This document shows positions 1-64,000 of a DNA stretch of 64,000 nt, in pieces. Made by a program: the position numbers and the translations under genes. The DNA is from Anaerovoracaceae bacterium (GTDB lineage Bacteria; Bacillota; Clostridia; Peptostreptococcales; Anaerovoracaceae), in assembly GCA_045599945.1 (NCBI GenBank), contig JAZRWY010000029.1, positions 6-64,005 on the forward strand. Reading direction: 5' to 3'. Each line of letters begins with the position of its first letter. The stretch's first letter is position 1. The notes under the pieces are model-generated. The model was not told where the DNA came from, ran no database searches, and saw nothing but the letters and a program-made list of their open reading frames with translations.

Positions 1-4
1 AAAT

Positions 5-79
5 TGGAGGCGACACCCGGATTTGAACCGGGGGATAAAGGTTTTGCAGTCCTCTGCCTTACCACTTGGCTATGTCGCC
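5..79 (-). tRNA. tRNA-Cys (anticodon GCA)
   Basis: The reverse complement reads GGCGACA TA GCCA...CTGCAAA...CCCGG TTCAAAT CCGGG TGTCGCC T CCA. It has a perfect 7-bp acceptor stem, a GCA anticodon and an encoded CCA. The anticodon stem has an A31/A39 mismatch. Confidence 0.88.
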
Positions 80-105
80 TCAACGAGGCAAGCCTCATAA
101 AAAAT

Positions 106-182
106 TGGCGATCCGGAACGGGCTCGAACCGTCGACCTCCAGCGTGACAGGCTGGCATTCTAACCAACTGAACTACCAGGCC
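106..182 (-). tRNA. tRNA-Asp (anticodon GTC)
   Basis: The reverse complement reads GGCCTGG TA GTTC AGTTGGTTA GAAT G CCAGC CTGTCAC GCTGG AGGTC GACGG TTCGAGC CCGTT CCGGATC G CCA. The cloverleaf is canonical, but the acceptor stem has a C3/A70 mismatch and two G-U pairs. Confidence 0.85.
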
Positions 183-187
183 ATAAA

Positions 188-263
188 TGGTGGGCGTAGC
201 AGGGCTCGAACCTACGACCCCCTGCTTGTAAGGCAGGTGCTCTCCCAGCTGAGCTATACGCCC
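188..263 (-). tRNA. tRNA-Val (anticodon TAC)
   Basis: The reverse complement reads GGGCGTA TA GCTC AGCTGGGA GAGC A CCTGC CTTACAA GCAGG GGGTC GTAGG TTCGAGC CCTGC TACGCCC A CCA. The acceptor stem is perfect. Confidence 0.92.
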
Positions 264-291
264 ACATATTACATGCTCGACACATTTATTG

Positions 292-320
292 ATTATACAT
301 CTTGCATTAGTCACTGTCAA
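292..320 (-). promoter_or_regulatory. sigma-A promoter P1 of the tRNA cluster (TTGACA-17-TATAAT)
   Basis: The minus strand reads TTGACA gtgactaatgcaagatg TATAAT. Both hexamers match the consensus exactly with a 17-nt spacer, about 30 nt upstream of tRNA-Val. Confidence 0.8.
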
Positions 321-385
321 GAGTTTTTCTTACGAACGAAAAAGTTTTTCGGTTCAACTCTCGCCCCTCACAGGCGACCTTGATT

Positions 386-414
386 ATATTACCATCTGAA
401 AAAGTCTTTGTCAA
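386..414 (-). promoter_or_regulatory. sigma-A promoter P2 of the tRNA cluster (TTGACA-17-TAATAT)
   Basis: The minus strand reads TTGACA aagactttttcagatgg TAATAT. It lies in tandem about 95 nt upstream of P1. Confidence 0.6.
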
Positions 415-500
415 GGGCTTTTCCCATTAATTTTTCAATGACTGAGATGGTTCTCCGGCATCAGCGACAGGTAATATGTTAGCAGAGAAAACAGCCTCCG

Positions 501-1145
501 TCAAGGGGATTTCTCTGTAATCTTCACCTTTTTTTCACAGGTGTTTTCCGATAGGATTTCGTACTTCCCCTGGGACATGTCCGCCATGCAAAGATGCATG
601 GCTTCCCGGTCTTCCGGACTGCAGATCAGGGTAATGATCACCGCATCCTCATAGACGATCTCTTCTATGTCATAAAGGCCTCTGGATGCCTGGTTCTGTA
701 TTCTTGCAAGACAGGAGTAATCAAATCTTGCTCTTACTTCATGCATCTGTCTGATCTCTACAAGGCCTGCAGCTTTAAGCCCCTCCTTGAGAGCCGATGT
801 ATATGCCCGGACCAGTCCGCCGGTTCCCAGTTTGATTCCTCCGAAATATCGGGTGACAATGACTGCCACATTGGTGATTTTTTCGCTGACAAGCAGCTGA
901 ACCATCGGCGCGCCCGACGTTCCCTGGGGCTCTCCGTCATCGCTGGCCCACTGGACCTGAAACTGCTCCCCGAGAACCAGAGCCGGAACATTATGGGTTG
1001 CATCCCTGTATTTCTTCCGGATTTCTGCAAAGAAACGCTCCGCTTCTTCTCTTGTCTCCACCGGCCTTACATGTGCGATGAACCGCGATTTCTGCACTTC
1101 ATATTCTGCTGCTGCTGCTTTTGCTGCTGATCTATATGATTTCAT
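501..1145 (-). CDS. yigZ: YigZ / IMPACT-family (UPF0029) protein
   Basis: The ORF 501-1211 was trimmed to the ATG of MKSYRS. The motifs KSRFIAHV, DDGEPQGTSG and VTRYFGGIKLGTGGLVRAY are typical of YigZ. The gene overlaps the hflX stop by 14 nt. Confidence 0.85.
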   Translation of the reverse strand: MKSYRSAAKAAAAEYEVQKSRFIAHVRPVETREEAERFFAEIRKKYRDATHNVPALVLGEQFQVQWASDDGEPQGTSGAPMVQLLVSEKITNVAVIVTRYFGGIKLGTGGLVRAYTSALKEGLKAAGLVEIRQMHEVRARFDYSCLARIQNQASRGLYDIEEIVYEDAVIITLICSPEDREAMHLCMADMSQGKYEILSENTCEKKVKITEKSP

Positions 1146-2412
1146 ATTCTCTATACCTGCCGTAATCCGCCTGAGATAATTCCACTTCCACGATGGTTCC
1201 GTTTTCCACATAATTCATGACGCTCACAGATGACTTGTCGCACAGATAGGAAAGAATGTCTCCTCTGGAAAATGGAATCAGAAGTTTTGCCTGCACCATG
1301 CCGGCGAAGATCTTCTCCTTGACCATTTCCATCAGCTCATCGGTTCCTTCTCCATATTTTGCAGAAGTGCGCACCCATTCGCGGCCGGATGTATCCAGAA
1401 TCTCTCCTTCACAGAGATCCTTCTTGTTATATACCACAATCCGGTCTTTGTCTCCGGCCCCTATTTCCTTCAGCACCCGGTCCGTAACACTCATGTGGAA
1501 GTCATATCCCTCATAGGAACTGTCCACCACATGCAGGAGCAGGTCCGCATCCTTGACTTCCTCCAGGGTGGATTTGAACGCTTCCACCAGTGTATGCGGC
1601 AGCTTGCTGACAAAACCGACGGTGTCGATGAGAATGAATGAATGATTTGTATCCAGGGTAATGCTCCGGTGGGATGTGTCCAGCGTGGCAAAGAGCATGT
1701 TCTTTTCGAAGACTGCCTTTTCCTCTTTGTCCATTTCTCCCAGAAAGCGATTCATCAGCGCAGATTTTCCGGAATTGGTATACCCGACCAGCGCAACCAC
1801 GGGAATCTCATTCTTTTCTCTTCTTGCTCTCTGGGTTTTCCTGACTTCCCGGGCTTTGCGAAGTTCCCCCCTGATATCGTCCATTCTCTTCTGAATGTGC
1901 CGGCGGTCTGTCTCCAGTTTCTTTTCACCGGGACCTCTTGTCCCTATGCCTCCGGCCTGTCTGGAAAGGGACTTTCCAAACCCCGTCAGCCTTGGAAGTC
2001 GGTAGCTCAGCATGGCAAGCTCCACCTGCAGGCTTCCTTCCTTCGACGTTGCCCTGGATGCGAATATGTCCAGGATCAGAATGGTCCGGTCGATGATCCG
2101 CACACCGGCTGCTTCCTCCAGATTTCTCAGCTGGATGCCGGAAAGCTCATCGTTAAAGATCACCGTATCTGCGTCCATGTTCTCTACATACGTCCGCAGC
2201 TCCTCCACTTTTCCGGAGCCGATGAAGGTCGCTTTGTTCGGACGCTCCATGCGCTGAATCATTTCGCCGAGGACTTCCACACCTGCCGCCTCTGCAAGGC
2301 CGGACAATTCCTTCATGGAATAGGAAATGTCTTCATTGAGTTCCAGTCCGACCAGAATGGCCCGGTATTCCATTTCATGGATTACTTCGTTGTTTTCATT
2401 AAACCTTAACAT
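1132..2412 (-). CDS. hflX: GTPase HflX
   Basis: 426 aa. The G motifs GYTNSGKS, DTVGF and NKKD are present, with an HflX N-terminal domain (RAILVG...). The start overlaps the yicC stop (TAATG). Confidence 0.92.
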   Translation of the reverse strand: MLRFNENNEVIHEMEYRAILVGLELNEDISYSMKELSGLAEAAGVEVLGEMIQRMERPNKATFIGSGKVEELRTYVENMDADTVIFNDELSGIQLRNLEEAAGVRIIDRTILILDIFASRATSKEGSLQVELAMLSYRLPRLTGFGKSLSRQAGGIGTRGPGEKKLETDRRHIQKRMDDIRGELRKAREVRKTQRARREKNEIPVVALVGYTNSGKSALMNRFLGEMDKEEKAVFEKNMLFATLDTSHRSITLDTNHSFILIDTVGFVSKLPHTLVEAFKSTLEEVKDADLLLHVVDSSYEGYDFHMSVTDRVLKEIGAGDKDRIVVYNKKDLCEGEILDTSGREWVRTSAKYGEGTDELMEMVKEKIFAGMVQAKLLIPFSRGDILSYLCDKSSVSVMNYVENGTIVEVELSQADYGRYREYEII

Positions 2413-3296
2413 TATTCTATGTTCTGTACCTGTTCCCGTATTTTTTCAATTTCACTCTTCATTTCAATGACAATATTTGTAATGTCTATGAAGTTTGCCT
2501 TTGAACCTGTTGTATTCGCTTCCCTGTTCATTTCCTGTACCAGAAAATCCAGCTTCTTTCCTTCCGGCTTTCCGCTGGATGTGATGATCTTCTCCAGCTG
2601 TACGCAGTGGCTTCTGAGCCTTACCATCTCCTCTGTAACATCGGCTTTTTCCGCAAATACCGCTGCCTCCACAAGGATTCTGTCTTCTGGAACCTCCGCA
2701 TTTCCTTCCAGCAGTTCTTCAATTCTTTCCTTCAGTTTTCCCGCATAGTGGCTGACAGCATCCGGCGAGAGTTTCTCCACCTGACTAACCAGAGCAGCAA
2801 CCGTATTTCCTCTTGCAATCAGGTCCTCTGCCAGCTTGGCTCCCTCTACAGTTCTCATTCTGTCAAAATCCTCAACTGCTCTGCGGACAGGAATCAGGAG
2901 TGCTTCTGTCACTTCTTCCTCGTCTTCCACATCCGGCACTGCTTTCAGCACATCTGGAAGAGATGCCAGATATTCCAGAGTAATCTCACCTGACACATCA
3001 AACGCATCCTGCAGCATCTTCAGGTTCTCGTAGTACTGCTTTGCAACCATCTGGTTAAGATTAACTGTCACATCACTTTCCGCAACATTATCCACAATTA
3101 CGGAAACATCCAGTTTTCCTCTTTTTACCGTCTCTTTGATGGCTGCCTTGATTTTTTCCTCTGCAAAGGAATAACGCCTTGGCATCCGCACGGAAATATC
3201 GCAGTATCTGTGATTGACCGAACGAATCTCAACAATAACATTTCTTTTTTCATCGGAATATTCTGCTCTTCCGAATCCTGTCATGCTTTTTATCAT
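2412..3296 (-). CDS. yicC: YicC-family (stress-induced, RNase-type) protein
   Basis: Begins MIKSMTGFGRAE after a GAAGGAGAAAGAG SD. The C-terminus contains FLVQEMNREANTTGSK, the YicC signature. The longer ORF start at 3404 was rejected. Confidence 0.9.
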   Translation of the reverse strand: MIKSMTGFGRAEYSDEKRNVIVEIRSVNHRYCDISVRMPRRYSFAEEKIKAAIKETVKRGKLDVSVIVDNVAESDVTVNLNQMVAKQYYENLKMLQDAFDVSGEITLEYLASLPDVLKAVPDVEDEEEVTEALLIPVRRAVEDFDRMRTVEGAKLAEDLIARGNTVAALVSQVEKLSPDAVSHYAGKLKERIEELLEGNAEVPEDRILVEAAVFAEKADVTEEMVRLRSHCVQLEKIITSSGKPEGKKLDFLVQEMNREANTTGSKANFIDITNIVIEMKSEIEKIREQVQNIE

Positions 3297-3397
3297 TTCT
3301 CTTTCTCCTTCTTCGTCTCTCTTGAATGATAACTCATATATTATACCAAAAATAGCCGTTTTATGATATAGTGTTATTGTTATATAAGGAGAAAAAA

Positions 3398-5062
3398 ATG
3401 GCATTTGACGGAATCATGACAGCAGCCGTTGCTGCTGAATTAAACAGCATGCTCGATGGAGCAAAGATTGAAAAGGTATACCAGCCGGAAACCGAAGAGC
3501 TTCTTCTCCATCTTCATACAAAATACGGAAAGAAAAAACTGCTTCTTTCTGCTTCCAGCCACCATGCCGGTGTCCATCTGACGGAAGAGGCCTACGATAA
3601 TCCTGCGCAGCCTTCTGCATTCTGCATGCTTCTTCGAAAGCATCTGCAGAGCGGAAGAATCACCGACGTGTCCCAGGCAGGCTCGGAGAGGATTCTGGAG
3701 TTTCAGGTGGAGACCCTGGACGAAATGGGATTTGGTGTCAACCGGACACTGATTGCAGAAATCATGGGAAAACACAGTAACATCACACTGATCGATGCCG
3801 GCACCATGAAAGTCATCGACAGCATCAAAAGGATCTCCTTGGATACCAGCAGAGTGCGTCAGCTTCTTCCCGGTCTGATCTATCAATATCCACCGGTACA
3901 GAACAAAATCCCGTTCTGGGATGTTCTTCCGGATGATGTGGAAAAAATGGCTGACAGGCCCATTTTAGACTGCATAGGAGGCATCTCACCTGCCATATCT
4001 GATGAACTGGAAAGCGATGGAAGAGATCTTCTTTATGACCATCTGGAGTCCATGCGTAAGGCTCTCCGCTGCGCAGCATTCACTCCTTGCGTCTACCTGA
4101 AGGAGGATGGTTCTCCCATGGACTTTTCTGTATTTCCGCTGACGGCCTATGAGGGTCATCTGGAAAAACTCTCGTTTGAGACTGCAAGCGAAGCAGCAGA
4201 ATATTATTTCTCCCACAAGGCATCCTCCAACAGGCTCCGGCAGAAATCCGCCGACCTTCGGAAGGCCGTGGAGCAGAAATTGAAGAAATCCTATCTGAAA
4301 AAGCAGAAGCTTTCCGAGGATCTTCTGAAAGCAGAGAACTCTGAAGAGCTCAGGCTATATGGGGAGCTTCTCACCGCGAATCTCCATCTGTGCAGCACGG
4401 GAGATACCAGCGTCAGGGTCATCAACTATTATGACGGGAAAGAAATCTCCATTCCGCTGGACAAAAGATATTCTCCATCCAGGAATGCACAGAACTATTA
4501 TAAAAAATATGGAAAATCCAAGACAGCAATCCGGGAAAAGAAAATCCAGCTGGAGGATAACGAAAAGGACATCACCTATCTGGAGTCTGTCCTTGCCATG
4601 CTTGACAATGCAGACAGTGCGGATGCCATCGATGCCATCCGAAATGAGCTGTCCGAAGAAGGATATCTCCGAAAGAGAAAAAATGCATCTTCTTCGAAAA
4701 AGCAGAAAATAAAGCCGCTCCAGTATGTTTCCTCCACCGGCTACCGGATTCTCGCAGGCAGAAACAATGTGGAAAATGACCACCTGACATTAAAAATGGC
4801 CGGAAAGACCGACCTATGGCTTCATACAAAGAATATCCCCGGTTCGCATGTCATCGTCTTTCTGGAAGGAAATCAGCCGGACGAAAAGACAATCTACGAA
4901 GCGGCGCAGATTGCTGCCTATCATAGCAAGGCAAGAAATTCTGCCCAGGTCCCCGTTGACTACGTTCCTGTAAGATATGTGAAGAAGCCGGGTGGCGCAA
5001 AACCGGGAATGGTCATCTTTACCAATAACAGAACCGTATATGTGACTCCAAAACTTCCATAA
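3398..5062 (+). CDS. rqcH: RqcH / FbpA (NFACT-family ribosome quality control factor)
   Basis: Begins MAFDGIMTAAVAAEL after an AAGGAGA SD. It has a coiled-coil middle region and a C-terminal NFACT-R motif (DLWLHTKNIPGSHVIV). Confidence 0.9.
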   Translation: MAFDGIMTAAVAAELNSMLDGAKIEKVYQPETEELLLHLHTKYGKKKLLLSASSHHAGVHLTEEAYDNPAQPSAFCMLLRKHLQSGRITDVSQAGSERILEFQVETLDEMGFGVNRTLIAEIMGKHSNITLIDAGTMKVIDSIKRISLDTSRVRQLLPGLIYQYPPVQNKIPFWDVLPDDVEKMADRPILDCIGGISPAISDELESDGRDLLYDHLESMRKALRCAAFTPCVYLKEDGSPMDFSVFPLTAYEGHLEKLSFETASEAAEYYFSHKASSNRLRQKSADLRKAVEQKLKKSYLKKQKLSEDLLKAENSEELRLYGELLTANLHLCSTGDTSVRVINYYDGKEISIPLDKRYSPSRNAQNYYKKYGKSKTAIREKKIQLEDNEKDITYLESVLAMLDNADSADAIDAIRNELSEEGYLRKRKNASSSKKQKIKPLQYVSSTGYRILAGRNNVENDHLTLKMAGKTDLWLHTKNIPGSHVIVFLEGNQPDEKTIYEAAQIAAYHSKARNSAQVPVDYVPVRYVKKPGGAKPGMVIFTNNRTVYVTPKLP

Positions 5063-5096
5063 GCAAAAGAATGCAGGCCATCCTGCATTCTTTTGC
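5063..5096. terminator. bidirectional intrinsic terminator between convergent rqcH and the DUF308 gene
   Basis: Perfect 15-bp stem GCAAAAGAATGCAGG-ccat-CCTGCATTCTTTTGC, followed by TTTT on the plus strand. Confidence 0.85.
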
Positions 5097-5108
5097 TTTT
5101 ACACACAT

Positions 5109-5711
5109 TTATTTTTCAACGAACTCTGCGTCAAATTCTCCACTTTCCATCGCCTGCTTCAGCAGTTTCAGTTTTCTGGAAATATATATGATGGCTGCAA
5201 GATCAACCACGCCGCTCGCCACAAGAAAGGCTCCTGTAAAGATCATCAGCACTTTTGCGCTGTGGAACGGATCCAGTATGACAACAATTCCGGCACCGAT
5301 CATGAGAAGCGCAAGCACAGCAAGCACCCACCAGATTTCTCCGCGGATGCGAAGCAGATCCACGGCATATTGTATTTTCAAAATCCCATCTGCAACCAGG
5401 GCAAATCCAACAATTCCCATGATGAATCCCGCCAGAAATGCCGGCCGTATGAGAATAAATACACCGGCCAGGATCAGAAGACTTCCATCCACCAGGCCAT
5501 ATGAGCCGAAAACGGCAAATCTCGACATGTGGAAATACCCTCTCAGCCGGAAAGCTCCCCATGCAATCAGGGAAACAGCGATGATATAGCAGATGGTCTC
5601 AGCGCTGGCCTGCGGAAAGATCATGAATACAAGACCCAAAACGATCAGCGCAACATATAGCAGGACGATGTCCTTTTTTATTCCATAAATTTTCTTTGTT
5701 TTCTCTTCCAT
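5109..5711 (-). CDS. HdeD/DUF308-family integral membrane protein
   Basis: 200 aa with six predicted TM helices and repeated G-rich DUF308-like segments. The family assignment is by eye only. Confidence 0.65.
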   Translation of the reverse strand: MEEKTKKIYGIKKDIVLLYVALIVLGLVFMIFPQASAETICYIIAVSLIAWGAFRLRGYFHMSRFAVFGSYGLVDGSLLILAGVFILIRPAFLAGFIMGIVGFALVADGILKIQYAVDLLRIRGEIWWVLAVLALLMIGAGIVVILDPFHSAKVLMIFTGAFLVASGVVDLAAIIYISRKLKLLKQAMESGEFDAEFVEK

Positions 5712-5752
5712 TTATCTAAATTACATTTTTTATATCTTTTTGAATATTTTTA

Positions 5753-5780
5753 TTGACTTTGTAACCATTTATGTTATGAT
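5753..5780 (+). promoter_or_regulatory. promoter of the mini zinc-ribbon gene (TTGACT-16-TGtTATGAT, extended -10)
   Basis: TTGACT at 5753-5758 and TATGAT at 5775-5780, preceded by TGt. Confidence 0.65.
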
Positions 5781-5825
5781 TGAATTACGCCGATGGCAAC
5801 ATTTTACAGAAAGGAGACCAGAACG

Positions 5826-5930
5826 ATGAACAGAACATGTACCATCTGTGGATATGCGCATCCTGCAACTTCCTTTCGCGGACAGTTTGTATGTGATAAC
5901 TGTATCCACTATATTAAACTTACTTTTTAA
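5826..5930 (+). CDS. 34-aa CxxC-x14-CxxC zinc-ribbon mini-protein (below the ORF-track size cutoff)
   Basis: Translation is MNRTCTICGYAHPATSFRGQFVCDNCIHYIKLTF. An AAAGGAGA SD lies 9 nt upstream of the ATG, and the gene has its own promoter and terminator. Confidence 0.6.
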   Translation: MNRTCTICGYAHPATSFRGQFVCDNCIHYIKLTF

Positions 5931-5986
5931 CAGTACGGATTGCGTGGAATTCTGTATATTTCCCATACATTCATGCCATCAGCCAG

Positions 5987-6015
5987 GAAGCGGACCTACC
6001 TACCGCTTCTTTTTC
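5987..6015 (+). terminator. intrinsic terminator after the mini-gene
   Basis: GAAGCGG-acctaccta-CCGCTTC followed by TTTTTCT. The 3' arm and T-run overlap the last codons of the convergent flavin reductase gene. Confidence 0.6.
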
Positions 6016-6614
6016 TGTTTATTCCGATTCTCTTTGTTGATTCTTTTTCTTGTTTTCGGTTTCATCACAGAATAACCGAATTTCCCGATCGGCTTTCTTT
6101 TGAGACCGAAATATTCTCCATGGCAGTATGCAACCATCCCGGCTTCATCCAGCATGATTCTGCCATTTTCATCGATGAGGTCCTCATTCACATGCACTCT
6201 GCAGATTTCTGCTACAAACATGTCATGGGTCCCATATTCATGGACCTCCACCACTTTGCATTCCAGATTTACCGGAGACTCTTCTATCAGCGGGCAGGAT
6301 ACCACTTCGCATTTCCCGGGGTTCAGATTCATCTTCTGAAATTTGTCCACATTCCTGCCGGACCTGACACCGCAGAAGTCGGCTGCTTCTGCCAGTTCTT
6401 CATTGACCAGATTGATGACAAATTCCCGTTCTTCCTTCAATATCTCATAGGAATGCCTTTCTCTTCGCACCGATATATATGTCATCGGAGGATCTGAATT
6501 CACAATGCCGGTCCATGCGATGGTAATGATGTTGGGATTATTCTTTCCCAGACTGACCATTACAACCGGAACCGGATTGAGCATCGCACCTCCCTTGAAT
6601 GCTATCTTTTTCAT
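6000..6614 (-). CDS. flavin reductase-like (FMN-binding split-barrel) protein
   Basis: 204 aa containing NPVPVVMVS...ITIAWTG...MTYISVR. It has a K/R-rich C-terminal tail and overlaps the rluD stop by 4 nt. Confidence 0.8.
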   Translation of the reverse strand: MKKIAFKGGAMLNPVPVVMVSLGKNNPNIITIAWTGIVNSDPPMTYISVRRERHSYEILKEEREFVINLVNEELAEAADFCGVRSGRNVDKFQKMNLNPGKCEVVSCPLIEESPVNLECKVVEVHEYGTHDMFVAEICRVHVNEDLIDENGRIMLDEAGMVAYCHGEYFGLKRKPIGKFGYSVMKPKTRKRINKENRNKQKKKR

Positions 6615-7537
6615 TCGCCTCTTCCTTTTCTCAGCTTTTCCAGCACGTTCCGGAACTCTTCGGGAAGTTCACTGTCAAATTCCATGTATTCCCCTGTCCT
6701 CGGATGAACAAATCCAAGGGTCTTTGCATGCAGCATCTGTCCTTCTACACCATAATATGATTTCTTCGGACCATAGACCGAATCTCCCAGCAGCGGATGT
6801 TTAATGTATGCCATGTGCACCCGGATCTGATGGGTTCTTCCCGTCTTCAGCACACATTCGACATATGTGAATCTTCCGAAGCGTTCAATCACCCGGTAGC
6901 CGGTATACGCATACCTGGAATTTCTGTCTGTTACAGTCATCTTCAGCCGATCTTTGGGATCTCTTCCGATTGGAGCCTCTACAAAGCCCTCGTCTTCCGT
7001 GAAATTGTTGTAGACCACCGCCTGATAGGACCTTTTGATGGAATGATCTGCCAACTGAGCAGCCAGGGACTGATGGGCCATGTCATTTTTCGCAATCATC
7101 AGAAGGCCGCTGGTATCCTTATCGATTCTGTGAACAATGCCCGGGCGTACCACGCCATTGATGGAGGAGAGACTATCTCCGCAGTGATACATGATGGCAT
7201 TTACGAGAGTTCCCGTATAGTTTCCCGCTCCGGGATGCACTACCATTCCTTTTTCCTTGTTTACAACCAGAACATCCTCATCTTCATAGACAATGTGAAT
7301 TGGTATGTTTTCCGGCTTTACCTCAAGAATATCCGGTTCAGGAATGTCAACGACAATCTCATCCCCGGCTGAGGTCCTGTACTTTTTCTGGGTACAGACA
7401 GCTCCGTTTACGGTCACTTTTCCTTCTTCCACCAGCTTTGCCAGTGCATTTCTTGACATGTCTTCTATGAGGGAAGCAAGCGCTGCATCCAGCCGTTCTC
7501 CCTTTTTGTCCAGCGTCAGTCTAATCTGTCTTTCCAT
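6611..7537 (-). CDS. rluD: RluA/RluD-family 23S rRNA pseudouridine synthase
   Basis: Has an S4 domain plus the HRIDKDTSGLL and GRTHQIRVH motifs. The start was chosen at MERQI; the upstream ATG at 7564 is also possible. Confidence 0.9.
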   Translation of the reverse strand: MERQIRLTLDKKGERLDAALASLIEDMSRNALAKLVEEGKVTVNGAVCTQKKYRTSAGDEIVVDIPEPDILEVKPENIPIHIVYEDEDVLVVNKEKGMVVHPGAGNYTGTLVNAIMYHCGDSLSSINGVVRPGIVHRIDKDTSGLLMIAKNDMAHQSLAAQLADHSIKRSYQAVVYNNFTEDEGFVEAPIGRDPKDRLKMTVTDRNSRYAYTGYRVIERFGRFTYVECVLKTGRTHQIRVHMAYIKHPLLGDSVYGPKKSYYGVEGQMLHAKTLGFVHPRTGEYMEFDSELPEEFRNVLEKLRKGRGE

Positions 7538-8015
7538 TTTTTCTTCCGTCCACGAACAGAACATATATGATGATCAGGATACATCCGGTGCATACAAACA
7601 CGTCTGCCACATTGAAGATGGGATTCCATACTTTGAAATCCAGAAAATCGATGACATATCCTCTGAATATGCGGTCGATCATGTTTCCGATTCCGCCGCC
7701 GATCATCAGCATGATGCAGAAAACGACAAACCTTCCAAGCATCTGCTTCTTTTTCACGCAGAAAAACAGCACGCCGGCCATCAATATGACCGTGACAACC
7801 GCCAGAAGGGCCGTATGCTGTGCGAAGAGTCCGAAGGCCGCCCCCGTATTCTTTATGTATGTGATATGGAAAAAACCATCAATCACAGGGATGCTCTGCC
7901 CCAGACTCATGCTCCCGATTACTGCCAGTTTGGTCAGCTGGTCAGCAAGAACAATCAGCAGAATCCCTGCTGTCATTATCATTAGCGTCATATGAATGCA
8001 GGGTGCCAATGGCAC
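7521..8015 (-). CDS. lspA: lipoprotein signal peptidase II
   Basis: Contains NTGAAFG and the FNVAD motif, with four TM segments. A GTG start follows an AAGGAGAG SD; an alternative ATG lies at 7991. Confidence 0.88.
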   Translation of the reverse strand: MPLAPCIHMTLMIMTAGILLIVLADQLTKLAVIGSMSLGQSIPVIDGFFHITYIKNTGAAFGLFAQHTALLAVVTVILMAGVLFFCVKKKQMLGRFVVFCIMLMIGGGIGNMIDRIFRGYVIDFLDFKVWNPIFNVADVFVCTGCILIIIYVLFVDGRKNGKTD

Positions 8016-8024
8016 CCTCTCTCC

Positions 8025-8615
8025 TTATCTGATGTTTACCATTGTTTTAGACATGCTGCCCGGATTCTTTTTTTCTTCCAGATCATTTACGCTTTCCACA
8101 ACAATTGTATCCTTCGGTGCCTCTTCATTTCCCGGAAGGTTCTTTACAAGCTCATCTGCATCCAGGAACAGCTCAGAACTCAGAGCATCGAATCTCTCCA
8201 GTTCATTTTCCAGAAGGTTTCTGTATTTTTCTCTGAGGGTTGAAATCCTGCTTCTGATTTCCTTGCTTTCATCAATCAGTCTTTCGCTGGTTTCTCTGGC
8301 TTCTCTCTTCAGAAGGTCTGCATCCAGCTCGGCATTCTTCATCAGGACTTCTGCTCTCTTTTCAGCACTTGCCGAAATGTCATTCATCAGTTTCTTTGCA
8401 GTTTCCAGTGTATCAAGAATCTGCTCCTCTGAAGATTTGGTGGAAGAAAGTTCTTCCTTGATTTTCTTGTTCTCTTCTTTTAAGGCTTCATTTTCCTTAA
8501 TGATATTTTCCATTTCCAGAATGACAAGATTCAGGAAATTATCCACCTCTTCCTTATTGAATCCTCTCATCGATGTTGAGAACTGTTTTTCCTGTATCTC
8601 AAGTGGTGTAATCAT
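8025..8615 (-). CDS. divIVA: DivIVA-domain cell-division protein
   Basis: Begins MITPLEIQEKQFSTSMRGFNKEEVDNFL, followed by a long coiled coil. Confidence 0.9.
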   Translation of the reverse strand: MITPLEIQEKQFSTSMRGFNKEEVDNFLNLVILEMENIIKENEALKEENKKIKEELSSTKSSEEQILDTLETAKKLMNDISASAEKRAEVLMKNAELDADLLKREARETSERLIDESKEIRSRISTLREKYRNLLENELERFDALSSELFLDADELVKNLPGNEEAPKDTIVVESVNDLEEKKNPGSMSKTMVNIR

Positions 8616-8627
8616 CGTTTTTCTCCT

Positions 8628-8903
8628 TTAAATCATCGTGATTATTCTAAGCAGCACATCTCTTGCGAGTATGAGTACCAGGCATGCCAGAAGCACAGAC
8701 CAGTCAAACATTCCGCCGCTGAATCTATCTGTCAGTTTTCTGCATGGCTTGACCAGAAACTCCGTCAGCGCACAGGAGATTTCATATGCCTTCTCCACCA
8801 GCGGGGAGTTGAACTGAAAGAGCCAGGTGCAGACAGCCCTTACTACAAGAAGTGCAAAGAGTATGTTTGTTACCAGAATAACCAGTTTTGCTGCAATTAT
8901 CAT
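8628..8903 (-). CDS. yggT: YggT-family membrane protein
   Basis: 91 aa with two TM segments, located between sepF and divIVA as in the ylm cluster. Confidence 0.85.
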   Translation of the reverse strand: MIIAAKLVILVTNILFALLVVRAVCTWLFQFNSPLVEKAYEISCALTEFLVKPCRKLTDRFSGGMFDWSVLLACLVLILARDVLLRIITMI

Positions 8904-8917
8904 ATCCAGTCCCAGCC

Positions 8918-9382
8918 TTACTTAATATATGCAAAGGTCTTGTGGTCTGTACCTGAATTGATATCCACATTTTCCGGTGCAAATACAAAGATGTTATTTG
9001 CGATCTTCTGTACATTTCCATTCAGGGCATAAGTTGCTCCGCTGAGAAAATCGAAGATTTTTCTTGCAACATCTCCTTCCAGTTTTTCCAGATTTACAAT
9101 GACCGGTTTTCTGCTCTTCAGATTATCTACAAGAGCGGGGGCTTCTTCAAATCCCTTTGGTTCAAGAACTACCATCTTGAACGGATGTGTGTTTACTGAA
9201 GTACTTCTTGGCATGTTTACTACCTTACTTTCTTTTGATTCAGACTTTCTTGGCTCAAATACTCTGGCCGGCTCTTTCTTTTCCGTCTTTGTCTCTGCAG
9301 CTGCAACTTCTTCTTCGTAGAATTCATCTTCGTCAAATTCCTCGATCCCTACAAGATCCTTAAACTTATCTACCAAACTCAT
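8918..9382 (-). CDS. sepF: cell division protein SepF
   Basis: 154 aa with an acidic N-terminus. Contains PKGFEEAPALVDNLKSRKPVIVNL and FVFAP. Confidence 0.9.
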   Translation of the reverse strand: MSLVDKFKDLVGIEEFDEDEFYEEEVAAAETKTEKKEPARVFEPRKSESKESKVVNMPRSTSVNTHPFKMVVLEPKGFEEAPALVDNLKSRKPVIVNLEKLEGDVARKIFDFLSGATYALNGNVQKIANNIFVFAPENVDINSGTDHKTFAYIK

Positions 9383-9397
9383 GACTATTCCTCCTTA

Positions 9398-10099
9398 TTA
9401 TTTTTTACTGTAGTCTCGTTCGCCGAAAATGGCAGTGCCGACACGAATCAGGTTAGCACCTTCCAGAATTGCTACGCCAAAGTCGTGTGACATTCCCATT
9501 GATAAATATTTAAAATCCAGATGCTCATGCTCTATCTTTGAGAACTCATCATACTGTTTTTTCACATCAGCAAAATACTTTCTGATGTCTTCCGGATCAT
9601 CCGCCGCCGGTGCAATGCACATCAGACCTCTGATGCGAATATTATCGCACTGTTCCAGAATATCCCGGATCAGGCCTTCCGTCTCATCCAGAGAAATCCC
9701 GAACTTGCTTTCTTCTTCCGCGGAATTTACCTGAAGAAGAATATCCATGGTGATGCCATGCTGCCCGGCTCTCTTGTCAATTTCCTTTGCCAGATGCAGA
9801 GAATCGACAGAATGAATCATCGATACCTTATCAATGATATATTTCACCTTGTTTGTCTGAAGATGCCCGATCAGATGCCACCGGACCGGCTTGACATGCT
9901 CAAACTTGTCCATGACCTCCTGGACCTTGTTTTCACCGATGTCCGTTGCTCCTGCATCGATGGCTTCATTGATCTCCTCAGCCGTTCTTGTTTTGGTTAC
10001 CGCACAGAGAAGTACATCTCCGGGATCCCTGCCCGACTGCACAGTGTATTCATCTTTGATTCTGTTGATCTGATCCATATTTTCCTTTATACTGCCCAA
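9398..10099 (-). CDS. yggS: YggS-family pyridoxal-phosphate homeostasis protein
   Basis: Contains LCAVTKT (the PLP lysine), HLIGHLQTNKVKY and LSMGMSHDF. Confidence 0.9.
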   Translation of the reverse strand: MGSIKENMDQINRIKDEYTVQSGRDPGDVLLCAVTKTRTAEEINEAIDAGATDIGENKVQEVMDKFEHVKPVRWHLIGHLQTNKVKYIIDKVSMIHSVDSLHLAKEIDKRAGQHGITMDILLQVNSAEEESKFGISLDETEGLIRDILEQCDNIRIRGLMCIAPAADDPEDIRKYFADVKKQYDEFSKIEHEHLDFKYLSMGMSHDFGVAILEGANLIRVGTAIFGERDYSKK

Positions 10100-10114
10100 A
10101 ACTCTTCACCTCAC

Positions 10115-11089
10115 TTACGGATTTCTTAATATTTCATCATATAAATCAACTGTACTTACCCGCTGTCCGTCGGCATCATAATAGACACCTTCCGAAATGA
10201 CGCTCTGCTTGTCTGTACTCAGCAGAATGTTGATCGGAACAAATACATACTCTCCTGTTATGTCCCGCACATATACGCCGCTGATTCCATCCTTTTCCTG
10301 AATGCAGGTATTATCCACAATCAGTCCGGTTCTTTCCTTTGTAATAATTTTTACTTCCTCTGTTCTGGAGACTGCAAGCTTCGCATAATATCTGTCGCTG
10401 GAGATGATGATTCTTACTTTGCCATCCTCCTGAAGCTTTTTTCCGTAAACAGAAGCCGATACTTCTGCATCCTTGAACCGGATGGTTACGCCATTTCCTT
10501 TTTTATATTTTTCTGCCGCCTTCTGACTCACCCATGCAACCAGATACCATTTGGAATTGTCATAGACCTTATACACGGGTTCTCCTTCTGCGACACGTTC
10601 TTTTTTCAGGTTTGTGAAATCATCCACGATTCCGGAAACGTCCGATTCCTTCAGTTCATCCATTTTATCCGGGCACAGCATTCCCTCATAGCCGTCAATG
10701 CTGTAGCTCAGAACACCGTTGAGCCCTGCTCTGTATTCGGTGGTCCGGATGTCCATGTTGTCCAGCATCCCAATGAGTTTTGTGAATTTCGGCGTATCTT
10801 TCGCGTCCTTTTCGCCGGCCACCTCCATGACGATGGCCATCTTGCGCACTTTTGTCCCTTCGTCCACCTTGTATTTTGTATTGCCGGTATATCCGGAGGT
10901 ATACACCTTTTCATTCCGTATGACATATCCGGTCACATTGTCCGATATGGACAGGCTCCCGTGTTCTGCCATGATGGTTTTGGTCATCTGGTCATTGACT
11001 TTCGGAAGAAGATAGATGACAAGAAGCAATACAACAAGAAGGATGACATAAATGTATACCAGTCTGTTCCTTTTTTTCTTTTTTGTCAT
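10115..11089 (-). CDS. N-terminally membrane-anchored protein, HlyD-family-like (putative)
   Basis: 324 aa with a KKKKRNR motif plus one TM helix, followed by a beta-rich extracytoplasmic part. The family call is tentative. Confidence 0.6.
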   Translation of the reverse strand: MTKKKKRNRLVYIYVILLVVLLLVIYLLPKVNDQMTKTIMAEHGSLSISDNVTGYVIRNEKVYTSGYTGNTKYKVDEGTKVRKMAIVMEVAGEKDAKDTPKFTKLIGMLDNMDIRTTEYRAGLNGVLSYSIDGYEGMLCPDKMDELKESDVSGIVDDFTNLKKERVAEGEPVYKVYDNSKWYLVAWVSQKAAEKYKKGNGVTIRFKDAEVSASVYGKKLQEDGKVRIIISSDRYYAKLAVSRTEEVKIITKERTGLIVDNTCIQEKDGISGVYVRDITGEYVFVPINILLSTDKQSVISEGVYYDADGQRVSTVDLYDEILRNP

Positions 11090-11098
11090 AAAACACCT

Positions 11099-11290
11099 CT
11101 AGTCCTCTATCAAGGCAGTCTTCACATCCGCAGATTTCAGAACCGCCCGGATCCGCTCATATTCATCAATGTCGATTATTACATAACGGCCACGTCCGTT
11201 TTTGGTAAGAAACACCGGCTCGCCGATATCAATGTCGCGAAGCACTTCGTTGTAGTTTCTCAGATCTGAAACAGGCTTGATCTTTGGCAT
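11099..11290 (-). CDS. Phd/YefM-family antitoxin-like small protein (no adjacent toxin)
   Basis: 63 aa. MPKIKPVSDLRNYNEVLRDI...PVFLTKNGRGRYVIIDIDEYERI matches the Phd/YefM N-terminal fold signature. SD is GGAAAGGAG. Confidence 0.75.
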   Translation of the reverse strand: MPKIKPVSDLRNYNEVLRDIDIGEPVFLTKNGRGRYVIIDIDEYERIRAVLKSADVKTALIED

Positions 11291-11322
11291 GCGAAAACTC
11301 CTTTCCTAGTTTATATATTTAC

Positions 11323-11350
11323 ATTGTAACAAATTATTCGTAAAATGCAA
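11323..11350 (-). promoter_or_regulatory. promoter of the phd-like / division cluster (TTGCAT-16-TGtTACAAT)
   Basis: The minus strand reads TTGCAT tttacgaataatttgt TACAAT, with an extended -10 TG. Confidence 0.65.
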
Positions 11351-11447
11351 CATAATTTTTATCTTATATTTCATCAAATGATTAATATTAATATTTTATT
11401 ATTAATTTTACAATATATATTACTTAATATATTACGAATATCCCCAT

Positions 11448-11475
11448 AAAAAAACAGCCGTCTTTTCAGACAGCT
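11448..11475 (-). terminator. intrinsic terminator after trmD
   Basis: The minus strand reads AGCTGTC-tgaaaa-GACGGCT followed by TTTTTTT. It starts at the trmD stop codon. Confidence 0.8.
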
Positions 11476-12256
11476 ATTCTTCCAATATTTCATCAAAGAT
11501 CCGGTGCTCCTCTTTGGATAGGATTTTCGGTTTTCTGACGCCCTGTTCTCTTTCTTTTTGCTCCAGTTCCAGAATCTTCTCCACATATGCCTGAAAAAGA
11601 TCGGGCCTGCGCGCCTTTGTCAGCCTCAATGACTGTTCATATTTCCAAAGGGCAATGTTCTTGTGATTCCCCGACAGAAGCACCTCCGGCACATCGCGTC
11701 CTTCATAGCTTCTTGGCTGGGAATACTGGGGATATTCCAGGAGCCCGGAATAGATGGACTCCTCCATGGCAGATGCTTCTTTTGGAAGCACGCCGGGCAC
11801 AAGCCTTGCGACTGCATCGATTAAAACCATGCAGGGCAGTTCTCCTCCCGTCAGCACATAGTCTCCAATGGATACCTCTTCCATGTTCCATTCCTCAAGA
11901 ACCCTCTGGTCCACTCCTTCATAATGACCGCAGAGAACGACAAATTCCTCTTCTTTCGAAAGATTCATCAGATATTCCCGGTCCATCATCTTTCCCCGCG
12001 GGGACATGTACAGAATTCTCTTTCCTTCCGCCCCGATGGCTCTCAGGCAGTCAAAGACCGGCTGCGGGCAGATTACCATTCCCTGTCCGCCGCCAAAAGG
12101 CGTATCGTCCACTCTGTTATGCTTATTCTTTGTATATTCCCGGAAATCATGGGTTCGAACTTCCAATATTCCTTTTTCTGCAGCTCTTCCCAAAATGCTG
12201 GAACCCAGAACAGGTCCGAACATTTCCGGAAACAGTGTCAATATATCAATCTTCAT
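11474..12256 (-). CDS. trmD: tRNA (guanine37-N1)-methyltransferase
   Basis: Begins MKIDILTLFPEMF; also contains DDTPFGGGQGMV and GHYEGVDQRV. ATGA overlap with rimM. A charged C-terminal extension of about 25 aa is present. Confidence 0.93.
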   Translation of the reverse strand: MKIDILTLFPEMFGPVLGSSILGRAAEKGILEVRTHDFREYTKNKHNRVDDTPFGGGQGMVICPQPVFDCLRAIGAEGKRILYMSPRGKMMDREYLMNLSKEEEFVVLCGHYEGVDQRVLEEWNMEEVSIGDYVLTGGELPCMVLIDAVARLVPGVLPKEASAMEESIYSGLLEYPQYSQPRSYEGRDVPEVLLSGNHKNIALWKYEQSLRLTKARRPDLFQAYVEKILELEQKEREQGVRKPKILSKEEHRIFDEILEE

Positions 12257-12750
12257 CCGTCCAGCAGCCCTTCTATTACTTTTACTGTGATTGCTCTCTC
12301 TTCCAGATCTGTCCTGCGGATAAATGCATCCACCCCCGGAATATAGCATTCCTTTCCGTCCGGTTTCTTTACAACATAGACAGGCTGGGCAGAACTTTTC
12401 AGAATATCTGTCAGAATGCCGATTTTTTCTCCTTCTTCTGAAACCACATCAAATCCGAGAAGATCCCGGATGTAATAGGTCCCTTCCGGCAGCTTCGGAA
12501 GCTGCTCCGGATCAATGAAGACTTCCTTTCCTCTCATCTTTTCCGCTTTGTCACGGTCGTCGACACCTTCCACCAGAAGGACAACAACATTTTTCTGTAT
12601 TCTGGATTTCACCAGCGGATATTTTTCCTTTCCCGCATAGATATATTCAAATCTCTGATAACGGCTCATGTCTTCTCCCAGATCATGCACCTTGAATTCA
12701 CCTTTCAGGCCAACCGCTCCTACAATTTCACCAATTTTTATTCTTTCCAT
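12253..12750 (-). CDS. rimM: 16S rRNA processing protein RimM
   Basis: Begins MERIKIGEIVGAVGLKGEFKV after an AGGAGA SD. The C-terminus resembles a PRC barrel. Confidence 0.9.
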   Translation of the reverse strand: MERIKIGEIVGAVGLKGEFKVHDLGEDMSRYQRFEYIYAGKEKYPLVKSRIQKNVVVLLVEGVDDRDKAEKMRGKEVFIDPEQLPKLPEGTYYIRDLLGFDVVSEEGEKIGILTDILKSSAQPVYVVKKPDGKECYIPGVDAFIRRTDLEERAITVKVIEGLLDG

Positions 12751-12818
12751 TTTTTTCTCCTGATAAATCAGAGGCACATACCCTGAAGTATGTGCCATGT
12801 AAGCAGTCTTGGTCATTG

Positions 12819-13055
12819 TTATTGAACAATCTCTACAACTACCTTTTTATTCGCCTTAGTTGCCGCTGCCTTTACAACACTTCTCAAAGCTTTTGCAATT
12901 CTTCCCTGCTTGCCTATAACCTTGCCCATATCATCAGGCGCAACCTTAAGTTCAATTACCACGGTAGAATTTCTTCCGGCTTTTTCTGTAACTTCAACGG
13001 CATCTGGGTTCTCTACAAGTGATTTGGCAATCACTTCTACCAGTTCAACCATCAA
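12819..13055 (-). CDS. ylqC: KH-domain RNA-binding protein (YlqC family)
   Basis: 78 aa containing MGKVIGKQGRIAKALR (a GXXG KH motif). Located between rpsP and rimM. Confidence 0.9.
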   Translation of the reverse strand: MMVELVEVIAKSLVENPDAVEVTEKAGRNSTVVIELKVAPDDMGKVIGKQGRIAKALRSVVKAAATKANKKVVVEIVQ

Positions 13056-13068
13056 TACTCACCGCTTT

Positions 13069-13311
13069 CTACTTGATAATACCAGTGCTCTTGAATAACT
13101 TCTTTACAGTCTCTGTAGGCTGCGCACCGTCCGATAACCACTTCTGTGCCTTTTCTTCGTCAATCTTGACTGTTTTAGGCTCTGTCATTGGATCGTAATA
13201 TCCGATCTCCTCAATGAATCTGCCGTCTCTTGGTGCCCTTGCATCTGCTACAACAACTCTGTAAAAAGGCTTTTTATGAGCGCCCATTCTTTTTAATCTG
13301 ATTTTTACCAT
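13069..13311 (-). CDS. rpsP: 30S ribosomal protein S16
   Basis: Begins [34 protein letters not shown]. Confidence 0.96.
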
Positions 13312-13371
13312 TATGATTCCTCCTAAATGATTGTAATATATTTTTTTAAAACTTCAGTAAAGTTCAGTTTA

Positions 13372-14709
13372 CTAGAACAAACCTTTGAATGCGCCTTTAC
13401 GCTTGAATTTTCCGCCGGTAAAGGAGCGCATCATCTTTTTTGTATCTTCATACTGCCGGATCAGCTGGTTGACTTTGGAAACCGGCTGTCCGCATCCTGC
13501 AGCAATCCTCTTTCTCCTGCTAGAATTGAGAATTTTCGGATTGTCTCGTTCTTCCTTTGTCATGGAAAGAATGATTGCTTCCATTCTGGCAAAATCCTTC
13601 TCTGCCTTTTCCACGTCAACGTCCTGTTTCTGTCTCGAGGAGATGCCGGGCATCATATCCAGCATGGAACCCAGTCCGCCCATGGTTTTAATCTGTGCCA
13701 TCTGCTCCAGATAATCCTCCAGTGAGAAGGTGTTTTTCCGGATCCTCTCCTCCAGTCTTGCTGCTTTTTCCTCATCGATGGTATCCTGCGCTTTTTCAAC
13801 AAGCGTAACGATATCTCCCATGCCCAGGATTCTGTTTGCCATCCGCTCCGGATGGAACGGTTCAAGCGCATCAAACTTTTCACCCGTACCGATGAACTTG
13901 ATTGGCTTTCCTGTGACGGATTTTGCAGAAAGTGCTGCGCCGCCTCTGGCATCGCCATCCAGTTTTGTCATGATAATGCCGTCAACGCCCAGCTTATCGT
14001 TAAAGCCTGCAGCTGCATTGACTGCATCCTGGCCGGTGAGAGCATCCAGCACCAGAAGAATCTCATGCGGCTTTATTTCCTTCCGGATTCTTACCAGTTC
14101 TTCCATCAGTTCCTCATCGATCTGAAGACGTCCTGCCGTATCCACAATGAGCACGTTATATCCTCTGACTTCTGCTTCTCTGACTGCCGCCTCTGCAATC
14201 TTTTCCGGTATCTTCTGACTTCTGTCGGAATATACGGGAACATCCACCTGTCTGCCAACGGTCTCCAGCTGGTCAATGGCTGCCGGACGGTAGACGTCAC
14301 AGGCACACAGCATCGGTTTCTTTCCCTCTGCCTTCAGATAGTTCGCCAGTTTTCCGCAGGTCGTAGTCTTACCGGTACCCTGAAGACCTACCATCATGTA
14401 GATGGTAAATCCCTTTGGAGAATATGTCAGTTTGCTGTTTGCTCCTCCCATCAGAGCTGCCAGCTCATCATTTACAATTTTTACAATCTGCTGTCCGGGT
14501 GTCACGCTCTTGAGAACCTCTTCTCCAAGCGCTTTTTCCTTGACTGTCTTGACAAAGTCCTTGACAACCTTGAAATTGACATCGGCTTCCAGAAGCGCCA
14601 GCTTGATCTCCCGCATTGCTGCATTGACATCTGCCTCTGTAATGACGCCTTTGCCCTTCAAACCTTTAAATACACCCTGCAGTTTATCGGATAAACCTTC
14701 AAATGCCAT
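13372..14709 (-). CDS. ffh: signal recognition particle protein Ffh
   Basis: Contains GLQGTGKTTT and DTAGR, with a methionine-rich M domain (MGGLGSMLDMMPG). Confidence 0.96.
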   Translation of the reverse strand: MAFEGLSDKLQGVFKGLKGKGVITEADVNAAMREIKLALLEADVNFKVVKDFVKTVKEKALGEEVLKSVTPGQQIVKIVNDELAALMGGANSKLTYSPKGFTIYMMVGLQGTGKTTTCGKLANYLKAEGKKPMLCACDVYRPAAIDQLETVGRQVDVPVYSDRSQKIPEKIAEAAVREAEVRGYNVLIVDTAGRLQIDEELMEELVRIRKEIKPHEILLVLDALTGQDAVNAAAGFNDKLGVDGIIMTKLDGDARGGAALSAKSVTGKPIKFIGTGEKFDALEPFHPERMANRILGMGDIVTLVEKAQDTIDEEKAARLEERIRKNTFSLEDYLEQMAQIKTMGGLGSMLDMMPGISSRQKQDVDVEKAEKDFARMEAIILSMTKEERDNPKILNSSRRKRIAAGCGQPVSKVNQLIRQYEDTKKMMRSFTGGKFKRKGAFKGLF

Positions 14710-14712
14710 GTT

Positions 14713-15069
14713 CTACTCCATCTGATCAATCTCGGACCGTATTTCTTCCAATGCTTTCACAAAGCATTGGTTTTCCTCATTGTCTTCAATGAGGACTTCC
14801 AGTTTGCCATCAATGGAGGCAATCAGCCGATTGGTTTCTTCAAACCTTTCCACCAGTCCAAGTTTTTCTTCATAGCCAAGGAGTGCCTTTTCCGCTTTTT
14901 TCAGCGTATCATGGACGCCCTGGCGGGATATTCCGAATTCTTCTGCGATTTCTGAAAGAGAAAGGTTTTCCTCATGATAGAGCTGCATGACTTCTCTCTG
15001 ACGATTGGAAAGAAGCTGTCCATAAAAATCATACAGAAGACTCACTTCCAGTACATTGTTAAATATCAT
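14713..15069 (-). CDS. ylxM: YlxM/p13-like helix-turn-helix protein (UPF0122)
   Basis: Contains LLYDFYGQLL...LSLSEIAEEFGISRQGVHD. Located upstream of ffh. Confidence 0.9.
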   Translation of the reverse strand: MIFNNVLEVSLLYDFYGQLLSNRQREVMQLYHEENLSLSEIAEEFGISRQGVHDTLKKAEKALLGYEEKLGLVERFEETNRLIASIDGKLEVLIEDNEENQCFVKALEEIRSEIDQME

Positions 15070-15102
15070 TGTTCTACCCTCTCTTCATAAACTCGCTTGT
15101 AT

Positions 15103-15131
15103 ACTCTAACACAGCCCAGAATAGATGTCAA
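15103..15131 (-). promoter_or_regulatory. promoter of the ylxM-ffh-rpsP operon (TTGACA-17-TGtTAGAGT)
   Basis: The minus strand reads TTGACA tctattctgggctgtgt TAGAGT. Confidence 0.6.
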
Positions 15132-15245
15132 GCATTTTTGCTTAACACCAGAAAATTTTTTATAAATACTCCCATTGTTTTAAAAATACTGAAAAAATAC
15201 AATTATTGTGCTATACTTATTGTGTTAGAAAGAGGAGACAAAGAC

Positions 15246-15968
15246 ATGACAGAACTACTTTTCACAATTGTAATATTCATCTCCATGTTCATTCAGGCAG
15301 TAACCGGCTTTGGAGGACCTCTTCTCGCCATGCCTCTGGCCATTGTCATATCCGGCGTTACATTATCCAAGCCGGTTGTCACCATCTGTGCATGGATTGC
15401 AGGTGCTCTTGTTGCCGTCCCGATGTGGAAGGAGATCAACTGGAAAGAAATGTGGAAGATGACAGGCATCATGCTGATTGGTGTCATTGCCGGCATGTGG
15501 GTTTTTGAAACCGTTAACATGAGTTTCCTTCTCATTCTCTATGCCGTTGTTGTCTTCGGCATCGGTGTCAAGAAGATGTTCTTCCCCAGCAATGGAAATC
15601 TTCCAAAGAGCATTCAATATACCTGTCTCGGTGCTGCAGGCATCATGCAGGGGCTCTTCATCTCAGGCGGCTCATTCCTTGTCGTATATGCACTGGAGCG
15701 CCTGAAGGAAAAATCCGAATTCAGGGCAACCCTGTCTGCTGTATGGACATTACTCAACACATATATCATCGCCACCTATGTTTTCAACGGAATTCTGACG
15801 CCTCCGGTTTTGAAACTCACCGGAATTGTCATCATTCCGGAGCTGATTGCCATCTTTCTGGCAGGAAAGTTCACAAAGAAACTGAATCAGACCATGTTTC
15901 TGAAAGTCACCTATGCCATTCTGATTGTATCCGGCATTGTGCTCTTCATCAACAGCATGACATCATAA
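15246..15968 (+). CDS. TauE/SafE-family anion exporter (membrane protein)
   Basis: 240 aa with about 7-8 TM segments. Begins MTELLFTIVIF after an AGAGGAGA SD. The upstream part of ORF 15069 was rejected because it has no SD and overlaps the promoter. Confidence 0.75.
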   Translation: MTELLFTIVIFISMFIQAVTGFGGPLLAMPLAIVISGVTLSKPVVTICAWIAGALVAVPMWKEINWKEMWKMTGIMLIGVIAGMWVFETVNMSFLLILYAVVVFGIGVKKMFFPSNGNLPKSIQYTCLGAAGIMQGLFISGGSFLVVYALERLKEKSEFRATLSAVWTLLNTYIIATYVFNGILTPPVLKLTGIVIIPELIAIFLAGKFTKKLNQTMFLKVTYAILIVSGIVLFINSMTS

Positions 15969-15971
15969 AAA

Positions 15972-15990
15972 AAGCCCCGAATCGGGGCTT
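15972..15990. terminator. bidirectional intrinsic terminator
   Basis: AAGCCCCG-aat-CGGGGCTT, flanked by an A-run upstream and T residues downstream. It lies between convergent genes. Confidence 0.85.
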
Positions 15991-15993
15991 TCA

Positions 15994-16470
15994 TTATTCC
16001 GGAAGTTTTGTCACGTCAATCCATTCCAGAGCCTTTGAATATTCAAAGAGTTCGTCGCAGGTAAATTCCGCTGCGCTGTTTGAACTTCCGCAGGCAGGAA
16101 ATACCGTTTCAAATCTTTTCAGAGACTCATCTGCATAGACGAGCACATTCTCATTTTCAAAACCGAAGGCGCAGACACCGCCAACGGCATGACCGGTGAA
16201 TTCTATCACCTCGTCGGGCGTCAGCATCTTTGCCTTGCATCCAAAGAAATCCTTATACTTTCTGTTATCTATTCTTGCATCTCCTGCAACCTGAATCAGA
16301 ATGGCACGACCTTCCTTATCTTTAAAAGACAAGGTTTTGCAGATTCTGGCGCCTTCCACACCTACAGCTTCCGCTGCCAGGTCCACCGTTGCGGAGGATG
16401 CGTCAAATTCCATGATGCGATCTTCAATTCCCAGCCGTTTAAAACTTTCTCTTACTTTATCGATTGCCAT
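15994..16470 (-). CDS. YbaK/EbsC-family aminoacyl-tRNA editing domain protein
   Basis: Begins MAIDKV after an AAAGGAGAAAG SD. Contains CKTLSFK and TGHAVGGVCAFG. Confidence 0.8.
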   Translation of the reverse strand: MAIDKVRESFKRLGIEDRIMEFDASSATVDLAAEAVGVEGARICKTLSFKDKEGRAILIQVAGDARIDNRKYKDFFGCKAKMLTPDEVIEFTGHAVGGVCAFGFENENVLVYADESLKRFETVFPACGSSNSAAEFTCDELFEYSKALEWIDVTKLPE

Positions 16471-16496
16471 GCTTTCTCCTTTCTCCAGAAATCCCA

Positions 16497-17951
16497 TTAT
16501 CCAAAGAATGAACCGAACTGTGCAATCAATACAACGACCAGAATAACTGGGGATACAATCTTATAGCAGATATCGAAGTAGCTTCTCGCTGTCCATTTTG
16601 TAACGCCAGGAGTCTTCTGTACTTCCCGGTTGATGAATTCTGAGCCGGTTACCCATCCTACCATGATACACATCAGGAATGCACCAAGAGGCATCAGTAT
16701 GCCTTCCGTGATAACATCATAGAAATCCAGCCAGCAGTCGTTCCAGCCATGGATATTGTCTGTCATGCCAAACAGTTCTGCCGGAGTCATGCACATTGCG
16801 CCGCCGCTGATACCGCCGCCCAGTGCGTCGAAAGATACCGGAATGCCGAATGCAAAGATCAGCACACCAATGATTATTGTCGGTATTCTTCTCTTTGAAG
16901 AATCCAGCCCTTTGTCTGCCTTTCTGTCCATGACAAATGTAACAACACCTTCTACCAGTGAAATGGATGAAGTAACTGCTGCAATGAATACCAGAAGGTA
17001 GAACAGGAAGCCCATGAATGCGCCAATAAATCCGCCCATGCCTTCCGCAAATACAGAATGTAATGTTACAAACAGAAGTCCAGGACCCTGGCCCGGTTCC
17101 AGACCATAGGCAAAGCATGCAGGCATTACTGCCATGCCGGCCATGATTGCCACGCATGTATCTGCAATAACAATGACTGTTGAGTTCTTCACCAGTGCCG
17201 TTTCCTTTGTCAGGTAGGAACCAAATGTGATCATAATGCCCATTGCCAGCGACAGGGAGAAGAACATCTGCCCGGCTGCCGTTTTGACAATCGTCCATAA
17301 TCCCACTTCTTTGATTGCTTCCGTATGAACGCCGAACATGAACTTGTATCCTTCACCGGCGCCCGGCTGAAAAGCAACATATATGATTACTACGCCCAGC
17401 AATACTGCAAGAGCAGGCATTGCGACAGATGAAAACTTCTCGATGCCGCCGGATACACCCGCACTAACGATGAATACGGTTACTGCCATGAAGATCAGAA
17501 GGCATAGTATCATCTGTCCGCCGTTTCCTACAAATCCGCCGAAGAAATCGCCGGATGCCGTCGTCATTACTGCTGCAGTGGATGGCTTAAATATTGCTGC
17601 CAGAAACGATACCATGTATTTCAGTACAATACCGCCAAGAACTGCATAAAATGATGTGATCAGAAATCCGCAGAATACGCCGAAGTATCCTACAAATGTG
17701 AATTTTTTACATAAAGCTCTGTATGCTCCTACAGGGCCTCTTCCTGTCTGTCTACCCATGGAAAATTCGCCGAGCATTACTACTACACCTACCAGCGCTG
17801 CTAATACCAGATAAACAACAAGGAATATTCCGCCGCCGTTCATGCCCATCTTGTATGGGAATCCCCAAATGTTGCCAAGACCTACAGCAGAACCTATAGC
17901 CGCCATCAGGAATCCAAAGGTCGATCCCCAGCTATCTCTATTCTCTGCCAT
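16497..17951 (-). CDS. sodium-dependent transporter, SNF (neurotransmitter:sodium symporter) family
   Basis: Contains WGSTFGFLMAAIGSAVGLGNIWGFPY, the NSS signature, with about 12 TM segments. Confidence 0.92.
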   Translation of the reverse strand: MAENRDSWGSTFGFLMAAIGSAVGLGNIWGFPYKMGMNGGGIFLVVYLVLAALVGVVVMLGEFSMGRQTGRGPVGAYRALCKKFTFVGYFGVFCGFLITSFYAVLGGIVLKYMVSFLAAIFKPSTAAVMTTASGDFFGGFVGNGGQMILCLLIFMAVTVFIVSAGVSGGIEKFSSVAMPALAVLLGVVIIYVAFQPGAGEGYKFMFGVHTEAIKEVGLWTIVKTAAGQMFFSLSLAMGIMITFGSYLTKETALVKNSTVIVIADTCVAIMAGMAVMPACFAYGLEPGQGPGLLFVTLHSVFAEGMGGFIGAFMGFLFYLLVFIAAVTSSISLVEGVVTFVMDRKADKGLDSSKRRIPTIIIGVLIFAFGIPVSFDALGGGISGGAMCMTPAELFGMTDNIHGWNDCWLDFYDVITEGILMPLGAFLMCIMVGWVTGSEFINREVQKTPGVTKWTARSYFDICYKIVSPVILVVVLIAQFGSFFG

Positions 17952-18002
17952 TGAGAAACCTCCTAATATATTTATTATTATTTTATAAACACAACAGACT
18001 TC

Positions 18003-18031
18003 ATTGTATAATCTAGAAATTCTTTTGTCAA
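18003..18031 (-). promoter_or_regulatory. promoter of the SNF transporter gene (TTGACA-17-TACAAT)
   Basis: The minus strand reads TTGACA aaagaatttctagatta TACAAT. Confidence 0.7.
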
Positions 18032-18075
18032 CCGGGATATGTAAAAAAGAGCAGATGGCACAGCATTTTTCTCTG

Positions 18076-18105
18076 CAAAAAAGCCCCAGTGCTGTTCTGG
18101 GGCTT
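18076..18105 (-). terminator. intrinsic terminator after nifJ/PFOR
   Basis: The minus strand reads AAGCCCCAG-aacagca-CTGGGGCTT followed by TTTT. Confidence 0.85.
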
Positions 18106-18200
18106 GATAATCTGCTGTAATAATCTATTGTCAGTATATATTTATGGAACTTTTAACATTCAAGGAGATTATATGCAGTCCAGCAGATTATTGAACCATT

Positions 18201-21764
<3,564 letters not shown>

Positions 21765-21827
21765 TTACACTTTTTTGTATCTGTATAAGTACATCTAATG
21801 TATATATAAGGCTCCCTAATGTATGAA

Positions 21828-21857
21828 ATGATACCATATCTTCAGGGGAAAAGTCAA
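21828..21857 (-). promoter_or_regulatory. promoter of nifJ (TTGACT-18-TGgTATCAT)
   Basis: The minus strand reads TTGACT tttcccctgaagatatgg TATCAT. Confidence 0.6.
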
Positions 21858-21961
21858 CCAAAAAACGCGATGTTTTTCATGTATACATAACACAAGAAAT
21901 GATGCGAAAACAGTGAGAATAGTAAGACAATTCTGCGAACGTAAAACCCGCCGAAATGCAG

Positions 21962-21984
21962 AGAAAAACCCCGCTTTCGCGAGG
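21962..21984 (-). terminator. intrinsic terminator after recR
   Basis: The minus strand reads CCTCGC-GAAA-GCGGGG followed by TTTTTCTC. Confidence 0.75.
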
Positions 21985-21991
21985 TATGCAT

Positions 21992-22591
21992 CTAGATTTC
22001 TCTTCTTCCTTCCAAGGCTTTCAGAAGGGTAATTTCATCGGTATATTCCAGGTCTCCGCCCACCGGAATTCCATGGGCAATTCTGGTTACTTTTATTCCT
22101 GCCGGCTTAATGAGTCTGGCAATGTACATTGCAGTTGCCTCTCCTTCTATGGTCGGATTGGTTGCAATGACCAGTTCCTGAACATCTTCTTTCTGAAGCC
22201 GGATAATCAGGGACTTCAGATTGATGTCCTCCGGTCCGATTCCATCCATCGGCGAAATGGCTCCATGGAGCACATGATAGAGTCCATCAAATTCCCGGAT
22301 TCTTTCCATGGCAAAAACATCTCTCGGACTTTCCACCACGCAGATGACCGCTCTGTTTCTTCCGGAGTCACTGCAGATGCTGCAAGGATCTGTATCGGTC
22401 AGATTCCCGCAGACCGAGCAGTATTTCATCTCCTTCTTTGCTGTCATGATTGCGCTGGAAAGCGATGCTACTGCCTCCTCATCCATGGACAGAATGTGAA
22501 AAGCCAGCCGCTGGGCCGTCTTTCCTCCGATGCCCGGCAGCCTGGAAAGCTCACTGATTAATTTGTTCAAAGGCCTCGCATATGTCTTCAT
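21992..22591 (-). CDS. recR: recombination protein RecR
   Basis: Contains [21 protein letters not shown], a C4 zinc finger ([16 protein letters not shown]) and a Toprim domain. Confidence 0.95.
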
Positions 22592-22593
22592 CG

Positions 22594-22950
22594 TTAAAGC
22601 AGTCCCGGAGGAAGTCCAAGGCTTCCTGTCACCTTATTCATCTCATTTGCTGCGATTTCATCCATCTGTCTTAATGCTTCATTCACCGCAACCAGAATCA
22701 GATCTTCCAGCATTTCCACATCATCAGGATCTACGACTTCAGGCTTGATTGCAATGCTTTTAATCTGCTTGTTTCCTGTAACTGTGACTTCAACAGCACC
22801 GCCGCCGGCAGTTGTTGTTGTTTCCATTTCATCAATTTTTTCCTGCGCTTCCTGCATCTTTCTCTGCATTGCCTGCACCTGTGCCATCTGTGCCTGCATG
22901 TTTCCGCCGCCGGTCTTAGGCTTCCTGCCGGCTCTCATTCCTTTTCCCAT
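22594..22950 (-). CDS. ybaB: YbaB/EbfC nucleoid-associated protein
   Basis: 118 aa with a Q/M-rich N-terminus. Contains [11 protein letters not shown]...[19 protein letters not shown]. Confidence 0.92.
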
Positions 22951-22966
22951 AATCTTGATTCCTCCA

Positions 22967-24499
22967 TTATTCTAGTGCTACATTAAGCCCCAGAACACTC
23001 TCTGCTTCTTTTGCAAGTTCTTCCGCTTGTGTCTTTGTCTGCACCGCAGTTTCCTGATTGTCCTTCAGTTTCATGACCATCGGCCGCCCGACAATCTTTT
23101 CCGCCTTGCTCTCCATGTTTTCTCTGCTGTTTCCCAGCAGTTCCAGAACTGCACTGTTGCAGGATTCCACAACAAAGGTATCTCCCTTTACTTCTGTGAT
23201 GGAACAGCTGGTGCGCATCATCATAAGACTCGGCTGGTCTGCTGCAGCCTGGACAATGAGATTTCTCCGGAGCTTTTCCAGCTCAGCGACAGCATCTTCT
23301 GCTGCAGGTTTTTCTTCCTTCTTCGCAGCAGGTACCTCCTCCTGTTTCTTTTCAGGTTCCGCCTTCTTTTCTTTCGGTGCAGGATTCATCACTCTGACCG
23401 GCACCTTCTGCATTTCCTCATAAATGGATGACATTTTTACAATGGCAAGTTCCAGCAGGATTCTCGGCTGCGTAGACCATTTGGCATCCGCAATCGCTCT
23501 GGAAAGTTCCATGATGCAGGTGCTGATCTCGCTGACACCCAGCGTATCCGCCTGACTTCTGATTCTTGCAGCATTCTCCTCCGAAATATTCAGCATGTCC
23601 TCCGGAGATGCAATGTATTTTGCGATCAGAAGGGCCCGGTAATGGGCAAGCCAGTCCTTCATGAGCTGACGGACTTCCTTTCCCTCTGCAAGGACCTGAT
23701 TCAGAATGACAAGGGCTTCTGCCGTGTCATGGATTGCCACATGATGTGTCAGTTCAATGAATACTTCCTCCGCCGGCGTTCCCAGAAGTTCCAGAACATC
23801 ATCTCTGACGATTTCCGTTTTCCCTCCGGAAAGACACTGGTCCAGAATGGACAGACAGTCTCTGACAGAACCGTCTGCATTGACTGCGATGATGCCCAGC
23901 GCTGCATCAGAAATGGCAATTCCTCTTTCTGTACAGATCTCCCGCATGCCTTTCTTTAAAAGGTTTTCAGATACTCTTCTGAAATCCAGCCGCATGCATC
24001 TGGAAAGAATCGTTGCCGGAAGCTTCTGCGGCTCAGTGGTCGCCAGGATGAACATGACATGCTCCGGCGGTTCCTCCAATGTCTTCAGAAGCGCATTGAA
24101 TGCACCCGCGGAAAGCATGTGCACTTCATCGATGATATATACTTTTTTCCTGCCGATGGCAGGCGGATATTTTACGCTTTCCCTAAGCTCACGGATATTT
24201 TCCACACCATTGTTGGATGCTGCATCGATTTCTATGACATCAATGAACGTGCCGTCCTTGATTGCCCGGCAGCTGGCGCAGGTACCGCAGGGGCGCGCAC
24301 CTTCAGAAAGACAGTTCACGCCCTTAGCCAGAATTCTGGCTGTCGTCGTCTTGCCGGTCCCTCTTGTTCCGCATAGAAGATAGGCGTGTCCGACCTTGTC
24401 GCTCTCCAGCTGATGCCTGAGTATCCTGACAATATGATCCTGCCCGAGAATCTCATCGAAGACCTCCGGGCGGTATGCTCTGTATAAAGCCTGGTACAT
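22967..24499 (-). CDS. dnaX: DNA polymerase III subunit gamma/tau
   Basis: Begins MYQALYRAYRP; also contains GTRGTGKTTTARI, a zinc module (CGTCASC) and IDEVHML. The longer ORF start at 24577 was rejected because it would run into the SRP RNA. Confidence 0.93.
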   Translation of the reverse strand: MYQALYRAYRPEVFDEILGQDHIVRILRHQLESDKVGHAYLLCGTRGTGKTTTARILAKGVNCLSEGARPCGTCASCRAIKDGTFIDVIEIDAASNNGVENIRELRESVKYPPAIGRKKVYIIDEVHMLSAGAFNALLKTLEEPPEHVMFILATTEPQKLPATILSRCMRLDFRRVSENLLKKGMREICTERGIAISDAALGIIAVNADGSVRDCLSILDQCLSGGKTEIVRDDVLELLGTPAEEVFIELTHHVAIHDTAEALVILNQVLAEGKEVRQLMKDWLAHYRALLIAKYIASPEDMLNISEENAARIRSQADTLGVSEISTCIMELSRAIADAKWSTQPRILLELAIVKMSSIYEEMQKVPVRVMNPAPKEKKAEPEKKQEEVPAAKKEEKPAAEDAVAELEKLRRNLIVQAAADQPSLMMMRTSCSITEVKGDTFVVESCNSAVLELLGNSRENMESKAEKIVGRPMVMKLKDNQETAVQTKTQAEELAKEAESVLGLNVALE

Positions 24500-24526
24500 A
24501 ATCTGCTCCCAATCAATAAATAGATA

Positions 24527-24690
24527 GATTGCCCTTTGATGACCCCGCGAGAAAGAAAAGGCTGATCTGCGGCACATAGGCGCTTCCGCTTATTGCTGCT
24601 TCCTTCCGGACCTGACAAGGTTCACAGAGTCCTATTGCGCAGGACCCGATCAGTCAGGCGAAGCCATCAAAGGGCAATGAAATTGTCTAC
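24527..24690 (-). ncRNA. ffs: signal recognition particle RNA (ffs/scr), short form; ends approximate
   Basis: The minus strand contains the universal domain IV motif GTCAGGTCCGGAAGGAAGCAGC. A closing 13-bp helix pairs TTGCCCTTTGATG with CATCAAAGGGCAA. The position upstream of dnaX matches Firmicutes. Confidence 0.85.
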
Positions 24691-24696
24691 CCATCT

Positions 24697-24725
24697 ATTA
24701 TATTAACATCTTGCATTTTCGTCAA
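24697..24725 (-). promoter_or_regulatory. promoter of the SRP RNA (TTGACG-17-TATAAT)
   Basis: The minus strand reads TTGACG aaaatgcaagatgttaa TATAAT. Confidence 0.75.
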
Positions 24726-24751
24726 GTCCAATTCCCGAATCCGGTCCTGGC

Positions 24752-25954
24752 CTACATACTGAAATCGGTAATGATCCAGTCAACATCCTGCAGTTCATAT
24801 TCACGGCCGCAGAATGGACAGCTGCGATGCTTGTATGCATCAAATACACCCCCGCAGCTTCTGCAATTGATGGCATGAACAGCAAAAGGATTGTTGACTC
24901 TTCCTTTGAGATCCTTCTTCAGACTCACTTGAACCGTTTCGTCTTTCTTATGAATCTTCTTTCCGTCATAATGCAGATTTTCAAGAAATACTTTTACTCT
25001 AGCATTCGCAACATCTCCCGCAATGGAACAGTCCTCCAGTTTGAGTGCCCCCCGGAAAGTACTGCTTACCACATCTTCAAAGAGAGAATTCTCTTTTCCC
25101 ATATAGAATGGAAGCTGCTCATCCCGGTCTGAAAATATCATGACCTGTACCATGGATGTTACAATTCCGGTAAAGAACTCATAGGTATATTCCGGTGAAT
25201 ACCGGGACATGATCTTCTCAAACTTCTTGTTCGAACCGATTGCACCAAGCATCGGTGCAGAACGGGCACCTTCCTTCACGACTGCCCCAAACTTTTTGAT
25301 TGCCCATACGACATATCCAAGGAATGCACAAAGCAAAGCGGCCATGGCGCTGCCAAAGATTGCTTCAAAACTCACTCCGTTATGCATCAGCGAAAAGATT
25401 CCGACGATAATGCCAATGATCAGCCCAGTAATCACAAACGGCCTTGCGCTGCTGTGCTTTTTCCCTGCTTCGCTGAGATTTTTCACACTGAAGGCGCTGC
25501 TGATTTTCGGAAACAGTTCTGCCATTTCAAAATGGGTGCCGCAGAACCGGCAGCCTTCTTCGAGTTCCTTGATTTTTGCCGGCGCTCCGCAGTTCGGGCA
25601 GCAGTATACCTCTTCTCCATAGAGTCTTCCGCCTTTTGTATCTGTCACCGTTGCATAGCAGATCCTATCCTCGGACTCTGCATAGAGTTTCTTTTCTCCG
25701 CTCTGAATAGTTTCTGTGAGTATGCCGTCATGGGCATACATCTCACTGACATATCGCTCATCTTCACATCTGGATATTTTCATTCCGTTGAGCGTCCCTG
25801 TTCCGGAAGCATATTTCAGTTTCCTTGTGAGGCCGAACTTCTGCAGTCTCTTTTCACGCAGTTCTCCGGCATACTTTAGGCCGCGAAGGGCCTCCTTTGG
25901 TTCCGTCTCTGAAATGTGATAATAATACAGTTTTGTAAAATTTGCACCATCCAT
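24752..25954 (-). CDS. uncharacterised membrane protein: zinc ribbon - 2 TM - Tim44/SnoaL-like domain - zinc ribbon
   Basis: 400 aa containing CPNCG...CRFCG, two hydrophobic helices (PFVITGLIIGIIVGIF and AMAALLCAFLGYVVWAI) and CRSCG...CPFCG. It starts 26 nt downstream of the AIR-synthase-like gene. Confidence 0.75.
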   Translation of the reverse strand: MDGANFTKLYYYHISETEPKEALRGLKYAGELREKRLQKFGLTRKLKYASGTGTLNGMKISRCEDERYVSEMYAHDGILTETIQSGEKKLYAESEDRICYATVTDTKGGRLYGEEVYCCPNCGAPAKIKELEEGCRFCGTHFEMAELFPKISSAFSVKNLSEAGKKHSSARPFVITGLIIGIIVGIFSLMHNGVSFEAIFGSAMAALLCAFLGYVVWAIKKFGAVVKEGARSAPMLGAIGSNKKFEKIMSRYSPEYTYEFFTGIVTSMVQVMIFSDRDEQLPFYMGKENSLFEDVVSSTFRGALKLEDCSIAGDVANARVKVFLENLHYDGKKIHKKDETVQVSLKKDLKGRVNNPFAVHAINCRSCGGVFDAYKHRSCPFCGREYELQDVDWIITDFSM

Positions 25955-25979
25955 CTTCTTTTTCTCCTTTTTCCTTCGA

Positions 25980-26954
25980 TTATTTAATTACCTTATATAT
26001 CTCATCCGCAGCCGGCGGATCAATGACCGTTTCCACTCCATCCATCACCATGCGGATGCCGTATTCTTCTTCCTTTATTTCTCCAATCTGTGTAATCTCT
26101 TCGATATCCTTCATGAGGGCTGCCTTCTTCTCCGGATCTGCAATGATCAGCATGCATCCGGAAGATATGAGCCGAAGATGGTTCAGACCCAATGCTTCGG
26201 ACAGTTTCCTTGTCACTTCTGTCACAGGAACAGCAGAAACATTCAGACACGCACCCACTTTTCCGACACTGGCCATCTCCCAGACTGCGCCCAGGACGCC
26301 TCCTTCCGTGATATCGTGCATTGCCGATACTCCGATTTTTCCTGCCGCAACGCCTTCCTGAACAACACTGACCCGGTCAAGATATCCTCTTGCCTCGCAG
26401 ATCTCGTCGTCATTCAGATACCTGGAGATCTCTTCTCTTTCGGAGGCGATGATTCCGGTTCCTTCCAGGCCGCAGGATTTGGTCATGAAAATGAGGTCTC
26501 CTGCCTTGATTTTTTCTTTCTTCCGGCTCTTCTGGTCAATTCCCACCGCGGTGGAACAGATCACCGGCTGATTGACCGCTGCAGTGATTTCCGTATGTCC
26601 GCCGATGATTTCAACTTCCATCCGTTCTGCTGCCCTGGCTGCCTGTTTCATGATGCTTTCAACGTCTTCTTCTGTTGTCCCGACGGGAAGAAGCACACAT
26701 AGCATGATGCCGACCGGCTGCACCCCATTGGATGCAATGTCATTGCACGATATGTGAATGGCAAGCCTCCCGATATCCTTTACGGAAGCTGTGATGGGAT
26801 CTGTGCTCATGACACAGATTTTTTCTCCGAAATCCACTTCTGCACAGTCTTCTCCGATTCCCGGTCTGGTCAGAATCTCTTCTCTTCTGTATGTGATGTT
26901 ACCAAAAATGATTCTTTTCAGAATCTCACTATCTAATTTTCCTGTTTCCAACAT
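25980..26954 (-). CDS. AIR synthase-related (PurM/HypE/ThiL superfamily) protein
   Basis: 324 aa containing GIGEDCAEV, STDPIT and GGHTE. The specific function is not assignable. Confidence 0.8.
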   Translation of the reverse strand: MLETGKLDSEILKRIIFGNITYRREEILTRPGIGEDCAEVDFGEKICVMSTDPITASVKDIGRLAIHISCNDIASNGVQPVGIMLCVLLPVGTTEEDVESIMKQAARAAERMEVEIIGGHTEITAAVNQPVICSTAVGIDQKSRKKEKIKAGDLIFMTKSCGLEGTGIIASEREEISRYLNDDEICEARGYLDRVSVVQEGVAAGKIGVSAMHDITEGGVLGAVWEMASVGKVGACLNVSAVPVTEVTRKLSEALGLNHLRLISSGCMLIIADPEKKAALMKDIEEITQIGEIKEEEYGIRMVMDGVETVIDPPAADEIYKVIK

Positions 26955-26955
26955 G

Positions 26956-28914
26956 TTACATCTCCAGAAATTCCTCTTCTGTTATGATTGGTATCCCAAG
27001 TTCTTTTGCTTTTTTGTTCTTCGATGAAGAAGAAGTAATATCGTTATTCACCAGGTAGTCCGTCTTGCTGCTGACAGAACCTGCAACTTTTCCGCCTCTT
27101 CTTTCAATGACAAGCTTCATTTCATCTCTGTTTTCAAAGGTATTCAGACTTCCTGTTATGACGAATGTTTTGCCCGACAGATCCTGCTCCCCTTCCTCTT
27201 CCGCTGCTTTCAGATGAAGATATGGAAGGAGTTCTTCCAGCTTTTCAAGATTCTTTTCATTTTCAAAGAAGCGTACATATTCCTTTGCCATGATCTCACC
27301 GATTCCATTGATGGCAATCAGTTCCTCAAAAGAAAGAGAAACGATCTTTTCCCAGTCCGCCCTGCATTCCTTTGCAATGACTTTTGCATTGGCCACACCG
27401 ATGTTTGGTATTCCAATGGCATACAGGAGTCTGTAGCATTCTGTTTCGGAAGCCTTCTTCGCAGACTGTGTCATGTTTTCGAAGGATTTTATTCCAAAGC
27501 CCTCCATGCTGCAGATGGTATCTTTCCATCGATCCAGCCGGAAGAAATCCGCATACGTCCGTATGATGCCCTGGTCAACAAATTTCTCGATGGTTGCCTC
27601 GCTCATTCCTTCAATGTTCAATGCTTCCCGGGACGCAAAATGCTCAAAGGATTTTATATGCTTGATCTGGCAGTCCGGATTGTTACAGACAAGGGTCTGA
27701 ACGCCGTTTTCGTCCCGTATGGCAAGGTTTTGACCGCATACCGGGCAAAACTCCGGAATATCCAGATTTCCGCTCTTTGTGTGGTTTTCCAGCACCTGAG
27801 GGATAATCATATTCGCCTTATATACTTCAATTTCATCTCCGATGCCAAGCCGGAGCTGTTTTAAGATGGACACATTATGCAGTGACGCTCTCGATACCGT
27901 CGTTCCTTCCAGCTCCACCGGCTCAAAAATGGCAACCGGATTGATCAGTCCCGTTCTGGAAGGGCTCCATTCCACTTCCAGAAGGCGGGTTTTGGCCGTT
28001 TCATCTTTCCATTTGAATGCAATAGCATCTCTCGGAAATTTTGCCGTTGCTCCCAGAGACTTTCCATACTGTATGTCATCAAAACACAGAACCAGACCGT
28101 CCGACGGAATGTCATAGGTCAGGATTTCCCCGGCAAACCAGCGGACCGCCTCTTCCATGGTATCTGCTGTTACACGCTGATTCTCCACCGTGACAAATCC
28201 CTGGTCCGAAAGGAATTTCAGCTGTTCCTCTCTGGAATTCTTGAAATCCACATTCTCCGCTTCCACCAGTGTAAACGCATTGAAGCTGACGCCTCTTGCG
28301 GCTGTCACTGCCGGATCCAGCTGGCGAACTGTACCTGCGCACAGGTTTCTCGGATTCTTGTATTTTGCTTCCACGCTTTCCATTTCGCTGTTGATTCTGT
28401 GGAACTGAGAATAGGTAATATATGCTTCGCCGCGGAGCACCAGTCTTCCTTTGTATGGAATTTTCAGCGGAATGTTTTTAAATGTCTTTGCATTCTGGGT
28501 GATAACTTCTCCGATTTCACCATTTCCGCGGGTGACTGCCTTCAGCAGAACGCCGTCCTCATAGGTAAGCACAATGGTCAGGCCGTCCAGTTTCCAGGAG
28601 AGCAGTCCTTCTTTGTCTTTAATGAAGGATTTCAGCACTTCCACATCTTTCGTCTTGTCCAGACTCAGCATCCTGGACGGATGCACTTCCTTTGGAAGAT
28701 CAGACAGCACCTCATAGCCGACATTTACTGTCGGGCTGTCTGCCAGAACAATGCCTGTCTCCTTTTCCAATGCTTCCAGTTCATCATAGAGGGCATCATA
28801 TTCCGCATTGCTCATGAGCTCAATTTCTTCCTGCTCATAGGCTCTTCTTGCTTCATTCAGTATTCTGACCTTCTCTTCAATGAGATCTCTCATGTTTCCT
28901 GTCATTTTAATCAC
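26956..28914 (-). CDS. ligA: NAD-dependent DNA ligase
   Basis: 652 aa containing the adenylation lysine motif (SWKLDG), a Zn finger (CPVCG...C..PDC), HhH repeats and a C-terminal BRCT domain. Confidence 0.96.
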   Translation of the reverse strand: MIKMTGNMRDLIEEKVRILNEARRAYEQEEIELMSNAEYDALYDELEALEKETGIVLADSPTVNVGYEVLSDLPKEVHPSRMLSLDKTKDVEVLKSFIKDKEGLLSWKLDGLTIVLTYEDGVLLKAVTRGNGEIGEVITQNAKTFKNIPLKIPYKGRLVLRGEAYITYSQFHRINSEMESVEAKYKNPRNLCAGTVRQLDPAVTAARGVSFNAFTLVEAENVDFKNSREEQLKFLSDQGFVTVENQRVTADTMEEAVRWFAGEILTYDIPSDGLVLCFDDIQYGKSLGATAKFPRDAIAFKWKDETAKTRLLEVEWSPSRTGLINPVAIFEPVELEGTTVSRASLHNVSILKQLRLGIGDEIEVYKANMIIPQVLENHTKSGNLDIPEFCPVCGQNLAIRDENGVQTLVCNNPDCQIKHIKSFEHFASREALNIEGMSEATIEKFVDQGIIRTYADFFRLDRWKDTICSMEGFGIKSFENMTQSAKKASETECYRLLYAIGIPNIGVANAKVIAKECRADWEKIVSLSFEELIAINGIGEIMAKEYVRFFENEKNLEKLEELLPYLHLKAAEEEGEQDLSGKTFVITGSLNTFENRDEMKLVIERRGGKVAGSVSSKTDYLVNNDITSSSSKNKKAKELGIPIITEEEFLEM

Positions 28915-31113
28915 CTATATTTTTTCAATCGGCGCGATGTCCTTTGCCAGTTTTTTCAGACCGACAGATTCGAACATGATGCTTGCAACCTTTCCATCCA
29001 CTTCAATGACTAAGCCTTCTCCGAATTTCGCATGCTTCACCCGGTCTCCGCTGCTTAACTGCAGACCAGATCCTGCTGCCTTTTTTTCAATGGAGGACTT
29101 GGCATATTTCAGCGAATCAAACGGTTTCTCATGGGGTCTGCCGCCATATCCGTCAATTCCTCCGCCGTTTCCGAAGCGGTCTCCCGGCTTTCTTTCATAT
29201 GCTGCATCTCCATCCATGAAATGTCTGTCAATCTCACGGACAAATTTGGATTCTCTTGTATAATCGGTATGTCCAAACATGGTACGTACCTGGGCGGATG
29301 TAAGGAACAGACGCTCCTTTGCTCTTGTCATGCCCACATAGCAGAGTCTTCGTTCCTCTTCCAGCTTATCCTCCGACTCCAGATTCCGCCACCCCGGAAA
29401 GAGGCCGTCTTCCATTCCCGGCATGAATACTACCGGAAATTCCAGCCCCTTGGCAGAATGCAGGGTCATCATCACCACCGCATCCTCCGAAGGATCATGA
29501 TTGTCTATGTCTGCCATAAGCGCCAGTTTTTCCATGAAATCGTTGAGCGAAAGATTCGGATCCTGGCTTTCCATGTCAGCAATGACAGACTTGAATTCCA
29601 GAATGTTTTCCAATCTTCCCTCTGCTTCCACAGTGCCAACATCCACCAGTGCCTGGTAATATCCTGTATCCGACAGCAGTCCGTCATAGATGTCAGATAC
29701 TCTCAGATTCTCTTTTTCCGTGGCATACTCATTCAGACAGTTTACGAGTTTTCGAACCAGCGGACCGGACCTGGAGGAGAGGCTGCTCAGCACCTCTTCA
29801 TCGCACATGACTGCAAAGAGCGATTCTCCTCTGACGCGGGCCAGCGTCTGAAACTTTTCCAGTGACTTCTGCCCGATTCCTCTTTTCGGCTCATTGATGA
29901 TTCTTTCAAATGCCAGATCGTCCGACGGATTGGCAACCAGACGCATGTATGCCATCATGTCCTTGATTTCCCTGCGGTCGTAATATCTCAATCCTCCCAG
30001 CACCCGGTACGGAATGTCCGCCCTGGAAAGGGCCTCTTCAAAGGTTCTGGACTGGGCATTGGTCCTGTACAGAATGGCAAAATCGCTGTATCTCATCTCA
30101 CTGGTCCGGATCAGTTCAATTTCCTTTGCAATATATTGCGCCTCTTCCCTTTCATTATCCAGCCGGGAATATTCCACTTTCTTTCCTTCTTCCGCCCGGG
30201 TCCAGAGTTTCTTGTCCTTTCTCTGGCTGTTTCTGGAGATGACACTGTGGGCAGCCTCCAGAATGTTTCCGGTGGAGCGGTAGTTCTGTTCCAGCTTGAT
30301 GACCTTCGTATCCTGAAAATCCTTTTCAAATTCCAGTATGTTCCGGATGTCTGCGCCTCTCCACTGGTAGATGCACTGGTCGTCATCCCCTACCACGCAG
30401 ATGTTCCGGTATCTGTCTGCCAGCAGCTGGATCAGTTCATACTGAATGGCATTGGTGTCCTGGTATTCATCCACCATGATATAGCGGAATCTCTCCTGGT
30501 ATTTCTGCAGAACCATTTCATTTTCCCGAAACAGCTTGACTGCATTGAGAAGAAGATCGTCAAAGTCCATGGCATTATTCTTCTGCAGTGCTTTTTCGTA
30601 TGCACAGAAAACGTCATATACGCTCTTGGCCTTATATTGATCTCTGGCTTCAAGAAGATAACCCTCCGGCCCCATTCCTCTATTTTTGAAGGAGGAGATG
30701 ATGCTCAGATAATATGCCGGTTTCTTTTTTTCCTTTTCCAGGCCCAGCTCCTTCAGGATATTCTTTACCACAGCCTTCTGATCTGCCGGATCATAGACTG
30801 CAAAATTTCTGTCATAGCCGATACAGTCCGCATGCATGCGAAGGAAACGAAGGCACGCGGAATGAAAGGTAAGAATCCACATGCCGGTGGTATCTCCCAC
30901 CAGCTGCTCTACTCTATCCTTCATTTCTCCTGCTGCCTTGTTTGTAAATGTCACGGCAAAAATGCTATATGGACTGACACCTTCCTCCCGGATCAGGTGT
31001 GCGATTCTATGTGTCATGGTGCTGGTCTTGCCAGAGCCCGCACCTGCCAGTATGAGGAGGGGGCCATCCTTGTGCAGAACAGCTTCCATCTGTTTTTCAT
31101 TCAGCTGATTCAT
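28915..31113 (-). CDS. pcrA: ATP-dependent DNA helicase PcrA (UvrD family)
   Basis: Begins MNQLNEKQMEAV after an AGGAGAA SD. Contains AGAGSGKT, VDEYQDTN, LEQNYRST and a C-terminal Tudor-like tail. Confidence 0.95.
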   Translation of the reverse strand: MNQLNEKQMEAVLHKDGPLLILAGAGSGKTSTMTHRIAHLIREEGVSPYSIFAVTFTNKAAGEMKDRVEQLVGDTTGMWILTFHSACLRFLRMHADCIGYDRNFAVYDPADQKAVVKNILKELGLEKEKKKPAYYLSIISSFKNRGMGPEGYLLEARDQYKAKSVYDVFCAYEKALQKNNAMDFDDLLLNAVKLFRENEMVLQKYQERFRYIMVDEYQDTNAIQYELIQLLADRYRNICVVGDDDQCIYQWRGADIRNILEFEKDFQDTKVIKLEQNYRSTGNILEAAHSVISRNSQRKDKKLWTRAEEGKKVEYSRLDNEREEAQYIAKEIELIRTSEMRYSDFAILYRTNAQSRTFEEALSRADIPYRVLGGLRYYDRREIKDMMAYMRLVANPSDDLAFERIINEPKRGIGQKSLEKFQTLARVRGESLFAVMCDEEVLSSLSSRSGPLVRKLVNCLNEYATEKENLRVSDIYDGLLSDTGYYQALVDVGTVEAEGRLENILEFKSVIADMESQDPNLSLNDFMEKLALMADIDNHDPSEDAVVMMTLHSAKGLEFPVVFMPGMEDGLFPGWRNLESEDKLEEERRLCYVGMTRAKERLFLTSAQVRTMFGHTDYTRESKFVREIDRHFMDGDAAYERKPGDRFGNGGGIDGYGGRPHEKPFDSLKYAKSSIEKKAAGSGLQLSSGDRVKHAKFGEGLVIEVDGKVASIMFESVGLKKLAKDIAPIEKI

Positions 31114-31213
31114 TCTACTTTTCTCCTGATATATCAATTCTAGTATACCACAAAAACAGAACACAAAGAATAGTAGTTACAGAAATAGGCAGCCGCAATA
31201 ATATGCCTGCCTT

Positions 31214-31244
31214 TAAAAAAACAGTACCCGTTTCCGGATACTGT
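31214..31244 (-). terminator. intrinsic terminator closing the ribosomal supercluster (after rplQ)
   Basis: The minus strand reads ACAGTATCCG-gaaa-CGGGTACTGT followed by TTTTTTT. Confidence 0.85.
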
Positions 31245-31260
31245 TTCATGTTACCGTTTA

Positions 31261-31602
31261 TTAAACAAGCTCAACAAATACTACTTCTGCATTGTCTCCC
31301 TGACGAGGCCCTAACTTTAAGATTCTGGTGTATCCACCATTTCTATCTGCATAATTAGGAGCGATTTCGTCAAATAACTTTGCAACTACTGAGTCATCTG
31401 TTAAATATGCGAAAGCCTGTCTCTTAGCATGAAGATCACCACGCTTACCTAATGTGATCATCTTTTCTGCCATTCTTCTAGTCTCCTTCGCTCTGTCTAA
31501 AGTCGTCTGGATTCTACCATACTTTAAAAGATCTGTTGTCAGATTTCTAAGCATTGACTTTCTGTGAGCTGTAGGTCTACCGAGCTTTTTATAACCTGGC
31601 AT
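31261..31602 (-). CDS. rplQ: 50S ribosomal protein L17
   Basis: Begins [21 protein letters not shown]. Confidence 0.96.
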
Positions 31603-31640
31603 AGCTTGTATCTCCTTTCATTTTGTCTATTTCACGTAAA

Positions 31641-32588
31641 TTATTCTTCATTCGGTCTTAATTCAAGGCCTAACTCTTCGAGTTTATGCTTTACTTCATC
31701 CAGGGACTTCTTTCCAAGGTTTCTAACCTTCATCATGTCCTCTTCTGAACGCTGTGTCAGTTCTTCAACAGTGTTGATGGAAGCTCTCTTTAAGCAGTTG
31801 AAGGAACGAACGGAAAGTTCCAGTTCTTCAATTGTCATTTCCAGAGCCTTTTCTTTCTGGCTTTCTTCCTTTTCCACCATGATTTCCATGGCATCCGTGT
31901 CTTCTGTCAATGCAATGAACAGTTTCAGATGCTCCTGCATGATTTTAGCACCGATGGAAACGCCTTCTTCCGGTCTGATGGAACCGTCTGTCCAGATTTC
32001 CATTACCAGTCTGTCAAAGTCTGTAACCTGACCAACTCTTGTGTTTTCCACTGTAAAATTAACTTTTCTTACAGGTGTATAGATGGAGTCAACCGGAATT
32101 ACTGCAATCGGAGTATTTTCAGTCTTGTTCTGCTCTGCAGGAACATAACCTCTTCCTCTTGCAAGATTAATTTCCATTACCAGTGAAGCATTTTCTTCCA
32201 GAGTAGCAATGTGCAGTTCAGGGTTGAAGATTTCAACTTCTCCATCACCGATGATATCTGCTGCTGTTACTTCTTTCGGTCCTACTGCATTGATAATGAC
32301 TCTCTTTGTATCTTCACCTGTTAATCTTACAGCTAATTTCTTAAGGTTTAAGATGATTTCCGTAACATCTTCCTTTACTCCAGGAACCGTTGAGAATTCA
32401 TGGAGAATACCGTCGATTTTAACTGATGTAACTGCCGCTCCCGGTAATGAGGATAAGAAAATTCTTCTTAAGCTGTTTCCAAGAGTAGTACCATATCCTC
32501 TTTCCAGAGGCTCAACTATGAACTTGCCATAGTTAGGATCTTCTTTTGAATATATACATTCAATTGTTGGTTTTTCAATTTCTATCAT
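31641..32588 (-). CDS. rpoA: DNA-directed RNA polymerase subunit alpha
   Basis: 315 aa containing [17 protein letters not shown], with a C-terminal domain containing [13 protein letters not shown]. Confidence 0.96.
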
Positions 32589-32632
32589 TAAAAACCCTCC
32601 CTTTCATCCAAGATTTAAATCTCTCTAATAGA

Positions 32633-33253
32633 TTACTTGGAGTATAATTCGACGATAAGATGTTCTGCTACTGGAGTATCGATCTGATTTCTTGTCGGGA
32701 TGGATAAGATCTTTCCTTCAAGCTTTTCTGCATCTACACTCATCCAAGCAGGAACCGTGATAACCATATCCTTGATTTCCTTGAACTTCGGTGAGCTCTG
32801 GCTCTTTTCCTTAACCTTAATGACATCTCCAGCCTTTAATTCCATGGAAGGAATTGTAGCTTTCTTTCCGTTTACTGTGAAATGACCGTGTGTTACAAGC
32901 TGTCTTGCTTCCTTTCTTGATGAAGCAAGTCCAAGTCTGAATACTACGTTATCAAGTCTTGTTTCTAAAAGAATCAGAAGATTTTCACCAGTGATGCCCG
33001 GTTTCTTGTCAGCCTTCTCAAAAAGATTTCTGAACTGAGTTTCCTGAAGTCCATAGAATCTCTTGGTCTTCTGCTTTTCTCTTAACTGAGTAGCATATTC
33101 TGACTGCTTCTTTCTGCTCTGACCGTGCTGTCCAGGAGCGTAATTTCTCTTTTCTAAAGCGCACTTGTCGCTGTAGCATCTTTCACCCTTTAAGAACAGT
33201 TTCTGTCCTTCTCTTCTGCATAATTTGCAGTTAGCGTCTGTATATCTTGACAT
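32633..33253 (-). CDS. rpsD: 30S ribosomal protein S4
   Basis: Begins [26 protein letters not shown] and contains an S4 domain. Confidence 0.96.
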
Positions 33254-33271
33254 TAAATTACTCCTCCTTTC

Positions 33272-33670
33272 CTAGACTCTTCTTCTCTTTGGCGGACGGC
33301 ATCCGTTGTGTGGAATCGGTGTGATATCTCTGATCATTGTGATATCAAGACCTGCTGTCTGAAGTGCTCTGATTGCAGCTTCTCTTCCGGAGCCTGGTCC
33401 CTTAACGTATACTTCTACTGTCTTTAAGCCATGTTCCATAGCGCCCTTAGCAGCTACTGTTGCAGCTTCCTGTGCAGCAAATGGAGTTGACTTTCTTGAT
33501 CCCTTGAATCCAAGAGATCCAGCACTTGACCATGCCAATGCATTACCCTGCATGTCTGTTAATGTTACAAGAGTATTATTGAAGGTAGCCTGAATGTGCG
33601 CCTGGCCTTTTTCAATATTCTTGCGCTCTTTTTTCTTTTTTCTAACTGTTTTCTTTGCAGCTTTAGCCAT
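33272..33670 (-). CDS. rpsK: 30S ribosomal protein S11
   Basis: Contains [18 protein letters not shown] and ends ...[13 protein letters not shown]. Confidence 0.96.
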
Positions 33671-33684
33671 TACATTCTACCTCC

Positions 33685-34053
33685 TTACTTCTTCTTTCTG
33701 CCAACGGTCTTCTTAGGACCCTTACGAGTTCTAGCGTTCGTCTTTGTTTTCTGACCTCTAACCGGAAGGCCTCTTCTATGTCTGATACCTCTGTAGCAGC
33801 CGATTTCCATTAATCTCTTGATGTTTAATGAAGTTTCTCTTCTTAAATCACCTTCTACAAGATAATCTTCATCGATGATCTTTCTGATCTTACCTGCTTC
33901 TTCTTCAGTTAAGTCCTTAACTCTTGTATCCGGATTTACACCAGCCTTTTCCAGGATGATGCTTGCTGTTGGTCTGCCAATACCATAAATGTATGTAAGA
34001 CCGATTTCTACTCTTTTCTCTCTGGGTAAGTCTACACCAGCAATACGAGCCAT
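33685..34053 (-). CDS. rpsM: 30S ribosomal protein S13
   Basis: Begins [26 protein letters not shown]. Confidence 0.96.
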
Positions 34054-34178
34054 ACTTTTTCTCCTTCCCCCATCTTCCTTCGCCTTTCAGGAGCGATATA
34101 GACGGGATCACATAATTATACGATGTGCCCTTTCGTGGCTGCAGTCCTGATCCTGCAGCCGGCACTTTTAAAACTTAA

Positions 34179-34313
<135 letters not shown>

Positions 34314-34532
34314 CTACTTGTCTCTCCATGTAATTCTGCCTCTTGTCAGGTCATACGGTGATAATTCAACCTTTACTCTGTCTCCTGGCAGGATTCTGAT
34401 GAAGTTCATTCTAATTTTTCCTGAAACGTGTGCAAGCACTTCGAAACCATTATCTAGCTTAACAACAAACATTGCATTTGGCTGAGCATCAACAACTGTT
34501 CCTTCTGCTTCGATGACGTCATTTTTCGCCAT
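34314..34532 (-). CDS. infA: translation initiation factor IF-1
   Basis: Begins [14 protein letters not shown] and contains [19 protein letters not shown]. Confidence 0.96.
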
Positions 34533-34544
34533 AATTACACTCCT

Positions 34545-35291
34545 TTATAATGTAAGCAGCTGCGGTTCACCATCTGTGATTACAACTGTATTCTCATAGT
34601 GGGCCGATAACCTACCGTCTGCAGTAACTACAGTCCAGTTGTTATTCAGCGTTTCTACTTTATAAGTACCTTCACTGATCATTGGCTCTATGGCAAATAC
34701 CATTCCGGGAGCCAGTCTCGGTCCTCTTCCGGCCTTGCCATAGTTTGGAATCTGAGGGTCTTCATGCATCTGGCGTCCAACGCCATGACCCACAAAGTCT
34801 CTAATGACAGAGAATCCCTCACCTTCTGCCTTTTCCTGAATGGCATGTGAGATGTCTGATAATCTGTAACCCACTCTGCAGAATTCAAGTCCTGCAAAGA
34901 AACTGTCTCTTGTTGCATCAATCAGATGCTGTGCTTCTTTACTGATCTGACCGATTCCATATGTTCTGGCAGCATCGCTTACATATCCTTTATATGTAGA
35001 ACCGACATCCACGCTTACGATATCTCCTTCGTGAATGATTCTGGAATCTTCCGGAATACCATGTACAACCTCTTCATTGATGGATACACATGCACTTCCC
35101 GGAAAGCCGCCATAGCCTTTGAATGTAGGAATCATGTTATGACTTCTAATGGTTTCTTCTACAAAACGATCAACATCCAGAGTGCTCATTCCCGGCCGGA
35201 TTCTCTGCTCCAGCTCGCCAAGAATGTACCCTGTTACTTTTCCGGATTCTCGCATGAGTTCAATTTCATCCGGTGATTTAATGATTATCAT
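34545..35291 (-). CDS. map: type I methionine aminopeptidase
   Basis: 248 aa. The metal ligands are in context (DIVSVD, DAARTY, GHGVG, FAIEP, HYENT). Confidence 0.95.
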   Translation of the reverse strand: MIIIKSPDEIELMRESGKVTGYILGELEQRIRPGMSTLDVDRFVEETIRSHNMIPTFKGYGGFPGSACVSINEEVVHGIPEDSRIIHEGDIVSVDVGSTYKGYVSDAARTYGIGQISKEAQHLIDATRDSFFAGLEFCRVGYRLSDISHAIQEKAEGEGFSVIRDFVGHGVGRQMHEDPQIPNYGKAGRGPRLAPGMVFAIEPMISEGTYKVETLNNNWTVVTADGRLSAHYENTVVITDGEPQLLTL

Positions 35292-35292
35292 T

Positions 35293-35937
35293 CTATTCTC
35301 CTAAAGCACTTACAATGTCAGCAAATACACTATCCAGACCTGTTGCGCCATCGATGTCAGCGATGCAGCCGGCCTTCTGATAGTAATCTACAAGCGGCAG
35401 TGTCTGAGCTTCATAAACAGAAATTCTGTTTGTTGCAGTTTCCACTGTATCGTCTTTTCTCTGTTCCAGCTCGCCGCCGCAGAAATCACAGATGCCTTCT
35501 GTTTTTGGCGGGATGTTTACGATGTGGAATGATGCTCCGCACTTCCTGCAGACTCTTCTACCAGTAAGTCTTGTAATGAGCTCTTCCTTTTCAACTTCAA
35601 GATTAATGACACAATCAATTCTGTCACCTTTTGCTGCAAGGAATTCGTCAAGCTTTTCAGCCTGGAAAACTGTTCTTGGGAATCCATCCAGCAGGAATCC
35701 GTCCTTGCAATCCTCCTGAGAGATTCTGTCGGTTGCAAGATCGATGACCAGTTCGTCCGGAACCAGTTCACCGCGGTTCATGTATTCCTGTGCTTTCTTT
35801 CCAAGCGCAGTTCCGTTTTTAATGTTTTCTCTGAATATGTCTCCTGTGGAGATGTGAGGAACGCCGTATTTCTCAACGATGTTTACGGCCTGCGTTCCCT
35901 TACCTGCACCCGGAGGCCCCAATAATATAAGATTCAT
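35293..35937 (-). CDS. adk: adenylate kinase
   Basis: Begins MNLILLGPPGAGKGTQA and contains a zinc lid (CRKCG...CDFCG). Confidence 0.96.
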   Translation of the reverse strand: MNLILLGPPGAGKGTQAVNIVEKYGVPHISTGDIFRENIKNGTALGKKAQEYMNRGELVPDELVIDLATDRISQEDCKDGFLLDGFPRTVFQAEKLDEFLAAKGDRIDCVINLEVEKEELITRLTGRRVCRKCGASFHIVNIPPKTEGICDFCGGELEQRKDDTVETATNRISVYEAQTLPLVDYYQKAGCIADIDGATGLDSVFADIVSALGE

Positions 35938-35961
35938 ATTATCTACCTCGATTCAAAATTC

Positions 35962-37242
35962 CTATCCTAGGAACCCATGATAGTTTCTCATGACCATCTG
36001 CTCTTCCAGCTGTTTCATTGTATCCAGTGCAACGCCGACAGCAATCAGAAGTGATGTTCCACCGAACTTGAAGTCGATGGCTGTGAAACTACCGATGATT
36101 AATGGCATAACAGCGATAACTGCAAGGAATACTGCTCCTACGAAAGTTATTCTGTTCATTACCTTTGTTAAGTATTCAACCGTTGGTTTTCCCGGTCTGA
36201 TTCCAGGAATGAATCCGCCGTTTGACTTCAGATTCATGGATACTTCCATAGGATTAAAAGTAATCGCAGTATAGAAGTATGTGAAGAATGCAATCAGTCC
36301 TGCGTAGAATATACTATATACATATACGCCCGGTGTACCGTTTGTTGATAACCATTTTAATGTCCATTCTGCAAATGGAGTGTTCGGCCAGAAGTAAACC
36401 ATTGTCTGCGGCAGCTGTAATAATGACATGCCGAAGATTACAGGAATAACGCCTGCCTGGTTAACCTTGAGAGGAATATGTGTGGACTGTCCGCCATACA
36501 TCTTTCTTCCAACCACTCTCTTTGCATACTGTACAGGAATTCTTCTCTGACCCTGCTGGATTTCAATGATTACTACAATAACAAGTATTGCGAATGCAAT
36601 GAAGATCAATACGCCAACAACGTCAATGGCACCTGTATGCACCTGATTGTAGGTGTTCATGATTGCACTAGGAATTCTTGCAACGATGCCACCGAAGATA
36701 ATCAGTGAGATACCGTTTCCGATACCGTTTTCGTTGATCAGTTCTCCTAGCCACATCAGGAAAGCAGTACCTGCAGATAGTACAAGTATTACTGTAATGA
36801 TGTGGAATGCATCTGTATTCAGAAGATACTGTTTGAAGATACCCATTGTCATGCCGGCAGCCTGAACAAATGCAAGTGCTACCGTCAGATATCTTGTATA
36901 CTGTCCGATCTTCTTTCTTCCTTCCAGTCCTTCTCTTGCCAGTCTTTCCAGTGCCGGAATGGCTACTGTCAGCAGCTGAAGAACGATGGAAGCTGTAATA
37001 TAAGGTGTTATACTAAGGGCAAATATTGTAAGATTACTGAATGCTCCACCTGAAAACAGGTCAAACAGTGCAAATAATCCTGAGTCATTGCTAAATGCCT
37101 GATCTAAGATTTCTCTATTAATACCCGGTACCGGAATGTTGGATCCGATTCTGAAAACAACCAGCATCAGAAGGGTGAATACAATCTTCTTTCTGATATC
37201 AGGTATTTTCCAGGCTTTAACAAGAGTCTTCAATCCTTCCAT
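35962..37242 (-). CDS. secY: preprotein translocase subunit SecY
   Basis: 426 aa with 10 TM segments. Contains IPDIRKKIVFTL and GIGNGISLIIF. Confidence 0.96.
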   Translation of the reverse strand: MEGLKTLVKAWKIPDIRKKIVFTLLMLVVFRIGSNIPVPGINREILDQAFSNDSGLFALFDLFSGGAFSNLTIFALSITPYITASIVLQLLTVAIPALERLAREGLEGRKKIGQYTRYLTVALAFVQAAGMTMGIFKQYLLNTDAFHIITVILVLSAGTAFLMWLGELINENGIGNGISLIIFGGIVARIPSAIMNTYNQVHTGAIDVVGVLIFIAFAILVIVVIIEIQQGQRRIPVQYAKRVVGRKMYGGQSTHIPLKVNQAGVIPVIFGMSLLQLPQTMVYFWPNTPFAEWTLKWLSTNGTPGVYVYSIFYAGLIAFFTYFYTAITFNPMEVSMNLKSNGGFIPGIRPGKPTVEYLTKVMNRITFVGAVFLAVIAVMPLIIGSFTAIDFKFGGTSLLIAVGVALDTMKQLEEQMVMRNYHGFLG

Positions 37243-37243
37243 C

Positions 37244-37687
37244 CTAGATTACCTCTACCTTTCCTCCGGCTGCTTCTATTTTTTCTACTGCTGTCTTACT
37301 GAACTTGTTCGCCTGAACTGTTAAGCTCTTTTCTAAGCTGCCTTCTCCAAGAATCTTGATGCCGCCATTCTTAACCTGCTTAACCATTCCTTCTTCCTTC
37401 AGAAGTTCAGGTGTTACGACTGTACCTGCTTCAAATCTGTTCAGAGCAGAAAGATTAACTACAGAATATTCTGTTGCCCAGATATTTGTGAAGCCTCTCT
37501 TTGGAAGTCTTCTGTAAAGTGGCATCTGGCCACCTTCGAAACCAAGTCTTACGCCGCCGCCTGATCTTGAGTTCTGACCATTCATACCTCTACCAGCTGT
37601 TGTACCATTGCCAGTACCTGTACCACGGCCTTTTCTCTTAGGAGCTCTTGTTGAGCCTTCAGGAGCCTTTAATTCATGTAATTTCAT
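37244..37687 (-). CDS. rplO: 50S ribosomal protein L15
   Basis: Begins [22 protein letters not shown] after an AGGAGG SD. The GTG extension was rejected. Confidence 0.95.
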
Positions 37688-37699
37688 ATTCTGCACCTC

Positions 37700-37876
37700 C
37701 TACTCTTCTACTGTAAGAAGATGTGATACCTTGTTGATATTGCCGCGTGTTGCTGCATTATCTTCCAGTTCAACTGTCTGGTGCATCTTCTTTAAACCTA
37801 ATGCTTCAACAACCTTCTTCTGTCTTGGGGAAGCACCAATCGTGGATTTTGTTAAAGTAACTTTAATTTTAGCCAT
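37700..37876 (-). CDS. rpmD: 50S ribosomal protein L30; below the ORF-track cutoff
   Basis: The minus-strand translation is [58 protein letters not shown] (58 aa). Confidence 0.92.
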
Positions 37877-37889
37877 TTCTACTTCCTCC

Positions 37890-38393
37890 TTAACCTAAGA
37901 TTTCTTCAGGAGTCTTGCCTCTTAATTTTGCAACTTCTTCTACTGTTACCAGTGACTTTAAGCCTTCCAGAGTTGCATAAGCCATGTTTCCTGTGTTGTT
38001 TGAACCAATTGATTTTGCTCTAACGTCTTTGATTCCTGCAGCTTCCAGTACTGTTCTTACTGATGAACCTGCGATAACTCCGGTACCCTGTGCAGCCGGC
38101 ATGAGTAAAACTCTGCCTGCGCCGAATACGCCGAGCTGTCTATGTGGAATTGTTGTTCCTACTGTAGGAACTGAAATTAAGTTCTTCTTTGCATCTTCTG
38201 TAGCTTTTCTTACTGCTTCCGGTATTTCGATAGCCTTTCCAAGACCAACGCCTACGTGACCTTCGCCGTCTCCAACTACTACAGTAACGCTGAATCTCAT
38301 GTTTCTACCGCCCTTAACTGTCTTTGCAACACGTCTGATATTTACGATAGTTTCTGTAAGTTCCAGCCTGGATGCATCTATTGTATTTCTCAT
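37890..38393 (-). CDS. rpsE: 30S ribosomal protein S5
   Basis: Begins [14 protein letters not shown] after a TAGGAGG SD. Contains [10 protein letters not shown]. Confidence 0.95.
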
Positions 38394-38403
38394 TTGATAC
38401 CTC

Positions 38404-38769
38404 CTAGAATTTAAGTCCGCCTTCACGTGCGCCGTCAGCTAATTCCTTCACTCTTCCGTGATAAAGGAATCCGCCTCTGTCAAAAGCTACAACTTCTATA
38501 CCCTTCGCAAGAGCTTTCTTTGCTAAAGCTTCGCCGACTTTCTTTGCAGCTTCCTTGTTTCCACCATAACCGATCTCTGCCTTAAGATCCTTGTCGATGG
38601 TTGATGCAGATACTAATGTAATGCCTGCTACGTCATCGATGATCTGTGCGGAGATGTTTTTGTTGGATCTGAATACTACAAGTCTAGGCTTTTCAGGAGT
38701 TCCTGCTAAATTTTTTCTAACTCTCTTATGTCTCTTCAGACGCTGTTCGTTTTTGCTTAACTTTGCCAT
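38404..38769 (-). CDS. rplR: 50S ribosomal protein L18
   Basis: Contains [23 protein letters not shown] and [26 protein letters not shown]. Confidence 0.96.
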
Positions 38770-38787
38770 TTAACCATTCACTCCTTT

Positions 38788-39330
38788 CTACTGTGCTCCA
38801 GCCTTACCTTCTTTACGACGGATAACTTCGTCAACATACTTGATGCCCTTGCCCTTGTATGGTTCAGGCTGTCTCCACTTACGGATGTTTGCTGCGTAGT
38901 TTCCAACGAAAGCTTTATCTATACCTTTAACGACTATTTCAGTTGCACTTGGAACTTCTGTTTCGATTCCTTCAGGGTCGGTCATGATTACAGGATGGGA
39001 ATAGCCAAGGGATAATACTAAGTCCTTGCCCTTCTTTTCTGCCTTGTAACCAACACCGTTGATCTGAAGCTTCTTTTCGAATCCCTGAGATACTCCAACA
39101 ACCATGTTGTTGATCAGAGTTCTTGCAAGACCGTGCTGTGATCTGTGTTCCTTTGCATCGGATGGTCTTGATACGATAACTTCTGTTCCTTCAACTTTTA
39201 CTGTTAACTTCTCGCTAACCTGCTGCTGTAATTCACCCTTAGGTCCCTTAACGTAAACAACGTTGTTGTCATCTACCTTAACTTCTACGCCAGCAGGAAT
39301 GCTAACAGGCTTGATACCTATTCTTGACAT
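38788..39330 (-). CDS. rplF: 50S ribosomal protein L6
   Basis: Begins [19 protein letters not shown]. Confidence 0.96.
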
Positions 39331-39340
39331 GTTCTACCTC

Positions 39341-39739
39341 CTACCAAACGTAACAAATTACTTCGCCGCCAACATTGAGCTTTCTAGCTTCCTTGTCGCT
39401 GATTACTCCCTTGGATGTTGAGATAATAGCAACTCCGAGTCCGCCTAATACTCTTGGAATGTCGCCAGCCTTGCAATAAACTTTTAAGCCAGGCTTTGAA
39501 ATCTTCTTGATTCCCTTGATTACTCTTTCCTTTTCAGCTGAGTACTTCATCTGAACCTTGATGATTCCCTGCTTTCCGTCTTCTATAACTTCGAAACCAT
39601 TAATGTAGCCTTCATCTAATAAGATCTGAGCGATTGCCTTCTTCATCTTTGAAGCAGGAATCTCTACTGTTGGGTGGCCTACAGTATTGGCATTTCTGAT
39701 TCTAGTAAGCATATCTGCTACTGGATCTGTCATTGTCAT
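39341..39739 (-). CDS. rpsH: 30S ribosomal protein S8
   Basis: Begins [17 protein letters not shown] after an AAGGAGA SD. Confidence 0.95.
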
Positions 39740-39813
39740 TACAGTGTTCTCCTTCCTTCGCGTGGTTCTGCTTTTCTCCTTATGCAGCCTTCGCAACGTG
39801 CTTTAACTTCATT

Positions 39814-39999
39814 CTACCAGCTTGCTTTTCTAACGCCTGGTATTTCACCCTTGTATGCAAGTTCTCTGAAGCAGATACGGCAGATGCCATACTTCTTGAG
39901 TACGGAATGCGGTCTTCCGCAGATTCTGCATCTTGTATATGCTCTTGTTGAATACTTAGGTTTTCTCTGCTGTTTTACTTTTAAAGATGTTTTAGCCAT
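39814..39999 (-). CDS. rpsN: 30S ribosomal protein S14 type Z (zinc form)
   Basis: Begins [46 protein letters not shown] (61 aa) after a TAGGAGG SD. Confidence 0.95.
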
Positions 40000-40009
40000 T
40001 CTGATCCTC

Positions 40010-40552
40010 CTACTTTTCAAACGGCATGCCAAGAGCCTTCAGAAGCTCCATGGCTTCCTCGTCTGTTGGTGCTGTTGTTGTGAATACTATGTCCATACCT
40101 TTAACAACTTCAACCTGGTCATAGCTGATTTCAGGGAAGATTAACTGTTCTTTGATGCCCATTGCATAGTTGCCTCTGCCATCAAATGAATTCTTGCTTA
40201 CACCCTTGAAGTCTCTTACTCTAGGAAGAGCGATATTGAAGAATTTATCTGCAAATTCATACATCTGATCTCCTCTTAATGTAACCTTGACTCCTACAGG
40301 CATTCCTTCTCTAACCTTAAAGTTTGCGATGGATTTTCTAGCCTTTGTGATAACCGGCTTCTGACCTGAGATCAGTGCAAGTTCTTTTACTGCCTGCTCG
40401 ATGATCTTTGCGTTATCCTTACCTTCTCCAAGACCCATGTTGATTGTGATCTTTTCAAGCTTTGGAACCTGCATTGCATTTTCATACTGGAACTTTTCCT
40501 GTAATGCTCCAAAAACTTCATTCTTGTACATTTCTTTCATTCTTGCTGCCAA
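40010..40552 (-). CDS. rplE: 50S ribosomal protein L5
   Basis: Contains [28 protein letters not shown] and [18 protein letters not shown]. Confidence 0.96.
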
Positions 40553-40569
40553 TGTCGTCTCCTCCTTTC

Positions 40570-40875
40570 TTAATCGATTTCCTGTCCGCTCTTCTTGGAA
40601 TAACGAACCTTTTTATCTCCAGCCATCTTGTATCCAACTCTTGTTGGAGCCTTAGCCTTCTGATCATAGAACATTACGTTTGAAGCGTCGATAGGGCCTT
40701 CCTGATGCTTGATTTCAGCAGCGGATGTTCTCGTCTGCTTTGCATGCTTGCTCTGAATGTTCACGCCTTCAACGATTACTCTGTTTTCCTTTGGCATTGC
40801 CTTTAAAACCTTGCCGGTCTTACCTTTGTCCTTGCCAGCAATAACCATTACCATGTCGTCTTTCTTGATACGCAT
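40570..40875 (-). CDS. rplX: 50S ribosomal protein L24
   Basis: Begins [24 protein letters not shown]. Confidence 0.96.
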
Positions 40876-40886
40876 CCTGTTACCTC

Positions 40887-41255
40887 CTATAATACTTCCG
40901 GTGCCAGTGACACGATCTTCATAAAGCCTTTTTCTCTCAGTTCTCTTGCAACAGGTCCAAAGATACGAGTTCCCTTAGGAGTCTTGTCTTCCTGGATGAT
41001 AACTGCTGCGTTCTGGTCGAACTTTACGTAGCTGCCGTCTGCTCTTCTTGCACCTGTCTTTGTTCTGACAACTACAGCTTTAACTACATCACCTTTTTTT
41101 ACAACGCCGCCCGGTGTTGCTTCCTTTACAGCACAAACGATTACATCACCGATGTTTGCATACTGACGGCTGGTTCCGCCTAAGATTCTGATGCAGAGTA
41201 ATTCTTTTGCGCCTGAATTGTCAGCAACTCTTAATCTTGTTTCAGTCTGAATCAT
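40887..41255 (-). CDS. rplN: 50S ribosomal protein L14
   Basis: Begins [27 protein letters not shown]. Confidence 0.97.
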
Positions 41256-41271
41256 TTTCTAGTTGCCTCCT

Positions 41272-41532
41272 TTACTTAACCTTTTCTACGATGTTCACAA
41301 GTCTCCATCTCTTGTCCTTGGAAAGAGGTCTTGTTTCCATAATTCTAACTTTATCGCCGATCTGACATTCGTTGTTTTCGTCGTGAGCCTTTACCTTCTT
41401 GGTTCTCTTTACTGCCTTGCCGTAAAGGGAATGTCTTACGAACTCTTCAACTGTAACTACGATTGTCTTGTCCATCTTATCTGATGTTACCATGCCAACC
41501 ATGGTCTTTCTTCTGTTTCTATCTACTGCCAT
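41272..41532 (-). CDS. rpsQ: 30S ribosomal protein S17
   Basis: Contains [20 protein letters not shown]...[16 protein letters not shown]. Confidence 0.96.
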
Positions 41533-41550
41533 AATACATCCTCCTTTCTA

Positions 41551-41745
41551 CTATTTAGCAAGTTCCTTTTCTCTGATGATTGTCTTTACTCTAGCGATTT
41601 CTCTCTTTGTTTCTCTAAGCAGTACTGGGTTTTCAAGCTGTCCAGTAACATGCTGGAATCTTAAGTTGAATAACTCCTTCTTCATGTTTTCAAGTTCAGC
41701 GTTCAGTTCAACTTCTGTCATTTCTCTCATCTTCTTTAATTCCAT
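41551..41745 (-). CDS. rpmC: 50S ribosomal protein L29
   Basis: 64 aa containing [20 protein letters not shown] and ARVKTIIRE. Confidence 0.95.
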
Positions 41746-42179
41746 TATGCTTCACCACCCTCTACTTTTTCATCTGCCTTCATGGCAAACTTTGACTTGA
41801 TAGGGAGCTTGTGAGAAGCAAGTCTGATAGCTTCTCTTGCCTGAGCTTCTGTAACGCCTTCGATTTCAAACATTACTCTGCCTGGCTTAACTACTGCTAC
41901 CCAGTATTCAGGTACACCTTTACCGGAACCCATTCTTACGCCTGCCGGCTTCTTGGATACTGGCTTGTGTGGGAAAATCTTAATATATACCTTACCACCT
42001 CTCTTGATCGATCTTGTCATTGCAACTCTGGCTGCTTCGATCTGATTAGAAGTGATCCATCCGCATTCTGTAGCAACAAGAGCAAAATCTCCATAAGTGA
42101 TTGTATTTCCCTTTGTTGCCTTGCCCTTCATTCTTCCTCTGTGGACTCTTCTACGTTTAACGCGCTTTGGCATTAACAT
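41745..42179 (-). CDS. rplP: 50S ribosomal protein L16
   Basis: Begins [19 protein letters not shown]. Confidence 0.96.
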
Positions 42180-42200
42180 GATGTTGTTCCTCCTTTCTCG

Positions 42201-43058
42201 TTATTCTGCAGCTTCTACTGCTTCAACCTGTGGTTCTTCAACTACTGCTTCTGGCTTTGGAGTCTTTCTAACTCTAGGGTTTACAGCTGGAGCTGCCTTT
42301 GGAGCCTCATCTCTTCTGTCTCTGCGCTCTCTTCTTTCGCCCTTGTTTCTACGGTCGTTTCTTCTTCTGTCGCCCTTTCTGCCCTTTCTGTCCTGCTTTT
42401 CTTCAGGAACCGGATTTACAAGGCCCTTGTCCAGAACTTCACCGTGGTTGATCCAAACCTTTACGCCGAGCTTACCGTAAGTAGTATCTGCTTCAGCAAA
42501 ACCGTAGTCGATATTCGCTCTTAATGTATGGAGAGGAACATTTCCTTCGCTGTACTTTTCGGATCTTGCGATTTCAGCACCACCAAGTCTACCGGATGTG
42601 GTAACCTTGATTCCCTTTGCGCCAGCCTTCATTGTTCTGCCGATTGCCTGCTTCATTGCTCTTCTGAAGGAAACTCTTCTTTCAAGAGCCTGAGCGATGG
42701 ATTCTGCTGTCAGCTGTGCATCAAGTTCTGCTCTCTTCACTTCTTCGATGCTGATTGCAACATCCTTGCCTGTCATCTTTGCAACTGCTGCCTTGATCTC
42801 TTCGATGCCGTCTCCGGATCTTCCGATTACCATTCCCGGTCTTGCAGTTAAGATGATAACTTTCATTTTGTTTTCAGCTTCTCTTTCAATTAAAACCTTT
42901 GAAATTCCAGCTGCATATAACTTTTTCTTTACAAATGTTCTAACCTTGTTATCTTCAATAAGGTTATCTGCAAAATTGTTTTTGTCTGCATACCACTTTG
43001 AATCCCAGTCTTTGATAACGCCGACTCTTAATCCATGTGGATTTACTTTCTGACCCAT
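42201..43058 (-). CDS. rpsC: 30S ribosomal protein S3 with a ~67-aa R/K/E-rich C-terminal extension
   Basis: Begins [24 protein letters not shown] and contains a KH domain. It is 285 aa, against about 220 aa in typical bacteria. Confidence 0.95.
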
Positions 43059-43070
43059 TGATGAACCTCC

Positions 43071-43406
43071 TTAATTCTTTTCTCTTAAAGTTACGCCAAC
43101 GTGACTTGTTCTCTTTAAGATGATTGATGCTCTTCCCTGAGAACCAGCTCTCCATCTCTTCATTGTAGGACCCTGGTTCGCGTAGATTTCTGCAACATAT
43201 AAGTTGTCAGGATTCATCTTGTGATTCTCTTCAGCGTTAGCTGCTGCTGATTTAACAACCTTTTCGAATATTTCAGCACCCTTGCCAGGTGTGAACTTTA
43301 AAATTGTCAGAGCCTCCTGTAAGTCTTTGCCTCTTACCAAGTCTGCTACAGGCTTAAGCTTGATCGGAGACATTCTAACGTACTTTGCTACTGCTTTTGC
43401 TTCCAT
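43071..43406 (-). CDS. rplV: 50S ribosomal protein L22
   Basis: Begins MEAKAVAKYVRMSPIKLKPVADLVRG. Confidence 0.96.
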   Translation of the reverse strand: MEAKAVAKYVRMSPIKLKPVADLVRGKDLQEALTILKFTPGKGAEIFEKVVKSAAANAEENHKMNPDNLYVAEIYANQGPTMKRWRAGSQGRASIILKRTSHVGVTLREKN

Positions 43407-43424
43407 TTTTCTATCTCCTCTCTA

Positions 43425-43697
43425 TTATTTGCTCTTCTTATCTGCTGCATGTCCTCTGTAGTTTCTTGTTGGAGCGAATTCTCCAAGTCTGTGACCTACC
43501 ATGTCTTCTGTAATATATACAGGCATGTGCGTCTTTCCGTTATGGACAGCAATTGTATGTCCCACCATCTGTGGGAAAATTGTGGATGGTCTTGACCAAG
43601 TCTTGATAACTTTCTTTTCGTTAGCTGCGTTCATCTCATCGATAGCCTTTAACAGCTTTGCATCTACGAAAGGACCTTTTTTCAGTGATCTACCCAT
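43425..43697 (-). CDS. rpsS: 30S ribosomal protein S19
   Basis: Begins [12 protein letters not shown] and contains [33 protein letters not shown]. Confidence 0.97.
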
Positions 43698-43714
43698 TAT
43701 TTATTGCTCCTTCC

Positions 43715-44548
43715 TTACTTTTCGTTTCTTCTCTTTACGATGTACTTGTTAGAATCCTTGTTTTTCTTTCTAGTCTTGTAGCCAAGAGCAGGCTTACCCC
43801 AAGGAGTAACAGGACCCTTACGTCCGATAGGTGCTCTACCTTCACCACCACCATGCGGGTGATCGTTAGGGTTCATTACGGAACCTCTTACTGTAGGTCT
43901 GATACCCATGTGTCTCTTTCTGCCGGCCTTACCGATCTGGATGTTACCGTGATCGATGTTGCCAACTTCGCCGATAGTAGCTCTGCATTCGATTCTTACT
44001 TTTCTTACTTCGCCGGAAGGAAGTCTAACCTGTGCGTACTTATCTTCCTTAGCCATCAGCTGCGCACCGTTACCGGCTGCTCTTACCATCTGGCCGCCCT
44101 TTCCAGGCTGCAGCTCGATGTTGTGGATGATAGTACCTACCGGAATGTTTGCAAGCGGTAATGCATTACCAACCTTGATGTCTGCATCAGGACCTGAGTA
44201 GATAACGTCGCCAACCTTCAGCTTGTTTGGAGCGATGATGTATCTCTTTTCGCCGTCTGCATATGTGATTAATGCGATATTTGCAGTTCTGTTAGGATCG
44301 TATTCGATGGCTGTAACATTACCTGCGATACCGTCCTTTGTTCTCTTAAAGTCGATGATTCTATACTTTGGTCTGTATCCGCCGCCCTTATGTCTAACAG
44401 TGATCTTGCCTCTTGAATTTCTTCCGGAGTGCTTCTTCAGAGTAACTGTTAATGACTTTTCAGGTGTTGACTTTGTGATTTCTTCAAAAGTAGAAACTGT
44501 CATTCCTCTCAGACCAGGAGTAGTTGGATTATATTTTTTGATTCCCAT
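43715..44548 (-). CDS. rplB: 50S ribosomal protein L2
   Basis: Contains [15 protein letters not shown] and [18 protein letters not shown]. Confidence 0.97.
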
Positions 44549-44564
44549 GATTGTCTACCTCCTA

Positions 44565-44855
44565 TTAAAGTCCCTGGAAGAATTCGATTTCCTTACTGTT
44601 TGGAGTAAGTGTAACGATTGCCTTCTTTGAAGCAGCAGTCTTACCTTCGTATCTTCCCATTCTCTTTACTTTACCCTTCACGTTCATGATGTTAACCTTT
44701 TCTACTTCAACATCGAAAATCTCTTCGATTGCCTTCTTGACCTGTGTCTTGTTGGCTCTAGGGTCAACCTTGAATGTGTATTTCTTTTCCTGTGCATCAT
44801 CCATTGATTTTTCGGAGATAACAGGCTTTATAATTACGTCGTATGGAGTTTTCAT
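44565..44855 (-). CDS. rplW: 50S ribosomal protein L23
   Basis: 96 aa containing [20 protein letters not shown] and [14 protein letters not shown]. Confidence 0.96.
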
Positions 44856-45478
44856 TATGCATATACCTCCTCGATCTTCTTAATTGCTTCTTCTGTTACG
44901 ATGAAGTTTGTGTAGTTTACGATTTCGTAAACATTCATGGTGCCTACTAAAACAGTTCTTACACCAGGGATATTAGCAGCTGACTTGATAACATTTTCGT
45001 CCTTTTCAGCCATAACGATCAGTGCTTTTCTTGCAGCTCCGATGTTTTCTAATACCTTAACCATTTCCTTTGTCTTCGGTTCTTCAAATGATAATTTGTC
45101 GAGTACGATCATTTCACCATTTGCTACCTTATCGGATAAAGCAGACTTCATTGCAAGTCTCTTTACTTTCTTGTTTACGGAATATCTGTAATCTCTTGGC
45201 TTTGGTGCGAATACTACGCCGCCGCCGATCTGTGAAGGGTCAGTGGAATGTCCCTGTCTGTGACGTCCGGTTCCCTTCTGTCTGAAAGGCTTTCTTCCGC
45301 CTCCTCTGACTTCGCCTCTGGTCTTTGCTGACTGAGTTCCCTGTCTCTGACATGCAAGGTAGTTCTTAACTACTTCGTGAACAGCGTATTCGTTAGGAGT
45401 GATTCCGAAGATCTCATCGTTTAAAACGATTTCACCAGCTTCAGCTCCTGCCATGTTAAGCATCTTTAATGTTGCCAT
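44855..45478 (-). CDS. rplD: 50S ribosomal protein L4
   Basis: Contains [32 protein letters not shown]. Confidence 0.96.
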
Positions 45479-45501
45479 TTTTTAGTCCTCCTTTCCAAAT
45501 A

Positions 45502-46131
45502 CTACTGACCTTTAACTGCGTACTGGATCTTAAGTAAGCCGCCCTTGTTTCCAGGTACTGCTCCCTTAACCAGCATAAGGTTTCTTTCTTCAATAACTTT
45601 TACTAATTCAACGTTCTGTACAGTAACAGTTTCTCTACCCATTCTACCAGGAGCAGCATTGCCCTTGAATACTCTGGATGGATATGTACCAGCTGCTAAT
45701 GCACCAGGTAATCTCTTGTGCTTTGAACCGTGGCTCATAGGACCTCTGTGGTGTCCATGTCTCTTGATGTTACCCTGAGTTCCCTTACCCTTTGAAGTAC
45801 CGGTTACGTCCAGTTTCTTTCCTTCTTCGAAGTCTGCAACTGTGATCACCTGACCTACTTCGTAGCTTTCGCCTTCTTCTGTTCTGAATTCAGCTAAGTG
45901 CTTCTTTGTAGCAACGCCGGCCTTTTCAAAGTGACCAGTCATTGGCTTGTTAACTCTCTGTGGTTTCTGATCTTCAAAACCAACCTGAACTGCATTGTAA
46001 CCGTCAGTCTCAACTGTCTTGATCTGTGTTACAACTTCCGGACCTGCTTCGATCACTGTTACAGGAACAACTTCACCTGCTTCAGTAAAGATCTGAGTCA
46101 TTCCGACTTTCTTGCCTAGAATCATTTTCAT
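45502..46131 (-). CDS. rplC: 50S ribosomal protein L3
   Basis: Begins [15 protein letters not shown] and contains TSKGKGTQG. Confidence 0.96.
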
Positions 46132-46208
46132 CTTTTATTTTTTCCTCCTAAATTCTTACAGCGGATTGCTCCAGATTTTGAGCAATCATACTAAGGGGAG
46201 TACCCTTA

Positions 46209-46520
46209 CTATAACTTGATTTCAATGCTTACGCCTGCAGGCAGATTTAACTTTGTCAATGCATCTGTTGTCTTTGGTGTAGCATTTGTGATGTCGATCA
46301 GTCTCTTGTGAGTTCTCTGTTCGAACTGTTCTCTTGAATCCTTGTACTTGTGTACTGCTCTAAGGATTGTAACTACTTCCTTCTCTGTTGGAAGTGGGAT
46401 AGGGCCTGATACGTCAGCGCCTGTCTTCTTTGCAGTTTCAACGATAGTTGCTGCACTCTTGTCTAACAGTGCGTGATCGTAAGCTCTAAGCTTGATTCTG
46501 ATTTTCTGTAATTCGCTCAT
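46209..46520 (-). CDS. rpsJ: 30S ribosomal protein S10
   Basis: Contains [18 protein letters not shown]...GPIPLPTEK...[11 protein letters not shown]. Confidence 0.97.
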
Positions 46521-46762
46521 TTTTTCCTCCTGCGATTTTAATTTTTGTACAGTTTTCGCTATGCTTGTACAAGGGGTTCAAACCCTGAAATTTCAACGTG
46601 TAAGGGTTATTTGCCTACTTACTACACGTCGCCGTGTGTTTCCTTCGTTTTTCACACAGAAAAAATCAGGCGAATCCCTACGCATCCGTCCAGCGGATAC
46701 AATTGCTCCATGGAAATATCCAGATAGCACTGCAACTTCCCATATCTTCGCCTAAAGCAAGC
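46521..46762 (-). promoter_or_regulatory. ~240-nt structured 5' leader of the S10 operon with a terminator-like element
   Basis: In the leader RNA, AGGCGAA (46753-46747) pairs with TTCGCCT (46674-46668) and is followed by GATTTTTTCTG. Enclosed sub-hairpins include ATCCG-ctgga-CGGAT. Downstream lie ACACG-GCGA-CGTGT and the palindrome CTTGTACAAG. Confidence 0.55.
46589..46653 (-). repeat. leader segment A (copy of a duplicated ~45-65-nt element)
   Basis: The plus strand reads aatttcaacgt...cgccgtgtgtttccttcgtttttc. It is similar to copy B at both ends. Confidence 0.5.
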
Positions 46763-46768
46763 CTTTAC

Positions 46769-46797
46769 ATTGTAACAAAGGAGTTGCAGCATTGCAA
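46769..46797 (-). promoter_or_regulatory. S10 operon promoter (TTGCAA-17-TGtTACAAT)
   Basis: The minus strand reads TTGCAA tgctgcaactcctttgt TACAAT with an extended -10 TG. Confidence 0.7.
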
Positions 46798-46844
46798 CCC
46801 CTTCCAGAAAACTTTTTTAACTTTTTTTACGCTCAAAACATTGT

Positions 46845-46890
46845 AATTTCAACGTTTATGTTCACACACCGCCTCGTGTTTCCGTTTTTC
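46845..46890 (-). repeat. segment B, a shortened copy of leader segment A located upstream of the S10 promoter
   Basis: The plus strand reads aatttcaacgt ttatgttcacacac cgcctcgtgtttccgtttttc. It shares the 11-mer aatttcaacgt and the cgcc(t/g)(c/t)gtgtttcc..gtttttc block with copy A. Confidence 0.5.
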
Positions 46891-47044
46891 TCCTCCTCTT
46901 GTATGCCAAATCCGTTTTTCCCATTCAAACTACCATATGTAGGGGCTCGGAAACGGTGAAAAAATAGATATTTTCTGACTATTTTCTCCTCCCGATCCAA
47001 AGAGCAGGAGTCATATTAAAACATATTTCTTAAAAAAAATGATT

Positions 47045-47072
47045 GAAAAATACAAAGTCGGCATATTTGTAT
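47045..47072 (-). terminator. weak AU-rich intrinsic terminator candidate after the GTPase-NYN gene
   Basis: The minus strand reads ATACAAA-tatgccgac-TTTGTAT followed by TTTTC. Confidence 0.4.
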
Positions 47073-47099
47073 GGTTTTTACAGCAAACAAGTTTGTTTC

Positions 47100-49712
47100 C
47101 TATTCCTTGTTCATCGCCTCATTGAGAAGCCTTCCCAGCTCGAAGCTCTTCTCTCTTCCGTAACTTTTGATTTCCCGGCGCATCTTTTCAAGAGCATCAT
47201 CTACTTCTGCCTTGAGTTCCATTGCCGTTACTCTCTTTGCTCCTGCACCAAAACTCATAATTTGCACCATGTAATCCGATGACGCAACCAGCACGTCTGC
47301 TTTTTTTCCCAGCTGCGCTGTGAGTTTTTCAATATATGCATCCGCAGTCTGATCCTCTCTGGTATATACAACCGTCAGATCATCGAATTCCTCCACAGAG
47401 CCGATGTTTCCTTTCGCCTTGTATCCATCAAATACAAGGATAATCTTTCGATCCGTATATGCATCAAAGGTCCTGAAAAGCTCTATCATTTCTTCTCTGG
47501 CATAGGATATGACATCTGAAAGGTTCTCCTTCCAGGCAAACATGCAGTTGTATCCGTCGATGAGAAGGTATTTCTCCTTCTCTCTTCCTGCATGGGCTGC
47601 GTAGTTATCGTAGTTCACATGGCCTGCGCTTTCCGCAAGCATTCTGTCCTGGTCCTGCTTTGGCGCCCACCTCTTTGAATGAGGCTTTTTCTTTCCATAG
47701 GTCTTCTCAAAGATGGCCTTCAGCTCATCATCATATACTCCTGCGCTGCTGCTCCTCTCAAAAGAAGAACCTTCCTCTTCACCCTTGACATATCTGTTTA
47801 TGTCAAAAGGCTTGAGATGCATGTAATCCTCCACTTCATTCCATGGTACATAAAACCCTGCGCCATGGGTACAGAAGATGGACCCCGGCTGGTTTTCCAT
47901 GTCCGCCTCAGGATCGTATCCTCTCTCCGCTATGACTTCTTCCGCATTATGGCATTCCTCATATCCGGACAGTCTTGCAAAAAATGAACCTCTGCCCTTT
48001 GTATATGATACAACCTCGCTGTGGTATTCATGCATGGTTGATACTGGGCCTGTACCTGTAAGGATTGTAAGGTCGCCATCCGTCACAGGCTCGTCAAAAC
48101 GGCCGTGCATTCTCTGGATATCTGTCATGGCACGTCCGGCAGATTCGGACGGAACGGTAAGCCTGAAGGAATATACCGGTTCAAGAAGCACCGGTTTGTT
48201 TCTCATCAGCCCATGCCTTATCGCCCGGTATGTGGACTGCCTCATGTCTCCGGGCTCTGTATGCTTTAAGTGATCCTTTCCGGTCAGAAGCGTGATCTTC
48301 ATATCTGTAATGAATGAACCTGTAAGAACGCCCCTATGCTGCTTTTCCATCATGTGGGAAAGAATCAGCTTCTGCCAGTGAGGCTTTAATACATCGTTAT
48401 CTGCAATGGTATCAAATATGAGGCCCTCTCCTCTTGGAAGCGGCTCAAGGAGCAGATGTACCTCCGAATAGTGCTTAAGAGGCTCATAATGGCCGACTCC
48501 TTCTGATACTCCCGATACAGTCTCCGCATATACTATACTTCCTGCACCAAAGGAAACATCCATTCCAAATCTCTCAAGTATAACTTCGTGCAGTATCTCT
48601 GTCTGCACCTTGCCCATCAGGCACAGATTGACGGACGAATCTTCTTCATTCCAGGAGACCTGAAGCTGAGGGTCCTCTTCTTCGAGCTGCTTCATTTTCC
48701 TGTAGGCGTCCTGCATGTCAGTTCCGGAAGGAAACTCCGCCCTGAATCTGAGCGGAGGAATCATCTCCGGAAAATACATTCCTTCTGCATTTCCAAGCCC
48801 CTGGCCGCAATATGTCTTTTCAAGTCCGGCAACTGCTATTACAGAGCCTGCTTCTGCTTTCTGCACCTCGACGTACTTCCCTCCGTCGTAGATTCTGATT
48901 CTATCCACCTTCTCCTGAAGTTCTTCCACCACTTCCTTCGCCGACAGGCTGCCGCCGGTCAGTTTCATGTGGGTAAGACGGGTGCCTTTATCGTCTCTTG
49001 TGATTTTGTAAACGATGGCTCCAAACCCGGGTGAATCATATGCGCATCCTGCATAATCGCCAAGAACAGCCATGAGCGTATCGATTCCTTCCATCTTCAG
49101 GGCCGAACCGAACACAACAGGATGGAGCCTTCCTTCATGGAACAGCTCCGCCAGATCTTCTTTTCCCGGTTTGTTTCCTTCAAGAATCTCATCCAGCAGC
49201 CTTCCCGATTCATCCATCATGGCAATCTCTTCGTCATCCATGTCCGATACATCCTGCGCGCCCTCAGAAAGCTTCTCCCGAATCTCTGCAAAAACAGCAT
49301 CTCTATCTGCACCGCTCTGGTCCATCTTATTGACAAAGATGATTACCGGTATGCCGCTTTTCCGAAGGAGGTTCCACAGGGTATCCGTATATCCTGTGAT
49401 GCCGTCCGCCTGCGAAATGACAAGCACAGCAGCATCCAGTATCTGAAGGGTTCTCTCCATCTCCGATGAAAAGTCCATATGTCCCGGAGTATCTACAAGC
49501 GTAAGCTCCGTATCTCCAATCTGAAAGATGGCCTGCTTCGAATAGATGGTGATCCCTCTCTTCTTTTCAAGTTCCTCTGTATCCAGAAAAGCATCTCCCT
49601 GGTCCACGCGTCCTGCTTTTCTTATTTTACCCGCATGGTAGAGCAGCGCCTCGCTGAGCGTGGTCTTGCCGGCATCTACAGGGGCCAGTATCCCAACTAC
49701 TGCCTTTTTCAT
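47100..49712 (-). CDS. TetM/EF-G-like translational GTPase fused to a C-terminal Rae1/YacP-type NYN (PIN-like) ribonuclease domain
   Basis: The N-terminal G motifs are APVDAGKTT, RGITI, DTPGH and NKMD, followed by EF-G/TetM-like domains II-V to about aa 640. The C-terminal 157 aa (47103-47573) contain KYLLIDGYN, ILVFDG, EDQTADAYIEKL and LVASSDY, resembling B. subtilis YacP. The start is taken at the ATG of MKKAVVG; TTG alternatives lie 6-12 nt upstream. Confidence 0.85.
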   Translation of the reverse strand: MKKAVVGILAPVDAGKTTLSEALLYHAGKIRKAGRVDQGDAFLDTEELEKKRGITIYSKQAIFQIGDTELTLVDTPGHMDFSSEMERTLQILDAAVLVISQADGITGYTDTLWNLLRKSGIPVIIFVNKMDQSGADRDAVFAEIREKLSEGAQDVSDMDDEEIAMMDESGRLLDEILEGNKPGKEDLAELFHEGRLHPVVFGSALKMEGIDTLMAVLGDYAGCAYDSPGFGAIVYKITRDDKGTRLTHMKLTGGSLSAKEVVEELQEKVDRIRIYDGGKYVEVQKAEAGSVIAVAGLEKTYCGQGLGNAEGMYFPEMIPPLRFRAEFPSGTDMQDAYRKMKQLEEEDPQLQVSWNEEDSSVNLCLMGKVQTEILHEVILERFGMDVSFGAGSIVYAETVSGVSEGVGHYEPLKHYSEVHLLLEPLPRGEGLIFDTIADNDVLKPHWQKLILSHMMEKQHRGVLTGSFITDMKITLLTGKDHLKHTEPGDMRQSTYRAIRHGLMRNKPVLLEPVYSFRLTVPSESAGRAMTDIQRMHGRFDEPVTDGDLTILTGTGPVSTMHEYHSEVVSYTKGRGSFFARLSGYEECHNAEEVIAERGYDPEADMENQPGSIFCTHGAGFYVPWNEVEDYMHLKPFDINRYVKGEEEGSSFERSSSAGVYDDELKAIFEKTYGKKKPHSKRWAPKQDQDRMLAESAGHVNYDNYAAHAGREKEKYLLIDGYNCMFAWKENLSDVISYAREEMIELFRTFDAYTDRKIILVFDGYKAKGNIGSVEEFDDLTVVYTREDQTADAYIEKLTAQLGKKADVLVASSDYMVQIMSFGAGAKRVTAMELKAEVDDALEKMRREIKSYGREKSFELGRLLNEAMNKE

Positions 49713-49713
49713 C

Positions 49714-51027
49714 CTATTCAACAATTTCTCCTACCAGGCTGAATGTGTTTGCGCCTGTAATCCTTACATTGACCATTTCTCCTGCCTTTGAGTTCTCAGC
49801 CTTGAAATTTACCAGCTTAAAGCCTTCTGTTCTTCCTGAGCAGGTAAACAGGTCATTCTTTGATACTCCATCCACCAATACCTGGAATGTCTTTCCTATG
49901 CATGCCGCATTCTTTGCTGCCGCACTTTCATTGATTACATCGACGAGTCTTTCAAATCTCGCATGCTTGATATCTTCCGGAATCTGGTTTTCCATCTTTT
50001 CTGCAGGCGTTCCTTTCCGGATGCTGTAGAGGAAGGTAAAGGCTGAATCATAGCCTACCTCTCTGCAAAGAGAGAGCGTATCCTCAAAGTCTTCTTCCGT
50101 CTCTCCCGGAAATCCTACAATGATATCCGTACTCATGGTGATATCCGGCACTGCCGCCTTCAGTTTCCGGACAAGATCCAGATATCTTTCTCTATCATAT
50201 TTTCTGTTCATTTCCCGAAGCACTTTACTGGAACCCGACTGCACAGGAAGATGAATGTTGTTACAGAGCTTATCGCAGTCTGCAAAAGCCTGTATGAGTC
50301 TGTCCGAAAGGTCCTTCGGATGAGATGTCATGAAACGGATTCTTTCAAGACCCTCCACGCCGTTCAGCGCATAGATGAGATCTGTAAAGTCATAGCCGCT
50401 TCCGCCGTCATATGAATTGACATTCTGTCCCAGAACCGTAATCTCCCTGACACCGTCTGCAGCAAGAGTTCTTACTTCTTCCAGTATGTCCTTGGGCTTT
50501 CTGCTCTTTTCTCTGCCCCGCGTGTATGGAACGATGCAATATGTACAGAAGTTGTTGCATCCATACATGATATTGACAAAGGCCTTATGCTGAAAGAGCC
50601 TCTTTGACGGAAGACCTTCTACGATTTCTTCTCGGTCCGGAAGAATCTCCATCTGTCTCTTTCTTGTCTCTGCTGCATCATCCAGAAGTTTCGGCAGGTT
50701 ATGTATGTTATGCGTTCCAAAGATGATATCCACCCATGGGTATTTTACTTTCAGTGTATCTGTCACATGTTCCTGCTGCATCATGCATCCGCATACGCCT
50801 ACGATGAAGTTTTCATCTGCCTCATGCTTATGCTTCAGCTGCCCAAGGGTTCCAAAGAATCTCTTGTCTGCATTTTCCCTGATGGAACATGTATTGATGA
50901 TGAGAACATCTGCCTCTTTCCGGTCTTCGCAGTGCACATAGCCTCTTTCCTCAAGCATTCCTGCCATGATTTCAGAGTCATGTTCATTCATCTGACATCC
51001 GAATGTTATGATATGGTATTTCTTCAT
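49714..51027 (-). CDS. miaB: tRNA-i6A37 methylthiotransferase MiaB (radical SAM)
   Basis: Begins MKKYHIITFGCQMNEHDSE and contains a CNNFCTYCIVP radical-SAM cluster and a TRAM C-terminus. Confidence 0.94.
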   Translation of the reverse strand: MKKYHIITFGCQMNEHDSEIMAGMLEERGYVHCEDRKEADVLIINTCSIRENADKRFFGTLGQLKHKHEADENFIVGVCGCMMQQEHVTDTLKVKYPWVDIIFGTHNIHNLPKLLDDAAETRKRQMEILPDREEIVEGLPSKRLFQHKAFVNIMYGCNNFCTYCIVPYTRGREKSRKPKDILEEVRTLAADGVREITVLGQNVNSYDGGSGYDFTDLIYALNGVEGLERIRFMTSHPKDLSDRLIQAFADCDKLCNNIHLPVQSGSSKVLREMNRKYDRERYLDLVRKLKAAVPDITMSTDIIVGFPGETEEDFEDTLSLCREVGYDSAFTFLYSIRKGTPAEKMENQIPEDIKHARFERLVDVINESAAAKNAACIGKTFQVLVDGVSKNDLFTCSGRTEGFKLVNFKAENSKAGEMVNVRITGANTFSLVGEIVE

Positions 51028-51058
51028 ACGATAATCTCCTCTTGAAATCTAACACTTA

Positions 51059-51087
51059 ATTATACCCCATATGCCTTGAAATTCCAA
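51059..51087 (-). promoter_or_regulatory. promoter of the miaB / GTPase-NYN operon (TTGGAA-17-TATAAT)
   Basis: The minus strand reads TTGGAA tttcaaggcatatgggg TATAAT. Confidence 0.6.
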
Positions 51088-51092
51088 ATATG

Positions 51093-51118
51093 AAAAAAAG
51101 GCCCTGCAAAGCAGAGCC
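51093..51118 (-). terminator. intrinsic terminator after hppA
   Basis: The minus strand reads GGCTCTGC-ttt-GCAGGGCC followed by TTTTTTT. Confidence 0.85.
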
Positions 51119-51132
51119 CGAATAGTCACGTA

Positions 51133-53151
51133 TTAAAGTAAGCCGCCGATCTGTACGAACAGTGGAGCAAATACCAGTGATACGATTGTCATCAGCTTGA
51201 TCAGAATGTTGATGGAAGGACCGGATGTATCCTTGAACGGGTCACCAACGGTATCGCCTACTACTGTAGCCTTATGGGTTTCTGAACCCTTTCCGCCATA
51301 GTTTCCTTCTTCAACATACTTCTTTGCATTGTCCCATGCGCCGCCTGCATTTGCCATCATGATGGCAAGAAGCACGCCGGCTGCAAGAGCACCTGCAAGC
51401 ATGCCGCCAAGAGCCTTAACGCCAAGTACGATACCAACCAGAAGCGGACATACAATGGCAATGAGACCAGGCATGATCATTTCCTTCAGAGCAGCACCGG
51501 TTGAGATTGCTACGCATTTCGCATAGTCAGGCTTGGAAGTTCCTTCCATGATTCCCTTGTCTTCTCTGAACTGTCTTCTTACTTCCTCGATCATCTGGTT
51601 TGCAGCTCTACCTACGGAATTCATGGTAAGTGCTGAGAACAGGAACGGAAGCATTGCACCGATGAATAATCCAATGATTACGATTGGCTCCAGAAGGTTT
51701 ACGCCTTCGCCGGTAAGTCCTGTAACTTCTGCATAGGATACGAACAGTGCCAGTGCAGTAAGTGCTGCAGAACCGATGGCAAAGCCTTTTCCGATTGCAG
51801 CTGTTGTATTACCAACTGCATCCAGCTTGTCTGTAATTTCTCTTACATTATCCGGAAGCTCTGACATTTCAGCTATGCCGCCGGCATTATCCGAAACCGG
51901 ACCGTAAGCATCAACGGCTACTGTCATGCCTGTAGTGGAAAGCATTCCTACTGCTGCAAGAGCAATGCCGTATACGCCTGCAAATGTATATGCAACATAG
52001 ATACCAATACAGATGCAGATGATTGGCCATAATGTTGACATCATGCCAACGCCCATGCCTGAAATGATGGTTGTTGCGGAACCTGTCTGAGATTCTTCTG
52101 CAATCTTCTTAACGGATTTATAATCTTCTGATGTATAGATTTCTGTAATCTTACCAATGGCTATACCTACGATCAGACCGGCAATGATTGCTGCTGCATA
52201 GGATAAGTTGTGAAGCATTACCTTGGAAAGAACCAGAGCTGCAACGATTACAATCGCACCTGAAATATATGTACCTGTGTTCAGAGCTGCTGACGGATTT
52301 CCGCCATCCTTTCCTCTTACACATAAGATTCCAACAACGGAAGCAAGAACACCGACTGCTGCAAGAACCAGCGGGAATACTGCTGCTGCAGTTTCTGAAA
52401 ATGCATTTCCGGATGCTGCTGCTGCAACTGCTGCCAATGTGATGGCTGAAATGATGGAGCCAACATAGGATTCGAACAGGTCAGAACCCATTCCGGCAAC
52501 GTCGCCAACATTATCTCCTACGTTATCTGCGATAACTGCAGGGTTTCTAGGGTCATCTTCCGGGATTCCGGCTTCTACCTTACCTACCAGGTCAGCACCA
52601 ACGTCTGCTGCCTTTGTATAGATACCGCCGCCTACTCTTCCAAATAAAGCCATGGATGATGCACCAAGACCAAATCCTGTTGCACACTGCATCACTGTTG
52701 CAAGCTTTAATACGCAGAATACGCATCCAAGACCAAACAGACCAAGGCCTGCTACGCAAAGTCCCATGACTGCACCCGAACGGAATGCAACCTTCAGTGC
52801 CTTTGGCATGCCGCTTTCCATTGCAGCATTTGCTGTTCTTACATTACCCAGTGTTGCAACTTTCATTCCGAAGAATCCTGCAAGAACAGATAAGCATGCA
52901 CCGATTACATAAAGAACTCCTGTCTTCCAGCTGATTGCTGCTGTAATCAGGATGAACAGGCAAACGATTACGATAATCATTACTTTGTATTCCTTATACA
53001 GGAATGCCATTGCTCCTTCTCTGATAAAACCAGAGATTTCCTTCATTCTGTCGGTTCCTTCCTCCTGCTTTCCGATCCATGCTGCAAGTGAATATGCAAC
53101 AATCAGACCGATGAGAGCAGCAATGGGAACCAAGACTGCCAGTATTTTCAT
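51133..53151 (-). CDS. hppA: membrane-integral H+/Na+-translocating pyrophosphatase
   Basis: 672 aa with about 16 TM segments. Contains [27 protein letters not shown] and [14 protein letters not shown]. Confidence 0.96.
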
Positions 53152-53242
53152 ACTTCATACCTCCTATAACATTTCTTATTTCACGCTTTCAGATGATTTC
53201 TGCCGGATCAGAACTGATATTGTCTGAAAATTCAGCAAGAAT

Positions 53243-53269
53243 ACTAAAAGGTGCCTAGCAGACACCTTT
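53243..53269 (-). terminator. intrinsic terminator after secG
   Basis: The minus strand reads AAAGGTGTC-tgcta-GGCACCTTT followed by TAGTATT. Confidence 0.65.
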
Positions 53270-53297
53270 CGGAAAAGCTTTATATTCGCTGTTTAAT

Positions 53298-53528
53298 CTA
53301 TTCCATCGCAACCAGAACCAGCGATAACAGGATAAACAGAACACCACCGACTGTAGTGATCTTGTTCAGAATAGCATCGTACTTCTTCGCCTTTTTCTTG
53401 CCAAAAAGCTGCTCTGCACCGCCTCCGATTGTTCCAGCCATTCCAGCGCTGTTACCGGACTGCATGAGAATTGATGCGATCAGAACAACACTTGCAATTG
53501 CTAATAATACCATTAAAGCAGTATTCAT
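53298..53528 (-). CDS. secG: preprotein translocase subunit SecG
   Basis: Begins MNTALMVLLAIASVVLIASILMQSGNSAGM (76 aa) after a GAGGAGG SD. The long ORF start at 53633 was rejected. Confidence 0.88.
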   Translation of the reverse strand: MNTALMVLLAIASVVLIASILMQSGNSAGMAGTIGGGAEQLFGKKKAKKYDAILNKITTVGGVLFILLSLVLVAME

Positions 53529-53559
53529 AAAAATATACCTCCTCAAAATTGACCATTTC

Positions 53560-53588
53560 ATTCTAACATACGAAAAAACAAAAATCAA
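53560..53588 (-). promoter_or_regulatory. proximal secG promoter P2 (TTGATT-17-TGtTAGAAT)
   Basis: The minus strand reads TTGATT tttgttttttcgtatgt TAGAAT. Confidence 0.55.
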
Positions 53589-53681
53589 TAGATTATTTTT
53601 GTGTTCCGGCCATGCTTTGGAAGCATATATCATTCACTTTTTCTTATATCCATATTAGTGTCTCTAATAAGCACAATAGAG

Positions 53682-53710
53682 AATATACCACATTTGTTTT
53701 ATTCTTTCAA
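53682..53710 (-). promoter_or_regulatory. distal promoter P1 between eno and secG (TTGAAA-17-TATATT)
   Basis: The minus strand reads TTGAAA gaataaaacaaatgtgg TATATT. Confidence 0.5.
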
Positions 53711-53731
53711 CCTATTTGTGCAAAAAATAGC

Positions 53732-53758
53732 AAAAAAAGCGGCAGATTTCTCTGCCGC
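53732..53758 (-). terminator. intrinsic terminator after eno
   Basis: The minus strand reads GCGGCAGA-gaaa-TCTGCCGC followed by TTTTTTT. Confidence 0.9.
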
Positions 53759-53770
53759 GTACAATCCGAT

Positions 53771-55824
<2,054 letters not shown>

Positions 55825-55833
55825 TTCTGCCTC

Positions 55834-57018
55834 CTATTTATCGTTCAGGCATGCAATTCCAGGAAGAACCTTTCCCTCAAGGAATTCCAGGGATGCGCCG
55901 CCGCCTGTTGAAATATGCGTCATTTTATCTGCAAGACCTGCTGCTTCAACTGCTGCAGCAGAATCGCCTCCGCCGATTACAGTGACTGCATCGGACTGGG
56001 CCAGAACTTCTGCAACTGCATACGTTCCCTTTGCGAAATTCGGCATTTCAAATACACCCATCGGTCCGTTCCAGACCACCGTCTTTGCCTTCTTCAGTTC
56101 TTCACTGAAAAGTTCAATTGTCTTCGGCCCTATGTCAAGTCCCATGAGGTCAGCAGGGATGCTGTCTCTGTCATATGCTGCTGCCGGTGAATCGTTGTTG
56201 AATTCTGCTGCACATACTGCATCTACAGGAATCAGCATCTTTACGCCTTTCTCTTCTGCTTCCTTCAGAAGTTTTCCGGCCAGCTCGATGCTTTCCTCAT
56301 CAAGAATGGAAGTTCCGATTTCAAGACCCATCGCCTTGAAGAATGTATATGCCATGCCGCCGCCGACAATGAGTGTATCCACCTTGCCCAGGAGATTCTC
56401 AATAACAGGAATCTTGTCTCCGACCTTTGCTCCGCCCATGACTGCGCAGAACGGTCTCTGCGGATTCTCTACGGCTTCTCCCAGGAATTTCAGTTCCTTT
56501 TCAATCAGGAATCCCGATACAGCAGGAAGATAGTCTGCTATGCCCGCCGTGGATGAATGTGCCCGGTGTGCTGTTCCGAAAGCGTCATTTACAAATACTT
56601 CTGCCAGTTCTGCCAGTTCCTTTGCAAATACAGGATCGTTATCTGTCTCTCCCTTTACAAATCTGACATTTTCAAGAAGCATGACTTCTCCGCCCTTCAG
56701 TTCTTCTGCCGCCTTCCTGACTGCATCATCAACCACCGTTGGCGAAGTCACGAATTTCACTTCTTTTCCGAGAAGCTCTGCAAGTCTTTCTGCAACAGGT
56801 GCCAGAGAGTATTCCATCTTTGGCTCGCCCTTCGGTCTTCCCATGTGTGACATGAGGATGACTGCGCATTCCTGTTCCAGAAGATAATCCACTGTCGACA
56901 TTGCTGCCCGGATTCGGATATCATCTGTAATTTTTCCGTCCTTCATCGGAACGTTATAGTCACATCTGACGATGACCTTCTTTCCTTTCAGGTCAATATC
57001 TTTCACATTTTTCTTCAT
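55834..57018 (-). CDS. pgk: phosphoglycerate kinase
   Basis: Contains [20 protein letters not shown] and [13 protein letters not shown]. Confidence 0.97.
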
Positions 57019-57035
57019 GATACCATCCTCTTATC

Positions 57036-58052
57036 CTACTTGTTATCTTCTGCATACATGTGTCTGATCAGTCTCAGCAGATTGGAAGAATAGCCGAATT
57101 CGTTATCGTAGAAGGATACGAATTTGAACATCTTGTCATTGAGCTGGAATCCCTGTCTTGCATCGAAGATGGATGGACATGCGTCACCGATGAAATCGGA
57201 TGAAACCACTTCATCATCCACATATTCAATGACATCCTTCAGATATGTCTCTGAAGCTGCCTTGACCTTTTCGCAGACATCTTCATAAGTGGTTGCTGTC
57301 TTCAGTCTGATGTTCAGGTCAACAACAGATACATCAACGGTAGGTACTCTGTATGCGATACCTGTCATCTTTCCCTGTACGGATGGTATTACAAGACCAA
57401 CGGCCTTTGCAGCACCTGTCGTAGTAGGAATGATATTATTGAATACCGATCTTCCTGTTCTCCAGTCCTTCATGGATCTTGCATCAACAACCTTCTGCTT
57501 TGCTGTTGCTGAGTGGATGGTTGACATCAGACCTTCTTCAATTCCATAATTGTCTTCCAGAACCTTTGTCAATGGAGCCAGACAGTTTGTTGTACATGAT
57601 GCAGAGGAAACCACCTGATATTCCGGCTTATATTCCTGTTCATTGACACCATATACGAATGTCGGTGTTCCCTTATCCTTTGCAGGAGCAGAAATGATTA
57701 CTTTCTTTGCTCCTCCATTGATATGTACCATTGCCTTTTCTGTTGTATTGTATGCACCGGTTCCTTCCATGATATATTCAGCACCGCATTCGCCCCATGG
57801 AATGTCTGCAGCATCGCCGCAGCTGTATACAGGAACCTTCTTACCATCAATGATAAGACCGTTTTCATACTTGTCCAGTTCCTTAGGGAATCTGCCGAAA
57901 GTAGTATCATACTTGAGCATGTATACCATGTAATCCAGGTCTGAATTACGCATGTTGATGCCTGCGATTTCGAAATCAGGCATGTCCATGACCGCACGGA
58001 TAATTACTCTTGAGATACGACCAAAACCACTGATACCAAGTTTAATTGCCAT
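57036..58052 (-). CDS. gap: type I glyceraldehyde-3-phosphate dehydrogenase
   Basis: Contains GISGFGRISR and the active site SASCTTNCLAP. Confidence 0.96.
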   Translation of the reverse strand: MAIKLGISGFGRISRVIIRAVMDMPDFEIAGINMRNSDLDYMVYMLKYDTTFGRFPKELDKYENGLIIDGKKVPVYSCGDAADIPWGECGAEYIMEGTGAYNTTEKAMVHINGGAKKVIISAPAKDKGTPTFVYGVNEQEYKPEYQVVSSASCTTNCLAPLTKVLEDNYGIEEGLMSTIHSATAKQKVVDARSMKDWRTGRSVFNNIIPTTTGAAKAVGLVIPSVQGKMTGIAYRVPTVDVSVVDLNIRLKTATTYEDVCEKVKAASETYLKDVIEYVDDEVVSSDFIGDACPSIFDARQGFQLNDKMFKFVSFYDNEFGYSSNLLRLIRHMYAEDNK

Positions 58053-58097
58053 TTTAATCCTCCTAATATTTATGTTACCAATAATTCATACTATTTT

Positions 58098-58129
58098 AAT
58101 GGTTTACAAACCATTCCAATATTATTGTA
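58098..58129 (-). promoter_or_regulatory. gap operon extended -10 promoter (TGgTACAAT) plus an 18-bp palindromic operator candidate
   Basis: The -10 is at 58124-58129. The palindrome AATGGTTTg/tAAACCATT at 58098-58115 has 8 of 9 bp per half-site and spans about +2 to +20. Confidence 0.5.
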
Positions 58130-58153
58130 CCACATTCGCCATCCAATAGCACG

Positions 58154-58189
58154 AAAAAACATCATAAGCCATAAAAATTGCTTATGATG
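58154..58189 (-). terminator. intrinsic terminator after trmL
   Basis: The minus strand reads CATCATAAGC-aatttttatg-GCTTATGATG followed by TTTTTT. Confidence 0.85.
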
Positions 58190-58196
58190 CCATTTT

Positions 58197-58667
58197 TCAT
58201 TCCAATCCCGGAAAACCCAGCTGCCTTAATGCTTCGAAGAGCACGATGTTTACTGAATTCGACAGATTCAAAGAGCGAAGTCTTGTATTCTCGCTCATAG
58301 GAATCCGGATGCATTTTTCCTCATTTGCCGCAATGAAGTCTTTGGGAAGACCTGCTGTTTCCCTGCCGAACAGGAGCATATCCCCATCTTGATACTCCAC
58401 ATCTGTGTATCTGTGCTTTCCTTTTGTTGTTGCCAGGAACATCCTGCATCCTGCATATTCTTCGAGAAACTCCTCCAGACTCTCATGGACGCGTACATCC
58501 ACATACGGCCAGTAGTCCAGTCCTGCGCGTTTCAGTGCCTTATCATCTATGGAAAACCCCAGAGGCTTCACCAGATGAAGCACGCTGTCCGTAATCGCAC
58601 ACGATCTGGAAACATTGCCGGTATTCGGAGGAATCTCCGGATTGACCATCACCACATGTATTGCCAT
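58197..58667 (-). CDS. trmL: tRNA (cytidine/uridine-2'-O)-methyltransferase TrmL (SpoU family)
   Basis: 156 aa containing VMVNPEIPPNTGNVSRSC, LLFGRETAGLP and IPM...RSLNLSNSV. Confidence 0.9.
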   Translation of the reverse strand: MAIHVVMVNPEIPPNTGNVSRSCAITDSVLHLVKPLGFSIDDKALKRAGLDYWPYVDVRVHESLEEFLEEYAGCRMFLATTKGKHRYTDVEYQDGDMLLFGRETAGLPKDFIAANEEKCIRIPMSENTRLRSLNLSNSVNIVLFEALRQLGFPGLE

Positions 58668-58804
58668 TTCATTCTCCTTTGCCCGTGTCCTTGTATCATC
58701 ATATCAGAGAAAACAGAACACAAAAAGACTTTTTTGTGATTTTTACAGGACAAATATATGTTTTTAGTATATAATAGAATTCATTGTAAGGAGGATTATT
58801 GAAC

Positions 58805-59770
58805 ATGAAAAAAGTAAACATCGGATTGCTGGGACTTGGCAACATCGGCACAGGCACTTACAAGGTTCTTGAAATGAACAGAAAACAGATTGAGAAGAAT
58901 ACCGGCTGTGACATCCGCATCACAAAAATCTTAGAAAAGGATGTTGACAGAAAAAGAGACATTACCGTATCGCCAGAACAGTTTACACAGAATCCGGACG
59001 AAATCTTCAATGACCCTGATATTGATATCGTAATTGAATTACTGGGAGGAATAGAGCCCGCATCATCATTCATGCTCAGCGCATTAAATGCAGGAAAGCA
59101 TGTGGTTACTGCGAACAAGGCAGCCGTTGCTGCAAACTTCGACAAGCTCCAGGCAGCCGCTAAGGCAAACAATGTAGAACTTAAGATTGAAGCATCCGTA
59201 GGCGGCGGTATCCCAATTCTGAACGCCCTTACAACCGTACTGGGTGCAAATCAGTTCGTTGAAATATTAGGAATCGTAAACGGCACAACAAATTATGTAT
59301 TAACAAAGATGACCGAAGAAGGTCAGGGATATGAAGAGGCAATCAGAGATGCGCAGGCAAAGGGCTTTGCAGAAGCAGACCCTACGGCTGATGTGGAAGG
59401 TATCGACGTTGCAAACAAGCTGTCCATTCTGATGGCACTTGCCTTCGATACATATGTCCCGCCGGCTGATATCCCGACCATCGGAATTACAGGCGTAACC
59501 AAAGAGGCAATCGAAGCTGCAAAGAAAGACAACTGCAGAATCAAGCTGATCTGCAGAGCGGCCATGGGAGAAAACGGTCTGGAATACAATATCGGACCGA
59601 TGAAGCTTCCAAACGAGCATCCGCTTGCATCTGTTTCCAACGAATTCAATGCCGTATTCGTTACCGGAAATGCAGTGGGAGAATTGATGTTCTACGGCAA
59701 GGGCGCAGGCCCTCTTCCAACAGGCAGCGCTGTCATGGGAGATGTAATTGAAATCGCAAAAAGAATCTAG
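58805..59770 (+). CDS. hom: homoserine dehydrogenase (short form, no C-terminal ACT domain)
   Basis: Begins MKKVNIGLLGLGNIGTG after an AAGGAGG SD. Contains ANKA, GIVNGTTNY and DVEGIDVANKL. It ends right after GKGAGPLPTGSAVMGDV. Confidence 0.88.
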   Translation: MKKVNIGLLGLGNIGTGTYKVLEMNRKQIEKNTGCDIRITKILEKDVDRKRDITVSPEQFTQNPDEIFNDPDIDIVIELLGGIEPASSFMLSALNAGKHVVTANKAAVAANFDKLQAAAKANNVELKIEASVGGGIPILNALTTVLGANQFVEILGIVNGTTNYVLTKMTEEGQGYEEAIRDAQAKGFAEADPTADVEGIDVANKLSILMALAFDTYVPPADIPTIGITGVTKEAIEAAKKDNCRIKLICRAAMGENGLEYNIGPMKLPNEHPLASVSNEFNAVFVTGNAVGELMFYGKGAGPLPTGSAVMGDVIEIAKRI

Positions 59771-59780
59771 GAGGATATGA

Positions 59781-60284
59781 ATGGCAACTTTATTTGAACA
59801 GTGGAAAGATCTGATTGAAAACCAGACAGAAGATACATTTGAAGCATTCTGGAAAGAATATTCCGAAACGGAAACAAGAATCTATAAGGATCTTCTTGCA
59901 AACAGCGAAATAATCGCTACCGGAAAATTCCAGGAGCTTGCAGACAAATATGAAGCAGACCCTGTCATCTTCATGGGCTTTCTGGATGGCATCGATTCAT
60001 CTCTGAAGGAATCCAACGACTTTGAAAACTTTGATGAAGAATCGGAAATCAGGCTGGACATTGACTACGAAAAGCTGTTCTACAACATGCTGAAGGCAGA
60101 AGCGGACTATCTGTATTCCCTTGATGAATGGGACGGCATCCTTTCTGATGAAAGAAAACTGGAAATCGTAAAGGACTTCAAAAAATCCAGAACTGTCATC
60201 AAGGAAGCGAAGGTCGGAAGAAACGATCCCTGCCCTTGCGGCTCAGGAAAAAAATACAAGAAGTGCTGCGGAAAGAACGCATAA
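59781..60284 (+). CDS. SEC-C metal-binding motif protein, N-terminal domain of unknown function
   Basis: 167 aa ending [24 protein letters not shown] is AGGAGGA. It starts 10 nt after the hom stop. Confidence 0.8.
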
Positions 60285-60321
60285 GACATGAAGACCTCGT
60301 CATTGGCGGGGTTTTCTTTTG

Positions 60322-60356
60322 AAGAAAAATACCGTATCGGTTTCCCGATACGGTAT
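60322..60356 (-). terminator. intrinsic terminator after the dihydropyrimidinase gene
   Basis: The minus strand reads ATACCGTATCGG-gaaa-CCGATACGGTAT followed by TTTTCTTC (perfect 12-bp stem). Confidence 0.85.
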
Positions 60357-60385
60357 TATCATGCATTGATTTCATTGGAAGTCAA

Positions 60386-61840
60386 TTAAAATTCAGGACC
60401 TGTGAATTTAACCTTCTTCTGCTTGATGAACTTGCCATAGCCCTTTTCGCCTACGAAGTCCTTACCATCAAATACAAGCTGACCTCTTGAGTATACTGCT
60501 GCAGGATAGCCCTTGAATTCAGCAGATTCCCAAACTGTATGGTCTAAAGCACCATGCTGGTTTTCAGCGTTCTTAACAACAAATTTGATCTTAGGATCGT
60601 AAACTACGATATCTGCGTCAAGACCGATTTCGATAGCGCCCTTGCAATAGTCGATACCGAACAGCTTAGCAGGATTTGCACAGGAAATCTCTACAGCCTT
60701 TTCAAATGAGATTCTGCCCTTGTTTGCTTCGGATAAGATGTAAGGATACATGTTTTCGATGCCTGCACAGCCGTTAGGAATTGTTGTATAGTTACCAGGA
60801 GTCTTTCCATCCTTCTGGATGATTCCCCAGTCTTTTTCTGACTGTAAGAACGGACAGTGGTCAGTAGCAAGAGTGGATACTGAGCCAGTCTTGATACCAT
60901 TCCAAAGAGCATCCTGTGAATCCTTGCCCTTCATTGGAGGTGAGCATACGAAATCTCTAGGTCTCAGACCTAAATCTGCATACTTCTTAGGGAATCCCTT
61001 GTCTTCATCCTTGTATACATCGCTGGTTAATGCTAAGTACTGAGGACATGTTTCAGCGAAGATTGGGAATCCTTCTGCTCTAGCTGCTGCTACTGCATCA
61101 ACACCCTGCTTGTTGTCAAGATGAACGATATAAAGAGCTGCGCCTGACATCTTTGCAAGGTTGATTGCTCTTACGTCTGCTTCACCTGCAACAGCTTCGT
61201 TCTTTGACATGTAATGCCACCATGCTGAAGTCTTGCCTTCGCCAAGATACTTAGCGTTCAGGCACTTGTTAACATCATTGTTTTCAGCATGTACACCAAC
61301 GATAGCGCCGATTTCAGTTGAATGCATCAGTACATTGTAGAACTGTCCATCATCTACACCAAAGTCATATACCATGAATACCTTGAATGATACTACGCCG
61401 TTTGCTACGCATTCGTCCATTGTAGCGATCATTTCAGGAGTTCTTGCATTACCAACACCTACGTGATATGAGTAGTCGATAGCCGGACCCTGTTCCTTAC
61501 AGATGGCATCTCTTCTCACTACTGCATCCCACATGCCTTCGTCATCTGCAGCCTGCAGTACAAAGTCAAATACTGTAGTAGTACCGCCGCATGCTGCAGC
61601 TCTTGTTCCTGTGTAATAGTCATCTGTTGCAATTGTTCCGCCAAAAGGCATTGCAAGATGTGTATGTCCATCAATGGCACCTGGAAGAATCAGCTTGCCC
61701 TTGCAGTCAATGACTTCTGTCTTAGCTTCCGGCTTTAAGTTTGCTCCGATGGCAACAATCTTTTCACCTTTAACAGCAACGTCTGCTTTATAGATGCTCT
61801 TAGGTGTTACGACTTTTCCGCCTTTGAATAATAAATCCAT
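60386..61840 (-). CDS. dihydropyrimidinase / D-hydantoinase (cyclic amidohydrolase)
   Basis: 484 aa containing LPGAIDGHTHL (HxH metal site), a carboxylated-Lys region (FKVFM) and HAEN. Confidence 0.9.
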   Translation of the reverse strand: MDLLFKGGKVVTPKSIYKADVAVKGEKIVAIGANLKPEAKTEVIDCKGKLILPGAIDGHTHLAMPFGGTIATDDYYTGTRAAACGGTTTVFDFVLQAADDEGMWDAVVRRDAICKEQGPAIDYSYHVGVGNARTPEMIATMDECVANGVVSFKVFMVYDFGVDDGQFYNVLMHSTEIGAIVGVHAENNDVNKCLNAKYLGEGKTSAWWHYMSKNEAVAGEADVRAINLAKMSGAALYIVHLDNKQGVDAVAAARAEGFPIFAETCPQYLALTSDVYKDEDKGFPKKYADLGLRPRDFVCSPPMKGKDSQDALWNGIKTGSVSTLATDHCPFLQSEKDWGIIQKDGKTPGNYTTIPNGCAGIENMYPYILSEANKGRISFEKAVEISCANPAKLFGIDYCKGAIEIGLDADIVVYDPKIKFVVKNAENQHGALDHTVWESAEFKGYPAAVYSRGQLVFDGKDFVGEKGYGKFIKQKKVKFTGPEF

Positions 61841-61893
61841 GAATTACCTCCTATATATTTTTTATATTTACGTACAATAGTTTCTGCACATAT

Positions 61894-61922
61894 ATTATAT
61901 CACCAAATGCTTTGTTTGTTTA
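61894..61922 (-). promoter_or_regulatory. candidate promoter of the dihydropyrimidinase gene (TAAACA-17-TGaTATAAT)
   Basis: The -10 is an extended TGaTATAAT. The -35 is weak. Confidence 0.45.
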
Positions 61923-61951
61923 CTGAAAACACAGAATTTGCTGATAATAAT

Positions 61952-61990
61952 CTTTTTAAAATATTAAGGACCTTGATACAAGGCCCTTAA
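61952..61990 (-). terminator. intrinsic terminator after the NCS1 permease gene
   Basis: The minus strand reads TTAAGGGCCTTG-tat-CAAGGTCCTTAA followed by TATTTTAAAAAG. Confidence 0.75.
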
Positions 61991-62042
61991 CATTATCTTT
62001 ACGCCATTGCGTAAGTTTCCGTATTTAGAATCGTCTGTCCGA

Positions 62043-63617
62043 TTATTCTACTTCTGTAATCTGAGCATACTCTTCTTCTGAGATGTATGACTTTCCAGCA
62101 AGTGAAGTCTTCATAAGAGCGATGTATACTACGAAACCGATTGCGAATGAAACTATGTAGTTCCACTCTGCAAGGAAGTTCCAGAATGCGCTTCCGGATG
62201 TATCTACGAAGTAAGCCATCAGTGGAAGGATGAATGCTACTACCCATGAAATGATAGCTGCAACGTTGAATCCGTTTGAATACTGATATCTTCCATCTGG
62301 TAAGAACAGTTCTCTGATGTCGATTCTCTTCTGCTTAACAATCCAGTAGTCAGCTACAAGAAGTGCAGCGATAGGAGCAAGGATTGTACCATAAGCGTTC
62401 AGCCAGTTGAAGTAAGCACCACCTGAACCGTAGATCCACCAAGCCTGAAGTACGAAGAATGCCATTAAGCAAGTGATCAGTACGCCCATTCTGTATGAGA
62501 TCTTCTTAGGGTTGATGTTTGAAATTCCGTTTGCAGGAGCTACTACGTTAGCAGCACAGCAAGTAGTGATTGTAGCCATTACTACGCCGATTGCAGCTAC
62601 GAATACAACAATCTTGTTGTCAAGATAGTAGAATACTGCAGTTGGGTCGAACTGAGCAACGCCATCTACAAGCTTTGTAGCCTGAGCAAAGTATGCACCT
62701 ACGAATGCGCAGAATGCCATTGGAATAGGCATACCAAGCATCTGGCCCCAGAACTGTGACTTATTTGACTTCGCATATCTTGAGAAGTCAGGAATATTCA
62801 GTGCTACAGTAGCCCAGAATGCGATGTTACCCATCAGACCTGTTAAGAATACGAATGCCATTCCGCCGGACTGTTCAATCAGAGCTGCGTCGTTTGGCTG
62901 CTTCATAACTTCCCAGAAACCATAGCCGGCATCTCCGGCATAATTTCCAGCCCAGATCAGTAAGCCGATCATTACTACTACAAGGATTGGTCCGCCGATG
63001 TTCTGAACCCACTTGATGTTTTCAATACCATTGTAAGCAACGAAGAAAATTAAGAACATGAACAGGATGAATCCGTAGAAAGTACCTGCTGATGCAGTCT
63101 GCATTCCGCCCCATGAAGGAAGGTTGATTGTCCAGGTTGGGTCTAAGAATCTAGGAGCAAAGCATCCGATGATAGCTGCGAATGCGCCGCCGCCTACCCA
63201 TGACTGTACGGAACACCATCCCATGGCTGTAAATGCTCTCAGCAATGCTGGAAGGTGTGCGCCCTTGATACCAAATGTCAGTCTGGCAAACAGTGGGAAC
63301 GGAACACCATAAGTAGTACCGATTGTTGAGTTTAACTGAATTGGTATCAGGATGATCAAGTTACCTAAAGCTACGTTGAATACGCCAAGCCAAGGTGATA
63401 CACCCATGCCAATCAGACCTGATGCAAGAGCAAGTGATGGAATACAAATGGAAAGTCCAACCCAAAGCATTGTGATTGTGTATGTAGTCCATGTTCTCTC
63501 AGCAACAGATGTAGGAGCTAAGTCATCATTATAGTATTTTGATGCCATCAGTTCCTGTAAAGTCGCTTCGGATAATTCAAATAATCCGTTGCGCTGTACC
63601 TGTGTGTAAGTAGACAT
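62043..63617 (-). CDS. NCS1-family nucleobase/hydantoin:cation symporter
   Basis: Begins MSTYTQVQRNG after a TAGGAGG SD (524 aa, 12 TM segments). Contains NDDLAPT...RTW, typical of NCS1/Mhp1-like permeases. Confidence 0.88.
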   Translation of the reverse strand: MSTYTQVQRNGLFELSEATLQELMASKYYNDDLAPTSVAERTWTTYTITMLWVGLSICIPSLALASGLIGMGVSPWLGVFNVALGNLIILIPIQLNSTIGTTYGVPFPLFARLTFGIKGAHLPALLRAFTAMGWCSVQSWVGGGAFAAIIGCFAPRFLDPTWTINLPSWGGMQTASAGTFYGFILFMFLIFFVAYNGIENIKWVQNIGGPILVVVMIGLLIWAGNYAGDAGYGFWEVMKQPNDAALIEQSGGMAFVFLTGLMGNIAFWATVALNIPDFSRYAKSNKSQFWGQMLGMPIPMAFCAFVGAYFAQATKLVDGVAQFDPTAVFYYLDNKIVVFVAAIGVVMATITTCCAANVVAPANGISNINPKKISYRMGVLITCLMAFFVLQAWWIYGSGGAYFNWLNAYGTILAPIAALLVADYWIVKQKRIDIRELFLPDGRYQYSNGFNVAAIISWVVAFILPLMAYFVDTSGSAFWNFLAEWNYIVSFAIGFVVYIALMKTSLAGKSYISEEEYAQITEVE

Positions 63618-63814
63618 AATATACCTCCTATTTAGTTTTGTATAATGTGTATTATTACCTTTAAAATTATACACCTTTTTTACCCTTTTGTAGTCTTTTT
63701 TTTAATTTTTTTTAACCTAAATCCATCCCATTTTCCATCTGTAACTGCTTGCATCGCTGAAATTTCAACATTTTCCCCGTATTTAAACTTTTCTTTACCT
63801 TTATTAAATCGATT

Positions 63815-63850
63815 ATTCTATAAGCAAGATAGTGATAATTTTTATAGAAT
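63815..63850. promoter_or_regulatory. 8-bp inverted repeat ATTCTATA-N20-TATAGAAT in the divergent control region
   Basis: The arms are perfectly complementary, at 63815-63822 and 63843-63850. Confidence 0.3.
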
Positions 63851-63891
63851 TTTTGACGGATTTATTACTTTCTTTGCTTTTTAAAAAAAGA

Positions 63892-63905
63892 TGTAACCGA
63901 TTACA
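63892..63905. promoter_or_regulatory. catabolite-responsive element (cre) candidate
   Basis: TGTAACCGATTACA matches the CcpA cre consensus TGWAANCGNTNWCA at all defined positions. It lies 8 nt upstream of a TATAAT at 63914-63919. Confidence 0.55.
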
Positions 63906-63949
63906 TTCTGTTGTATAATTAGATTATCCCATAAGAAAGGATATGAAAT

Positions 63950-64000
63950 ATGACAGAAGAAATACTGGATCTTTTAGAAGCAGAATACCCGGACGCAGAC
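63950..64000 (+). CDS. 5' end of a CDS running off the window (MTEEILDLLEAEYPDAD...); product not assignable
   Basis: The ATG lies 8 nt after an AAAGGA SD. Only 17 codons are visible. Confidence 0.5.
   Translation, partial: MTEEILDLLEAEYPDAD

Follow-up and report, generated by a model that had tools for sequence, protein, structure and literature searches.

A single gene in an Anaerovoracaceae genome joins a TetM/EF-G-like translational GTPase to a Rae1/YacP-type NYN domain

The window analysed here is a stretch of 64,000 nucleotides from contig JAZRWY010000029.1 of an Anaerovoracaceae bacterium (assembly GCA_045599945.1). On its reverse strand, a real single gene encodes a TetM/EF-G-like translational GTPase, a linker and a Rae1/YacP-type NYN domain, directly downstream of miaB. 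The following features were recognised:

47100..49712, (-), whole fusion gene, 870 aa from ATG, with the stop codon at 47100-47102
49038..49712, (-), G domain, residues 1-225 (Pfam GTP_EFTU at 5-220, E 6.6e-50)
47946..49037, (-), domains II, III, IV and V of the EF-G/TetM fold, residues 226-589 (Pfam EFG_III, EFG_IV, EFG_C)
47817..47957, (-), family-specific mini-domain past domain V, residues 586-632 (AF2 pLDDT 80-91)
47571..47816, (-), charged flexible linker, residues 633-714 (pLDDT <50 at 646-665 and 670-710)
47103..47570, (-), Rae1/YacP-type NYN domain and long C-terminal helix, residues 715-870 (Pfam NYN_YacP at 716-860)
49714..51027, (-), miaB, tRNA i6A37 methylthiotransferase (NCBIfam TIGR01574, 553.7 bits versus a cutoff of 355.3)
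51087..51059, (-), sigma-70-like promoter TTGGAA-17-TATAAT before miaB (consensus scan)
51119..51099, (-), terminator-like hairpin of the upstream H+-PPase gene (consensus scan)

The list of open reading frames gave 47100..49724 (-), or 874 aa, when counted from the first TTG, and the uninterrupted frame of 47100-49712 (-), the roughly 870 aa of the initial annotation, when counted from the ATG at 49712. Alternative TTG starts are present at 49721 (873 aa) and 49724. The 873-aa form from TTG 49721 corresponds to the public annotation (P0001, 100% identical at 873 aa), and the junction sequence contains AGGAG 6 nt upstream of this codon. All of the motifs originally quoted were found in the translation (APVDAGKTT, RGITI, DTPGH, NKMD, LLIDGYN, ILVFDG, EDQTADAYIEKL and LVASSDY), and the proposed covalent fusion of the two modules was confirmed by Pfam matches, PDB alignment and conserved motifs. 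No second copy of an NYN domain or translational GTPase was found in the 64-kb window. No family among the PADLOC defence-protein models matched the fusion protein or MiaB at E <= 0.001, and a role as a defence-system effector was rejected on this basis.

The miaB stop codon (TAG, 49716-49714) and the fusion-gene ATG at 49712 are arranged as expected for translational coupling. This gene order, with an overlap of 4-8 nt, was observed in all six members of the window's own clade examined, but in none of the 80 main-clade loci; the operon with miaB is restricted to the window's clade, and the tight coupling described in the initial annotation, correct at the junction itself, is not a property of the family. 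The promoter assigned to the pair (51059-51087) was the best consensus match of the region (10 out of 12 positions) and is preceded by the terminator-like hairpin; however, it is plausible by position only, as promoter-like sites were not in excess in the region (9, versus 10.9 in shuffled sequences). Likewise, the S10 operon does adjoin the gene locally, but S10, L3 and the H+-PPase were not near the fusion at any of the 80 main-clade loci, and were also missing at five own-clade loci, with different downstream genes at all of these. A functional link to the S10 operon was rejected, the adjacency being local to the window and incidental. Among the 80 loci, we found neither a family-wide operon partner (the largest neighbour cluster, a MATE-type transporter, accounted for 7 of them) nor conserved RNA-processing, tmRNA/SmpB or other rescue neighbours. 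The gene context was that of the core chromosome, with housekeeping genes and without mobile-element genes. An Rfam scan between the fusion gene and rpsJ revealed no structured RNA leader at the gathering threshold.

The N-terminal module exhibited the features of the EF-G/EF2 branch of the translational GTPase superfamily, namely motifs G1 to G5 with the catalytic histidine, and domains II to V in the EF-G order. The G-domain motifs are APVDAGKTT (G1), RGITI (G2, with T55), DTPGH (G3, with H78), NKMD (G4) and GSAL (G5). Residues D13, K16, T55, D74-G77, K129 and D131 were invariant across 150 representatives of the family, and H78, the catalytic histidine of the DxxGH motif, was kept in at least 146 of 147. 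Pfam detected, in addition to GTP_EFTU, EFG_III (330-389), EFG_IV (409-503) and EFG_C (508-589), all above cutoff, as well as a weak EF-G_D2 match (231-300) under its cutoff. The five-domain layout was therefore as initially described, except that the end of the canonical factor lies near residue 589 instead of about 640. A fold search with the AF2 model matched structures of EF-G, EF-G2 and aEF2 (E 2.4e-53 to 1e-45). Taken together, a catalytically competent GTPase module appears to be the best explanation of these sequence features.

Domain IV (residues ~393-505) was the best-conserved region of the family, with a mean column identity of 0.84, whereas the values of the G domain and of domains II, III and V lay at 0.69-0.71. 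Within it, H408, E410, P411 and L412 did not vary among the 147 representatives, whether fused or NYN-less. The conservation of this domain and of its tip residues in both forms argues for a conserved contact with the decoding centre.

Past domain V, the mini-domain (mean column identity 0.76) was modelled by AF2 as a helix, a beta-hairpin and a second helix, with the consensus CHN..EEVI...GSVFCxHGAGFxVPW..V..YMH. Residues 586-632 had no Pfam match, and the NYN-less relatives carry the mini-domain too. A zinc or disulfide site formed by C587, H588, C614, H616 and H632 was considered: the CHCHH pattern was present in 69 of the 150 representatives, and both cysteines of the pair in 125, only one in 23 and neither in 2. 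The cysteines are not lost together, so that an obligate pair was unsupported. The charged linker of about 75 aa reported initially was also present, as the low-confidence segment at ~633-714, but it is the mini-domain that precedes it. This linker is rich in E, K and R, has a mean column identity of 0.33 and measured 39-192 aa (median 87) among the 124 fused representatives; predicted to be disordered, variable in sequence and long throughout, it is consistent with a tether. It contains a short conserved motif at ~661-673 (D-x-E-L-x-x-I-F-x-R/K-T-Y-G), of which E663 was retained in 108, I667 in 113 and G673 in 98 of the same 124 proteins.

The C-terminal domain matched NYN_YacP (PF05991) with an E-value of 7.7e-37 and 127.3 bits (cutoff 24.6) over profile positions 1-150 of 166. 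It aligned with the crystal structures of B. subtilis Rae1 (PDB 5MQ8/5MQ9) at E 7e-19, and with the Rae1 sequence at 38% identity over 128 aa (E 2e-23); the YacP/Rae1-like nature ascribed to the last ~157 aa was thus upheld. In the alignment to 5MQ8, Rae1 residues D7, D53, D81 and D104 pair with D719, D762, D791 and D813 of the fusion, and the published catalytic mutant of Rae1 is D7N D81N (PMC10351889). These four aspartates, the acidic residues expected of a PIN/NYN active site, were invariant in 78 relatives and kept in 123-124 of the 124 fused representatives. From this conservation, the domain is best explained as an active Rae1-type endonuclease.

The fusion was found in at least 594 species-level genomes across Clostridia, and the best 120 homologs all carried both sets of domains. 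Of 80 species loci, which come from Lachnospiraceae, Oscillospiraceae and related families, 75 had a single intact frame; among the five others, four were cut by contig ends and one had a frame change. An assembly or frameshift artefact was rejected on this ground, since the stop or frameshift that might have separated the two halves was absent from these 75 independent assemblies of other species. Its intactness in 75 of 80 species and its presence in at least 594 genomes indicate that the fusion is under selection. The window protein itself falls in a divergent sub-clade: its closest relative is 83% identical, the next ones 56% at most, and the G1 motif of the sub-clade is APVDAGKT, versus AHVDAGKT elsewhere in the family.

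Two types of proteins were observed among the 150 representatives: fused proteins (124), and complete genes lacking the NYN domain (23). The latter share the domain IV loops and the mini-domain with the fused forms, among which they are interleaved instead of forming a single separate clade. A split arrangement, in which a yacP gene of its own would follow the GTPase gene, was not seen at the two NYN-less loci examined. The existence of NYN-less relatives with the same domain IV suggests that the GTPase has a function of its own, in which mRNA cleavage is not necessarily involved.

The architecture is not new, in spite of the novelty that the initial annotation implied: besides the genomes listed above, it was reported by Atkinson 2015 (PMC4342817) and Matelska 2017 (PMC5499597), and the window protein belongs to the catalogued TetM-like-NYN_YacP family of Clostridia. 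Its function is still undescribed in the literature searched, where we found neither a functional study nor a characterised member, as had been supposed.

Stand-alone Rae1 is a ribosome-dependent nuclease that cleaves mRNA upstream of ribosomes that have stalled or collided, thereby feeding trans-translation (PMC12407103, PMC13622287). According to work from 2025-26, the cut falls between the stalled and the collided ribosome, at a distance of ~12 nt upstream of the A site. The binding of Rae1 to ribosomes is transient, and no ribosome-bound structure exists (PMC13622287). Our preferred reading of the fusion, held tentatively and at somewhat less than an even chance, is that of a two-module ribosome quality-control factor, in which the GTPase senses a stalled or collided ribosome and the tethered NYN domain cuts the mRNA at its edge. 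We infer the substrate (mRNA), the recognised ribosome state, the cleavage site and the role of GTP as follows. The GTPase module would bind the ribosomal factor site, with its family-specific domain IV probing the decoding centre of a ribosome that is either stalled (its A site being empty or blocked) or caught in a collision. The tethered NYN domain could then reach the mRNA at the boundary of this ribosome, or the stretch between collided ribosomes, cutting, like stand-alone Rae1, ~12 nt upstream of the A site, and cleavage would leave a truncated mRNA, a substrate for rescue by tmRNA. By binding and hydrolysing GTP, the protein may control or time its stay on the ribosome, and thereby cleavage. 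In ribosome structures of EF-G and TetM, domain IV fills the A site. Given the EF-G/TetM fold of the GTPase, its own domain IV would occupy this site, so that the NYN domain would not be in the A site simultaneously. This geometric argument is qualitative only, because the ribosome-binding site of Rae1 lacks a structure (PMC13622287).

Another role, which we consider unlikely, is in ribosome biogenesis, rRNA maturation or ribosome decay, in which the GTPase would dock on ribosomes that are immature, damaged or idle, and the NYN domain would cut rRNA or tRNA precursors. The PIN nuclease Nob1, which works with the GTPase eIF5B/Fun12, offers a eukaryotic parallel. The NYN_YacP domain was first predicted to function in rRNA/tRNA processing, from the position of yacP beside mrnC and rlmB (Matelska 2017, PMC5499597; Atkinson 2015, PMC4342817), the fusion gene is co-transcribed with a tRNA-modification gene, miaB, in the window's clade, and on its tether the NYN domain could just as well reach the ends of rRNA at the surface of the 30S subunit. 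However, the sole experimentally defined activity of an NYN_YacP protein is the translation-dependent cleavage of mRNA by Rae1; moreover, the absence of miaB and of any conserved RNA-processing neighbour from the 80 main-clade loci argues against such a role.

The NYN-less genes bear on a further alternative, namely that the protein is a nuclease-independent GTPase, clearing or remodelling the A site or backing up EF-G, with an NYN domain that is a partly dispensable passenger and merely co-localised by the fusion. The 23 complete genes without this domain, which share their domain IV loops and mini-domain with the fused forms and are interleaved with these, favour this possibility, as does the lack of a yacP beside the two examined. 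A passenger domain, however, would be expected to decay, whereas the 124 fused representatives kept all four catalytic aspartates, and the linker has a conserved motif of its own. We regard this alternative as improbable, to much the same degree as the preceding one.

In the mechanism originally proposed, the GTPase docks and delivers the NYN domain into the A site for a RelE-like cut of the A-site codon. Both modules are indeed present and look active from their domain matches and conserved residues, and the 2017 model of Rae1, as recounted in PMC12407103, placed Rae1 in the A site. The view of Rae1 as an established A-site endonuclease is nonetheless outdated, this model having been revised and withdrawn by the laboratory that proposed it (PMC13622287). 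In the fusion, moreover, domain IV, the A-site filler of EF-G and TetM complexes, is intact and the most conserved part of the family, and the NYN domain is attached by a disordered linker of 39-192 aa, with no rigid connection, which makes A-site delivery very unlikely.

The least probable reading, which we consider close to excluded, is that of a tetracycline ribosomal-protection protein (RPP) to which an RNase has been added as a new resistance mechanism, an idea raised for the fusion by Atkinson 2015 (PMC4342817). The top NCBIfam match was the generic RPP model tet_protect (E 3.5e-126), the top PDB sequence match was TetM, and some entries in databases carry the name TetM/TetW/TetO/TetS family or 'ribosomal protection tetracycline resistance protein'. 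The tet_protect score of 421.9 bits is, however, far under the RPP cutoff of 775, and all of the specific Tet models likewise fell far short of their cutoffs (among them tet_protect_M_W, 266.4 versus 1100; Tet(M), 230.6 versus 1420; Tet(Q), 255.7 versus 1425; Otr(A), 285.6 versus 900); in the PDB search, EF-G nearly equalled TetM (5.7e-68 versus 9.8e-69). Residues Y506-Y507-S508-P509 in loop III of TetM reportedly displace the drug, a finding attributed to Donhofer 2012 and Arenz 2015. In a HMMER alignment to 3J9Y, they pair with D480-H481-L482-K483 (YYSP to DHLK), and H481, K483 and H484 are conserved in the fusion family at loop III instead. Furthermore, a different mini-domain takes the place of the short C-terminal helix of TetM, the housekeeping context is devoid of mobile-element genes, and a distribution over at least 594 species, with identities of only 40-55%, fits old vertical inheritance and not a recently spread resistance gene. 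Judging from these comparisons, the fusion is not a tetracycline ribosomal-protection protein. The TetM-family resistance label that many database entries give to these genes is thus unsupported, and could lead to overestimates of the resistome in gut metagenomes.

The recognition of Rae1 as the nuclease with which Gram-positive bacteria cut the mRNA of stalled or collided ribosomes is recent. Its natural fusion to a GTPase, abundant in dominant Clostridia of the human and animal gut, suggests that such ribosomes are recognised by a route involving both the factor-binding site and the decoding centre. A broader extension of the preferred quality-control reading, which we put forward as possible but doubtful, is that the fusion is a GTP-coupled version of the Rae1 stall/collision pathway (CART), in which the GTPase would read the A-site or pre-translocation state and license the tethered Rae1 to cut at the ribosome boundary. 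The fusion may then be the main or only Rae1 in much of the Lachnospiraceae and Oscillospiraceae, and the NYN-less sisters may be the same sensor acting in trans with a free Rae1; in some bacteria, Rae1 would in that case have a dedicated GTPase partner. With a non-hydrolysable GTP analogue or a GTPase-dead mutation, the fusion could trap the nuclease on ribosomes.

Among known systems, SmrB of E. coli and Cue2/NONU-1 of eukaryotes share the proposed logic, in which a nuclease at a stalled or collided ribosome cuts the mRNA at the boundary and rescue follows (PMC13622287). They differ in their SMR fold, which is unrelated to NYN, and in their recruitment via collision-interface or ubiquitin-binding elements and not via a translational GTPase. 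We know of no collision nuclease that is GTP-coupled.

EF-G and EF-G2 (fusA paralogues) were the top matches of the fold search and have the G motifs and domain order in common with the fusion. The fusion nevertheless scored under the cutoffs of all EF-G models (TIGR00484, 256.3 versus 659.4; NF009381, 290.2 versus 583), and its domain IV loops are family-specific. It also lacks the G' insertion of EF-G, since GTP_EFTU matched in one stretch (5-220) and EF-G models in two, gapped. TetM and TetO (PDB 3J9Y, 3J25, 4V6V) resemble the fusion by their five-domain fold and similar length through domain V, but differ by a short helix in place of the ~45-aa mini-domain, by the absence of an NYN domain, and by a loop III that is not conserved in the fusion.

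The resemblance to Rae1 lies in the NYN_YacP domain at residues 715-860, with 38% identity, the same four acidic residues and a long C-terminal helix. Rae1, however, is a free protein (181 residues in the crystallised chains) that binds ribosomes transiently and unaided, whereas in the fusion the NYN domain is the C-terminal quarter of 870 aa, tethered to a GTPase through a linker whose motif is not found in Rae1. Finally, the TetM-like-NYN_YacP fusions of Atkinson 2015 and Matelska 2017 have the same architecture in the same taxa, with nothing different in kind; within them, the window's sub-clade is distinguished by its APVDAGKT G1 motif and its conserved operon partner miaB.

The interval 47100-49724 on the minus strand forms a single ORF, which encodes 874 aa if translation begins at the first TTG, or 870 aa if it begins at the ATG at 49712; the version in public collections has 873 aa and starts at the TTG at 49721, with an AGGAG 6 nt upstream. 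As the initial annotation had proposed, this unbroken frame joins a TetM/EF-G-like GTPase to a Rae1/YacP-type NYN domain: each of the motifs quoted there was found in the ORF, and both halves matched Pfam domains, as follows.

Residues 5-220, GTP_EFTU (E = 6.6e-50)
EFG_III and EFG_IV, both matched in the fusion protein
Residues 508-589, EFG_C
Residues 716-860, NYN_YacP (PF05991; E = 7.7e-37)

The GTPase domains and PF05991 were both present in all of the 120 best homologs (47-83% identity). A scan of one genome per GTDB species, using the family-specific C-terminal part (residues 576-870) as the query, yielded at least 594 confirmed loci from Lachnospiraceae, Oscillospiraceae, Ruminococcus and Monoglobus-like lineages, among others, with cultured carriers including Intestinimonas butyriciproducens and Eubacterium xylanophilum ATCC 35991. 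The GTPase and the nuclease lay in one unbroken frame at 75 of the 80 loci kept; four of the others were cut by contig ends, and one showed a frame change. Moreover, when residues 1-640 were searched exhaustively against 1.84 billion representatives of 50%-identity clusters, fused proteins made up 124 of the best 150. Overall, the fusion is a conserved and common architecture, and an artefact was rejected on the basis of the intact frames and of the homologs carrying both modules.

The motifs G1 to G5 and the catalytic histidine of DTPGH were conserved in relatives. The C-terminal domain aligned with Rae1/YacP of B. subtilis (PDB 5MQ8; E = 7e-19, 38% identity), with D7, D53, D81 and D104 of Rae1 corresponding to D719, D762, D791 and D813 of the fusion, respectively; D7N D81N is the published Rae1 catalytic mutant (PMC10351889). 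These four aspartates were invariant across 78 relatives and retained in 123-124 of the 124 fused representatives, in line with the acidic active site read earlier. Judging from these residues, both modules are probably active.

In an AlphaFold2 model built from a 78-sequence alignment (mean pLDDT 80.4, pTM 0.57), domains I-V and the NYN domain were predicted with confidence, a long terminal helix was also seen, and Foldseek grouped the body of the protein with EF-G, EF-G2 and aEF2. Conservation within the family was highest in domain IV, whose mean column identity was 0.84 (G domain and domains II, III and V, about 0.70) and whose tip residues H408, E410, P411 and L412 were invariant in the 147 representatives compared (124 fused, 23 lacking NYN). 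Two further elements were distinguished between domain V and the NYN domain.

47817-47957, minus strand (residues 586-632), mini-domain of about 45 aa after domain V; helix, beta-hairpin and helix, confidently predicted
About 47694-47732, minus strand (residues ~661-673), conserved mid-linker motif D-x-E-L-x-x-I-F-x-R/K-T-Y-G

The mini-domain (consensus CHN..EEVI...GSVFCxHGAGFxVPW..V..YMH) had no Pfam match over residues 586-632 and occurred in fused and NYN-less relatives alike. Its recurrent Cys/His pattern (C587, H588, C614, H616 and H632) hinted at a metal site, but a covariation test on the 150 representatives did not support one, as the two cysteines were not lost together. The linker was variable (mean column identity 0.33), with a length of 39-192 aa (median 87) among the 124 fused representatives, and fell below pLDDT 50 at residues 646-665 and 670-710. 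Within its motif, which may be a docking helix, E663, I667 and G673 were retained in 108, 113 and 98 of the 124, respectively.

NYN-less relatives accounted for 23 of the 150 representatives. These proteins of about 630-710 aa (e.g., P0187, P0193, P0217, P0221, P0229 and P0265) ended 1-30 residues past the mini-domain and retained the domain IV loops and the Cys/His block of the fused forms. Both of the genes checked in their contigs (loci L087 and L088) were complete, stand-alone genes with unrelated neighbours, and yacP was found beside neither. NYN-less forms were interleaved with fused forms and did not make up a single clean sister clade. The existence of complete NYN-less genes with the same core therefore indicates that the GTPase core constitutes an independent, uncharacterised trGTPase lineage, with a Rae1 domain in most members; the NYN-less lineage deserves a name of its own.

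The surroundings of the fusion gene, listed below, are an ordinary core-genome context.

8-263, minus strand, three tRNA genes at the window start
18201-21731, PFOR, further downstream
22967-24577, dnaX
24552-24651, minus strand, small bacterial SRP RNA (70 bits), adjoining dnaX
28915-31164, PcrA/UvrD, further downstream
46521-47099, minus strand, 579-nt gap from the fusion gene to rpsJ
49714-51027, minus strand, miaB
51133-53151, H+-pyrophosphatase gene
53771-58052, minus strand, gap-pgk-tpi-eno glycolytic cluster, upstream of the H+-pyrophosphatase gene

Judged by its TIGR01574 score (553.7 bits versus a cutoff of 355.3), the gene upstream of the fusion is a genuine MiaB, and its TAG (49716-49714) lies one base ahead of the ATG, which agrees with the tight coupling described for this junction. 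The promoter assigned to the pair at 51087..51059 was the best match in the region (10/12) and sits after a terminator-like hairpin behind the H+-pyrophosphatase gene, but promoter-like matches there were no more numerous than in shuffled sequence. All six members examined of the window's own clade (relatives at 53-83% identity with a common G1 APVDAGKT) had a MiaB-type gene immediately upstream, overlapping by 4-8 nt, while their other flanking genes all differed. In contrast, miaB, S10, L3 and PPase were found within 8-10 kb at none of the 80 main-clade loci, where no neighbour family recurred at more than seven. The miaB-fusion pair is therefore a conserved two-gene operon restricted to the window's clade, and a link between ms2i6A37 tRNA modification and the fusion factor is possible. 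The adjacency to the S10 operon, noted earlier, is incidental. Between the fusion gene and rpsJ (46521-47099), neither a minus-strand terminator-like site nor an Rfam leader was found; a promoter-like site lies at 46797..46769 and has an extended -10. Transcription from the pair may read through into the S10 operon.

Atkinson 2015 (PMC4342817) speculated on a resistance mechanism involving RNase activity for the fusion, and its architecture was also reported by Matelska et al. 2017 (PMC5499597). Full-text literature searches returned no functional study, which bears out the earlier remark that no member is characterised, and the recent Rae1 papers checked did not mention a GTPase. Since the architecture is published and widespread in databases, the gene in the window is a new, rather divergent member of a known, uncharacterised family. 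The fusion of GTPase and Rae1 that it encodes is real and conserved, and is probably active.

The anatomy, conservation and exclusions are documented here; a mechanism in three steps is tentatively inferred. The GTPase would use the factor site and the decoding centre to recognise a ribosome that has stalled or been trapped by a collision; the nuclease on its tether would then cut mRNA at the edge of this ribosome or in the stretch separating collided ones; and GTP hydrolysis would gate or time the event. A role in rRNA or tRNA maturation or in ribosome decay seems unlikely, and it seems equally improbable that the GTPase has a function independent of its nuclease and that the latter is semi-dispensable. 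In a factor of the EF-G/TetM fold, the A site is taken up by domain IV, and the NYN domain therefore cannot sit there simultaneously. Delivery of the nuclease into the A site, as first suggested, is thus very doubtful: domain IV fills that site, the NYN domain is on a flexible tether, and the A-site model of Rae1 has since been revised. Rae1 makes tmRNA substrates on collided ribosomes, and there is no structure of it bound to a ribosome (PMC13622287). The Rae1 work of 2025-26 makes the fusion a testable lead on how Rae1-type nucleases find their ribosomes.

Finally, a tetracycline ribosomal protection protein (RPP) with an added RNase is scarcely credible and was rejected, given sub-cutoff scores, a different loop III and a core-chromosome context. 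TetM and EF-G were nearly tied in a PDB sequence search, and the best NCBIfam match was the generic RPP model, at 421.9 bits versus a cutoff of 775; every specific Tet model and EF-G model scored well below cutoff. The window is core chromosome (gap-pgk-tpi-eno operon, H+-pyrophosphatase, miaB, S10/spc/alpha ribosomal operons, pcrA, dnaX, SRP RNA and PFOR); mobile-element genes were absent from its 64 kb. For the same reasons, the public names of several family entries, 'TetM/TetW/TetO/TetS family tetracycline resistance ribosomal protection protein' and 'ribosomal protection tetracycline resistance protein', are probably systematic over-annotations, which would affect gut resistome surveys. 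In loop III, TetM residues Y506-Y507-S508-P509, the ones that displace the drug, aligned (HMMER) with D480-H481-L482-K483 of the fusion.
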